Source: Octopus sinensis (lineage: Eukaryota). Taken from it: a stretch of DNA of 64,000 nucleotides. The notes beneath the pieces were generated by a model. That model made no database searches and was not told where the DNA came from. It saw only the letters and a list, made by a program, of their open reading frames with translations. Position 1 is the first letter of the stretch. Each line of letters starts with the position of its first letter. The position numbers were made by a program, and so were the translations under genes. The DNA lies in assembly GCF_006345805.1 (NCBI RefSeq), contig NC_043003.1:100998001-101062000 (forward strand), in the 5' to 3' direction. This document shows, in pieces, positions 1 to 64,000 of this stretch.

Positions 1-159
1 TGACTAAAGGCCGTGCTCCAGCATGGCTACAGTCACATGACCGAAACAAGTAAAACAATAAAAATTGATTGCCATTTTAATCCCGAACAATGCCAGGTAT
101 CTCTGCTAGTACATGTGTGTGTGTGTGTGTGTGTGCATAGATAGATAGTTTAATCCACT

Positions 160-630
160 TTGAACTTCCCAAACCAAACAATAAGAAAGGAGATCGGCTG
201 CAAGCAGCTTGAGCAGCTTAAGTCAGTGCTAGAAGAAAAATTACCATTTTTGGTTTCAAGACAAAAGATTTTCTTCCATCAGGATAATACTTGGCCACAT
301 GCAACAAGGATGACATTCCAAAGGCTGGAGCAGTTTGAATGGGAAACGATGCCCCACCCACAATATTCCGTTTATTCTGCAGTCTTCAAAATCATTTGGA
401 CAGAAAAAATATGAATTTTGTATACGAGGTGAGAACAGTACTAGAGGAGTATTTTTCGTCATGGACAAGTGAATTTTGGAAGAGGGGTTTTGCAAGTCTA
501 CAAGATAGATGGAAGGGCATTGTAGAAAATGAAGGAGAGTATATTTTAGATTAAAAAAGAACTTTCTTTATCTTTAATTTAAAAAATAAAAGTATAAAAA
601 AACCACATTATTTATGGGATGACTCAATAA
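160..630 (+). mobile_element. Mariner 3' fragment
   Basis: FHQDNTWPH, HPQYS, WKGIVENEGEY. TIR ending TTATGGGATGACTCAATA. Confidence 0.85.
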
Positions 631-1117
631 TATACATATGTGTGTGTGTGTGTGTGTAAAAAGCACTGAGACCACTCTGCAGAGTGGTTGGTATTAGGAA
701 GGGCATCCAACTGTAAAAACCCAGCCAAAAGAGACAGTAGAATAGGGTAGTTTTTCTACCTGCCCTACTCCTGTGAACCATCCTACCCACACATGCATGG
801 GAGACGGACGTTAAATAATGATGATGATATATATATATATATAAGAAAAAGAAGAAAATGAAGAAATTGACGTATAGACATCGATTTATTGAAACAAATC
901 CAATTTTGAACAATATCAAACTCATATAACCTACAATTGTCTCCATATCCAATCAATTAATTCAAATTTAAAAAATGAAATTAAAGATTCATATTGAATT
1001 GTAATTAATTGAACATCTTTTAGTATTTTACTGATACACTGGATAAAACCAAGGAACTTGGATGATGACATCCCTTTAAGAGATATTTTTATCCTTGAAA
1101 TAATCAATATGATATAT

Positions 1118-2630
1118 ATTGGGTCATCCCATAAATAATGCGATTTTTTTCACGTCTTTTATTTTTCAAAATTAAGATAAAGAAAGTTCTTTTTTAATCT
1201 AAAATATACTCTCCTTCATTTTCAACAATGCTCTTCCATCGATCTGGTAGACTTGCAAAACTCCTCTTCCAAAATTCACTTGTCTGTGATGAAAAATACT
1301 CCTCCTGTACTGTTCTCATTTCGTATACAGAATTCATATAAAGACCTTCTTCAGCCTGGGATGCCAATGTTTCTCCTTTTCCCACTCTCTTCGAAGCTTG
1401 ACATTTTTATAGAGAACCCATTTTTTGTCACCAGTCACTGTTCAGTTCAAAAAACTTTCATGCAACACTTTTGAAATGCCAACGAAATTTCAGTGCCAGT
1501 TAATCACTAAAGGAGTTCAGTCATCTATTGTATTCTGCTTGCTAAAATTATGCACGAAGGTTTGACTATCTTTGCTAATCTTAGCTATTTCATTTGCTAT
1601 TTCCTTTAATCATGATTCACTGTAACTGCGTTTCACATAATGACATACAAAAGCATTTATAATCCCCTTTGTCAGTACAAATCCATTTTATCCTCAAAAA
1701 TTGAGATTACAGATTTGACTGAATGATATGATGTGGTTGATTGGAGCAGCAGTGGAGATAAATGTGGGATGATGTGGGCTTGCAAAATAACTCTGTCACT
1801 ATTCTGCCTCCAGAAAACTTAACTTTTGTGTCCAAAAATTCAACACTAGTTTTTGAAAAACTAGATGTAAATACTCCTCCTGTACTGTTCTCATTTCGTA
1901 TACAGAATTCATATAAAGACCTTCTTCAGCCTGGGATGCCAATGTTTCTCCTTTTCCCACTCTCTTCGAAGCTTGACATTTTTATAGAGAACCCATTTTT
2001 TGTCACCAGTCACTGTTCAGTTCAAAAAAGGTTCATTCATGAGACGTGACAGCAAAGAAGAGTACACATTCACTCTTTGCATGCGATTAGACTCAGAAAG
2101 ATTGTGAGGAATGCATTGACCTAATTTGCTGACTTTTTCCATGGCACACAGGTTGAATGACCAAATCCAAGCTTCTCTGCTTGTTCCTCAACAGTTACGA
2201 TGGGATTTTGTTCCACCAGGATTTGCAGGATGTCCTCATTGACCTCTACAGATCTTTCAGGACAAGGTTCATCTTCAAGGCTGTAGTTTCCAGCTATGAA
2301 TTTCTGAAACCACAGTTGACACTGGCTTATGCTTATTGTCTTATCCCCATATACTGCATTAATATTCCTCACACTTTCCATTGCGTTGTTGCCTTTATTG
2401 AACTCATAAAGCAAAATATGCTGAATATGCTCCTTTGCCACTTCCATTATAGCTTTGAAAAAATAACTGTTAAAATTTAACTGCACTCTCCAAAACTTGC
2501 ACTAAGAATAAGGACAAGGTAAAATTACTACCAGCTTTTATAGTAAGTTGGTGCAGGTAGTTTATCCCATCCTCTGACTTTTAATTCAGGCAGTTGAAAA
2601 AACTGCAATATTTATGGGATGTCCCAGTAT
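1118..2630 (-). mobile_element. Mariner with both TIRs, internally deleted and rearranged
   Basis: TIRs TTGGGTCATCCCATAAATA and TATTTATGGGATGTCCCAG. HTH domain at 2121-2486. Same family as 160-630. Confidence 0.88.
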
Positions 2631-2631
2631 A

Positions 2632-3025
2632 CATCATCATCGTTTAATGTCCGTTTTCCACACTAGCATGGGTTGGATTGTTCGACCAGGGTCTGGGAAG
2701 CCAGGAGGCTGCACCAGGCTCCAGTCTGCTCTGGCAGTGTTTCTACAGCTGGATGCCCTTCCTAATGCCAACCACTCCGTGAGTGTAGTGGGTAATTTTT
2801 ACATGCCACCGGCACAGGGGCCATAGGAGGCTGGCAGCAGCCACAATCAGTTGGTGCTCTTTATGTGCCACTGGCATGGAAGTCAGTCAAGGCAGCACTG
2901 GCATTGACCACATTCAGATGGTGCTTTTTACGTGTCACCAGCACAGGTATCACAACTACTATTTTCATTTGATTTTTATTTTGATGTTGATGTACTTGAT
3001 TCAATAGGTCTCCTCAAGCACAGCT
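2632..3025 (-). mobile_element. RTE 3'-UTR-only copy
   Basis: Matches 48700-48970. Similar copies at about 655-825, 8830-9135 and 45530-45830. Confidence 0.8.
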
Positions 3026-3837
3026 TGAATAATGGTTAGCAATGTATCAATCTCATCAGAGAGGATATAAACAACAGTGCTCATCAAATAGACATTTTAA
3101 CAGATATTAGAAGCCCCAGAAAATATGATGTATATATATGCATATGCACACATATATGCAATATATGTATACATATATATATATTTACCTGGGATGAGGT
3201 GGTCAAGCATGACCTTCGAAAGTTGGGCCTCACAGTGGCAATGACTAGTGACCGAGACCTCTGGAGATATGCTCTGACTGCGAAGACCTGACAAATAAAG
3301 TGAGTTCACGGATGTATCCTACACCAGTTTCGCATAACCAGCCCCAGCCTATTCAAAGTACCTTGGATCGTAGAGTGACCTGTTGTGCTTGAGGAGACCT
3401 ATTGAGTCAAGTACATCAACATCAAAGTGTACTAAAATGTGTGCATGTGCTTATGTAAGTGTGTCTGTGTATGTAAGTATGTGTTTGGGTGTATCTATGC
3501 TTTGGGATGTGTATGCTCTTGTGCATGTATGTGTACATGTGTTTATGTGTGTAAGTACGTGGTCGTACATGTCTATTAACATATGCATGTGTATAAATGT
3601 GTGGATGTGCATATATGTAGATGTGTAGATATGTGTATATGTGTGTATATATATGTGTATATATATATTTATATATATATATATATATAAGTAAATATAT
3701 ATATATATGTATACATATGTTGCATGTATGTGTGTGTGCATGCTTATGCATATATATATATATATATATATATACATCACATTTCCTGGGGCTTCTGATA
3801 TCTGTTAAAATGTCTATTTGATGAGCACTGTTGTTTA

Positions 3838-3930
3838 TATCTTCCCTGATGAGATTGATGCATTGCTGATCATTATTCATCCTGTTGGATGTATTTTGAA
3901 TGCATCCATCGAAATATATGTCAATGATAT
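3838..3930 (+). ncRNA. Decayed hammerhead with long stem II
   Basis: CTGATGA (3846)-GATtGATGCATT...AATGCATCcATC-GAAA-TATATG-TC. Stem I is degenerate. Confidence 0.5.
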
Positions 3931-3975
3931 GAAGATATAAATGATTTAAAGCATTTGTCTCCTCTTTCAATTTTT

Positions 3976-4036
<61 letters not shown>

Positions 4037-4079
4037 AGGAAAATGCACACATTTTACATAATTTTAATATAATTGTTGA

Positions 4080-5600
4080 TATATTTTATATTGTGTTTGT
4101 TGACCAGTTTCATTTTCACTAATCATGACATTGAAATTATTGTAATTTCATATTTTCTTAAGAAGATTTTAGTCCATGTGTGTGGAGAAGTTTATGAACG
4201 AATGATTCAACAAATAGAAAAATCTAGAGGAGGTAATTGGTGATCATTATTATAGGGACAGTGGAGGTAATTGTTCATCTTTCAGGGAAGTGATAAATAT
4301 ACACAAAAACTCAAAAGTTACAGTAGTGAGATAAAATATGTATAGTGATGGGTATGTGATCATGAATTAAAATATATACCAGGATTGAAGTAGATCATGC
4401 ATTCATATTTAGATATGTACGGCATCTTTTGATGAACAAATTTTCTTTATTTAAATTTTCTTGTATAGAAATTGTTTCTTTGCACTGGTAGATGGGAAAA
4501 ACTGTGAAGTTTGGTTGGATATTATCTGCACATCTCTCTATGTGTTCACTCAAAGGAACTGGATTTGTTCCTTATGTGGTGGGGTGTGGTTCTCTGTCTG
4601 TCCTATATAGTTATGTCCACAACCTGAACAAGTTATAACATAAATTAGATTCTCAGAAGCACAAATGAAGTTGGTTTTAATTGTAAACCTCTCCCATTGT
4701 TTGAATAGGAATTCTGAGACTTCCAGTAGATTGGGGCATGTTCCACAGTTTGGGCATCCACATTTTTTAACTGTTGGTTTTGTGGTTGTTGTGTAAAGCT
4801 TTGCATTTATTAGAAGTCTTTTTAGCGATTTGTGTTGCTTTTTGCATTTGATGAATTTGTTTTCAGAATGCCTTTTTTTTATTTTTGGATCTCTCGTGAG
4901 CATCTCTCGTGACTTTATAGAATAGTGTTGTATGCCTCATTGTTTCTAGGGTTGTGAGTTGATATATACAGTAGTGTTTTGAGATGAGGTGTAGTGTTAC
5001 ATTTTGTTACCTTTAGTGTTCTAATGTCTAATTTCTAGCACACTTAATCCTATCATCTATCAGTGAGGGTGGATATTGTCTTTCAGATACTGTTGTTCTG
5101 AGGTCTTGAAGACAAAGGTCTCAAGTAGTTCTATCAGACACTATTATTCATGGAAGAACTGAGCCGTGATGTCCTTCTCCCAACTCCACTTCCCAACTGG
5201 CAGAGATGTGCAGGCAGGCAGCTGAAGACCTGGGTTACGATGATCAAGGAGGACCTCTCCATGCTCATGGGACCGCAGGTGGTCGGCCTGCGCCGATGGA
5301 ACCATGACTGGCTCACTATCTCCAGTGAACTGGTGCAGGACCGTCGTGCGTGGGCTGCCATGGTTCAAGATGCTTCGAAGGTGGTGGAAGAAACCGACTC
5401 AACCCACCTAGGGTGAATGTCGCCACAAGTAAGATACTATTATGCAAATCCTTTTTTCTAAATTGAAGGGGATATTTCTTTTGATGGGTTTCGAGTGGCA
5501 TGGACTAAAATCTTCTAAAGAAAATATGAAATTACAATAATTTCAATGTTATGATTAGTAAAAGCAAAACCAGTCAACAAGCACAATATAAAATATACTT
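4080..5600 (-). mobile_element. Penelope 3' fragment with inverted pLTR pieces
   Basis: GIY-YIG NLIYVITCSGCGHNYIGQT (4550-4903). Inverted repeats at about 4080-4176 and 5501-5598 carry a decayed hammerhead. An RTE piece is inserted. Confidence 0.8.
5140..5432 (+). mobile_element. LINE 3' fragment (RTE-like)
   Basis: GRQLKTWVTMIKEDL...QDRRAWAAMV. Confidence 0.65.
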
Positions 5601-6059
5601 TAAAATATATTAAAACTATGTAAAGTGTATGCATTTTCCTTCTTTTATTTTATATATATATTCTTTGCATTACAACCCACCACATGGGGAAAATCTAGAT
5701 TAGTAAAGCTGCAAAAATATCACAAAAAACATTACTCAGTGTTTCACGTTCACATTCGTCTGTCCAATGAACGGGAACATGAAACTCTGAGTAACAGTTT
5801 TTGTCATGTTTTTGCAGCTTTATTAATAAAGCATATTACTCTACCACCAGTATTTGAATACTATTTTTCCAGCTTGTTTCACATTTGTATGCTTACTCTG
5901 GTATATATATATATATATATATATAAACACACACACACACACACTCATATATATATATATCTGTGTGTGTATACGTAATACAAATTATATACAGGGCAAA
6001 CAGACAGCATCACAAAAGTAAGCACAAATATCACCCAACCTAAAAACAGCACTGAAAGC

Positions 6060-6455
6060 AGCAACAGCTGCAATGACAACAGATAATTATGGACCAAAGT
6101 GAAGAAGTTTTGAATGACAAGACTTCATATGAAGAATTACCTGTCAATCCAAACCCCAATTACAGAGAGGAACTTGATAAAATAATTCTGGAAATGGAGG
6201 AAAACAATTTCAATAATAAGGCCGAATCCAGGATTTTACGGTCAGAAAGAAGAACACCTGTATTTTATGGTCTCCCTAAAATACACAAAAAGTTCAAAAG
6301 ATTTCCTCCAATGTGCCCAATGGATGCCTTCAAAAAGCAGTCAAACAAAAGTATTCCATCAAATTTTCTCTGTAGATTATTGAGATTTGTGTTACAAAGT
6401 AACACAATGACATTTAGACAAAGATTTTACCACCAAACGAGGGGTTGTGCCATGA
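6060..6455 (+). mobile_element. Penelope RT N-terminal fragment
   Basis: FYGLPKIHKK...FYHQTRGCAM. Confidence 0.8.
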
Positions 6456-6489
6456 TAGAATTACAAAATGACAATGACGGCACAATGTG

Positions 6490-6725
6490 ATACTGCCGGA
6501 ATAGCAAAGAAGGTTTGTGGTACCATCAGAGTATATTGAATTCCTACCCCAATATGTGGCAACATCTGAAATTTATTTTGCTTGCCTTCCCTACCTCATA
6601 CCTGGTTGAATCTTTATTTTTCCATAAAAGAATTGGACTGGATGTGATACAACGAAGAGACTTGCGACTAAAGTTGACAAGTTTGAAACCGAATGTATTT
6701 GCACTAGCTACATGGTTCTCATTAA
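6490..6725 (+). mobile_element. hAT (Charlie-like) transposase C-terminal fragment
   Basis: LLAFPTSYLVESLF...DLRLKLTSLKPNV, the hAT dimerisation domain. Confidence 0.7.
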
Positions 6726-6899
6726 AAAGTTGTATTCTTTTCCTTTATAATACAATCATTAATTATTTTTGCATCCGTAGTTCTGATCAATGGTTCATTT
6801 GGGGAAAATGAAAATCAGTGTAAAAGAAAGCATAAGTTTCCAGAAGTTAATCTGTCTGAATAATATGGAGTTAAAATTAAACCTATAATAAGGGATTTG

Positions 6900-7672
6900 T
6901 AAACAACTGCGTATTTAGTACAAACGGAGTCAGAAATAGAGGTCAATAATTCTCTTATATTCTTATTCCGTCTAAAAGCTACAATAGGTGGCTGAGGAAA
7001 TATCTGTTTGAAATGAGGATGTTTTTTGCCACATGCTGGTAACTTTCATGCAACACTTTTGAAATGCCAACGAAATTTCAGTGCCAGTTAATCACTAAAG
7101 GAGTTCAGTCATCTATTGTATTCTGCTTGCTAAAATTATGCACGAAGGTTTGACTATCTTTGCTAATCTTAGCTATTTCATTTGCTATTTCCTTTAATCA
7201 TGATTCACTGTAACTGCGTTTCACATAATGACATACAAAAGCATTTATAATCCCCTTTGTCAGTACAAATCCATTTTATCCTCAAAAATTGAGATTACAG
7301 ATTTGACTGAATGATATGATGTGGTTGATTGGAGCAGCAGTGGAGATAAATGTGGGATGATGTGGGCTTGCAAAATAACTCTGTCACTATTCTGCCTCCA
7401 GAAAACTTAACTTTTGTGTCCAAAAATTCAACACTAGTTTTTGAAAAACTAGATGTAAATTTTATGTTGGACTTAAAGCCATAGTTTTTAGCATAACAGT
7501 CACAGAAATGCAAGAAGTCAATTAAACTATCCTGCAGTCCTTCCCTGATAAAAAAGACGTCATCAATGAACCGTAACCAGAGTATTGGTTCATGACCATG
7601 TAGGGGTTTGAATATCTTCAGTAACTGTATCTCAAATTTCGTCATTAAGACATTAGTGAAACTAACTGCCAT
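6900..7672 (-). mobile_element. Penelope RT C-terminal fragment
   Basis: WLRFIDDVFFI, VEFLDTKV and KPTSSHIYLH. Confidence 0.85.
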
Positions 7673-9900
7673 TCATCTGTAACACACCACTCTTCCTGTC
7701 TTAGATTGGATAACTATTCATCTTTTATCTTTGTTTCAGTCATTTGACTGCAGCCTTGCTGGGGCACCACCTTGAAGAGGTTTAGTTGAACAAATCAAGC
7801 CTAAGATTTATTTTTTGAAGCCTAGTGCTTATTTTGTTGGTTCATTTTGCTGAACTGCTAAGTTGTCAAGTAGGGGTGAGGGGCAAACACAGACACAGAG
7901 ACACACATACATAGATATATACATATATATATGAAAGGCTTCTTTAAGTTTCTATCTACCAAATCCACTTACAAGGTATTGATCAGCTGAGGCTATGGTA
8001 GAAGACAATTGTCCAAGGTGTCACACAGTGGGACTGAACCTGGAACTATATGGTTGGGAAGCAAACTTCTTAGCACACAGCCATGCCTGCACCTATTGTT
8101 TATTTAGTTTATTTAACTTATTTAATTAATTTAATTATTTTACTAATGAATTTTTAAAATTTATAATTTATAATTATGAATATAAATATATTGTTATACT
8201 CTTGATTTGTAGTGTTATGACTTCATGTTTGATCTAAAAAATATATGTAAATATCTTTATTCTCAGTTTATCACCAGTCACTGCAACCCTACTCCCTACT
8301 TTCACCTTCTTGGCAATACCTGGCTGTGTATATTATGACCTCCATATCTGGCAATTGCCATCATTTATCACTCTCTTCCTTACTCTACCATTTCATCTAT
8401 TGTCTGATCCTTGTTACTTGTGAGTATACCCTGGCACTTCACCACTATTTCCTGCTCTCTCTTGCAGTTTTGCTCTTTCCCACTTTCTCTTTCTTTCCCT
8501 TGCTTTCCCATCTGGCTAGGTAACCAAGTATCTCCTTTACATCAGCACACCTGTTTCTATTCTCTTTCTTGTACCTCTCTCTGTCTTCACTCTCTCTCTC
8601 TCTCTCGCTCTTCCCTCTCTCTTCCTCTCCTATTCTTTCTCATTCACTATCCTCTCTTTCTCTTTCTCTCTGGCCGGGTAACTGCGTACCTTCTCAGTAG
8701 CAAGACACCTCCTTCTGCCTGTCTTTCTCTCTCTGTCACACTTTAACCTTTCATCATCTGACACAAGACCCCCTCCTTCAATGCTCCTGCCCCTCTCAAA
8801 ATTCTTTGTCTTGCAAGTTACTTGGTGACCCTGCCAATGCTGGTGCCACGCAAAAAGCATCCAGTCTATACTGTAAAGAGGTTGGCATTTGGAAGGGCAT
8901 CCAGCTGTAAAAATCATGCCAAAACTAACCTCACCTGTGCTGGTGCCATGTAAAAGGCACTGAGTCCACTCTGTGGAGTGGTTGGTGTTACGAAAGGCAT
9001 CCAACCATAAAAAACTCTGCCAAAACAGACATAGTAGCCTGGGGTAGTCTTCTACCTGGCCAGCTCCTGTCATCCATCCTACACAATTATGTATGGAAAA
9101 CAAACATTAAATGATAGTGATGATGATGATGATGATATATGCATGTGTGTATAGAGGAATTCTATTTCTGCATAAAAATTTCAGTTACTTTAGTTCAGCA
9201 CTTTAAAGTAAATGATCTATGGAATTTAATATAGATTTTAATTCCCATAATTAAACTAGAATTGTATAATGTTTTTATGTATTGGATGCTAACTAAAACT
9301 AGGAACTAGTCATTCAATTTCTAGATATAAATTGCATTTGCTCTCATTCATTGCTTGAAAATAACTGGCCTGCAATATATCTATATATCAGATGCAAGTT
9401 ATATCTGGTAACTACCTATCTATGCCTGAATTATACTTGTCTCAATCTGTGTGAACCAATCAAACGTTATCTAGATCCATAATACCTTATATTTTGTAAT
9501 TTATTTCACTAGTCATTTACTGCTATTACTACTAATATTATTACTATAGTTGCTCTAAGTACTATAACTACAAGTATTTCAAGTTTTTTCTCTCTCGGAC
9601 AATTCTTTCTAAATTTTTATCATTCCCTATATATTAATTTGATATTTTTCTCTCTTTTATTACTATGGTTTATTTTAATTTTTTTTTCCTAAAGCAGTTA
9701 AACAGATAGTATTCTGATATGTTAACTTTAACAATGTAGTTTTAAGCAATTGCCTTGTTGAACTGTGTATGAAATATGATATGCCACACACTACAGAATA
9801 TATGCGAATATATTGGCTCTTTGGCTAATGGCTTTAGCTGTAAAAATCAAAGAATTGGTAAAATTGACACCAATTTTCATTGATAATAGTATCCCAATGC

Positions 9901-11022
9901 CATGAAAGTCAGCTGAAAAGGTCACAGGCTGACCGAGATACTTTCATGGAATGTGACAAGTGAGGTTTATTTTTCAATATAGTCTCCCTTGTGGTCCACA
10001 CACTTCTTCCATCAGTGTTGCAATGCTTGGATTCCATTGGTAAAGAAGTTTTCATCCTGTTGGTCATAAAACTCTTCAACGATAGATATGATGCCATCAG
10101 CACTACAATACTGGTTCCCAACCAAGTTTTTTTCGTTGGGGAGTAGATGATAGTTAGATGGGGCCAAATCTAGAGAATAGGGAAAGGGATAAACCAGTTC
10201 CAAGCTACAGTCACACACAGTAACCATTGAAATTAAGGACTTGTGTGCTGGAGCACTGTCCTGGTGAAACGAGACCTCTTTTGATCTCAATAGACTTTCG
10301 TAACTGTCGTAGCAAGTTGGCATAGTACTCCCTACTGATAGGGTGACCCTTTTGAAGTTCGTCAATAAACACAATGCATTTTGCATCCCAAAAAACTGAG
10401 GCCTTCACCTTTCCTGTTGATGAAACGACCTTGGCCTTCATTGGAGTCGGTGAGGAGGCATGTTTCCACTGTAAGGATTGTCTTTTTGTCTCTGGCTCAA
10501 AGTGATGAACCCAACGCTCATCTTGGCTTAGGGAATGATCAAGGAAACCAGCTGGACCTGCCTCAGACAATGTCCGATTTTCCTGTGATGTGATCAGTCT
10601 GGTGCACTTTTGATCGGGTATGACATCCACTGAGCAAGTTCATTGTGCGAAATATTCTCAACTCTCTCTGATAGCATTGGCTATTTGATTTATATTCAAT
10701 TACCTCCTAAATTCAGCTGCTCACTTTTGCCCTGTTGATAAATCTGGAGTGTCATCCCCTCATGTAGCAATCATGTCAGCATGAATGTCCTTGAGGACTA
10801 AAGCCTTTTTCTGCAGCTACTTGATAACGCGGCAATGCCAAATTTTGTCGATTTTCAAGAGAAGTTGCTACTAGTTACTTTTGAACAGTGAGATGTTAGT
10901 TTACCTGGAAAGAAACAATGCAGTTATTAATAAGGAGAGTTGAAATTAATGCATGCAGTATTTCACAGCTCTGGTATCACTCCTTCTTAGTCAGCTTATA
11001 AATTTATCAGCCCACCCTCAGA
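9901..11022 (-). mobile_element. Decayed mariner with degenerate TIRs
   Basis: DERWVHHFEPETKRQS, VFWDA, FHQDSAPAH, PYSLDLAPSNY. Confidence 0.88.
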
Positions 11023-11233
11023 ATATTTCATTTTATGTGGGGATAAAATTAATAACTTGGAGTTTTTTCTTTTTCTTTTCTGCATAATTTATGATGGTAA
11101 GTTCCATTTCCACATGCAACAATAACTCAACTAGTGGATACACCCATTGTACAATGAAATTTTCAATTAAACTGCCTACAATTTTGTCTGGTTGATTGTG
11201 TACCGGCTGAACTTCCATATTTGAATTAGAGAT

Positions 11234-14200
11234 TGTTATATCCTTACACCTCCAATATCATAGTACGGTTGATATTGTCAACGTTAGATAAAGAATACAC
11301 TGTAACAGTGTTATAACAATACAAAAGGGAAACAGTGGCAGTAACAAACAGGTAAATGAATCAACAATCTTTTACGAACCAACAATCAATATTTCCAATA
11401 CACTAACTTGAACTGTACTTGGACTTCGAAGACCAAACTACGAACTGCCAACTATGTCAGACTGCTACTATTTATATGTAGTGGTCTTGTCTATTCTCAT
11501 CAGAGGGCATCATACTCTTGCCACAACTCCCCTTTTGAGATTTCAAGTTCTGAAGGAATAAAGAAATTCTATTTATATTATTATTTTTTTGTATCTTTTT
11601 CACTTGGGCCTTATCTCAAAGTGTTCAGTCTGGTTCCGTTTTTTTCATGTTGGTTGTATGGTACTCCATTACTTTCGGGGCTGGGACATAAGATACATCA
11701 AAATACATCAAAAAATACTTGCATAGGAATTTCTCTTCATTCTTCTCTATGTCTCTTCTATAGCTGATTTATGTGTCTCTTATGTTCCCAACATTGTCCT
11801 TTAATTAAATACATCATACTTCCTATTTTTATGGTTACAAGGCTATCCTCCCAGCTTTCTTTACCATTTCTGCAGGTTTTAAAATGCACTTTATCACCTA
11901 CTTCAAAATATTTCGCTGCTTTTTTTGTATTTCTTTACATCTTTTTTTCTCTGGCAATAACTTATCAATTTTATTCTTCTTGTAAACATCAACTTTGTGG
12001 GTGGCACCCTTAAGAATTTTATTAGTGCTTCATCATTACTTAATTCATTCCTCGGGTGGTAGGGTGGAGTGAAAATATGCTTTATTGCATGAATTTTACA
12101 GAAGTTCTTGAATTAATACCCTGAGAATTGCATTCCAATATCAGAAACAATTCATATAAGAGCTTTATAGTTGTCTTAGCGGTTAGTTTATTGCACCTGC
12201 CTACCTCTGGCCACTTTGTACAGCTGTCTACCCCAATTAGATAGTAAGTGCCATTCACTGGTCCAGCATAGTTGATATGTAACCATGGGTTCTCAGTCTC
12301 TAGCCATGATTGATATTTTACCAGCGAGGCTTTGGCTGCGAGCACACAACCTCGACAAGTTCTCACCAAATTTTCAATATCCCAGTCCAGAGTCAGCCAA
12401 CAGACATAGCTCCTCATCAGAGCTTTCATCCTCAACATTCCCAGGTATACACTGTGGAATTGTTGCAATACACATTTTTGTAATGTAGTCGGTACTACAA
12501 CTCAGAATATCATTGCATATTGAGAAACTAATTGAATTTGTATTTTTATTCTGGTTATTTTCTAAAGCTTCTTTCATTTTTGCAATATACTCATTGCCTA
12601 CAGATTTCATCCTTATATCCTATGCAATCACTGGCTGTTCTTGGATAACATTAGTCATAATACATTTTATTTCATTTTCTGCCTGCAGTGCAGCTATCTT
12701 CTAGAGGTTCCATATTTTGGGGAATTAGTCTCAATAGACAGTCCACATGACCAATTTTTTCGATGGAATATACTGCATTTTGAAATTGTAATTTAGTAAT
12801 ATTATACCCCAATGTTGTAAGAGTAAAGATTGTTTGCCAACATAACATGGCAGTCCTGGTTTAGGATGAATGTTGCTGTAATTTACTTTAATCTGTAAAT
12901 AAGTTTCAGACAGATCGAATTTGGAGAAAATTTTTCCACCATTTAATTTTGTGAAAATGTCCTCTGGAGTTGGGAGTGGATGGTGGCATGTTTTTAAGCA
13001 GTTGTTTCATCCTGTAGAGAAATCAGCACACAGCCTAATCTTATTAATTTTCTTTTTAATGCACACCATGGGTGCCGCCCACTTCGAGTAATCCACCTTT
13101 TTGATGATTCCACTCATTTCCAGTCTGACCAACTTTTCATTTACGATTTCAGTTGTTGCGAACAGTACTTTTCTGTTAGATTTAAATACAGGCACAGCAT
13201 TTTCACTTACTTTAAAGCAGGTTTCAGTCTTTTTACATGGACCTAAGTCCTCCGATAGTACTTGAGGAAACATCTTTTTCAATTTTCTCTTCAATGCCTC
13301 AGATGATTTATTTTTAACAGGACAACCATTTATGTTTTTGCAGTAGAGACTTATGGGGAGGTGCCTTAAGTCAAATAACTCCAACCAGTCTGTGCCAAAC
13401 AGATTGATTGTATTCTCCACAATGGATATTTTTTCTCTGCATGTTTCTCCTTGAAATCTGACGTCTGTACACATTTTGCCCACGAAATGTAATTTATATG
13501 AATTTTCTTGTTTTTGTGTCGTATTCACTTTCTGCTGAAAACACCTTCATACTTTTTGTGTTCAACACTCGTAATCTTGTCATGCAGTGTGGACTCTTGT
13601 GACCAAGTTTCTGACAACTGTAGCATTTTCAGTTTTTTGGTTGTACTTTCCAGGTCAACAAATCTGTATTTATGTGGAATCTTTCTCTTGAATTTTTTTC
13701 ACATTGTACAGACATTCTTCTGCAATGATCTGTAGGGTTAAGTCTTGGTTCACTTGCTCCATATTTGGGAGAATTCTTGCCCGAATTTCTCTATCTTCAG
13801 TTGCAGTAAAGCCTTGTACGAAGATAAGGGATTTAAACATGTCCTGAATGAGTTTCTGAAGTTTGAAGTTTTCACACATACAGTTGGCTACTCCAGTGTA
13901 TGTAATATTGTCATTTTTTGTTCAGTTCTAACACTCCATTTGAGTGTTAAATAACAAACTTTGATAGTAATTCAATAGTTTCTTGGAAACACATCTCACT
14001 CAATTTTGGGGCAATATAGGGTTACAGTAGCATTAATACTTGGCCAGAGCTACCTTGCATAGTAATAGCCTCACTTTCTCCTCATCTGACCATGACTTGC
14101 AATCTTTGTTAAAAATTTCTTCGTACTATAGTACACAGGAAATGTAACACCTTCCTCCAGATTATAAATGAATTCAGAAATTGAGTTTGCTATGCTATCT

Positions 14201-14717
14201 GGCGTAAACAAACTTACTGAATTTTTGAACTTCCTTGACTGTAACTCAATTAACTGTTGTTGTTGTTGTTGTAATATTTCCTTCTGCAACTCCTGTAGTT
14301 ATTTCTGTTGCTTCTCTTGAAGCTGTATTACTGCAGCTAATAGGTTCTCCATAATTTACCAATTTGTATGATGCACAAATTGTCAAATAACCTATGTGAG
14401 CTTCGAAAAATCCTCATCACCAGATGTTATATCCTTATGCCTCCAATATTGTAGTACAGTTGATATTGTCAACATTGGATAAAGAATACACTGTAACAGT
14501 ATTATAACAATACAAAATAGAAACAGTAGCACTAACAAACACATAACAAACCAATAATCTTTTATGAACCAACAATCAATATTTCTAATACACTAACTTG
14601 AACTGTACCTGGACTTTGAAGACCAAACTATGAACTGCTGACTACAATAGACTGCTACTATTTATATATAGTGGTCCCGTCTATTCTCATCGGAAGGTGT
14701 CATATCTTGCTACAACA
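11234..14717 (-). mobile_element. Decayed, internally deleted Gypsy LTR retrotransposon
   Basis: ~294-bp LTRs at 11234-11528 and 14425-14717. GAGAT TSD on both sides, PBS TGGTGATGAGG, PPT AAAAGGGG. Gag, RT (SKWAAPMV..IRLCADFS) and integrase fragments. Confidence 0.93.
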
Positions 14718-15186
14718 GAGATAGATTCTTATTTTGATTTTATCTGCTGTATTGACTTCAACTTAGCAACATTATGATATAACCTGAAGATTACATGTAA
14801 TATATTGTGTAATCTTATGAATTTTGTACATCTGTACATGCCTGTTTTTATGGTGTTTCATCACAATAAAATCTGCTAATGAAACATTTGTAGATATACC
14901 ATAAAATGCATTCATCTGCTTATTATTGTATTACATCATGCCTAAAGTTTAATGTTACATTGAATAGTCTTGGATTTCCTTCATCAATGTATTCTTTGCA
15001 AACTGACTGGGTTGTTTTATCTGTCGATTTCTGTCATAATGTCCGGCCATCATAAACGGTGTGCTTCACGTTGATCAGTCTTGATCTATTCAAAAGTTTT
15101 CCATCAAATTGGTGTGTGTGTGTGTGTGTGGTGTGTGTGTGTGTGTGTGTGTATGCAACTGTCATATTTGTGTGTATGATCCTTAC

Positions 15187-15239
15187 CTGTTCATTATTGC
15201 AGTCAGGTATGTAAAGATTCGCTCCATCAGCACCATTTA
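15187..15239 (-). CDS. PDE10A: PDE10A-like exon, start of GAF-A ((V)NGADGANLYIPDCNNEQ)
   Basis: TAG acceptor and GTAAGG donor, phase 1 to 0. ADGANLYIPDCNN resembles ADGFALYFLGECNN of PDE10A GAF-A. Confidence 0.82.
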
Positions 15240-16581
15240 CTATTAAAGAGAAAAACATCTATTGTTATTATTGTTGTAACAGTAGAGGTTTCATCTGTAT
15301 ATTTCTTACTCTGTATTATTTCATTTTTCAAGCAGTTCAGAAAATAATACAGTATTGGTCATATATCTGATACTGTCTAGAGGAGTATTTATGGCATATC
15401 CACTTTGTCATGAAACCAGAGCTATGTGTAAACCCTTAGAAATGGTCTATGCATAGCCTTTGGGTGCTTTTGTGTTGTAGACCCAAACATCCCACTAGAT
15501 TTAAAATGACCCTAGTTATGTGGGAAATTTACAGAGTTCACTTTGTTGCATGCTTAAAAAGCTGACTTCTGGTTCCTTCTGCACAGGCAGATGTTAGTGT
15601 TTGAGGAAACTTGCAAATGTCAGAAGCACTGACCATCCTTCTGTGGCTAATAGAAAAGAAAACTTGAAAATCTGGAGATTCTACAATAATACATCAATTT
15701 GCTTGACCACAAGATTTTTTTCTCATCCTAAGTTTTCAACTAAATCCAATAAAAGTTTAACGAGCAACAACAAAAAGGTTATTTAAATTTGGAGTTTGAA
15801 AATTATATTTCATTAGAAATTTGTACTTAATAGTAATTATGTAATTAGTATTTATTTGTGAATGACTAAAGCAAATCATTACATAAAAATCATGAAATTT
15901 GCTTCTGGTTTAAAAAATGTAGTAACATATTAAATATTAAGTATAATGTATCTCATATTATTGAGAAACTAATAATTATTTTTCAAAAATATAAATCCAT
16001 ATAAAATGTTTCTTTGGAGATATTTACATTATTTTATTGCACTGTTAGATAGCACTGGAAGTTCTCAAGATTGAAAATAGTTCCTGTTACATACAAGCTC
16101 TTTGACTAATAACAACGACAGAGGAATTAACTGGGAAATGTTAGAAGAAAATAAATGCAACAACCTTTCCTTTTGGGGATTATGAAATGATTATTTCTTT
16201 AATTTATGCTATACTTTATTGATAATCTTTCTTACAAAAAGTAGCAGACAACCAAGTTGATACCAACTAAGAAAACTAGCATTTTGTATGCAGTCAATGC
16301 ACCAAGCTGAGCTTGTTTCAGCACATTTAACTCTCAACAGCTTTAGTAACATTGTGTTAATGTTCACTGGTATAAGAACAACTAGTAACTTCTTAAAAGT
16401 GGAATTGTGAATATTTTCTTTTTCAGTGGTCAAGAATGTTGATTCTCCAAAGCTTGTTCCATTTAGCTGCAACCATATACCACAGGGAAGTATCCTAAGA
16501 AGCCTTTCACTAAAGCAATTAATAATTTCATTAGCGTTGCAGTGCTGAATACAACATCCTGTGTAAAAAGAACTTGGAAAT

Positions 16582-17620
16582 ATTGGGTTGTCCGGAAAGT
16601 TTGTGCCGATTTTTAAAGGAAAGAAAAGGTCAATAAATACTTGCCATTACATTTTTAATCAACCAAATATGAACCATTTTGTTGCACAATACGTCTCCAT
16701 CTTGAAAATACTCTCTTCCCAGAACTGAGGTGGTTTTTCATGGCAAAGAATTCATCAAGGTATCTTTTTAGTCATCCAATGAATTGAAATTTTTATCATT
16801 ACGACTCTTCTGCAGAGACCTGAATAAGTGGAAATTCAAAGGAGCAATATCTGGTGAATATGGAGGGTGGGGTAACACATCCCAGCCGAGCTGCAGCAAT
16901 TTTTGTCTGGTTTCCAAAGAAATGTACAGTCTTGCATTATCATGTTGGAAAATAACACCCTTCCTTTTGGCCAATTCTGGACGTTTCTCTTGAATTGCTG
17001 CTTTTAACTCATCCAGTTGTGTGCTGTATTTCTCAGAATTAATTGTCTGGTTACTTGGGAGAAGCTCATAAAACAGAATTCCTTTCCAATCCCACCAGAC
17101 ACAAAGTAAGACTTTTTAGGGTGAAGACCCACTTTTGGGGTGGCTAAGGGTGGCTCATATCGCTTTTTCTGAACATTTTGGTAGATAATCCACTTCTCAT
17201 CACCTGTCACAATTTGCTTTAAAAAAGCCGTGTTTTCATTTCATTTATAAAGCGAATCACAGATGGAAATGTGATACAAAAGGTTCTTCTCACTCAACTC
17301 ATGTGGTTCCCAAACATCATAGCGAATTGTGTACCCAAGTTTTACCAGGTGCTCGTGAATGACAGATTTTGATAGGTTGAGGCTTTCTGCCAATTCTTGG
17401 GTTGTGCAGTGTGGGTTATTCTCAATTAATGACTTGATTTGGTCATCATCTGTAGTGGATGGTCTGCCTGATCACTCTTTATCAATAAGGCTAAAATCTC
17501 CAGCTCGGAACCTTGCAAACCACTTCCGTACAGTTCTTTCAGATAAAGAAACATCACTGTAAACTGCACATATTTCTTTGGTTGTTTGTGAGGTATTTTC
17601 CCCTTTACAGAAAAAGAAAA
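16582..17620 (-). mobile_element. Decayed mariner
   Basis: TGDEKWIIY, FQHDNAR and HPPYSPDIAP. TIR at 16582-16612. Confidence 0.88.
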
Positions 17621-18431
17621 GCATCAAGTGCCAAAAATGAACTTTCTATCTTCCACTTTAAAGGGTTACAGAATTAACATAGGAAAAGGCAACAAGAGTA
17701 GTGTCTATGGCTATTACAAACCCTCAGAATTGCTGTCATTTTGTTATGTATATTTGTATTATATAATAGAGCATTTCATTTTGTGAAAATGTGTGTGCTT
17801 TTAAGTTTTGACACTGTTCTGTTCCTTATAACACCATCTATACCTACCATCTCTGATTTCATTGAATGGTTTTTGTTGGATGCTAGATGGGATGTTGTTT
17901 GCTCCTCCCTCAAATGTCTGCCATTCTGTAGAATGCAGTGGGGCCAATACTGAGAGCCAGACAGAAAATGAAGAATTGATACCAGTACTTCACTGGTACT
18001 TTATCACTCCCACATGAAAAAAATGTTGACCATTGCAAGATTTGAACTTTCCTCTTCTGTTCTAAAGTAATAAGATTTGTGTAAGATTTGTATTGACACT
18101 TGATTTTTACCATCTAAAACAATGGCAAATAGAAATAATCAAAGAAATTTGATTACTTTCAGTGAATACCAACATGAGACAATCATTTGAATGGAGTTCA
18201 AAGATACATTAAAGAATAGACTGTTACTTCATCAACATAAGCTACTTGTTACACGCAAATACATATATACATATTCATACAGACATGTATGTGCATGCAT
18301 GCACGCATGTACACACACTCTACATACATATATACATACATACATACATATGAATGAATGAATTGTACATCAGAAGAGTACTTTAAATATCATTAAATTT
18401 TAGGACATGCAAAGAACAAAATTTTACTTAC

Positions 18432-18543
18432 CAGCCACCAAACAATTGGTTAATTCAATTAGTAAGTCAGTTTTGTTTCGAATTTGAACCAGTTCTGAAA
18501 TAAGTTTCTGCGCTTGTTGGTCTTTATTTTTGTATAAATTAAA
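18432..18543 (-). CDS. PDE10A: PDE10A-like exon (FNLYKNKDQQAQKLISELVQIRNKTDLLIELTNCLVA)
   Basis: Polypyrimidine tract plus TAG acceptor and GTAAGT donor. 112 nt open, phase 0 to 1. LLIELTNCL resembles the helix preceding GAF-A. Confidence 0.8.
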
Positions 18544-18761
18544 CTACAGAGGAAAAAAAAACACACACAAGAGGAATTCTGCAAGAGTGCTTCTATAAAG
18601 TGTTTGTTAGTTCATTCTAGTTTAATAATATATATATTTTATCTTTATCATGTTTCAGACATTTGATTGCGCCCATGCAGGAGCACCACCTTGGAGAATT
18701 TTAAATTGAACTAACCCAATACTTAGTCAAACACAAACACAAGTCAAACATAAACAGTCAA

Positions 18762-18793
<32 letters not shown>

Positions 18794-19539
18794 CTTGCAA
18801 GGCAAAAGAAGAACAGGGAAAAAAGGGAAAAGCTCCCACTACTAAGAGGAAGTATTTGGGAGGGAATGGTGAAGGTGGGTGGCTTTAAGCTCGGTGTTGA
18901 AAGGCTAAAGAATGATAGAGAAACAAGCACAGGTGTCTTGCTATTAAAGAGATATATAGTTGAAGGAGATTAGAGGAAGGCAGTGGTGTGGTGCTAAAGT
19001 AAACTTTCAAGGAGCAAAAAGGTGAGCAGAACAGACATTGGGTCATGGGTGGGGATGAGAGAATGTGGATGCTTCCATAAGAAAGTGAGGTGAGAGTAAA
19101 TGGGTGAAGGTAGAGAATAATGTAGTTAGTGACGAACAAGAGTGGGGTGCAGATGATGGGAAATATAAGTATGTAGAGAGTACAGTGGGAGATATAAGAA
19201 TGCCTTAGGAAGGAAAATAGAACAGAAAGTATATGTCAGGTGTAAGAGCAATGGAAAGGGAGATATAGGGATACATAAGAGGATCATAATGGTAAATATA
19301 GTCGTTGAGAATAATAGTAGGAGAAAGAGAACAGTGGCTAAAGACACAGAAAGGGGTTATTGATTGAAATAGTGTGGGCAGGGATGATATGCTGATTCTG
19401 CTCTCAGGCGCGTACAGCAGCTGCATAATACCATAGCTAGGGAAGAGATAAAATTGGTAGGGAATGCTTGATGTGTCAGAGAGAGACGAGACAAGAGTGA
19501 GAGTAGGGCTTCATATGTACATACAATCATAACCAAGCG

Positions 19540-22120
19540 GTTTTAGGATATCGTTTTTGCTGTAATGGATGGTTCTTCTCAAGCACAGCAAAATGCCAAC
19601 CATCTCAGTCCTTTGTCATCTCCTCCATGAGTCTCAGCATCTTCAGATCAACCTTCAAAACTTCCTCTCACATCTTTCTGGGTCTCCATTTTCCATGAGT
19701 TCTATCCACTTCAAATCATTGGCACTTCTTTATGCAAAATTCATCCATACATATCATATAACCAAACCTGTATAGTCTGCTTTCTTGTAGGCTACATCTG
19801 ATTCCTCTTATACCTATCTTTTCTCTCAATACATTTGCACTTTATTGTACATGCACACTAAAATTGCACACCCTGCAAAGCACACTAGCTTCATTCTTCC
19901 CTAGTCTTTGCATGTCCTCTGCATTTAGGGCCCATATTGCACTACTATGGAACATTGCTGTACATACATAAGCATCTTACAATCTACCTTTCATTCAGAG
20001 AAAGAGAAGTTTTGTTGCCAACAGAGGTAATAACTGTCTAAACTTTCTCCATCCTATTCTTATTCTAGTAACTACACTTTCAGAATATACTCTTCTGCGC
20101 TGCTAATTAAGTCGCCTAGGTAACAGAAACTATATACTACCTCTAGGGAGCCTCCAGGGCATTTGAGAATATGAACTTTCCATATGACCTTAGACTTTGT
20201 GGCACTTGTGCATCTTCCGCAAACAAACAATACTTTCTCTGTTAACCTTCCTATTATTCCACTGCATCTCTTATGTGTCCATAGCTTACACTCAGTACAC
20301 TGTATGAATTTCTACCTACACCGTTCCTACATTTTGAACAGGGCTATTTGCCTGAAGTGGGAAGTGCCCTGTCTGTTTTCTTGCTTGCTAGAACCTTGGT
20401 CTTTACTAAGTTAGCTTTAAAACCCTTTGATTCCAGGTTTTGCTTCCACACCTGCAATTTCTTTCCTATGAGAGTAAGATCATCAGCATATAATAGGTCC
20501 CAAGGGCTGTCTGTCATAAATTCCTCTGTTATGGCCTGGAGGATGATGGTAAATGGGAGGGGACTGAGATCTGCTCCCTGGGGAATGCCCAGCTGCACAC
20601 AAAATTCATCACTGTAACTCTTACCTTACTGACAGTACCCCTGTTTATGGCTTGCACAGCTTTCACAAGTCATTCATCAGTCCCTAGCTTCCTCAGAGAA
20701 CACCATATCACAGAGCAAGGGACTCTGTGAAAGACTTTCTCCTGGTCAACAATTGTCAAGTATAATAGCTTACTCTTAGCTAAATACTTCTCCTGCAGTT
20801 GTCTAAGATAGCAATCATAATACTTCAGCCTGACACAAAACCAAACTCCATCTCATCTGTTCTAATTCTGTTTCTAATTAATTGAACTCTAACTCTCTCC
20901 ATAACTTTCATGCCCTTGTCCAGCAAGTTGATACCTCTGTAATTACTTCTATCTGAGGCATCTTCTTTACCCTTGTAACAGCTGCTATACCAATCATTTG
21001 GGGAAGACACATCATCATCATCGTCGTCGTCATTGTAATCATCATCATCATCATCATCATTTAACATCCATTTTCCATATTGGCATGGGTTGGACAGTTT
21101 GACTGAGGACTGGCAAGCCAATAGGCTACACCAGGCTCCAATCTGATCTAGCAAGGTTTCTACAGCCGGATGTCCTTCCTAATGCCGACAACTCCAAAAG
21201 TGTAGTGGGTGCTTTTTACATGCTACCGGCATGGGAGCCAGTCAGGCAGCACTGGCATTGACCCTGTTTGGATGGTGCTTTTTACATGCCACCAGCATGG
21301 GAGCCAGTTAGGGGGACACTGCTTCCTGAATAACCTAATTAACTATACAGGTGACTAGATTGTATCCTACTCCATCTGATATTTTAAGCATCTCAGCAGT
21401 AATTCCTGATGGACCAGGAACTTTTCCTGTTTTTATATCCTTGATTGCTTTATCTATCATACTGTTGTCAACTAGACTAGCTGGTCCCTCTCTTGGGTTC
21501 AGATAGGGAAGACTCCCTTTGTTGCATGAATTCTCCACATTTAATAACCTTTCATAGTAGTATTTCCATGCCTCTTTCTTATCTGAGTCACTAAGGGCAC
21601 ACACTTCTTACCCACAACATCTAGATTCTCTCTGGTATGCTCTCTAGCAATCTGGAACATCTCTTGTCTGATCCTCATGCTGTAAAACATTGGAAAACCT
21701 CTTTCTTTCTGCTTCTGCTCTTACTAGATAAATCTGTTGCCTAGCTTCCCTTTTAGGTACATGATATAATTCTTTGGTACCTCTACTTTTCCACTCTTTT
21801 TCTTTTATGGCCCTGTCAACTCACTGTTCCACCACCATGTCACCCTTGGTCGGGCAGAAACTTACTCCAGCCACAGATCTGGTCTCAGCAGATTACCCTG
21901 TGTGCATGTCCTCCATGTCATACATCTGTATCTCTTCCTCCTACTTCACATCAAATGCTTCAATTGGAACAGCTCTAAATCTCTGGCGACATGAAGGACC
22001 CTTGAGTTTCCACCACCTCCTTTTCCATATTGGTTTCTGTCTCTTAGTCCTTCTAGTCTTAAGTCAGAACTCACTAGCAACTAACCTATGTTGAATTGTA
22101 CATTCTTCACCAAAAGCAGC
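19540..22120 (-). mobile_element. Decayed RTE LINE with a nested 3'-UTR copy (about 21040-21320)
   Basis: Fragments match the 46.8-kb RT: KVPGPSGITAEMLK, NYRGINLL, YADD. Confidence 0.88.
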
Positions 22121-22434
22121 TTGACTGAGCTCCATATGATTAAAAGTTTCTGATAAGATTGACACATCCTATACATATATGGAGGTGAGTCAGAATGTTA
22201 GTAAAAATATATGTAGCTCCTACCAAATGTGTTGAGAGCCATTTATACACCCCCCTCCACACACATAAAGAAATATCCAGATTGTTTTGCCAACATCATA
22301 GTATATACATTTACACATATAAATGTGCAGTTATGTACTCTGATGTTGGCAAAACAATCTAGGTATTTCTTTGTAGCATCGATCTTGCTTTCAAGGAACT
22401 AGACAAGTGATATACACAAAGCAAATTAACTTAC

Positions 22435-22469
22435 CTTCCATTTCATTGAATCTGGTTCCCAAGTAGTGC
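22435..22469 (-). CDS. PDE10A: PDE10A-like 35-nt exon ((C)TTWEPDSMKWK)
   Basis: TTTCTTCAG acceptor and GTAAGT donor. Phase 1 in and phase 0 out, which fits both neighbouring exons. Confidence 0.72.
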
Positions 22470-22549
22470 CTGAAGAAATAAATATAATGTAGCATAAGCA
22501 TCTCATATTTATATATGTATGTTGATATACATTCAAACATATATATATA

Positions 22550-23420
22550 TACTAGCAGCTAAGCCTGGTTTCGCCCGGTCTGTTTGGATGATGTGGCTGT
22601 GATCGTTTTCGGTTAGGCATAATCTACAACAGTGTTTCTCGAACTTATCATTTAAGGTCCCCTGTTTTGATTGAAGCCTCCAGCTGTATGAAAATTTCCT
22701 GATCCCCCCGCCACACTTGTCAGAAAACAGCTTCAGGAGTTGTGAAGAACAAATTTGTACTTATCTGTTTCTGAGAGCTATTCTATTGGACCTCTGTCTA
22801 ATCATTAACACATTGGGTGATCTTTTGATATGGGAACACACGACTGTCACTTACAAACCACTTATAAACCACGTGTGTTTATTTACATTTTTGAAGATGA
22901 TCCGTCGGTTTCCATAAAAAAATTTAATTTTTTTAATATGGGGTTGGGGGCAAAGGGGATCTTTTGAAGTTGGCATGAAAGCAAAAGAGACTGAGAGAGC
23001 ATGACTTTTTGAGTGAAGTTCTTTTGAAGTTGGCGTGAAGTGGAAGAATTGATGTGTGTGTGTGTGTGTGATAGAGAGAAAGAGAGAGTGTGTGTGTGAG
23101 ACAGAATGTGTGGTGTGTATGTGAATTGCTTTTGTTAGTGTGTGTGAAGAGACAGAGAGAGTAATATTGCTGGTGTGTGTGAGAGAGAAAGATATCTGAA
23201 ATTTTTTATTCACTTTTTGTAGTGAGTGAATGTATGAATGATTGACAGAGAAGAGGTTATGTATGAATGGCTTTAGTGACACACACACACATGCACGCAA
23301 GTTGTTATGTATGTATGTATAATGTATGTATCTATGTATGGCCAAGAGAGAGTTAACTGAAATTTTGTTATTCACTTTTTGTAGGGAGTGAATGTGTGAG
23401 TGACTGACAGAGAAAAGGAG
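22550..23420 (-). mobile_element. Putative Helitron 3' end
   Basis: Hairpin CCGGGCGAAACCAGG followed by CTAG-T at 22551. The far boundary is uncertain. Confidence 0.5.
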
Positions 23421-24168
23421 AGAGAGGTTATGTATCGAATAAATACTATAAATACTATGAATATATTTATCAATGGGAATAAACTAGCGAATATCAATTT
23501 AAAAAGACAATAACTAAGTTATGCTATTAAGTTAGACATGGCCTGGACCAATCTTTGGTCGAAACATATCTAAGTTTATCTAAGTTTATCTAATTTTAAT
23601 TATAAGAAATTTAAAACTACAATTAATACTATTGATACATGTATATACATAAACCTAACTTTAGACAACTCGTATACTTGCTATCAAACAACATATCTAT
23701 CGCTAAGTAATATCTTATGAATAAACTTAAATTTGATATCTAATAATATAGAAAATTACGATAATTAGATTATTACATAAACAACGATATTTAAATAAGA
23801 AAAATATTATTACACCAAAGACTTATAAAATATTAAAATTTACAATTTAAAGATCTTAAATATAAATAAATACTTATCTTAGCGAGGTTTTGTAATGAAC
23901 TAAAATTTTGAATCAGAAAACGTCTTTACAGCCTTTATAAGAATACTCGTGGAATTACGTTATTAGCAAAAAAAGAATAAATTGTTGAAGAATTCATTAA
24001 GCGTGAGGAACAAATACGCTTTATCAATGAAGATTTGAATGGGAATAGTAATGGTTTATCAATAAGTGTAAATAGAAAGAATTCACAAATAAAGAATAAA
24101 ATCACTCTATACTATAAGATTTATTATTACATAAATATATATATATATATATATAAATATATATATAC

Positions 24169-24244
<76 letters not shown>

Positions 24245-24249
24245 ATGAT

Positions 24250-24798
24250 AATCTCAGAGCGAGTTATAAACAGTAGCGATAACACATCGTGTTGCATATT
24301 TGCCATTTGAATATGGCTAACCCATAAGGGTGGATGCTACTGTAGTTTGTACCCCCAGGAAGATATCTCCACCAGCTGGCTATAGCTATAGCCAGCTGGT
24401 GGAGATATCTTCCTGGGGCTACAAACTACAGTAGCATCCACCCTTATGGGTTAGCCATATTCAAATGGCAAATATGCAACACAATGTGTTATCGCTACTG
24501 TTTATAACTCGCTCTGAGATTTATCATTGTTTGATTTCACTTTTTCAATATCAGTGTCAAATTGACACTGGAAAAAGTATATGTATTTGTGAAGGGATCT
24601 GACTTCTCATCGACAACCATGATTGTCACATACTGTGTATCATGTGTTGAAGACGGGGAGGATGACTCCCCTTCACAAATACTGAGAGGACACAGATAGT
24701 GTGTCTATAGCCAGCTGGTGGAGATATCTTCCTGAGGCTACAAACTACAGTAGCATCCACCCTTATGGGTTAGCCATATTCAAATGGCAAATATGCAA

Positions 24799-24801
<3 letters not shown>
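24250..24801 (+). repeat. 319-bp tandem repeat (about 1.3 units) preceded by an inverted copy forming a ~270-bp palindrome
   Basis: 24391 and 24710 are in register. Palindrome centre at about 24385/24386. Flanked by (TA)n on both sides. Confidence 0.88.
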
Positions 24802-24840
<39 letters not shown>

Positions 24841-25009
24841 ACATACATGTACGGGAAAGTGTATATATGCATTAAAATATGTGTATAAACATATTTACAG
24901 GAGTGAATACTATAAATTAAAGGACACACACATATATAGGCATGTCTAGTGATGGTAAAGAACCTTATTAGTGTGTATATATGTGCATGTATATGTATGT
25001 GTGTGTATG

Positions 25010-26595
25010 CTCATCATCATTTAAAGTTTGTTTTCCATGCTAGTGTGGGTTGGATGGTTCGACAGGAACTGGCAAGTCAGAAGATTGCTCCAAGCCCTGC
25101 TGTTTGCTTTAGCATGGTTTCCTACTGCTGGATGCCCTTCTTAATGCCAACTACAATACAGAATGTACTGGGTGGTTTTTAAGTGGCACCAGCAACATTG
25201 AGGTTACCAAGTAATTTTTTTGACCAGATCTTCAACTGATATTGCAATTCCAGCAGAGCACACTGGTTTCATTTCTTTCAAGCCTTCTCTCTTCCCATCC
25301 AGTTCTCATTCTGGTAACTATGCTTTCAGAGAAACCTTCTCTACTGCTAACTTGGTAACCTTGGTAATGGAAACTATCGACTACCTCTAAGGATGAATAC
25401 ATGAGAAAGTCTATTTCCTGTTCAGTCTTAGTGTTTACTGCATATCTGCCACACACAGACTACTTTCTCTGTAAACCTCCCTGTGATTCCACTGTACTTC
25501 TTATGTGTCCATAGCTTGTACTGGGTACACCATATGGAATTTTTACCCATACCTTTTCTACATAGCAAGCAGGGCCATCTCTCTGAAGGGATTAATAATT
25601 TGTCTGCTTTCTTGTTTACTAGTACTTTTGTCTTTGCTAAGTTAACTCTAAGCTCCTTTGATTCCAGGCCTTGCTTCCACTCAGCTATAAGAACAAGATA
25701 ATCAGCATAATGGAGTTTGCAAGAGAAACCAGTCTTAAATTCCTCTGTTATGGCCTGGAGAACTATAATAAACGAGACTTGTACACTAAATTTGTTGCTG
25801 CACTTGTTGCCAGCATTCACCTCACTGACAACATCCCTGTATATGACTTAGATGGCTCTCACCAACTATTCATGTGGCCTAGCTTCTGCATCGACCACCA
25901 AATGTGGGAGTGAAGATCCTGCACAAAAGCTTTCTTACCGACAAATGCCAAGCATGCCTATATATTTTCTGCTAAATGCTTCTCCTGCTGCTGCCTTGCT
26001 AAGAAGATAACATCAGTGGTGCTTTCCCTTGGCACAAAACTAAACTGCATTTCATCTAGGTTAACTTTGTTCCTAATTAGTTGAGCTATGACTCTTTCTG
26101 TAACTTTCATAACCTAGTCCAGTAATTTGTCCTTTGTAATTACTTTAGCATCACTTTTCCCTTTGTTGCAGACTATAATTTTGCTACATCAATCATTGAG
26201 TATGGCTCCTTCCTGGACAGGCTAATTAACTATACAGATGACTAGTCCATACCATACTTCATCAGATATTTAAACATCTCTCATGGCAACTTCTCATGAG
26301 CCAGAGGCTTTCATAGTCTTCATATCTTTAATTGCTTTATTTATCATACTGTTGTCAACTAGAATAGCTCACCCCTCTGATGGGTCCACATTGGGAAGAC
26401 TTTCCTTCTCTCAGCATTCTCTACATTTAGCAGCCTTTCATAGTGAAAATTTTATACCACTTTCTTTGCAGAGTCACTAAATGAAGTGTACCATCATCTA
26501 TCCAAACACACTTCTCTTTCACAATCTCTCAATTTTCTCTGATACACTGTCTTACATTTTGGAACACCTCATGCCCCTGGTCCTCATGCTGTATA
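25010..26595 (-). mobile_element. Decayed RTE LINE
   Basis: LQAITEEFKTG, LRVNLAKTKVL, and a 3' UTR with (GAT)n. Confidence 0.85.
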
Positions 26596-27976
26596 GAAAT
26601 ATTTTATAAAATTCTTATAAAACTTTTATAATTTTTATTTTTTGTATTTTATATTATAAAATTTAGGTATTAAAAATTTAGGTATTAAATACCTAAATTT
26701 TATAATATAAAATACAAAAAATAAAAATTATAAAAGTTTTATAAGAATTTTATAAAATATTTCTATACAGCATGAGGACCATTATACTTTATAAATATTT
26801 TATATCTATTGTTTATATCTATATTTGATATTTTTATACATTTTTATATCCTTTCATATACTTTCCTAGTGTTTGTAATTTATAAATAATTTTTTATAAG
26901 ATATTTTTATATAATTTATTGGATATGGGGATCTTTATTTTAGTATATTTTTTAATCATGCATTATTCTTTAAATGTTTACATACCCAAATTGGTTTAGG
27001 TATTGCTTCTGAATGTATCCCCTTATACATTTAATATACCTCTAATTCAATTACCGCTTATATTTGATACCATATCTTATACTTATCCACCCGTAATGAA
27101 AAGAATAGTTCTTTTTATTGCTTTAAGATAAACTATGTACTTCTACCCATATGATAATCTAATTCCATTATACATTCATTTTAGAATGTCTTTATCATGA
27201 CCTTCTAAACAATATGCTTAGAATATTCTTAATAGTTTTTCTTATATATTAAGGTATCCCACCCATTATTAGATTTAAGTTTAATTTCTATCCTTATTCT
27301 ATATATTGATTTAAATTTTCTCAATTTAATATAATAAATTTGCTAAGTTAAAGATTTCTACCTCCCATATCCTTCAATTCTAATTTCTAGCCCTAAAAGT
27401 TTATATTATTTATCTCTTTTGGTTTTTCATTACAATCCCTTTATTTGATAATCTAAATAAGTATTGGCCACCCCTATCCTTCTTTCTTCCAGTTACAACC
27501 CATTAGACATTCTCTTACTACCAACCTTGCAACCTACTCCCTTTACATAGATAAAGCTAGATATATGGTTCCAGTGGGGGGGGGGTTATCTAGTAGATTA
27601 TCTGACATTAATTGATTTATCACCATTAACTAAATACAGTTGACAACTCTCAATGGATTTAACTGTGAATGGTTGAAGACTACATACTACATTAAGTCTT
27701 CTAAATATAAGTAACTATGTCACCACTCCTTTTATCTTGACCTCCTCTATTTCCCCTGCTACTCTCTAAATTATAGTTGGCATAACAAGGTATGCATTAT
27801 TTTCTAAACTCATTCTGCCACAGATATAAAAAAAGGAAACAATGTAAATATTTTGGTTTCCATTATTGATGTAAATTTGTTTAAAAAACGGTTTATCTTT
27901 TATTAGTTAGTTAATTTGGCTCAAAAGCAAATAGCAAGGCCATGTAGGGGGACATGGAGTTTGATGTCTATTCTAT

Positions 27977-28052
27977 CATCTGACAAGAATGGTTTCTTTC
28001 AAATTGATGTAATGTTTTCATTAATCAATTAACGCTTGAAACATCCGTAATG
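27977..28052 (+). ncRNA. Decayed hammerhead
   Basis: CAT-CTGACAA...GAAA-CATCCG-TA-ATG. Core and stem III are mutated. Confidence 0.4.
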
Positions 28053-28657
28053 AATTAACACTTGTACATCTTTGTTACTTATTTATATTCTGTTCACCTA
28101 ACTTGGAATTTGCACTTCAGAAATACTATAGAAAATAACTTTATAAAAATACATGTCTGAATTACCAAGAGCGGATGTCTTTACTTAGCTGAGTTGCGTT
28201 GTCTACACACACAACAGGAATATTGGGTACAAATACCCCTACACGGAGTCTTAATATTCAATGTTCAAATAATAATGTTGGGGCATGCAGGTTATACTGA
28301 ACTAGCAAGGTGTCTCAATTTAAGTACTTAATTCAACTGAATCTTAATTATATTTTATATATATATATTTATATATATATATATGCATGTGTCTATTTCT
28401 CACAACCAGTGGGGGGGTGTTTACCTCCCGTAACTTATTGATCAACAAAAGAGACTGATATAATAAATACTGGGCTTCAAAAAATGACTCCTAGGATCGG
28501 TTTGTTCAACTGAAGTCCTTCAAGGTGGTGCCCCAGCATGACTGCAGTTAAATGACTGAAACATGTAAAAGAAAAAAAGAGAAAGGATATATATATATTT
28601 GAAATTAGTGATGTAGTCTCTTTCATTATCCGTAAGTGAGTTGTAGACCACCACATC

Positions 28658-30394
28658 ATGAAAAAGATCAACAACCTGATCTCGACACACTACAACTCAC
28701 TTACGGATAATGAAAGAGACTACATCACCAATTTCCAACCAAAACCCAGCAACTTCTACGGCTTACCAAAAATACACAAATCAAAAGATATTCAACAGGC
28801 AGTAAAAGAACAAGAAAGTGAGTACATAAAATTACTACATCCAAAAGACCTAAAACTTAGACCTATTATAGCTGGTCCAGCATGCCCTACCCACCGTCTA
28901 AGCAATTTTATTGACATTGTTTTGAAACCACTATGTACTTACATACCCAGTTTCATCAGGGATGACATCGACTTCCTGTCCCATCTTCCCAAAACAACAG
29001 AAACAAATTCAGTTTTACTAAGTTTTGATGTGGTAAGCCTCTACACCAATATTCCACACGATTTAGGAATAAAGGCGATTAAATACTGGTTAGAAAAACA
29101 TAGAGAAGTGATTCCCAGCAGATTCACAGTGCCATTTATATTAGACACAGTCAAACTTATTCTAGAAAACAACACATTCTTCTTCAATGGAAAGAATTAC
29201 ATCCAAATTAGAGGCACGGCGATGGAAACGAGGTTTGCTCCCATTTATGCCAACTCTGTAATGGGATACTTAGAACAACAACTCTACCAAGAGGTGGAGG
29301 TAAACTATGGCACTGGATTTAGAAAGTATATTGAAAAGACATGGAAGAGATACCTAGACGACTGCTTCATAATCTGGACAGAATCTCTAAATACTCTGGA
29401 AGAGTTCAATATCCTCCTGAACAACCTACACCCATCTCTCCAATTTACAAAGGAGATGAGTAGTACCAAATTACCATTCCTAAATATAATGGTAATTAAA
29501 AAAGACACCACCATCACCACAGATATATACTATAAACACACAGACGCACATCAATACCTAAATTTTAAGTCGTGCCATCCACCACATACAAAACGTAACA
29601 TCCCATACTGCCTAGCCAGAAGAATTTGTACCATTGTAGAAGATGCAAATATCAGGAACAAACGCCTAACAGAACTAAGAGAACTTTTGCTCAAACAAAA
29701 ATACCCATCTCTACTTATAGAAAATGGCATACAGCAGGCTATAAAAATACCCATACAACTTAGGACAACCCAAGGAAGAGGAAAACAAGAACAAGTCATA
29801 CCATTCATAGTGACACACAACCCATGTCACCAGAATATCTTCAACATTGCCAAAGCAAACCTACCAATCATTGCCCAAAGTAATGAATTAAAAGACATAA
29901 TCACAGATCGAGCTATGGTGCTTAGTAAAAGACAGCCTAAAAACTTGAAAAAATTACTAACAAAGGCAAAATTTGACCTTAGCAACAAAGACCAAACATT
30001 CACTGTATCTAAATGCAATGATAGCCGATGTGGCACATGCCAATTCATACATACCGGCCAATATATAAACACAAAAACCGGGAAAATATTCACAAACGCG
30101 AATATGAACTGCAAAAGCAGAAATTTAATTTACTGCATCAAATGCCCAAATTGTGAAGAAATATATGTAGGTCAGACGGGAAACGCACTATCAGAACGCT
30201 CACATGTACACCGGCAACAGATTAGAGACCCAGAGGTCCGTCAGATACCTTTGAGTAACCACCTGGCAACATGTGGCCGGAAAATGTATATAATATTTCC
30301 ATTCTACAAATTACACAGCCCAAGTGAAATCGAGAGGAAAATCAGAGAAAAGAATTTTATTGATAAATTCGAACCCAAGCTAAATAAGCAATAA
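28658..30394 (+). CDS. Penelope RT + GIY-YIG endonuclease (578 aa, N-truncated)
   Basis: Motifs FYGLPKIHK, LRPII, SFDVVSLYTNIP, RYLDD, SCHP and NLIYCIKC...YVGQT. Confidence 0.92.
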   Translation: MKKINNLISTHYNSLTDNERDYITNFQPKPSNFYGLPKIHKSKDIQQAVKEQESEYIKLLHPKDLKLRPIIAGPACPTHRLSNFIDIVLKPLCTYIPSFIRDDIDFLSHLPKTTETNSVLLSFDVVSLYTNIPHDLGIKAIKYWLEKHREVIPSRFTVPFILDTVKLILENNTFFFNGKNYIQIRGTAMETRFAPIYANSVMGYLEQQLYQEVEVNYGTGFRKYIEKTWKRYLDDCFIIWTESLNTLEEFNILLNNLHPSLQFTKEMSSTKLPFLNIMVIKKDTTITTDIYYKHTDAHQYLNFKSCHPPHTKRNIPYCLARRICTIVEDANIRNKRLTELRELLLKQKYPSLLIENGIQQAIKIPIQLRTTQGRGKQEQVIPFIVTHNPCHQNIFNIAKANLPIIAQSNELKDIITDRAMVLSKRQPKNLKKLLTKAKFDLSNKDQTFTVSKCNDSRCGTCQFIHTGQYINTKTGKIFTNANMNCKSRNLIYCIKCPNCEEIYVGQTGNALSERSHVHRQQIRDPEVRQIPLSNHLATCGRKMYIIFPFYKLHSPSEIERKIREKNFIDKFEPKLNKQ

Positions 30395-30890
30395 TAATAA
30401 TACTTAGAGGTACTACTTCTACTGCTAGGACCATGACCACTAACAACAACAACAATACTAAAGGTGATCAAGATGAAGATAGCAGGAAAATTATCTTATT
30501 TAGGGTTAAAAGTTCTATTGCCACCACCATCACCACTAGCAACAATAATTAAGGTGCTGACAATGATGATGATGACAATTGAAATATAAAAATATAAAAA
30601 TCTCTGACAAAGGCTATTTACAACATTTCTAAAAATAACCCAACAATTGCTGCTTTGGCCAGGGTCAAGATACAGGACTCTTGACATGTCCAACAAAGCG
30701 TGACGCCTAAACCAATCAGCTCAACCAACCAATCAGCTTAAGTAATTGAGTGATACTACACACTGATTGGTCAGAATACAGTTTGCAAAACCTAGCACTC
30801 TGGAGCCTACCCAGCTGTATTTATAGCACAGAATCAATCATCTTGCTACAGTCAAAAATTGTGAAGCATGACTGTCACCACTACTACATA

Positions 30891-30931
30891 AACCCGAAGA
30901 TTGCAGAATTTAATGCATGAAAGTACTAGTT
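30891..30931 (+). ncRNA. Variant or decayed hammerhead in a Penelope 3' pLTR
   Basis: AAC-CCGAAGA-tTGCA gaatttaa TGCAt-GAAA-GTAC-TA-GTT. U4C change and weak stem I. Confidence 0.55.
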
Positions 30932-31057
30932 CAATCAGAATGAACATTTAACATTCTACTATTTTATTTTATTCTATTATAATATATTATCTTATAATAT
31001 ATCATTATAAGATTGTAAATAAAACGTGAAAATCAGACAAGGTTGGAATTCCTTTTA

Positions 31058-31101
<44 letters not shown>

Positions 31102-31359
31102 AGAAATATTAAAATTACTAAGTCTCTCTAAAGAGATTACGGCAGCGTTCCTGGAAATTAATAGTTATCGCCATAGTTATGGCATTCTTATAAAAATAAG
31201 AAAAAAGCTGTCCGCTTATTAGCTCCTTGTTCGAAGGTTATATGGATACAGTTTGTGTATCGACTAGCTAACTTAAGGCGATGGCCTCATGGAGCTAATA
31301 AGCGGACAGCTTTTTTCTTATTTTTATAAGAATGCCATATTAGTATGGCGATAACTATT

Positions 31360-31390
<31 letters not shown>

Positions 31391-32244
31391 GTAAGTTCAT
31401 TAAAATTTAGATTCAGATGAATTTGGTACTTAAGTTAAAGGCACCGGAATTTAGTATGGTATTATCCATATAATTCAAAATGGGATGATTATAATCAAGA
31501 TAAGCAACAAGGATATCCAGAGGTAATGCAGTATGATCGTTTCATGCGACTCCATTTAATTGAACAATGCAAACATGACATCAATTTAAAATGTAGAGCA
31601 ATCTTCAGCTGCTTATAACTATATAATTGAGTTAAATTCGAAGGATTCATTTGTATAATTTTCTTTTTATCCAAAACCACAAAGAGGATAAGTAGATAGA
31701 CAAAGAACATGTTTTATCAACAACATCACAGTTGTAACTGAGATTTTTAATTCCCATTCATACCACTATAATGTTGCCTTGTCTAGAGCAGGATATGACC
31801 AATAAATTACTTTCCTGAGAGTTTAACACTTTCAAATAAAGAAATAAATAAGAATAGCTTAAATAATATAAAGTCTTCAAATTTACAAAACTATGAAACA
31901 ACTCAAACTGATTACCTATCCTATAAACCTAACATTAATAGTAGAGTACACTCCGAAAGTAGTAGGTGAGACACAAATAGGTATAAAAAACTAGTTAATA
32001 AAATAACTGTGAATGAAAAAATAATAGTTACTCCTCCAGATAAAAAAAACTAATTATATATATAATATATATATATAATATACTATATATATATTCAAAG
32101 AGCAATAAAGATTCAAGTTAATTTTAAAAATTTACTTGAATATGGTACCTAACTTAGATGCACCAAAAAAAACTATACTGATTTAAACAATACAGTAATG
32201 TGGGGTGATTATAAGCGAGAAAGAAGCAACAAGAATGGATAGGT

Positions 32245-32335
32245 TTTTAGTACGATCGTTTCATACAAGGACAGGTTTTATTAAAAGTTGCAAAGATTAC
32301 AGCATATAAACGAGTCCCGTACTCATCAGCTAAAA
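32245..32335 (-). ncRNA. Type I hammerhead in a Penelope 3' pLTR
   Basis: Near-exact reverse complement of 36237-36325. Confidence 0.8.
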
Positions 32336-35300
32336 TACATGTAAGTTCTCTAGACATCCTAGTGTTTGAGGCTATACTCATGAAGTAATGTAGATAATTA
32401 AACAGATTCTAAAGTTCATTAAAGTTCTTTAAAGATGATGTACAGTCTTATCACAGAATTTTAAAAAAGTTTTGATAGCATCACAGAGAAGGTGACCTAA
32501 TCCATATGAATTTCCATAGATATGATGAGGGATTATATACTCACAGAAGACAAATTTATCCATTGTTACTACAACGAGGTGGGTCTCAATTCCTGCTTAT
32601 TAGCATTACAGAGAGGGTGAATTAATCCTTTGTATATATGCACAGATTCCAATGGTGTAGATGTAAATTTCCAGAGAAATGGAGATGAATTTCATATTCA
32701 CAGGCGATAAATTTTACAATGGTTGAACACAATGAGGTAGGTATCAATCCTTGTTATATGATTAGGTGTTTGCCATATTAATCACATTACTGCTATTCAC
32801 AAGAGGCTGTAGCTATTTAACTCTTAAAGGCTGAAGGGCTTACTAGATCGGCCAAGAATAGAGAAGGGATAGAAGAAAAGAGAGAAAATAATGGAGGAGG
32901 GAGCAAAAAGGGGGGGGAAAGGGGGAACTAAAAGAGAAGAGAAAAGGAAACAGAGAATAAGAAGAAGAAAAAAAGAAAGAGAAAGAGAAGAAATAGGGAA
33001 AGAAGGGAAAAAAGAAAAAGAAAAAAGAAAAAGAAAAAAAGAGGGTTCTAGTTATACAGAAGAGCTAGTAGACTGTAAGTCTGGTTTAATCAACAGGCAT
33101 CTAGGAACTAGAGGGGAATATATTCTTTGACCAGTAAACCGTTAATTTATTGCTGTTGAAATCAGCTATGAGTTTAAAGAGAATCTAAAGAGATAACACA
33201 GTCAGGGGGTTAAGGGGTCAGATGCTAAAATCACCAGAAAATACATTAGGAAAATCTAAGTATAATCTTATCAAAAAGTCATTAAAATTTACTTATTTAA
33301 TTTATTCATTTTATTGTCTTAAGGAGTTGTCGTTATTATTCATACATTGACTGACTACAGGTCAAATCTTATAAGATCATTTACAAGGTGTTAGGGGATT
33401 GTCTATCATAATGAAGATAATCATATATTCACCGAGGGAATAGCCTTATTTATTTAATTATGAAATAGAATTATGGGGCTACAGTAACTAATTATAATTT
33501 ATTAGAGTTATGCTATTTAAATTAGATTAAGTTAGGAATTAAAATTAAATATTACAATTAAGATTTAAAATTAAGAATTTAAAAATTGTGAGTTTGAAAT
33601 TAAATAAAGCCTCAATTAAGTAGCGAATAAGTACTATTCATTTCCCTGTTCTCAAAAAACTGATGCAGATATAAGGAAAAATATAAGATAACTGTAATGT
33701 GAGAACTCTTAGTTATCTACTTAAAGCAGTGCTATACTAGTAGAAATCAAGTTATATCTATCTATCTAGTTATGAATATTCCAATCATTTAAAATATTTT
33801 AAAGTCTTCAATTTAGCGTGGACACAAAACTTGACCTAGTTCGATATGGTTATTCAATAAGTTTCTATGTTTACTATGCTTTAGAATTTCGTACGTCTCC
33901 ATGGAGCATAGTTGACAACCAACCCTACTATTTTTATACGGAATTGCTCTCCTAACTATTTCCCAATTAAGGGTATAATTTTTGTTATTTTTTGAGTTCC
34001 CAGATTTTGTTTGAAAGTGTGGTGGTACCAGCTTTATGACGTAATTTAAAAGTCGAGATGTGATTTCTAACTCTGGCTAAAAAATTAATTGTACAGCCAA
34101 TGTAAAAATATTTGTTATTCTCCGTGGATATGGTACATTTATAGATTACATTATTTTCCCTACATAGACCAGGTGCCGGGCATTTTGATTTTATTCTACA
34201 CTTACACACAGGAGGAACAACTTCAGGCCTTGGATTATTCCTGGGTAGATGTTTAAGGTTCCTATTATTTTGATTATCATTTCTATAGTTGGTGCTGATA
34301 TCTAAAGTATTGTTATTATTTATTGATCCTTCCGTTTCATCATTTAGGTGTAAAGTCCTACCAAGATTTCTTATATTATTCGTAATGTTATTATTATTGT
34401 TAGTCTTTTATCCAACTGTATATTATTGTTATAGATATCACTGATATTTTCATTCTCCTTATTTTCTCCATTAGCCTTATTTCTATTATTCTATTATTAA
34501 CAATATTACTTCTATTAATATCGGCATTGTTATTATTACTATTAATGTTAATGTTATTAGTCATTCTGTGGTTACTAATTTCACCTATGTTTTGATAGTT
34601 CCTATTGCTGTTTTTATTGTTGGTAGTATTATTGTTATTGCTATTGGTATTCATTCTGATATTATTATTTTTATTTCTATCTTTCCTGGCTAGTTTAATG
34701 TTGTTATTATTAATTTTAGCTATTAAAGTGGACATATTTGGGAGGGTTGAATAAGAAATCCTAACTGTTTTCCTAGAAATAATTCTATGATATCTATGAG
34801 AGATAGGGAAATTTTTTCCAGAATCACTTTGAATTTGTTCTGTATATCCGATTGTATCGCACAGTTGAAAGGAATATTCAGCCAAATATATCTTTTTTAT
34901 AAAATTTAGGGTTCGTAGAATTACTACTATTCATCTCACCGGAGTTATTGTATTTATTACCATTATTTTTATTTTTATTTGTGTGCATCTTAGGTTTATC
35001 TACTTCAATCTTATCCGAGTTACCTATGTTCTGGTCAATGCTTCTATTTGAATTGTGGGCCTGTACTCTAGATTAGCGTTTACCGTTAATTAATTCTACT
35101 TTTATTTCGGGTTTGGTCTTTTTGCTGCTTACGTGATTACTGATAACTTCATTATTAGGAATACGTGAGTTCTCCCTATCAACGAATGTAATCTTTTGGT
35201 TGTATCCAGCCTTAGTTAACGCCGCATTATAATGCTCAGAATGGGATTTAAATATATCCTTATTGGATGATAATTTTGAAATTCTTAATGAAATATTTCT

Positions 35301-36236
35301 TACTAAAGATTCTATTATATTTGGGGGATGATTGATAATTTATTTACGTAATTCGTGACTTCGCCTTCCTTTCTAAATGGGTAATGTAGCTTGGAGTTAA
35401 GGTCTAGGGTAATATCTAGGAAATTAGCTATTTTAGTGCCCGGTTCATACGTTATACTGAGGTTGAAATCCTTAAAGAATATTAATTTTCTTTCTAATCC
35501 TTTCTATAACAGATTTATTATTACTAGGGATAACAAACAGAGCATCATCCCTATATAGACCCCCTGTATTTCTGGGATATCCTTGCTTATGCATTTTAAT
35601 AGATATGCGCCTACTAGGTTGGTTACCTCAGCCGAATCACTGGAACCCATTGGTATATCAAAAAAATTGGTGTATCTGCTCTAGTCCATAATTTATCTTC
35701 AAATTCAATAAATGTCTTCCTAGCTAGTAGCACAATATGATTTCTTCTCTAGTTATGAGGGAGCGATTCATGGCAAATATTAGTGATTTGTTGAGTAAGA
35801 TAGGGGAAATGCTAGAGTAATAACTATTAATATCGAACTGAATAAAGGACAGACTACTAGTATTAGTTAGAGAGTTAAACCATTTTAGAACTTCGTCGGT
35901 ACTTAGCCATAGGTTAAGGGGAGAAGAGGGGTTATTTGGGGTAGAACGGTATCCAGGATAGATTTACTAAGTCGGCCAATGTCCGACTTAGTTGGACAGA
36001 TCAGCCTTACTGAAGGGTTATCCAAGAAGTCCTTTTTGTGGTCTTTAAGGTTGATCCTGGGCTCACAGGGTTTAGGTCACCTTCTCTGTGATGCTATCAA
36101 ACTTTTTTAAAATTCTGTGATAAGACTGTACATCATCTTTAAAGAACTTTAATGAACTTTAGAAATCTGTTTAATTATCTACATTACTTCATGAGTATAG
36201 CCTCAAACACTAGGATGTCTAGAGAACTTACATGTA

Positions 36237-36325
36237 TTTTAGCTGATGAGTACGGGACTCGTTTATATGCTGTAATTTGCAACTTTTAAAAAAACCTGTC
36301 CTTGTATGAAACGATCGTACTAAAA
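36237..36325 (+). ncRNA. Type I hammerhead with long stem II, in an inverted Penelope pLTR
   Basis: TTTTAG-CTGATGA-GTACGGGAC...GTCCTTGTAT-GAAA-CGATCG-TA-CTAAAA. Confidence 0.8.
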
Positions 36326-36365
36326 ACCTATCCATTCTTGTTGCTTCTTTCTCGCCTATATATAT

Positions 36366-36416
<51 letters not shown>

Positions 36417-36419
36417 AAT

Positions 36420-39400
36420 ATATAAATAAGACTAGCAATAATAGCAACATTCTGAGGAGTATAGATAGTACAAATTTATCCCACCCTTACTTAAATAAGA
36501 AATTCAAAAGTAAAAATATTATATGGTTCAATGTCCCTTTCAACTAATATATATAGTAAATTTATGTCCATATTAGAAACAAACTTCCCGCATAAAACAG
36601 TCAGAATATTCTCCCCATTCTCCCCAATATAAGTACCATCATAGCTAGATTAAATAGAAAGAATATTGGACCAGGCAGAAATGTTAAAAGTAACAATAAT
36701 AATAATAATAATAATAATATAAACAATAATTATAATAATATCAATAATAACATTAGTAATAAAAATGGTACTCACAATAATAATAACAATGAAAATGACA
36801 ATAATAAAAATAATAATTATATGAATAAAAATAATAATAACATTCCTACTAACCAAGACTTAAACACCTCTAATGAAAATAATATTGAAAATGATATGGT
36901 GTATGATATAAATGACATTAGGTCCACTAATAGTAGTGTTATGGAATATAGTTCCAGTACATATGTGTACATGGAAACTATGTGTATACCTGATGGAGAT
37001 GAGACAAATTTATATGATAAGATGGTTGAGGAAGAATTAGAAACTAATAGTCAAAACCATAACTTACCTGATAATGTAATTATAGATAACGATGATACTA
37101 TTAATGTCAATAATAGTTTAAATAACAATAATAACAATAACTTGTTTCTAAATAATACTAATATCAATAATTATTCTCCTAGTTGTAATTGTAGAATCAA
37201 GTCCCACTATCCGGTATCTGGTCGGTGTCTAGCCCAAAACGTAGTATACAAATGTACAGTAATGACTTCAACTAATAAGTTTATTTATTTTGGTTGTACT
37301 GTAAATCTGAAGAAATGTATATATAATCACAGATCATTGCACAACATTATCCAATAAAATTTGGGAGCTAAAAGAAAATAGAATTAGATTTAGCCTTAAA
37401 TGGGACATAGTAAGGAAAGCGCAACCTTATAAAAATAGTAGATATGGGTGTGAACTCTGCTCCATGGAAATATATGAAATTTTTAAACATAAGGATAATG
37501 TAAACCTGTTAAATAACCATTTAGAACTAGGAGTATCGTGTATACATTGTACTACCCATACCTTTAAATATTTTAGAAAATAGCATTCTGTTATTCCTGA
37601 ATTTTTAAATCTTAATTTTTACCTATTAACTTTTATAAATCAATGAAGAAATAGCATACCCTACAATATTAATTGTTTAATCAGCACTAGGTATTAAGAA
37701 ATTTAATAACATAGACAAATTGAATAAAATTGAATAAAATAATTTTTAAATTTCTAAAATTATTACATAAATTCTATATTTCTAATGAAGTTAATAGGTT
37801 GTATATTTACACTACAATAATTTTAAGGATTTAGTAATTTTCACATCTATTTCTATGATGATTCTACTCTACCTAATCTTTTTCGATATTCTAATAATAC
37901 CTTTATATAAGCCTAAATTATTATACCCCATATAGCCATACTTTACTCTTAATATACATTATAAGATTTCCCATAAAATAATTCTATATCTCTATATTTT
38001 CATTTTCTATTTGCCTTTTTGTTTACCTTCCTTCCATTGTAGTTAAATAAATTTGATATGCATGTCAATTAGTACCCTGTTTACTGGAAATCTCATTCTA
38101 AAATCTTCTAAATTACCCTAATTAATATTTTATAACCTTATACAAATAGATAATATTGTTTAAAAGGGGTTTTTTTTTTTAAATTACTTGATTTCTCTTT
38201 CTCTCAAATAGCTCTACCCCGGTGATCTTAGTATGTATAAAGAAGTTTTATAAAAATAACATTTTATAAATATCAGTTATAAATTATAAATTATCATGTA
38301 AGGATTAATAATATCATAAATCTATAATAAAACACATAATTTTATATAAAGTTTTGTTAATATAATTTTTGTCCAACAACTTAATTATTTCCTTATAGAA
38401 ACTTAATTATAACTTAATTATTTCTTTATAGGTATTCTCATGACAAGTAAATGTAATTTTTAGTCTAAAAATTATAAGATTATAACATTTCTTCTAACAA
38501 ATTACCTTACCTATAAATATAAGTAAGCTAAGTATAACTTATAATAAGGTTTTGGAACACAAATCCTTTTACTCCTTGTCTATAACAATTCTACAAAGAT
38601 TTATATTTTTTTAGTATATTCATTTTTATTTCTTTATTTTACTTTCAAACCAATTTCTTATCTATTTATTCACTATATCATTTTATTTAAAATATACCTC
38701 TATAAATTTCATACTCAACTTATATAAAACTATACTAATATATTCACTATTTATTTTATAATATAAGAAATATGCTCAAACTAAAATTGTTAATATATTA
38801 TATAAGTTTTTTAACACATTCCTTTAACTTAACTTTCCTTTATACCAATAATTACCAGTTAATAATTAACTATAAATATATGTAAGTTGGTATAGAAATA
38901 TAAAATATGGAATTATTTCTATATTCTCTGTCCCTCTATAGTGTAAAATCTTTTGATAATACTGAAAGTAATCAGAAATATTCTTCTTATTGCCTTTTGA
39001 AACAACTCTAAAATATATCTGTGTATATTTGGTAAATAGTTAATGCTATATGTTTTACTCTCCCTAACCCACTAGCATTAGCCTGCTAACTTAGCTGAAG
39101 TATATTCTTACTGAACCAAATGGTTTTTACTTCAAAGAGATCTTGATTTATGACTCTGCCACTTAAACGGTCTTTTTTTACCCTATCCATAAAGGATAGA
39201 TTCTAGTTTCTATTAGACTTGATAAACTAGTCTATAAATTAAAACTACCACCACCACTAGTAAATCTGATTAAGAAATATAATCAATAATAAGCAATGTC
39301 TTCTTTTGAAAAATCTCAGTTACAACTGTGATGTTGTTGATAAAACATGTTCTTTGTCTATCTACTTATCCTCTTTGTGGTTTTGGATAAAAAGAAAACT

Positions 39401-39423
39401 ATACAATGAATCCTTCGAATTTA

Positions 39424-39493
<70 letters not shown>

Positions 39494-40050
39494 ATATATA
39501 TACACACACACATATATGTATGTATATATATGTATATATATATACATATATATATGTATGCATATATATATATATGTTTATATATATATATATATATATC
39601 TTTACACACACACATATATACACATATATATGTGTGTGTATATATATATATAAGAAAATAGAGAGGTAATTAATAAATATATGACATTTTTAGCAATATA
39701 TCTACTTGAGTTTTTCTTATACTAAACACTCTAGAGGAATATATTGATCTATTCTTACTTTACAACTCAAATATACACAACCTTCCTCCCCTTTCTAAGG
39801 TCTATACCATGTTCGATATGTATAAGTTTTATCAGTTAATGGTCTGCAGCTGTTTATTCAACATGCAGGAATTGAACACCTATTCTATATATCTTAAACT
39901 AACTCTGATGAGATTCGAATTTCAAATAATTTAAAATTTTATTAATTAATTTTTTGAAGGTCTTAAATTGAAACAGCTGTAAGGGATGTTTGTCAATTTA
40001 TAATCAATAAATAATAATTCATTAATTACCTCTCAATTTTCTTATCATAT
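36420..40050 (+). mobile_element. Decayed Penelope-like element (3' half)
   Basis: KNIIWFNVPFN, Asn-rich linker, CNCRIKS.YPVSGRCL..NVVYKC..IYFGCT. Long AT-rich 3' region with a hammerhead at 39.9 kb. The right boundary is uncertain. Confidence 0.75.
39903..39984 (+). ncRNA. Decayed hammerhead
   Basis: CT-CTGATGA-GATT...AATT-GAAA-CAGCTG-TA-AG. Confidence 0.55.
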
Positions 40051-40188
40051 AATAGATAAATATACAAAAACCACGGTTTATATAGTTACCATGCAGTTGA
40101 GTATTAACTGTTATGTTCAATATTCTTTGTATAGGTAACTAACCAGTACTTTCAGAGGATTTTGCTAACTCTCAATGAGGTTTGTAAC

Positions 40189-40279
<91 letters not shown>

Positions 40280-40380
40280 TAAATAGATAGATATAGATAA
40301 ATAGATAAAAAGATCATTACACATGAATGTGTGTGCATATATGTATGCATATACATGTGTATATATATGCTGGTGTGTGA

Positions 40381-40427
<47 letters not shown>

Positions 40428-40556
40428 TCAATTTTTAAACATTTTGGAAACTTAGTTGACACTTGCAAAATGGCTTGTTTTTCCTCTTTTCTTTTCTTTT
40501 CTTAAAAGTTCAAATAAATATTTTCTGAGTTACAGTCTTTACAAAATTGTATTGAC

Positions 40557-41720
40557 TTACCTCTTCTGTCTCTCACTCTTACACTCCTTTACGTTGGGGT
40601 ATCCTATCTCACTATAATTTACCTTGTATTTGTGTTTTTCATGTTGTCTCTTTTTGTTTCTATTTTCCTGCTGTTTTGTGAGTTCTTGTATCTTCGCCTC
40701 TAAGTCTGTGTGTTCGTGTTTTTGTGTGTCTGTATGTTTGTTTGACTGTAACTCTACATGTTTCGTCTGTGTATCTATGTTTTTAGGTTTCCATTCTTCT
40801 GAGTTGTCTTCCTTCTGGTCTGCATGACTCTGTCCTTTTAATTCCTTTGCTGGTACTTCCTCTGGTAAATTTTCTCTGTTTCTCATTGTGGGTTGAGTTT
40901 CTTCTTCCATTCCTTTACATTTCTTCACTTCCACTGTTGTCAGTGACTTTCTTCTCCCTCTTTTTCTGGGTTTTACCTCCGCCAAATTGTCATCATATTC
41001 TGTTCTCTGCTTCTGCTTTTTTTCCCACCACATTTAGGGGTTTCCCCTCTAACATTACTTCCAGTTTATCACCATTTGGTAATTCCACAGTTTCCGCCAT
41101 TTCATCATAATATTCTGGGCTTACCACGAAAATTACTTCGATTCCATATCCCCATCAATTCAATTGTTGATTTCTGCTTACTATGCAAATCTCCAGGTTT
41201 TCACTTCCCTTCACCAGCTCTGAATTAAAAATTGCGACTATTACCCATTCTGGGTCTATCGACGGTGGGAGTCTTCTCACCCTGACCCTGACGATTCTTT
41301 TGCCTAAACAGTTCAGCATTAACGTCCATTTCTCTCCCATTATCAGCCTGTTATCGTTTATTTTCACCTCCTCTTCTGATGCAAAAGTAACTTATATCGT
41401 TGCATATTTCCTTCCTCTTGTAAAGAAAGTTATCTCTTCACCTATTTGCTCCTTCAATATTTCCTCTATCTCTTCCTGCGGCGCGTGTTCTATTCTCCTA
41501 TTTTCATTCGAAAATGTTCTGAATATCACTGTCCTGCTTTCCATTTTCCTTTTTTCCTCCACAGGCAGGGTCATTCTTATGTTTGAACCTTCTTTTTCTA
41601 TCATGCCATAATATTTTGCTATCTTGTCTTTATTCCACTTTGGGTCCAGGGTATCTCAACCTCCAGTAGCTTCTGCGTAACTCTTTATTTTTTCCATTAT
41701 TCACTTCCGCCCAATGACAG
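40557..41720 (-). mobile_element. LINE ORF1-like fragment (L1/Tx1-type)
   Basis: Frameshifted ORF with RVRVRRLPPSIDPEWV and a basic C-terminal region. Family assignment is tentative. Confidence 0.5.
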
Positions 41721-41897
41721 TGGCTTTGCACAAAAAATTTCACTTCGAATGCTTCAAAAAACAACAAAAAGCTTGACCTTGCTAGCTATCGATGCTTATT
41801 CGCCTTTGAAAACATATATATTTCAAGTGAAATACATTCACTGATTTCGAAAATAGAAATATTGCATTTCTAAATCTCTCATATGTGTGTGTGTGTA

Positions 41898-42213
41898 ATC
41901 AATTCAAATAAACAAACAATTCAAATAAATGAATAAAAAATGAAAGAAAAAGAAAAACAACAAATGTGAGGACGTCCACAAGAAGTGTATTAACTTGATG
42001 CTTGGTAAAAGGAGAGTGTTTAATGTTTTGAGCATAGTTCTTCATCAGAAAGGAGAAAGAGAAAATTTCAAAGATGGAGAAGAAGAGATTGCCATTGAAA
42101 AGTTAAACTCTCTCCTTTCACCGAGCACACTTCTTGTGCTTGTCCTCATATTCATTGTTTTTCTCTTTTTCATATTTTATTCATTTATTGAATTGTTTGT
42201 TTATTTGAATTGA
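41898..42213. mobile_element. MITE-like element
   Basis: ~90-bp imperfect inverted termini starting CAATTCAAATAAACAAACAATTC. Confidence 0.6.
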
Positions 42214-42437
42214 GTATTTACTGCATGCTCATACGGACCATACTCATCCTTCTGACTGTTTTCGAGTACCTGATTCATGGATTTTTTACTCTACCCCAGG
42301 ATTACAGTACCTTTTAATTCATTCAGAGTACATTGTTTCTGCACCTTTGATTATTTATATATATATATATCATCATCATCATTTCCTTTAAAAAAACTTT
42401 TCTTCTAATTTTTCTAAATTTAATTATTTAATCGTTA

Positions 42438-42475
42438 CAGTTGAAAAGGTCTCAAAATGACCGAAACCGGTACTG
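42438..42475 (+). ncRNA. Minimal hammerhead, U3-A8 core
   Basis: CAG-TTGAAAA-GGTC tcaaaat GACC-GAAA-CCGG-TA-CTG. Confidence 0.72.
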
Positions 42476-42659
42476 AAATGTTCTTTATAAAATTATTTTA
42501 GCATTTTCTATTTTGACTTGATTTTTCATATATATATATATATATATATATAGAAATTCGGGGTGAGTACTTGATAATTATAAGCACCTGTGTATACCGT
42601 TTGGTGGTGTAGGTGGTGGAGTAAATTGATCAAAATAAAAACATGATGCGAAGGATTCA

Positions 42660-42737
42660 GCGGTACATATGTTTCGGGCCTTTATTAGACAGATTTATAA
42701 CAATGCATAATGTATGTCTGTGGCCTTCTTCAGCCGC
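42660..42737 (-). ncRNA. Type I hammerhead (inverted twin of 44663-44740)
   Basis: Reverse complement of the 44.7 kb motif. Confidence 0.75.
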
Positions 42738-44662
42738 GCACAACAGCTTCCACAAGGACATGTGTTACATCAGAAATTCTTGGTTGGGGATGCAAATCCT
42801 CCCATTCGCGTACGACATAATGCGGCAGCAGCATAGAATTGAAGCGTCCATCTCTTTCTTCTCTCAATGTAGGATGAGGAAAAATGGATGTTGAAGTAAT
42901 GTAAATAAATAAATACATGTATATACATGAAGATGGGCGAGAATTCAGGACGAGGGATAAAAAATGTATAAAAAGTGTAAGTATAGAAAAATATAAAAAT
43001 GTAGAGCATAAAGATATAAAGAGATATAAGGAGATGTAAAGGGGGTATAAAGAATATAAAGAAATATAAAGAAATATAAATAAATGTAAAGGCATAAGGT
43101 TATAAAGTAAAAATAGAAATAGAAATAAAAATAAAAGTAAAAAAACATGATAAAAATGTAACAAAATATAAAAAAATATAAAGATAAGGGATGTATAGAG
43201 GTTAAGGACCAAGCATGGTGGTCAGGAGATTGATAAAATTTAGTTGTAGAATTGTCAGTAAATCAACAGTTTCGTCTGGGGACCTAATGCGTTGTAAATC
43301 AGAGCTGTTGAGCGTTTAATCTGGTTCCTTGAATTATTTGGACTTCTAGTACATACATACCAACATGGATACACACACCCATATACACGCGTACATATAC
43401 GCCTCGAAGCCTATAAGCATACACACGCACTCACGTGTAAACATGCATATAAACACACACACACCCACACGCACGTGCGTACACATACATACATACAACA
43501 GAATATCCGCATGTATACACGGACACTATACGTGTACACACTCACATGTACATACGCGCGCTCATCACTACATACACACACGCATATGCTCACGCTTCAA
43601 GGTCTAGATATAAGATATTAAAGGAATCACGTCTATGCGTGCACGCACACACGGCTGTGTGTACGTATGTGCGTGCACACATACACCTACACACACACCC
43701 AGAGACATATGGGTATAGCTATAAGATATCAAAATATGCATGTACATATATGCGCGCGTCTATGTATGTATGCGTATACATACGTACACGGACGCTTGCA
43801 TAGTCAAAAGTGGATCTATAGGTAAGTAAATAAACATATATAGAGATGTAAAGCGATAAGTTAGGGGTAAGAATGAGGGTAAGGGTAAAAATTAGAAATA
43901 AAAGTAAGAAATACAGTATAAAATAAGAAATACAATGTAATAGTTAGAAATGAAATATAAAAATTATAAAAATTATAAGAGTTAAGGTAAGGGATGAAAA
44001 TGAAAATGAGAATAAATGGAAGTAGAATAAGAGTAAAAATAAAATAAAATAAAATAAGATAAAAATATAATTTAACATGAGATGAAGGTGGTTGAAAGTT
44101 AGAGGTGTGTGTTAAAAGTGTCCACGTAGGGGCGGGCGGGGGGAACTGAAAAATTGGAAGGGTGGGAAGTGGAGTTTGGCGGTGTGCGTTCAACATCCGA
44201 GTTAGAAATGTGAAAGGGTATAGATATAGGGAAGTAAAGAGACTATATAGGAAGGATATGGGTGTAGGAGAAGAAATATTTAGGGAAAAGAAATCATGTA
44301 TGGGAGACAAAATTTGTATATATAGGAGGAAAATGCAGGGAAACATATATGCACATACACACACCCACACACACACACACGCACATATATATATATATAT
44401 ATATGTACATATACGTACACATATGTGCGCATACATATACATACACACACGCATACGCATATACACGCACATATAGGAAAGCGGGATGTGCTGGAGCCGA
44501 CAGGTTGCACCGGGTGGGAGGAAATTGCATGGGGGAGTTGGTATAAAACCTAAGCTTTGTAGTATTTGAAAGTATTAATAAGTTTGTGTATACAGGATGG
44601 TTTGAACCATCCCCAACCAAGAATTTCTGATGTAACACATGTCCTTGTGGAAGCTGTTGTGC

Positions 44663-44740
44663 GCGGCTGAAGAAGGCCACAGACATACATTATGCATTGT
44701 TATAAATCTGTCTAATAAAGGCCCGAAACATATGTACCGC
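44663..44740 (+). ncRNA. Type I hammerhead with long stem II
   Basis: GCGG-CTGAAGA-aGGCC...GGCCc-GAAA-CATATG-TA-CCGC. A-C mismatch at the base of stem II. Confidence 0.75.
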
Positions 44741-44751
44741 TGAATCCTTCG

Positions 44752-44805
<54 letters not shown>

Positions 44806-45381
44806 ACATATGGTATAATTATAAACAGGGCAAATTTTAGCTCCAGAGAACAAGCAGCTAAACTGTTTATATACTCAACAAATGCTGCAGTTACTCAATG
44901 AAGGAGTCCTAATTTGCATACTGAAGGTGTTCAACACTCTATGAATACCAGTGGCCTGTCAAAGGGGATCTTATTCCACACAGTATCAAGGTATGATATA
45001 ATAAATATGTAACATAGTGTATAATTATAAACAGGACAATTTTAGTTATTTTTCAACCTTAATCAATTTTCATATATATATATATATATGCATATATATC
45101 TATGTGTATATATATATATTATATATATATATATATATTATATATATATATATATTATATATATATATATATATATAATATATATATGTATATATATAGG
45201 CACTGGATTGGCTATGTGGTAAAAAGCTTGCTTCTCAACCATATGGTTCTGTGTGGCACCTTGGGCATGTGTCTTTTACTATAGCCTTGGACCAACCAAA
45301 GCCTTGTGAGTGGATTTGGTTGATGGAAACTGAAAGAAGCCCATCGTATATATATATGCGTATATATATATATATATATAT

Positions 45382-45412
<31 letters not shown>

Positions 45413-46642
45413 CATAAATTTACTTGGAAATGGATGCATGGCATTCAGTCATATAATAATATTAGCTTAAGGTGACCCACTCTACGCGCGGGTAAGAGTG
45501 TGGTTGTTATTTTCTGTTGCATCCTTTTGGCATGTAAAAAGCACCATCCGAACGTGGCCGATGGCAGCGCCACCTTGACTGGCTTCTGTGCTGGTGGCAC
45601 GTAAAAAGCACCAACCGATCGTGGCTGCTGCCAGTGCCCCTCCCCCCCGTGGCACGTAAAAAGCACCAACTACAATCACGGAGTGGTTGGCGTTAGGAAG
45701 GGCATCCAGCTGTAGAAACACTGCCAGAACAGACTGGAGCCTGGTGCAGCCTCCTGGCTTCCCAGACCCCGGTCAAACCGTCCAACCCGTGCTAACATGG
45801 AAAACGGACGTTAAACGATGATGATGATGATTCTCCCTCTTTGTTTCTCTCTCCTTTCTCTCTCCCTTTCCCACTCTCTTACTCTTCCTTTCTCTCGGAC
45901 TCTCCCTCGCTTTCTCTTACTCTCTATCTTTCGCTATCTATCTCTCTCCCATTTATAAACAACAAAAGATCTTGAGTAAGTTGAGAAAGAAAGTAGTTTG
46001 AAAGATCAATCATAAATATCAGGCAGTGACAACAGAATGGTCTGCTTCAAGGCAGAAAGCAAAGCACTAACATTTAAAAGGGACAGGCGAACTTGCAAGC
46101 TGAATAAAAATAAAAAAATATTGGAAACCAAAGTTTGAAAGGATAGAATCTGAGGATAGTAGAGTCACCATGGCTGGCATTTCTTAACGACGGACAGTAA
46201 CATAGTGACAGTTTAACGGCTGGCATAAAATTTTGAACTTGATGTAAAAGAAAATTCCTAAACACCAAGCTTTGAAGTGATTCTTTCTCACGACAGTAGA
46301 CTCACCATGGCAAGCATTCAAAACTTCTTCATCATGGACGGCAACACATTGACGATTTAAAGGCTGGCGCAAATTTTTTAGCTTCATGTATCAGAGAATT
46401 CCTAAACACCCGCTCCTGTAAATTTTAATTCCCTTCAAGCCCCATTTAGACCTCTTTTCACATTTTGGTTAATATAACCCGATTTCATTCGGGTCTACTC
46501 GGGTCACATTTTATAAGATGAGGAATTTTGTCCTAGAGGTCACGCCTTTCATTTGAGGAAAAAAATAGTTGTCATGCAAACTCGCCAGCACTTTTAACAT
46601 AGGTGTGCATATTTTCAGCACAACCGACCACATAATGCACAC

Positions 46643-46675
<33 letters not shown>

Positions 46676-46679
46676 GCGT

Positions 46680-46712
<33 letters not shown>

Positions 46713-46772
46713 ACGCATTATACATACAAATGTATACAAATTATAAATATATATATTTATATATTTATAAAA

Positions 46773-48970
46773 GACTTGAGGTATTTCGTATAGTAAGACA
46801 GTGTGTGAGAGAGAATCGTGACGTGGTAGGAGAAAAATGTGTTCGCATGGATGACGGCTCACTTGCGCTAAATGAGGATGCAAAGAGAGAGGTTTGGAGA
46901 CGCCACTATGAAAGGTTGCTGAATGAGGAAAATGAATGGGATAAAGCGAGCCTGCCGAATGTTGACCCAACAGAGGGACCAGCAATCCGAGTTGACAGTT
47001 CCTTAGTAGTTAAGGCAATTACAAGCATGAAAACAGGCAAAGCCCCAGGCCCATCAGGAATTACTGCAGAGATGCTCAAAATATCTGGTAGTGTCGGCTA
47101 TAGCCTAGTCACCCGTATAGTTAACCAGGTGATACACGAAGGAGTCATACCCAATGACTGGTGTAGCAGCATAATAGTCAACTGCTACAAAGGTAAAGGT
47201 GACGCCCTAGATACAAATAACTACAGGGGTATCAAGCTGCAGGATCAGGTAATGAAGGTTACGGAGAGGGTTATAGCCCAACTAATTAGAGAGAGAGTTA
47301 GCTTAAATGAGATGCAGTTTGGGTTCGTGCCAGGGAAAAGTACTACTGATGCTATCTTCCTGGTAAGACAGCTGCAGGAGAAATACCTAGCCAAAGACAA
47401 GCCCCTATACCTGGCTTTTGTTGATATGAAGAAAGCCTTCGACAGGGTCCTCCGATCCCTTATCTGGTGGTCAATGAGGAAACTAGGGATAGATGAATGG
47501 TTAGTGAGAGCTGTACAAGCCATGTACAGAGACGCTGCTAGTAAGGTGAGGGTTGGCATCGAGTACAGTGAAGAATTCAGGGTAGAGGTTGGGGTCCACC
47601 AAGGTTCGGTCCTCAGTCCCCTCCTATTTATCATAGTCCTCCAGGCAATAACGGAGGAATTCAAGACAGGATGCCCCTGGGAGCTCCTCTATGCTGATGA
47701 CCTTGCTCTAATTGCTGAGTCTCTATCAGAACTGGAGGAGAAGTTTCAGGTGTGGGAGCAAGGTTTAGAATCGAAGGGCCTTAGAATCAACCTAGCCAAA
47801 ACCAAAGTCCTAATAAGTAGGAAGGTAGACCAATCACAAATGCGTTCAGGTAGATGGCCCTGCTCGATCTGTAGAAAAGGCGTAGGTAGAAACTCTATAA
47901 GATGCACCAAATGTAAGCTATGGACACATAAGAGATGTAGTAATGTCAAAGGAAGACTAACTAGGAAAATAGTTTTTATCTGTGGCAGATGCTCAGGAGC
48001 AATAAACTCTGAAAATATGCAGAGACCAACTTCTACCACATTCCAGGGAGAAAAACTAGAAGTAGTTGATAACTTCCGCTACCTAGGTGACCAAGTCAGT
48101 AGCGGGGGCGGGTGTGCTGAAAGTGTAACTGCTAGAGTAAGAATAGCCTGGGCAAAGTTTAGAGAGCTCTTACTCCTGCTGGTGACAAAAGGCCTCTCAC
48201 TCAAAGTAAAAGGCAGGCTGTATGATGCATGTGTACGTACAGCCATGCTACATGGTAGTGAAACATGGGCTGTGACTGCTGAGGATTTGCGTAAGCTCAC
48301 AAGAAATGAAGCTAGTATGCTCTGATGGATGTGTAATGTCAGTGTTCATAATCGACAGAGTGTAAGTACCTTGAGAGAAAAGTTGGACCTAAGAAGCATC
48401 AGTTGTTGTGTGCAAGAGAGACGATTGCGCTGGTATGGTCATGTGGCGAGAATGGATGAAGATAGGTGTGTGAAAAAGTGCCACACCCTGGCAGTTGAGG
48501 GGACCTGTGGAAGAGGTAGACCCAGAAAAACCTGGGACGAGGTGGCGAAGCACGACCTTCGAACTTTAGGTCTCACCAAGGAAATGACTAGAGACTGAGA
48601 CCTATGGAAGTATGCTGTGCGTGAGAAGACCCGGCAAGACCAGTGAGGACAGTCAGAATCAAAATCAAAATCAAACCAAATCAAATCAGATATCAGAAAG
48701 CAGAACCAAAATTACGTGCTGGTGGCATGTAAAAGCACCATCCGTTCATGGCCGTTTGCCAGCTCCGTCTGGCACCTGTGCGGGTGGCACGTAAAAAGCA
48801 CCCACTACACTCACGGAGTGGTTGGCATTAGGAAGGGCATCCAGCCGTATAAACACTGCCAGATCTGACTGGGCCTGATGCAGCCTTCCGGCTTCACAGA
48901 CCCCAGTTGAACCGTCCAACCCATGCTAGCATGGAAAACAGACGCTGAATGATGATGATAATGATGATGA
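46773..48970 (+). mobile_element. RTE-clade LINE, 5'-truncated
   Basis: RT motifs KAPGPSGI, NYRGIKL, QFGF, GVHQGSVLSP, YADD. Two in-frame TGA stops (48323, 48596). 3' UTR ends in (GAT)n. Confidence 0.95.
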
Positions 48971-49039
48971 TATATATAAATTAGAGATAAAACCACTATT
49001 AGGCAAATCAAACAGTGAAAAACATAAACGAAAACACAA

Positions 49040-49248
49040 AAAAATATATAATATACAAAATATATAAAATATAAAATTAAAAAATTTAAATTATTTAAGT
49101 TTAAAATTAAAATTATTAATTTATATTTATAATTAAAAAAAAATATATAATATACAAAATATATAAAATATAAAATTAAAAAATTTAAATTATTTAAGTT
49201 TAAAATTAAAATTATTAATTTATATTTATAATTAAAAAAAAATATATA
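49040..49248. repeat. 99-bp AT-rich tandem duplication
   Basis: Two near-identical copies in register at 49045 and 49144. Confidence 0.85.
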
Positions 49249-49871
49249 TAACTATCAAAAAGTATTAAAAAGTTTAATATACATATTTATATAGAACACA
49301 CACACACATATATAAATTAACCCAATAAATATCTGATTCATAATATTTGTTCTCATGATTGTGTGGTGGTGGTAGTGGCGATGATAATTCTGTCTATGAA
49401 TGCAGACAGACGTAGAGAGAGAGAGAGAGTGTGTGAAAGCGCTGTCAAAGGCGGGGAGGGGGAGATATAGAATGCTGTTTGACGATGTCATAAAGAGAAA
49501 GTGAAGGTAAAGGAGATAGACGCTGTTAAACGATGTTATATATAGAAAGTGATGGGAAGGGAGGTAAGAGAGTGTGTGACGGAGTGAGACAGATACATAA
49601 AAGAACGAGAGTAGACTTGTCAAAGTGCGTTTTTGGCCCTAGCGACGACACCTTTTAAGATGTTTCTAACCTAGCCCACTCGCATCCTCACCTCATTTTA
49701 CATGTCCCTGTAAATTTTGGAGTCAATCCGACGGGATCTAGTGGCCTTTAAGCCGTTGTCAATGCCAAAACCAGACAAATAAACAAAATAACTGTTCGCA
49801 TTTCAGAATTATAATATAGAGATAAATAATATATATATACAAACTTATATGTACATACTTACATATATATT

Positions 49872-50632
49872 ATATATGGGTACAGGACGTTATAAAACGT
49901 CAACAACATGAAATACGGAATACCCCTACACCAATCTCTACCTGTCCCTCTCTCTTTCTCACTCTTCCTCGTTGCTCACACGTGATCATCAGCCATCTTT
50001 CTTTTCCTAACTTGAGCTTCTTTCTTTCTTTTTGGTCTGCCACACAGATCACACGCATTCTTGTCTGTCTCCTCTCCTATCTTTTCTCCTGTCAAAGCTT
50101 GTTCCTCCAGCGATCGCCACCTCACCTCGTTATGGCTTTGCAGCCCTTACTGTTTGTTTCCATTGTCCTGTTTTAGTTACCAGCTTTGACCCTTCACAAA
50201 TCCCAAATTTTATTTTGCTTTGTGGGAGCAACTGTTTTCTTGAAGACACATCTTGTCATAATTGCTCGAAATGTGGAGTAGATATATTTCTTTACTACCC
50301 ACAAGGGGCTAAACACAGAGGGGACAAACAAGGACAGAGAAGCGGATTAAGTCGATTACATCGAACCCAGTGCGTAACTGGTACTTCATTTATCGACCCT
50401 GAAAGGATGAAAGGTAAAGTTGACCTCGACGGAATTTGAACTCAGAACGTAACAGCAGACGAAATACAGCTACACATTTCGCTTGGCATGCTAAAGTTTC
50501 TGCCAAGGGTTGTTCTTTATGTTACTTGTCTTGTTTTCCATTTGTTTCATTCAGTGTTCACAAAAAAAATCCATATTCCAATGTTTTCGTATTTCCTGTT
50601 GTTTACATTTTATGACGTCCTGTACCCATATA
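49872..50632. mobile_element. MITE with a nested SINE
   Basis: TIRs ATGGGTACAGGACGT / ACGTCCTGTACCCAT. Confidence 0.65.
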
Positions 50633-50701
50633 TGCATATGTATATGCATATATATGCAAGTATGTACATATATGTATGTATATATGCATATATACATATA
50701 T

Positions 50702-50739
<38 letters not shown>

Positions 50740-50746
<7 letters not shown>

Positions 50747-51186
50747 CAAAGAAATTCCAACTCTGTTTTTTATGTTTTATTTATATTCTTTATAATATCA
50801 ATGTAGAATATAGAATATATAGTATAAATAATATATATATAATAAAATGAAGTGAAGTATTGATTGTCTTATTGAATAGATGAAATATTGAATATAAAAT
50901 ATGAGGGGACTAGTATACTTTCTTGCATTATAGCAGCCTTCAAGGTATCAGGTTGTGACACTCTTGTCACAACCTGGGACCTTGATGACTGCTTAAATGC
51001 AAGAAAGTTATCTAGTCCCTTAATATTTAATATTCAGTATTTCATCTATTCAATAAGACAATCAATACTTCATTTCCTTTTATTATATATATATATTATT
51101 TATACTATATATTCTATATTCTACATTAATATTATAAAGAATATAAATAAAACATAAAAAACAGAGTTGGAATTTCTTTGAATAAT
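50740..51186. mobile_element. Foldback element (~445-bp imperfect hairpin)
   Basis: Arms pair almost to the centre, TGTGACActctTGTCACA. Confidence 0.8.
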
Positions 51187-51219
51187 ATATCCCTCTATAC
51201 ACAATCATACAAAGCCCTT

Positions 51220-51281
<62 letters not shown>

Positions 51282-51528
51282 TGTATGTATTTGTGTGTCT
51301 GTGTTTGTCCCCCACCACTATTGCTTGACATCCAATGTTGGTGTGTTTACGTCCCTGTAACTTAGTGGTTTGGCAATAGAGACTGATAGAATAAGTACTA
51401 GGGTTACAAGAATAAGTCCTGGAGTTGATTTGTTCAACTAAAGGTGCTGCTCCAGTATGGCCATTGTCAAATGACTGAAACAAGTAAAAGAATATATATA
51501 TATATATGCATACATATATATGCATATA

Positions 51529-51577
<49 letters not shown>

Positions 51578-51589
51578 CTTGATCACCTT

Positions 51590-52415
51590 GACTGACAAGT
51601 CCATCAGGCATCCATTTAAACACCTTCCATCTGGCCCTTACTCTCCGTGAGATCTCCTTTTCCTCATCTCGGCACATAGTCACTTCCTGTCCCAGGTAGA
51701 CATTCCTTTACCTCCTCTATTTCATCACTGCCGATCACCATTTGACCTGTTGGTACGTTGTCTGACCGCATGAACTTTGTTTGCATGTGGTTCATCTTGA
51801 GACCTACTGCTGAGCTCCATCAGCATGATTTGAAGCTGATCCATGGTTTCAGCGATGATTACGATGTCATCAACGAAACAGAGGTGGGTGAGTAGCTCAC
51901 CATTGATGTTGACACCGCCTTGCCAATCAATGCCTCTGATGATCTGCTCGAGACATGCGGTGAAAAGTTTTGGAGAGATCATATCTCCTTGCTTCACTCC
52001 CTTTTTGACCAGCACTCATACGGGTGATGACAGCAGAGCTATGTCGGTGATGCGTCCAGAATTTGCCTCCCTAAGCAGTTGCACATATTGTGCCTCAACT
52101 CTTTGCCTCTGCAGCGAGTTCAGCACTGTGTTGGTTTCAACGTTGTTGAAGGCCTTCTCATAGTCTACAAACGCAATGCAAAGAGGCAGCTTGTACTCAT
52201 TCGCTCAATCAAGCAGTTGTGTTAGAGTAAATATATAGTCCATCGTGCTGTAATTTTTCTGGAAGCTGGCTTTTTTCCCTCAGTTGTTGTTCATCGAGAT
52301 GACGTGACAACCTGTTCAGAATTATCTTTGTGAACAGCTTGTACATGTGAGACAGCAGGCAAATGGGTCGGTCGTTCTTTAGATCTTCTCTATTACCCTT
52401 CTTATATAGCACTAT
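51590..52415 (-). mobile_element. RTE-type RT fragment (second family)
   Basis: RPICLLSHMYKLF, KGVKQGDMISPKLF, LCFVDD. Confidence 0.85.
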
Positions 52416-52452
52416 CTAGACAAGGGAAGAATTCTCTCTCAGCGGAAAGAGT

Positions 52453-54168
<1,716 letters not shown>

Positions 54169-54368
54169 ATAAATTTACCTTATTTATATTTAATTTTCCT
54201 CAATCATCTCCAGTTACTTTATTTATTGTTCTAATTTTATTTACCCATTCTACTTTATCTCTAATCAACCTGTAAACCCCTAGCCTGAGCATATAACAAA
54301 ACAAATCATAAACCATAATATTCAGTCAGCAAAAATGAATTCATAAGCCCATAAATAATATCTTTTTT

Positions 54369-54455
54369 ACTCTAATGAAATTATACTCATGTCACATAAT
54401 TTAATGTTCAAAATTTGTAATTAAATTATTGAGTATTAATTGAAACAGCTGTAAG
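54369..54455 (+). ncRNA. Decayed hammerhead with the same stem III as the 39.9 kb motif
   Basis: CT-CTAATGA-AATT ATACTC...GAGTAT TAATT-GAAA-CAGCTG-TA-AG. The G5A change is probably inactivating. Confidence 0.5.
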
Positions 54456-54645
54456 AAGTGAAGATGACCAATTTGTTAATAATAAACAATTATAAACTTG
54501 CTTATCACCATTTTCTTTTCTTCTTTTAAATGTATATAAACCATATGCTATTGTTTTAAGGAAATTTTATCCCCCCAAAAATACTAGATGTAGAATCAGT
54601 ATTTCCTTGGCTACAACCATTCCTTCATGAGGTTAACATATCCTC

Positions 54646-54704
<59 letters not shown>

Positions 54705-55724
54705 TATATATATACATACATACAATGGGCTTTTTCAGTTTTTGTCTACCAAATCCACTCACAAAGCTTTGGTTAGCCAAAAGCTATAGTAAAAGACACT
54801 TGTCCAAGGTGGCATGCAGTGGGACTGAACCCAGAACCATGTGGTTGAGAAGCAAGCTTCTTACCACACAGCCACGCATGCACCTGTGTGTGTATGTGTG
54901 TGTGTGTTGTGTGTGTGTGTTGTGTGTGTCGTGTGTGTGTGCATGTTTATGTGTTTATATATCTGCATAGATATACATATATGTATGTATGTTCCTTATG
55001 GTTTTATTTTCCAAATTTCTCATCAAAAGAGAATCAGTTTCTAGTCTATAAACAAGACTCTTACATGTATATGTATACATGTATGCACTTATTTGTGTAT
55101 ATCTGAACTAAACGTTTTATTGCAAATGCTTAAGGAATATTCATCTTAATATCTTCTAATTTATTATTTATTATTGTTTAACCCTTTTGTTACCATATTT
55201 CTGTTGAGATGCTTCTTTGTTTCTTTCAATTAATTTTAAATATAATAATGAATTTAGTAAAACAACTTAGTTATCATTAAGCTAGTGTTAGTAACATAAA
55301 TTGTCACTAAGGTTTGGTGGAAGATTTTAATTCAGAACTTTTGGAAACAAGACATTTGTACTACAGAGCTAGAGGTGGTTTCAGGCAGGCTGGTATCAAA
55401 AGGGTTAAAATGTTTTCAACCTTGGGTAAGATTTTGTATTTTTTTTATCAATAATGAGTGTCATTAGCATATTTATTAATTAATGTTAAAGGCCATAATC
55501 TATATATAAATAAAATTCTTTATATCTCTATCTGTTCCCAATGCATTCTCAAATGGCTCAACTAAATCAAATCAAAATTTACATGGTAATACTATGAGAC
55601 CCCAGGAATGTCAACAGGTAATTTGTTTGGATTAAAACAGTGCAACATTGGTACTGGTTCCTTATTACATCTCAAAACTTGAAGAATAAAAATGAAAACT
55701 TCAATGGAGCAACAGTTATAAATA

Positions 55725-55810
55725 GTTTCACTTTAGGCGGGAAAGATATGCCATAATATACATCTGGAAGATCCTTGAAGGGCTTGTCCCAAACTTTGAC
55801 ATCAAGAGTT
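55725..55810 (+). mobile_element. CR1/Jockey-like LINE C-terminal fragment
   Basis: RRERYA-IYIWKILEGLVPNF-like translation. Confidence 0.55.
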
Positions 55811-55944
55811 AAATTAATACTTGAACAGGGTGCTGCTGCATAATGCCAAAGACTTTGACTTTGCCATCAAGATACAGGACAAGATATTGCAACAGCCTGG
55901 GCTTTAAAGGCCCACAGCTCTTCAATATATGTATATATTAGAGA

Positions 55945-56345
55945 GATGTACTTGCATAGCAAGTGACCTGATCTGAGATCGTGTGTTGAAACAAAAACAA
56001 TTGTAGTATGGTAGGTGTTTAAAAGCCATTTAAAAACACACAAAAACTGTTAGATTCACTTCAACATTTAAATTTAATTTGCCAAAATATTATTGTCGCT
56101 TTGAGACCATGACCTGTTCACTGACAAAATTCCATGCTGCACACACACACACGCACACGAGCGCATAAATATATTGCACAAAATTTTGTCAGTGACAAAA
56201 AAATTTGATACAAATTAAATTTAAATGTCGAAGTGAATCTAACGGTTATTGTGTTTTTTTAAATGGCTTATAAACACCTTCCACACCGCAATTGTTTTTG
56301 TTTCAGCACACGATCTCAGATCAGGTCAGTTGCTATGCAAATATA
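55945..56345. mobile_element. MITE or foldback with ~170-bp inverted arms
   Basis: TTGCATAGCAAGTGACCTGATCTGAGATCGTG / CACGATCTCAGATCAGGTCAGTTGCTATGCAA. Confidence 0.75.
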
Positions 56346-56420
56346 TCACTGTAATATATATTGGGTTGTATGTATATATATATATATGTGTGTGTATGTG
56401 TGTGTGTGTGAAAATATATA

Positions 56421-56475
<55 letters not shown>

Positions 56476-56478
<3 letters not shown>

Positions 56479-56612
56479 ACATAAGGGGGATCAGCCATCT
56501 GAATGTGGCTAGGGACAGGGCGGGGTGGTGGGGGTGTTACTGATGCATTTAGCCCCAGGCGATCATCGACGTCACCAGAAGGGCCGACACGGATACTACA
56601 TACGGACCGGTT
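56476..56612 (-). repeat. Inverted partial copy of the 360-bp unit
   Basis: Reverse complement of the unit 3' part (about 56859-56973), joined to the reverse complement of about 56783-56806. Confidence 0.9.
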
Positions 56613-56754
56613 TAGAGCAGTTACTGTTTATATCTCGCTCAGAGATTTATTATTGTTTTCGAACGGATTTTCTACGCCAGTGACTGTGGTTACTGTGAAA
56701 ATCCCTATATATCCAGCCTGTAGAGGAAGTCCCTCAACGAAGAACGGTGCTTAC

Positions 56755-56797
56755 CATGCGTTGACAAGAGGCAATATCCTCGAAACCGGTCCGTATG
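56755..56797 (+). ncRNA. Minimal type I hammerhead ribozyme, U3-A8 core (unit 1)
   Basis: Stem I CATGCG/CGTATG, core TTGACAA, stem II GAGG-caatat-CCTC, GAAA, palindromic stem III ACCGGT, and a GUC cleavage triplet ending at 56791. Confidence 0.85.
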
Positions 56798-57114
56798 TAG
56801 TATCCGTATCTTCGGGGAGGCTGATCTCCCTTTGCAGGTTGGCAAGGACACCGAGATGGTGTCGGCCCTTCTGGTGACGTCGATGATCGCCTGGGGCTAA
56901 ATGCATCAGTAACACCCCCACCACCCCGCCCTGTCCCTAGCCACATTCAGATGGCTGATCCTCCTTATGTTATAGAGCAGTTACTGTTTATATCTTGCTC
57001 AGAGATTTATTATTGTTTTCGAACGGATTTTCTACGCCAGTGACTGTGGTTACTGTGAAAATCCCTATATATCCAGCCTGTAGAGGAAGTCCCTCAACGA
57101 AGAACGGTGCTTAC

Positions 57115-57157
57115 CATGTGTTGACAAGAGGCAATAACCTCGAAACCGGTCCGTATG
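57115..57157 (+). ncRNA. Minimal type I hammerhead ribozyme, U3-A8 core (unit 2)
   Basis: CATGTG-TTGACAA-GAGG caataa CCTC-GAAA-CCGGTC-CGTATG. Predicted cleavage after 57151. Confidence 0.83.
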
Positions 57158-57375
57158 TAGTATCCGTATCTTCGGGGAGGCTGATCTCCCTTTGCAGGCT
57201 GGCAAGGACACCGAGATGGTGTCGGCCCTTCTGGTGACGTCGATGATCGCCTGGGGCTAAATGCATCAGTAACACCCCCACCACCCCGCCCTGTCCCTAG
57301 CCACATTCAGATGGCTGATCCCCCTTATGTTATAGAGCAGTTACTGTTTATATCTCGCTCAGAGATTTATTATTG

Positions 57376-57414
<39 letters not shown>

Positions 57415-57416
<2 letters not shown>

Positions 57417-58290
57417 GCCAGGTTGCATCCTGTCACCAGCAGCCTTCAACATGTACGCTGAAAAGGTCATGAGGAATGCAGGCCTGGAGGATAGCAGCAT
57501 TGGAGTGAGGATTGGAGGAAGGAATATTAATAACCGTCGCTATGCAGATAATACAACCCTGCTGGCGGAGAGTGGTAAGGATCTGGCGGATCTTGTCCTG
57601 CTGGTCAAGAAAGAGAGTGAGAAATTTGGGCTGTACCTCAATGTTAAGAAAACGAAGATCATATCAACAGCAGCCACAACAAACATCAGCATCAAGATCG
57701 ATAATGAAGAGATCGAAGTGGTTGATGATTTCATCTTCCTTGGCTCCAAAATAAATCGAGATGGTGACTGCACTTCAGAAATAAGACGGCAGATAGTACT
57801 AGGCAGAGAGGCAATGCTCAGCATGAGCAGGGTCTGGAAGAGTAGAGACATCAGACTCACTACCAAATGCAGATTGGTGAATGCAATTGTCTTCCCAATA
57901 GCAACATATGGATGTGAGACCTGGACACTAAAGAAAGCTGACCAGAAGAGAATTAATGCATTCGAGCTTTGGTGTTGGAGAAGACTTTTACGGATTCCAT
58001 GGACAGCGAGGCTCACCAATGGAGAAGTTCTTAAGCAGATCAGGCCGAAAATGTCGCTAGAAGCTAGGATCACCAAGCATAGATTGGCATATTTCGGTGA
58101 AATATGTATGCTGAAAATCCCTGGAGAAGGGCATCATGCTCGGAATGGTCGGTGGCAAGAGAGGAAGAGGCCAACCAAGAACCCACTGGCTTGACACCAT
58201 CAAGAGTGATCCCGGAATGAAGCGGCCCAGGATATAACTGACTGGAGGACACTGATCCAACAAGCAACCGAGAGTCGACTTTGACTGAGC
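57415..58290 (+). mobile_element. RTE/BovB-like LINE 3' fragment
   Basis: GCILSP, RYADN, YGCETWT, FELWCWRRLLRIPW. Confidence 0.88.
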
Positions 58291-58337
58291 GGATAGATAG
58301 ATAGATAGATAGATAGATATATATGTATGTATATATA

Positions 58338-61121
58338 TGTAGTGATATTATAACGGTGCGCGCGCGCGCGCCGTCCATTTGTATTTTGCGCGTGTTGGTG
58401 CTTTTACCAAGGCAGAGAAAGGAAGGGCCCTCTCGCGCATGCGCGAACCACCGGAAGCACGACCCGCTTGCCTATCGTGGTAGTTAGCGAGGCAAGGGGG
58501 TCGTAGAACGTTTGACCACTAGCAGCAGTCATCGAAGACTTGGGAACCAGCAATTGAAGGCGACGGTCACGCGTATACTCTCTCTCCGTCAGGGCTTGAT
58601 TCTAGCAGCAGTCGGCCGAAATACCTTTAACCAAATTGTTGCCGACCACATTTCAACTTCCCTGTTCGACGCCATCTTGAATCCGTTTCTGTTTTTGGGC
58701 TGGACATTGTAAATATTACAATCTATTAACTTATAGCGGTGCGCGCCCGAACCTAGGACATCAGATAACACACTTATTGTTATTGTTTACCAAGAAAGAG
58801 AATAAAGTAGTTATATGTATATTTTACGTCTGCGTCTTGTTGTTTCTGACTTGTAGAGAATCTGGATTATTAAAGCAACGGCTAGTGAGTGATTGCTTTG
58901 TGCACCCCAAAAGTGCACAAGAGATATTCACACTCACACGAAGTTCATTACAAGTGGTGACCTCCCGACGTGATTCTGGTCTAAAACCAGAGATCACTTA
59001 TCAACAAAAAAAATCCAGTTTTTCTGCGAAGTCGGAACACGATTAACTCTACGCATTCATCTTTCGACGATTTGTTTCCGGCCACCACAAACAGTTGTAG
59101 AAGGAGCCTCTTTCTTCTTCTGCAGCCATGATGACGGACGCCATCATATATTCGATGCCTTTTCTCCACCTTCGTCATCGACATCGTCGTCTTTCTACTT
59201 CACGTCGTCGCTATCTTCGTCGCCATCATCACTAAGAACGATGTTGTCCCAAGTCCACTACAGTCGCCTTTCCACCACCAACGTCGCCTTTCAACATCGT
59301 CGACCTCCACAAGATGTACATAGCAACTCGCGGAACTTTAGCGTGCACGCTGTATTGTGCATATGCACACCAAGGATTCACAGCACCGTCTATCTACGAG
59401 ATTCTTCTGTTCCAGTTAACCTGTCACAGCATTGAAGCCACAACCGCTACACGATATGTGTTCAACCGGCATCTGCATTTGTGATCTCAACATTTCTGTT
59501 ACAGAACGAACTGCTATTGTACATCAGGCTATTATAGACTGGAAAACTAATTCCATTGTCTGGAATAGCCCGAGAGACATTTTTTCTATGCGCTGTATTT
59601 TTTTGTATTTTGCTCGCATTCACCTAGTATGTATTTTCTGTCGCACACACGTATACACACATAAATGCTCTCTCTCACATACATACGTCACACATGCTTT
59701 TCTCGCTTGTTTGTTCCATGCTAAATTTGCCTTTTGTGGACACCCCTCATTTCTATAGACCCTAGGTCGGTCACGTAAACATAGAGAGGGTTGTTTGTCC
59801 ATTATAACGCGCCAGCATGTCATACTTTTGTTCCTATACGAACGAAGCATATAATCGCTTAACCACTGGCATATTCTTGCTGTTTTTTGGTCTGGCAAGC
59901 ACTATTGCATTTCATGCGCCTTTTGCTTCGCACGTGTACTTGCCTTGTTTTTGCAACACGTTTTGCGTTTAGCTTAGTTCTTTTCCCGACTCATAGACGT
60001 CGGATGTTCAAATGCGCTGCGCCGATTTATAGGCGTAATTATTTTTCCCTGTTAGACCACTGTTGGTCACGTAATTAACAGAAAATTATCTGTGTCGCGC
60101 ATCACACCAGCATGTTTGCACTGTTGCCTTTTGTGTTACTAGCGAGCTTCTGCCAATTCCATTTCCTCTCCTGCAGCAATTGATTTAACTGCTATTTTGC
60201 AGGATCAACTACCTTTAGAGAAGTTGGATTTAATTTCGCCTAGGTACATTAACTGTGAGTTTTGCTTTTCCCTCCGCTCCTTTCAGCGGAAGGGTCTATA
60301 CTTTGTGACGTATACACTTTCATGCATGCACTCTTGATTTTTGCTCATTGAGTATTTTTTCTCTTTTTCCTTTAGTAAATTTCTTGTGTATGTTATAAAT
60401 TTTGCCATTATATTATTGTGTGCTGTTTGGTTATCTGGTGTCCACCTTGAGTTTTGCAGTCACTACAATAAGTTTCCTTTCGTGCGTACGCACTGGAGGG
60501 GAGCCTTGTAGTGATATTGTAACGGTGCGCGCGCGCGCACCGTCCATTTGTATTTCGCGCGTGTTGGTGCCTTTACCAAGGCAGAGAAAGGAAGGGCCCT
60601 CTCGCGCATGCGCGAACCACCGGAAGCACGACCCGCTTGCCTATCGTGGTAGTTAGCGAGGCAAGGGGGTCGTAGAACGTTTGACCACTAGCAGCAGTCA
60701 TCGAAGACTTGGGAACCAGCGATTGAAGGCGACGGTCACGCGTATATTCTCTCTCCGTCAGGGCTTGATTCTAGCAGCAGTCGGCCGAAATACCTTTAAC
60801 CAAATTGTTGCCGACCACATTTCAACTTCCCTGTTCGACGCCATCTTGAATCCGTTTCTGTTTTTGGGCTGGACATTGTAAATATTACAATCTATTAACT
60901 TATAGCGGTGCGCGCCCGAACCTAGGACATCAGATAACACACTTATTGTTATTGTTTACCAAGAAAGAGAATAAAGTAGTTATATGTATATTTTACGTCT
61001 GCGTCTTGTTGTTTCTGACTTGTAGAGAATCTGGATTATTAAAGCAACGGCTAGTGAGTGATTGCTTTGTGCACCCCAAAAGTGCACAAGAGATATTCAC
61101 ACTCACACGAAGTTCGTTACA
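58338..61121 (+). mobile_element. Young non-autonomous LTR retrotransposon
   Basis: 615-bp TG..CA LTRs at 58338-58952 and 60507-61121, with about 7 differences by eye. PBS at 58955-58974 and PPT GGAGGGGAG. No gag/pol seen. Confidence 0.93.
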
Positions 61122-61259
61122 TATATATATATATGCATGCATATATATATGGCTGTGTGGTAAGTAGTTTGCTTACCAATCACAAGGTTCTAGGTTCAAT
61201 CCCACTGCATAACATTGAAAGAAGTTCATTGTATGTATATATATATATTTTTATTTATT

Positions 61260-61546
61260 TATGCGCCCTTTTCAAGCCTAGCCAGGTTCATAGGCCCGGT
61301 TTCTATGGCGTATGTGTCCCCCCCCCTGCTGGACAGGATGCCAGTCCATCGCAGCATTATTCATGAAACAGGAAGAAAGAGTGAGAGAAAGTTGGGGTGA
61401 AAGAGTACAACAGGGGTTGGCACCACCTCCTGCCAGAGCCTCGTGGAGCTTTAGGTGTTTTCACTCAATAAACACACACAACGCCCGGTCTGGGAATCGA
61501 AACTGCGATACTCTAACCGCGAGTCCACTTCTCTAACAACTGGGCC
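61260..61546 (-). mobile_element. Third tRNA-like SINE
   Basis: GGCCCAGTTG..GTTTCGATTCCC head, inserted within another SINE. Confidence 0.55.
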
Positions 61547-62114
61547 ATATATATATGTGTGTGTGTGTGTATGTTTGTGTGTCTGTGTTTGTCCCCACCA
61601 ATATCACTTGACAACCAATGCTGGTGAGTTTATGTCCCCATAATTTTGCGGTTTGGCAAAAGAGACCAATAGAAAAAGTACCAGGCTTACAAAGAATAAG
61701 TCCTGGGGTCGATTTGCTTGAATAAAGGCGGTGCTCCAGCATGGCTGCAGTCAAATTACTGAAACAAGTAAAAGAATAAAGGAATATAGCCTCAAGTTGA
61801 CCAAAGCGTTGTGGGTAGACTTCGTACATGGAAACTGAAAGAAGACTGTCGTATATATGTGTATATTTGTGAGTGTGTGTGTGTGCGTCTGTGTTTGTAC
61901 TCCCACCTTCACTTGACAACCGATGTTTCTGTGTTTATGTCCCCATAACTTAGCGGTTCAGCAAAATACACCCATAGACTAAGTACTAGGTTTACAAAGA
62001 ATGGATCCTGGACTCAATCAGTTCAACTAAAGGCAGTGCTTGAACATGGCTGCTGTCACAATAAAAACAATAAAAAGCTATTCCATTTTAATCCCAATGT
62101 CAGGTATATCTCTC

Positions 62115-62515
62115 TCTTTTTTACTCTTTTACTTGTTTCAGTCATGTGACTGGCCATGCTGGAGCACCGCCTTTAGTCGAGCAAATCGACCCCAGGACTT
62201 ATTCTTTGTAAGCCTAGTACTTACTCTATCGGTCTCTTTTGCTGAACCGCTAAGTGACGGGGACGTAAACACACCAGCATCGGCTGTCAAGCAATGCTAG
62301 AGGGACAAACACAGACACATAAACATATACACACACATACATATATATATATACTACAGGCTTCTTTCAGTTTCCGTCTACCAAATCCACTCACAAGGCT
62401 TTGGTCAGCCCGAGGCTATAGTAGAAGACACTTGCCCAAGATGCCACGCAGTGGGACTGAACCCGGAACCATGTGGTTGGTTAGCAAGCTACTTACCACA
62501 CAGCCACTTCCGCGC
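62115..62515 (-). mobile_element. Full-length tRNA-derived SINE with internal microsatellite
   Basis: A box TGGCTGTGTGG and B box GGTTCAGTCCC. Related copies at about 1-62, 7720-8095, 28400-28575, 45200-45350, 51290-51490, 54725-54885 and 61550-62060. Confidence 0.85.
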
Positions 62516-62734
62516 TTATCTGCTAGTATTTTATTAAGTTATTTATTCAAAACAGTAATGTGTGATTTGAATGCATTTTAATTACTTTTACTACCATGTT
62601 GTGCAGTTGTGTAGAGCTGCATGCTTTTGTTTGATTCATTTTGGCATTAAAGAATTGTGCATGTAACCAATGAATTATTCATTCAAGCAATAGATCCATC
62701 AATCAAATTTTATCTAATTATTTATTATACTTAC

Positions 62735-62927
62735 ACCTGTTGACATACATTTTCTCTTTTCTATTCATTTTGTGGCAGGTATTTTTTGTCTTTTGTTGAT
62801 ACCATTCCTCTATTCGTTGTATGTTTACTTTGGAGTATACGTATGAATCAAGGAATTCAGGGTTCTCATTCAGAAATTTTATCATATTTTCTTTTTTCCA
62901 TTCTGTTGACAAAGAAAAATCAACCAT
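62735..62927 (-). CDS. PDE10A: PDE10A-like phosphodiesterase, first recognisable coding exon (MVDFSL...YVNR)
   Basis: KFLNENPEFLDSYVYSKVNIQRIEEW resembles the N-terminal YLSLHPQVLDEFV..VSAETVEKW helix of PDE10A. GTAAGT donor at 62734-62729, phase 1. An upstream TTTTCAG acceptor at 62961 leaves 11 more open codons, so the exon may start at 62960. Confidence 0.8.
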
Positions 62928-63427
62928 ATTGGTAAGCCAATAATTGTGAATTTTTTTCTTCTGAAAATCAGAATAAGTAGAATGTGAAAATTCATTTTCA
63001 TATACTGGAATAATAATGATGGTGGTTGTGTTCTAACATAAGCACAAAGCCTCAAATCAATCAAATTCTAAGACATTAAAACACAGTCAAATACACAACC
63101 TTTCCAAATCAAAATAATGCATTTCCAACAAAATAAGGCATTTCACATCCAACATATTCTACAAAAGACATGAAACATTAAATAACACCGGTACTAATAA
63201 TCCAAATCTAAAAACAATGCAATTCTGTATAACAGAATTTTACATTCCACCTCACCCCTACACAAAAATTATGTGCATACCTCTGGAACATGGAAGTAGA
63301 CTTGGTGGTGCTATAGATACTTGCATAAAACATATTTCTCTTTGATTTAAACACAAGGACAGAAATTTTGAGGAGAGAGGATTAGGTGACACCATTAACC
63401 TCAGTACATAGCTGGTACTTTATTTTA

Positions 63428-63657
63428 AGGTGGCGAGCTGGCAGAAACGTTAGCACGCCGGGCGAAATGCTTAGCGGTATTTCGTCTGCCGGTACGTTCT
63501 AAGTTCAAATTCAGCCGAGGTCGACTTTACCTTTCATCCTTTCGGGGTCGATTAAATAAGTACCAGTTACGCACTGGGGTCGATATAATCGACTTAATCC
63601 CTTTGTCTGTCCTTGTTTGTCCCCTCTATGTTTAGCCCCTTGTGGGTAGTAAAGAAA
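63428..63657 (+). mobile_element. Second tRNA-derived SINE family
   Basis: TGGCAGAAACG..GTTCAAAT head and CCTTTCATCCTTTCGGGGTCGA body. Copies at about 50285-50505 (-) and 63780-63920 (-). Confidence 0.85.
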
Positions 63658-64000
63658 GATGAAAGGCAAAGTTGGCATTGACTGTATTTGAACCTAAAAT
63701 GTAAAGAGCAAAAAGATATACAGTGAGGTTATATATCTGATACCAATCCACTTCAACAACAGCACCGCTCCCAGTGTTTCACTGGTACTTAATTTAATGA
63801 TCCTGAAAGGATGAAAAGCAAAGTCAACCTTGGCGGAATTTGAACTCAGAACATGAAGAGGGACAAAATGTCACTAAGCATTTCGCCCAGTATGCCAACG
63901 AGTCTGTCAGCTCACCACCTTAAGCAATAATAATAATCCTTTCTAATAAAACACAGGCCAGAAATTTTGGGGGAGGGGATTAGTCAATTACATCAAGACC

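Follow-up and report, generated by a model that had tools for sequence, protein, structure and literature searches.

A hammerhead-deleted copy of a putative non-LTR retrozyme in Octopus sinensis, and the RNA scaffold its family appears to share with a 360-bp sister repeat

Does the repeat at positions 24244-24801 of a 64,000-nt stretch of Octopus sinensis DNA (contig NC_043003.1; hereafter the window) represent a family of elements that does without a ribozyme, or a ribozyme-bearing element that has lost one? A sequence-only reading of this stretch had proposed a ribozyme-less 319-bp sister family of the 360-bp hammerhead repeat found further along the window, built on a conserved RNA scaffold from which the ribozyme module could be removed, or in which a processing motif had gone unrecognised. 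We hold instead, with a probability of roughly 0.9, that 24244-24801 is a defective copy of a retrozyme of about 353 bp, sister to the 360-bp family.

The element comprises 558 nt between two (TA)n tracts, in which an ORF with reverse transcriptase (RT) and GIY-YIG is absent (Table 1). Of the bounds first proposed, 24250-24801, the end was correct; the start lies at 24244, and the first 142 nt of the element (24244-24385) form an inverted arm. The 136-bp fold-back (99% complementary) is the inverted arm at 24286-24385 with 24386-24521, and the arms of the element are 97-99% alike. The 5'-truncated forward unit holds CCTGGGGCTA (24412) and a TAGCCA..TGGC hairpin (24452). The hairpins, including the 14-bp stem listed in Table 1, and the 319-nt start-to-start spacing of the forward arms are real features, as had been reported, and a plain hairpin does stand in place of the hammerhead in this copy, with no core readable on either strand of 24244-24801. 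The tail motif has 1,210 exact matches in the genome. At 24563, where 28 of the 29 other units have C, this copy shows a private CpG change to T. High-copy repeats with very high summed contig depth flank the element at 23700-24100 and 25011-25181.

Table 1. Features of the element at 24244-24801 and of the 360-bp insertion, in window coordinates.
Feature	Positions	Strand	Basis
(TA)n microsatellite, left flank, target site	~24131-24244	.	TRF and architecture
43-nt tail in inverted orientation, a terminal extension of Penelope type, at this end only	24244-24285	-	L001 segment -[43-1]
Inverted 5'-truncated arm, final 100 nt of the unit	24286-24385	-	
5'-truncated forward unit, 100 nt, unit positions 254-353	24386-24485	+	
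One complete unit of the 353-bp family lacking 34 nt; its 3' end is the short, tail-less one	24486-24801	+	
Tail segment within the tandem, with the motif common to the 360-bp family (24496-24524)	24486-24531	+	
Hairpin with CAGTGTCAA / TTGACACTG	24541-24576	+	
Long stem, hammerhead normally at its tip; outer 14-bp helix 24583-24596 with 24669-24682	24583-24682	+	
Residual hammerhead stem I, closed into a plain hairpin	24618-24644	+	
Deletion junction, net 34 nt gone (catalytic core, stems II and III, cleavage site)	24631-24633	+	
GGACAC..GTGTC hairpin common to the 360-bp family	24688-24704	+	
(TA)n microsatellite, right flank	24802-24838	.	
Insertion of the 360-bp family between (TA)n tracts	56475-57377	+	
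Hammerhead core of the 360-bp family, U3-A8 variant (UUGACAA...GAAA...GUC)	56761-56791	+	

A DNA search of the 2.72-Gb genome returned 1,759 candidates, of which 40 were scored and the best 30 of these 40 aligned. Among the scored matches, full-length family members other than the window copy span 346-353 bp. A block of 33-34 nt that is missing from the window copy was present in all 29 other full units among the best 30 of the 40 scored, about four pairs of aligned loci being the same locus or duplicates. The block consists, in order, of CUGAUGA, stem II, GAAA, a 2-bp stem III and GUH, and sits inside stem I; the strict core pattern was found in 26 of the 29 units, and the other three carry point changes. 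Outside the gap, the window unit is 94.7-97.5% identical to the other units. Up to three full units stand head-to-tail (L015), and units of 346-353 bp fall within the 150-450 bp of non-LTR retrozymes and are too short for RT coding. The genome contains 218 exact intact cores, and the core of the 353-bp family is the canonical C3-G8 form. By its testable features, the family appears to be a non-LTR retrozyme, a dispersed retroelement that is non-coding and equipped with a type I hammerhead; the window copy is a defective member of it, lacking the ribozyme that defines such elements.

We identified the block in 37 of 37 rows of an older subfamily, which shares about 80% identity with the young one, and the strict core in 22, a count biased toward the block since the query itself contained it. 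Retention of the hammerhead was also observed across the older subfamilies (L052, L079, L108 and L122-L151; 72-89% identical); in their stem II, A-U has changed to G-C in compensatory fashion, and the base of the stem has a C-A mismatch.

Searches against Rfam recovered no hammerhead family for the intact copies L004 (E up to 5) and L118 (E up to 10), nor for the window including its 360-bp copies (E up to 1), the output being microRNA-like or microsatellite noise alone. The proposed hammerhead assignment is drawn from core residues and covariation, not from a match to an Rfam covariance model. In a 61-nt intact monomer, the predicted hammerhead fold lies 5.6 kcal/mol above the MFE with a stem III pair probability near 0, and the stem II base pair is non-canonical in 9 of 18 aligned rows. 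That stem III is outcompeted in the predicted monomer fold fits the dimer mode of metazoan type I hammerheads, which, in the available text of PMC4209133, act as dimers where stem III is short and palindromic.

We examined how widely the deletion is distributed, using the two stem-I flanks with a free spacer between them, so that the core was not selected for. The flanks lie at most 30 nt apart at a single place in the genome, the window copy, 31-39 nt apart at five and 40-55 nt apart at 201; these counts refer to exact patterns and cover copies with unchanged flanks, the first 100 of the 206 being the matches listed. The junction pattern itself, at up to two mismatches, has one genome match, again the window copy. 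Four of the five loci with 31-39-nt spacing are family copies, each with a different private lesion: deletions of 6 nt and 10 nt with short microhomology, a deletion of about 7 nt, and three single-base losses. The fifth, L193, proved to be a chance match to the flank pattern and was left out of the family count. In L189 (G000:C2:67371800-67371854), the 6-nt deletion removes the cleavage triplet, and one placement of its edge is the exact cleavage site. A rare T at 24400 is present in all three arms of the window copy; the only other locus with this variant, L118 (contig C4), also has the rare T at 24492, retains an intact core, and differs from the window copy beyond the junction at about five positions, two of which are CpG transitions. 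On these matches, the net 34-nt core deletion appears to be private to the window copy.

These data bear directly on the idea of a ribozyme-less sister family, its scaffold carrying a removable ribozyme module or some other processing motif, which we regard as scarcely credible. The window copy without its core still folds as a clean hairpin at the tip (z -5.3), and insertion by a Poseidon element in vitro was independent of hammerhead cleavage, according to the accessible part of PMC11167929, both of which would favour such a family. Against it, the core is missing at 1 of 207 flank-pair matches, the junction is unique, the nearest sister (L118) is intact and the old subfamilies keep the core. 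For copies with these exact flanks, a ribozyme-less family is therefore refuted at the family level, as the family has an ordinary hammerhead that was lost in this copy alone, the very outcome that the sequence-only reading had named as its refutation. The 319-bp family gives way to a 346-353-bp unit with a hammerhead, and both the removable module and the unknown processing motif to an ordinary type I hammerhead deleted in the window copy only; the genomic copies collected for a consensus, with the ribozyme in 29 of 29 other full units, decided the matter in this direction.

The junction admits three readings: (A) a 34-nt deletion at a TG microhomology together with a change of CG to TA at one CpG, (B) a loss of 33 + 1 nt, and (C) a loss of 37 nt with 3 nt inserted. 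The simplest microhomology reading costs two extra substitutions at one CpG, and the same CG to TA change occurs in the intact old copies L108 and L135. The right edge of the junction falls 1-2 nt past the cleavage site; the left edge coincides with the position that pairs with this site. Every reading leaves one single dead copy. Most likely, this DNA copy suffered the deletion when it inserted or later, in the manner of the small private deletions of other decaying copies, and the deletion did not spread.

The position of the junction edges could alternatively mean that the lesion dates from reverse transcription, with a jump of the RT across the paired stem I at the ribozyme junction or at a self-cleaved 5' end. 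This reading, which we consider unlikely, accommodates a retained right side that begins 1-2 nt after the cleavage site and a left side that stops at the pairing partner, as well as the edge placement available in L189. However, the other three lesioned copies are deleted elsewhere (two with short microhomology, one by single-base losses), and 5' truncations at the cut are not enriched (4 of 63, with 2.0 expected, P 0.13; 2 of 27, with 0.8 expected, P 0.20). The CpG change in L108 and L135, moreover, allows a plain deletion at the TG microhomology. Were the RT to have jumped, the copy would still be private and dead, yet it would record cleavage in vivo.

An assembly or polishing error at the hairpin tip, with the core present on the real chromosome, is very improbable in our view. 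Among the contigs listed from four public runs, none bridges the junction, and the contigs that reach 24630 run on into an intact core, but hundreds of copies are possible sources of these, so that the contigs neither confirm nor exclude the junction. No RNA run was listed among those that contain the sequence. Against an error of this kind, the copy is otherwise clean, with its arms 97-99% alike, and similar private deletions exist in other copies.

We give slightly less weight still to a deletion already carried by the RNA template, in which a ribozyme-less RNA underwent a single retrotransposition from a source locus since lost or missing from the assembly. The deleted stretch is covered once in the locus, so the timing is unreadable from the arms, and other variants (T at 24400, in three of three arms) were on the template. 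Against this, no source locus with the junction was found in the genome, and L118, which shares the template variants, has an intact core. We similarly hold it to be highly doubtful that a Penelope-type protein reverse-transcribed and inserted a hammerhead-less family RNA with no guide other than the conserved scaffold and the 43-46-nt tail. If this were so, a retrozyme could pass through one round of transposition in vivo without ribozyme cleavage, and the essential cis signal would be the tail instead of the ribozyme. For assays of cleavage and circularisation, the deleted copy is a negative control already to hand.

We identified the 360-bp family in the same window as an insertion made up of a 116-nt tail-less inverted arm (56475-56590), two full units and a 3' tail, the second hammerhead core lying 360 nt downstream of the first (57121-57151). 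The U3-A8 core variant was found in 20 of 20 units of this family; the atypical core belongs to the 360-bp family, not to the flagged 353-bp family. Directly after this insertion, a coding-like stretch at 57420-57960 presumably represents a fragment of an RTE-type LINE reverse transcriptase. Elsewhere in the window, we noted an AT-rich fold-back at 26578-26781 (97-nt arms, 99% complementary, 10 nt apart), an AT-rich 99-bp tandem at 49038-49248 (2.1 copies, 100% match), and long inverted repeats with arms of 110-226 nt at 50728-51199, 55932-56360, 409-1339 and 61594-62420, which are probably other transposon ends or inverted arms.

Five motifs had been described as shared between the two elements, and we matched all five in both, in the same circular order: the tail motif (24496 and 56622 in the two elements, respectively), CGGGGAGG (24654 and 56813), GGACAC..GTGTC (24688 and 56846), CCTGGGGCTA (24412 and 56890; the second arm reads CCTGAGGCTA), and TAGCCA..ATGGC (24452 and 24771, against 56938). 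In global alignments, the window unit matched the 360-bp unit with a z of 10.1, or of 6.6 with the tail removed, and the intact family unit matched it with a z of 14.4 and 226 of 333 aligned columns identical (68%); none of 500 dinucleotide shuffles scored as high in any of the three comparisons. The claimed sister relation thus stood across a z range of 10.1-14.4.

The proposed conserved RNA scaffold was likewise borne out by covariation, in an alignment of 16 rows of the 353-bp family, drawn from its subfamilies, and two rows of the 360-bp family. Over 34 named pairs, 95.9% of cells pair, and 13 of the 34 pairs are changed on both sides, against a shuffle mean of 5.5 (0 of 500 shuffles reach 13) and 0-3 in slid controls; as the structure was drawn from the same, related rows, these figures count as support and not as a probability. 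Changes on both sides affect 7 of the 14 pairs of the outer 14-bp helix, and the covariation takes in stems I-III and the swap of the core from C3-G8 to U3-A8. Folded as a circle, the unit is predicted to be strongly self-paired in the two families (z -9.1 and -5.1). From these alignments, the 353-bp and 360-bp families appear to be homologous sisters that have kept one RNA scaffold at 68% identity over aligned columns, through compensatory changes and the C3-G8 / U3-A8 swap.

We scored insertion anatomy in 43 loci of both families (26 + 17). The published Penelope insertion signature includes 5' truncation, partial tandems and an inverted 5' arm (PMC8557442, in the portion available), and Penelope-type insertions target (TA)n or AT-rich DNA. 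We found 5' truncation and partial tandems in insertions of both families; 26 of 43 loci (17/26 and 9/17) also carry an inverted 5' arm. Insertions end at either of two alternative 3' ends, 43-46 nt apart, and the segment between these is the tail; 33 of the 43 loci have it at one end, 10 lack it and none has it at both, and it stood at exactly one end in all 26 loci with an inverted arm. At the 3' end, 36 of the 43 loci (25/26 and 11/17) have a (TA)n tract. The retrozyme family thus behaves as if mobilised by a Penelope-like element (PLE).

The motif best conserved between both families falls within the tail. Since the tail holds this motif and marks the alternative 3' ends, and since the corresponding tail of a Poseidon element is described in the available text of PMC11167929 as the stretch between two internal RT start sites, we infer that the tail is likely the RT-initiation signal for the mobilising protein. 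The earlier suggestion of an RT-recognition signal would fit the tail in this way, and the best-conserved block nominates a 45-nt signal for RT initiation.

We propose that tandem transcripts self-cleave, probably as dimers, given that stem III is only 2 bp long with a near-palindromic loop, and that the cleaved RNA may circularise. The RT/GIY-YIG protein of an autonomous PLE would nick (TA)n DNA, reverse transcription would start at one of the two sites 43-46 nt apart to yield tailed or tail-less ends, and the RT would copy more than one unit and often add an inverted 5' arm. Within loci, the arms share 81 non-majority positions against 117 discordant ones, counts that do not separate a circular monomer from a multimeric template. 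At 19 of 117 discordant positions in the family designated A, both alleles are common at other loci; in L015, L011 and L025, units within one insertion, tandem or inverted, sometimes differ at such sites. Multimeric or mixed templates could account for these differences within an insertion.

The genome contains many GIY-YIG elements, among them open frames with RT plus GIY-YIG at the C terminus, of 781 aa (L113:3371-5714, +) and 775 aa (L112:4245-6569, -). Among the PLEs at L086-L111, L112 and L113, the commonest family has a (TA)n end, with or without a tail of about 35 nt; the tail carries a small CTCG..CGAG hairpin, and upstream of it the 3' region holds a minimal hammerhead-like motif of the U3-A8 form. 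We provisionally call these elements Neptune-type for a CxxC-type motif upstream of the C-terminal GIY-YIG, following the description in the accessible part of PMC8557442. Using a GIY-YIG family search, a second endonuclease query, 18 stretches and an old-subfamily query, we found no autonomous element sharing the retrozyme tail or body among 70 endonuclease-bearing rows, some of them duplicates, drawn from 5,029 and 18,763 first-look candidates, of which they make up a small part. The best score across these 70 rows was 24, against a null 95th percentile of 26 and a score of 60 for the true tail pair. A-type copies beside PLEs in L108, L112 and L179 are insertions separate from these; in L112, the copy next to the 775-aa frame inserted on its own, in inverted orientation, into a (TA)n tract.

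We did not find the two families described in the literature searched, which consisted mostly of open journals, without repeat databases, and bioRxiv supplements may list relevant families. The closest published counterparts are the animal non-LTR retrozymes, such as the 350-390-bp repeats of Mytilus galloprovincialis (PMC7229834; bioRxiv 10.64898/2026.07.22.740005, as far as their text was available), which the latter source argues to be non-autonomous derivatives of PLEs. The octopus families are like these in their non-coding unit of about 350 bp, found in monomers and short tandems, in a type I hammerhead with a weak stem III, and in a strongly self-paired circle. A difference is that the window copy lacks the hammerhead. 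The available sections of the Mytilus papers do not describe (TA)n targeting, inverted arms or an optional tail for retrozymes. As both octopus families show the full Penelope insertion signature, they lend direct anatomical support to the published idea that animal retrozymes ride on PLEs.

With Neptune-type PLEs and their pLTRs, as portrayed in the accessible parts of PMC8557442, PMC11167929 and PMC4209133, the families share a 5'-truncated partial tandem, an inverted 5' copy, a tail at one end, (TA)n targets and a hammerhead upstream of the 3' end; the U3-A8 core variant, as in the 360-bp family, is also reported for PLE hammerheads (PMC4209133). Unlike Neptune-type PLEs, the retrozyme families have no ORF, and their tail measures 43-46 nt versus 30-40 nt. 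There is no sequence match in the 3' region between the retrozyme families and the PLE copies sampled in this genome, and the PLE hammerhead is minimal, whereas that of the retrozyme family has a full stem I with an internal loop. Finally, the non-autonomous PLEs of Chlamys, such as MRC1, likewise form pLTR-like partial tandems, according to the portion of PMC8557442 available. Elements of the MRC1 type resemble autonomous partners at the 3' end, in contrast to the retrozyme family, for which no partner was matched; and the MRC1 group is reported there to be without canonical hammerheads, whereas the retrozyme family has one.

Follow-up and report, generated by a model that had tools for sequence, protein, structure and literature searches.

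The 64,000-nucleotide stretch of Octopus sinensis DNA analysed here (NC_043003.1, positions 100,998,001 to 101,062,000; hereafter the window) contains one copy of a dispersed, non-coding family of 360-bp units, each with a hammerhead motif. The family probably represents a non-LTR retrozyme that depends for its mobility, in trans, on a Penelope-like element (PLE) encoding an endonuclease. Insertions of this family carry the footprint of such elements: two fixed 3' ends, a tail at one end and an AT-rich target. These ends, called here site B (unit 353–3) and site A (unit 36–51), lie about 43 nt apart, and "tail" is used as defined in PMC8557442 and PMC11167929. The features of the insertion, together with a related one elsewhere in the window, are as follows.

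56414–56478, no strand: left (TA)n target tract
56475–57377, no strand: whole insertion, an inverted and a direct arm placed head to head between (TA)n tracts
56475–56617, minus strand: inverted, 5'-truncated arm, unit 167–195 joined to unit 247–360/2; outer end at site B, no tail
56613–56972, plus strand: unit 1, 360 bp (TRF)
56746–56804, plus strand: hammerhead 1, type I, with a U3-A8 core and a 2-bp palindromic helix III; predicted cut at 56791/56792
56792–57151, plus strand: 360-nt monomer whose release is predicted (fold prediction)
56973–57332, plus strand: unit 2, 360 bp, ending at site B
57106–57164, plus strand: hammerhead 2; predicted cut at 57151/57152
57333–57377, plus strand: tail, consisting of nucleotides 1–45 of a third unit and terminating at site A, about 43 nt past site B
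57377–57408, no strand: right (TA)n target tract
24239–24802, no strand: two-arm insertion of a sister family (353-bp unit) with the same tail and the hammerhead core deleted

The tandem at 56613–57377 has a period of 360 in 2.1 copies with 98% matches (TRF), and its two full units differ at five positions. The C17 residues of the GUC sites lie at 56791 and 57151, exactly one unit apart, and the longest Met-initiated frame among the six reading frames is 70 aa, indicating that the tandem is non-coding. A previous sequence-only reading of this stretch had described about 2.1 near-identical, non-coding 360-bp units with GUC sites one unit apart, all of which holds; its extent of 56613–57377 is correct for the tandem itself but overlooked the inverted arm at 56475–56617 that directly adjoins it, so that the insertion is larger (56475–57377), with (TA)n on both sides. 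The inverted arm comprises unit 247–360 and unit 167–195, lacks unit 196–246 and contains just the 3' half of the hammerhead. The locus has one site A and one site B end and was classed among five complex loci.

A type I hammerhead motif is present in both window units. In hammerhead 1, a distal stem of 6 bp (56746–56751 with 56799–56804) is followed by an internal loop of 3 nt and 1 nt, stem I of 6 bp (56755–56760 with 56792–56797), the core UUGACAA (56761–56767), stem II of 4 bp (56768–56771 with 56778–56781) and GAAA at 56782–56785, while helix III consists of two pairs closing a 2-nt loop within a palindrome. The core carries U3 and A8 in place of the canonical C3 and G8. The earlier description of a complete type I hammerhead in each unit is thus supported for the topology but not for the core, which is non-canonical. 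An Infernal search with Rfam hammerhead models, which that reading had proposed as a check, covered the window and the fetched loci and gave no match in the window at the gathering score or at E ≤ 10; this blank is uninformative, since six sister-family loci, some with canonical cores, were also unmatched.

Predicted folds suggest how such a motif might act. The 63-nt motif alone is no more stable than its shuffles (z −0.40 and +0.64), and a 96-nt region that includes the distal stem is considerably more so (z −3.78). For a circle of the entire 360-nt unit, which has a GC content of 49%, the predicted fold reaches −111.1 kcal/mol (z −2.6, with 0 of 40 shuffles as low) and contains stems I and II but lacks helix III. 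Because helix III does not form in this predicted circle, the monomer is unlikely to cleave itself efficiently. Two copies of the helix III palindrome form a 6-bp dimer pairing in silico (−9.7 kcal/mol), and by analogy with axolotl motifs (PMC7229834) cleavage would require a dimer.

The repeat is not a chance occurrence, since an exact search with a 31-nt core returned 108 matches in the 2.72-Gb genome and none for the reversed control. These copies form a dispersed family present on most large contigs, and a relaxed core pattern raised the count to 119. The tail motif also matched the second element in the window (24239–24802), through which sister families were identified, with units of 353, 361, 348 and 354 bp; there are at least five such diverged families, all of them tandems of 348–361 bp. 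Across this superfamily, a generic hammerhead pattern found 3101 matches versus 18 in the control. When 13 hammerhead variants were aligned, 95.5% of cells were paired (25–53% in slid controls) and 9 of 19 pairs had changed on both sides, though these figures should be taken as support rather than as a probability, the variants being related, hand-picked to span the families and the source of the structure itself.

The core pair 3-8 varies among families. It was CG in nine and UA in four of the 13 variants; among 93 motifs in 80 loci it was U-G in 46, C-G in 32, U-A in 14 and C-A in one, and a hand tally of the 100 listed among the 3101 generic matches gave C-G 53, U-G 24, U-A 21 and C-A 2. 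The C3-A8 mismatch is therefore avoided and the U3-G8 wobble is common. Because U3-G8 is the commonest class in one of these samples (46/93), the pair may be under relaxed constraint, and the C3-G8, U3-G8 and U3-A8 cores of the sister subfamilies provide a natural series on core tolerance. In some sister subfamilies, position 4 is C or the basal pair of stem II is mismatched. A TATA-like stretch at unit 93–102 (window ~56706–56714), about 50 nt before the core, occurs in all five aligned families and is a possible promoter.

The anatomy of the insertions was examined in 86 distinct places (100 fetched loci minus 14 duplicates, each with 1.5 kb of flank on either side), which had been selected for carrying a full unit or core. 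They comprise 40 single-arm, 41 simple inverted two-arm and five complex loci, and 130 of 138 arms terminate at site A or site B. Simple two-arm loci almost invariably combine the two sites: 37 of the 41 were A+B, one was BB, none was AA and three were of other types, so that A+B accounts for 37 of the 38 loci classifiable in these terms (p = 2.8e-10 against 0.5). The same pairing was found in sister families (36/40 and 36/45 multi-arm loci, with no AA or BB), in 7 of 8 loci of the coding family PLE-A with ends on both strands, the eighth having inner repeats only, and in coding PLE-B, where 12 of 13 inverted pairs had one end of each kind (hand tally).

The target sites tell a similar story. 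A (TA)3 motif lies within 12 nt of 86 of the 130 ends, compared with a background of 7% (954 of 13682 12-mers), and the flanks are 93% A+T versus 64%. Target duplications of 9–14 bp, mostly 12–13, flank 19 of the 86 loci versus 0 of 600 mismatched flank pairs; none was found at 62 of the 86 in a search that left out (TA)-like duplications. The arms of two-arm loci overlap by 0–4 nt at their junction in 28 of 41 cases. With two fixed 3' ends, (TA)n targets and 9–14-bp duplications, the Penelope-type mobilisation put forward from the sequence alone gains considerable weight, and the insertion ends offer direct genomic support for PLE mobilisation of animal retrozymes, together with a quantitative rule of one site A and one site B end per inversion that applies to retrozymes and coding PLEs alike. 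A fold-back model, in which the second arm is copied from the first cDNA, was rejected as a general route: the tailed arm was longer in 15 and shorter in 22 loci (n = 37), and some short tailed arms include sequence that the opposite arm lacks.

A mechanism consistent with these patterns would begin with read-through or internal transcription that yields a multimeric RNA, which paired hammerheads, likely acting as dimers, would cut into 360-nt monomers to be closed by a host ligase. The RT-endonuclease of a PLE, probably as a dimer, would then nick both strands of an AT-rich target about 12–13 bp apart, and synthesis from the two nicks would start at different points of one RNA species, site A for one nick and site B for the other. 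The cDNAs would be extended upstream past the junction to varying lengths and finally joined at an overlap of 0–4 nt, giving a head-to-head structure like that in the window.

Which RNA served as template can be narrowed down from the arms. A cut linear monomer would limit arms to about 183 nt (from site B) or about 226 nt (from site A), with 5' ends that coincide with the cut. Yet 108 of 130 arms read past one or more cleavage sites (90 past one, 17 past two and one past three), a count inflated by the selection of loci with a full unit or core; the shorter arm does so in 27 of 41 two-arm loci. No pile-up of 5' ends was detected at the cut, unit 176–186 holding four ends versus 4.0 expected. 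Because the arms read through the cleavage site and their 5' ends do not accumulate there, a cut linear monomer can be rejected as the template in favour of a circle or an uncut multimer. Divergence within a locus is 1.5% between arms and 1.7% within tandems, compared with 4.1% between loci, and at 34 polymorphic sites that mark subfamily alleles the arms were discordant in 28 of 1143 comparisons versus 28.8% between loci. Since the arms share subfamily alleles, one sequence thus templated both, though gene conversion, or the activity of one source at any given time, would have the same result.

A circle would explain both the shared alleles and the regeneration of length, and an uncut multimer or template jumps could also do so. 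The latter form the core of an alternative that we consider unlikely, in which the family is the same non-autonomous PLE passenger but is copied from uncut linear multimers or through RT template jumps, the hammerhead being weak or vestigial in this subfamily and the circle unnecessary. The lack of a 5'-end pile-up at the cleavage site, the helix III missing from the predicted fold and the many U3-G8 cores are all compatible with it, as are the insensitivity of PLE insertion in vitro to ribozyme mutants (PMC11167929) and the behaviour of PLE-A, which forms 4.3-kb tandems although a motif scan of five of its loci found no hammerhead, so that tandems as such need no circle. A vestigial hammerhead, however, fits poorly with stems that covary across families and with the near absence of C3-A8, and because arms reach 3.3 units (the longest being 1186 nt) while most loci hold fewer than two, length must be regenerated somehow. 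Recurrent unit-to-unit differences of the kind that would mark a linear multimer source were not clear among the 25 most frequent discordant sites, which is a weak test.

The retrozyme reading also implies independence from any coding element in cis. An alternative account, that the units are 5'-truncated pLTRs of an unsampled coding PLE, is very unlikely, even though the insertions are built like PLE ends (PMC8557442) and the family was sampled at just 86 places with 1.5-kb flanks. Every arm longer than one unit continues into the previous unit and never into an ORF; none of the 40 single-arm loci shares its 5' flank at the junction (1.5-kb flanks); PLE protein matches occur in 5 of the 86 places, none as an ORF running into the 5' end of a unit; and the at least five diverged sister families are likewise all tandems of 348–361 bp. 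No ORF with RT and GIY-YIG domains was found in the unit or joined upstream of it across the 86 places and their 1.5-kb flanks. A unit always occurring as the pLTR of a coding Penelope element, the pattern that the sequence-only reading had held to be incompatible with a retrozyme, was thus not seen at these places. One contig that extended past the tail turned out to continue into single-copy flank. A local tandem duplication, or a satellite, whose hammerhead-like motif arose by chance would suit the 63-nt motif, no more stable alone than its shuffles, and the lack of an Rfam match, but this reading is refuted by the fixed ends of a dispersed family, whose copies lie on most large contigs, and by target duplications and covariation.

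If the element is a retrozyme moved in trans, its partner could be sought among the PLEs of the genome, three families of which were compared with the unit. The window holds the following PLE sequences.

28640–31097: 5'-truncated copy of PLE-A
33985–34930: fragment of PLE-C, with Asn-rich inserts
36596–37357: fragment of another PLE family, with Asn-rich inserts

The RT + GIY-YIG ORF at 28640–30394 belongs to PLE-A, a young family that inserts into (TA)n, carries a tail of about 33 nt and has intact frames of 775 aa at other loci; PLE-C is represented elsewhere by frames as long as 947 aa and by numerous identical copies of the endonuclease. The abundance of Penelope RTs nearby, to which the sequence-only reading had pointed, is no evidence for a retrozyme, since neither of the two window families compared has any sequence in common with the unit. 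Homology to the units was absent from the ends of PLE-A (30 + 27 loci, partly overlapping), PLE-B (30 loci, BLAST) and PLE-C (30 loci), so none of the three PLE families compared provided an autonomous element with homologous ends.

PLE-B appears to be of Neptune type, judging from its CxxxxCxxC linker, and has frames up to 923 aa. A minimal hammerhead-like motif of the U3-A8 kind recurs in its 3' region (L270–L298), with 29 matches spread over 28 of 30 loci. This motif has the helix III palindrome of the retrozyme, a stem II of 2–3 bp and an additional U ahead of the core. At one locus (L069:1321-2128; G000:C7:115528320-115529127), (TA)n is followed by 285 nt of the 360-bp family without its own 3' end, then by a 5'-truncated PLE-B end with tail and again by (TA)n; the junction is direct, with a short duplicated insert there, and this chimera was the single one among 40 candidates scored. 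Another composite (L363:62-1669 and L419; G000:C1:76384500-76389400) consists of an inverted PLE-B-like 3' end, an internal piece of the PLE-B ORF and a sister retrozyme whose end is at site B, the three adjoining one another without intervening host DNA. Direct PLE-B/retrozyme junctions were thus found in 2 of 251 places. At five further places PLE-B-like DNA is nearby but not joined; PLE-A DNA occurs close to none of these places, although one PLE-A copy is separated from a neighbouring sister element by a simple-repeat tract.

These two junctions are a weak lead to a candidate partner. Template switching fits them, and so does loss of the DNA separating two adjacent insertions within one (TA)n tract. 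A rather unlikely elaboration would have a dimer of the Neptune-type PLE-B load on one circular retrozyme RNA without shared terminal sequence and prime the two target nicks at the two fixed sites, one each, while rolling round the circle, the PLE-B junctions being template switches. If true, it would name the partner of the retrozyme and establish a strict two-site, two-strand rule of PLE integration unseen in vitro.

In four sequencing runs presumed to be RNA, contigs span most of the unit, but the neighbouring 3 kb of other repeats has equal or greater coverage, which speaks neither for nor against expression. Run X1 yielded a 359-nt contig that amounts to one unit of the 361-bp sister family, at a depth of 154, above that of the 360-bp family pieces, though contigs cannot show circles or levels. 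Elsewhere in the window, LINE-type RT fragments (Pfam RVT_1), which may be RTE-like, lie at 57419–58194, beginning just past the right (TA)n tract, and at 46598–48325. A MITE-like inverted repeat of 150 nt (90% complementary, 129-nt spacer) occupies 55932–56360. A short frame at 62718–63032 on the minus strand had no significant Pfam or PDB match and may resemble a phosphodiesterase N-terminal exon.

Among the papers listed in searches on octopus or cephalopod retrozymes and hammerheads, no title or abstract dealt with the 360-bp family, which may be catalogued in Repbase or Dfam, and among those listed for retrozymes with inverted arms, tails or target duplications none gave such a footprint. 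The retrozyme class, its link to PLEs, the tail and the U3-A8 core are each already published, and our findings are for that reason moderately surprising. PLE mobilisation of retrozymes was no more than a proposal in 2020 (PMC7229834) and in a review (PMC7761336), according to which the repeats lack any motif that would indicate a partner. If the circles are real, these animals would contain thousands of genome-encoded ribozyme circles.

Metazoan non-LTR retrozymes, as presented in the consulted sections of Cervera and de la Pena (2020; PMC7229834), are non-coding tandem units of 150–450 bp (350–390 bp in mussels) that form circles. The octopus element resembles them in unit size, a type I hammerhead in every unit, a 6-bp helix I, a 4-bp helix II, a weak palindromic helix III, a GC content below 50%, a self-paired predicted circle and the presence of PLEs in the same genome. 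It consists of a head-to-tail, non-coding unit within that size range and without LTRs (360 bp, 70-aa longest frame), is dispersed in many copies with target duplications (108 core matches; 19/86 vs 0/600) and is independent of a coding element in cis within the 86 places and their 1.5-kb flanks; an RT + GIY-YIG ORF between pLTRs, as in an autonomous PLE, was not present. It differs from the retrozymes of that account in its U3-A8 core and in occurring as short dispersed insertions with a longest arm of 3.3 units rather than in arrays up to 62-mers. Inverted arms, fixed ends and a tail are present here and are not described for retrozymes in the consulted sections of that paper. Circles were demonstrated there, whereas that of the octopus element is a prediction.

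A survey of 35 genomes, in whose consulted portion no mollusc class is named, concluded from co-occurrence and from pLTR homology in Xenopus that animal retrozymes are non-autonomous PLE derivatives (Li, Clavereau and Pollet 2026, 10.64898/2026.07.22.740005); of nine Xenopus dimers tested there, eight did not cleave and one did. Our data agree that animal retrozymes use PLE machinery, but here the support comes from insertion anatomy, with no homologous pLTR among the three PLE families compared.

Insertions of endonuclease-bearing PLEs are described as a pLTR, an inverted 5'-truncated copy and a tail of 30–40 bp, and non-autonomous Chlamys elements (MRC1) with PLE-type ends are described in the same papers (PMC8557442, PMC3846280, PMC11167929). 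The octopus insertions share with them a partial tandem plus inverted copy, a one-ended tail, AT-rich or (TA)n targets, target duplication and an internal RT start downstream of the hammerhead, but differ in having no ORF, a 43-nt tail and a fuller, retrozyme-type hammerhead rather than a minimal one. The PLE tail is accounted for by a pair of RT start sites inside the RNA (PMC11167929). In that in vitro system uncut RNA was the main substrate and, because both strands used both start sites alike, a strict A+B rule is not predicted. U3-A8 hammerheads occur in the Cercyon PLEs of Schistosoma (PMC4209133), where U3-A8 replaces C3-G8 as it does in the window; in contrast to those minimal motifs, the octopus hammerhead keeps a distal stem and an internal loop, and its sister families carry C-G, U-G and U-A pairs.
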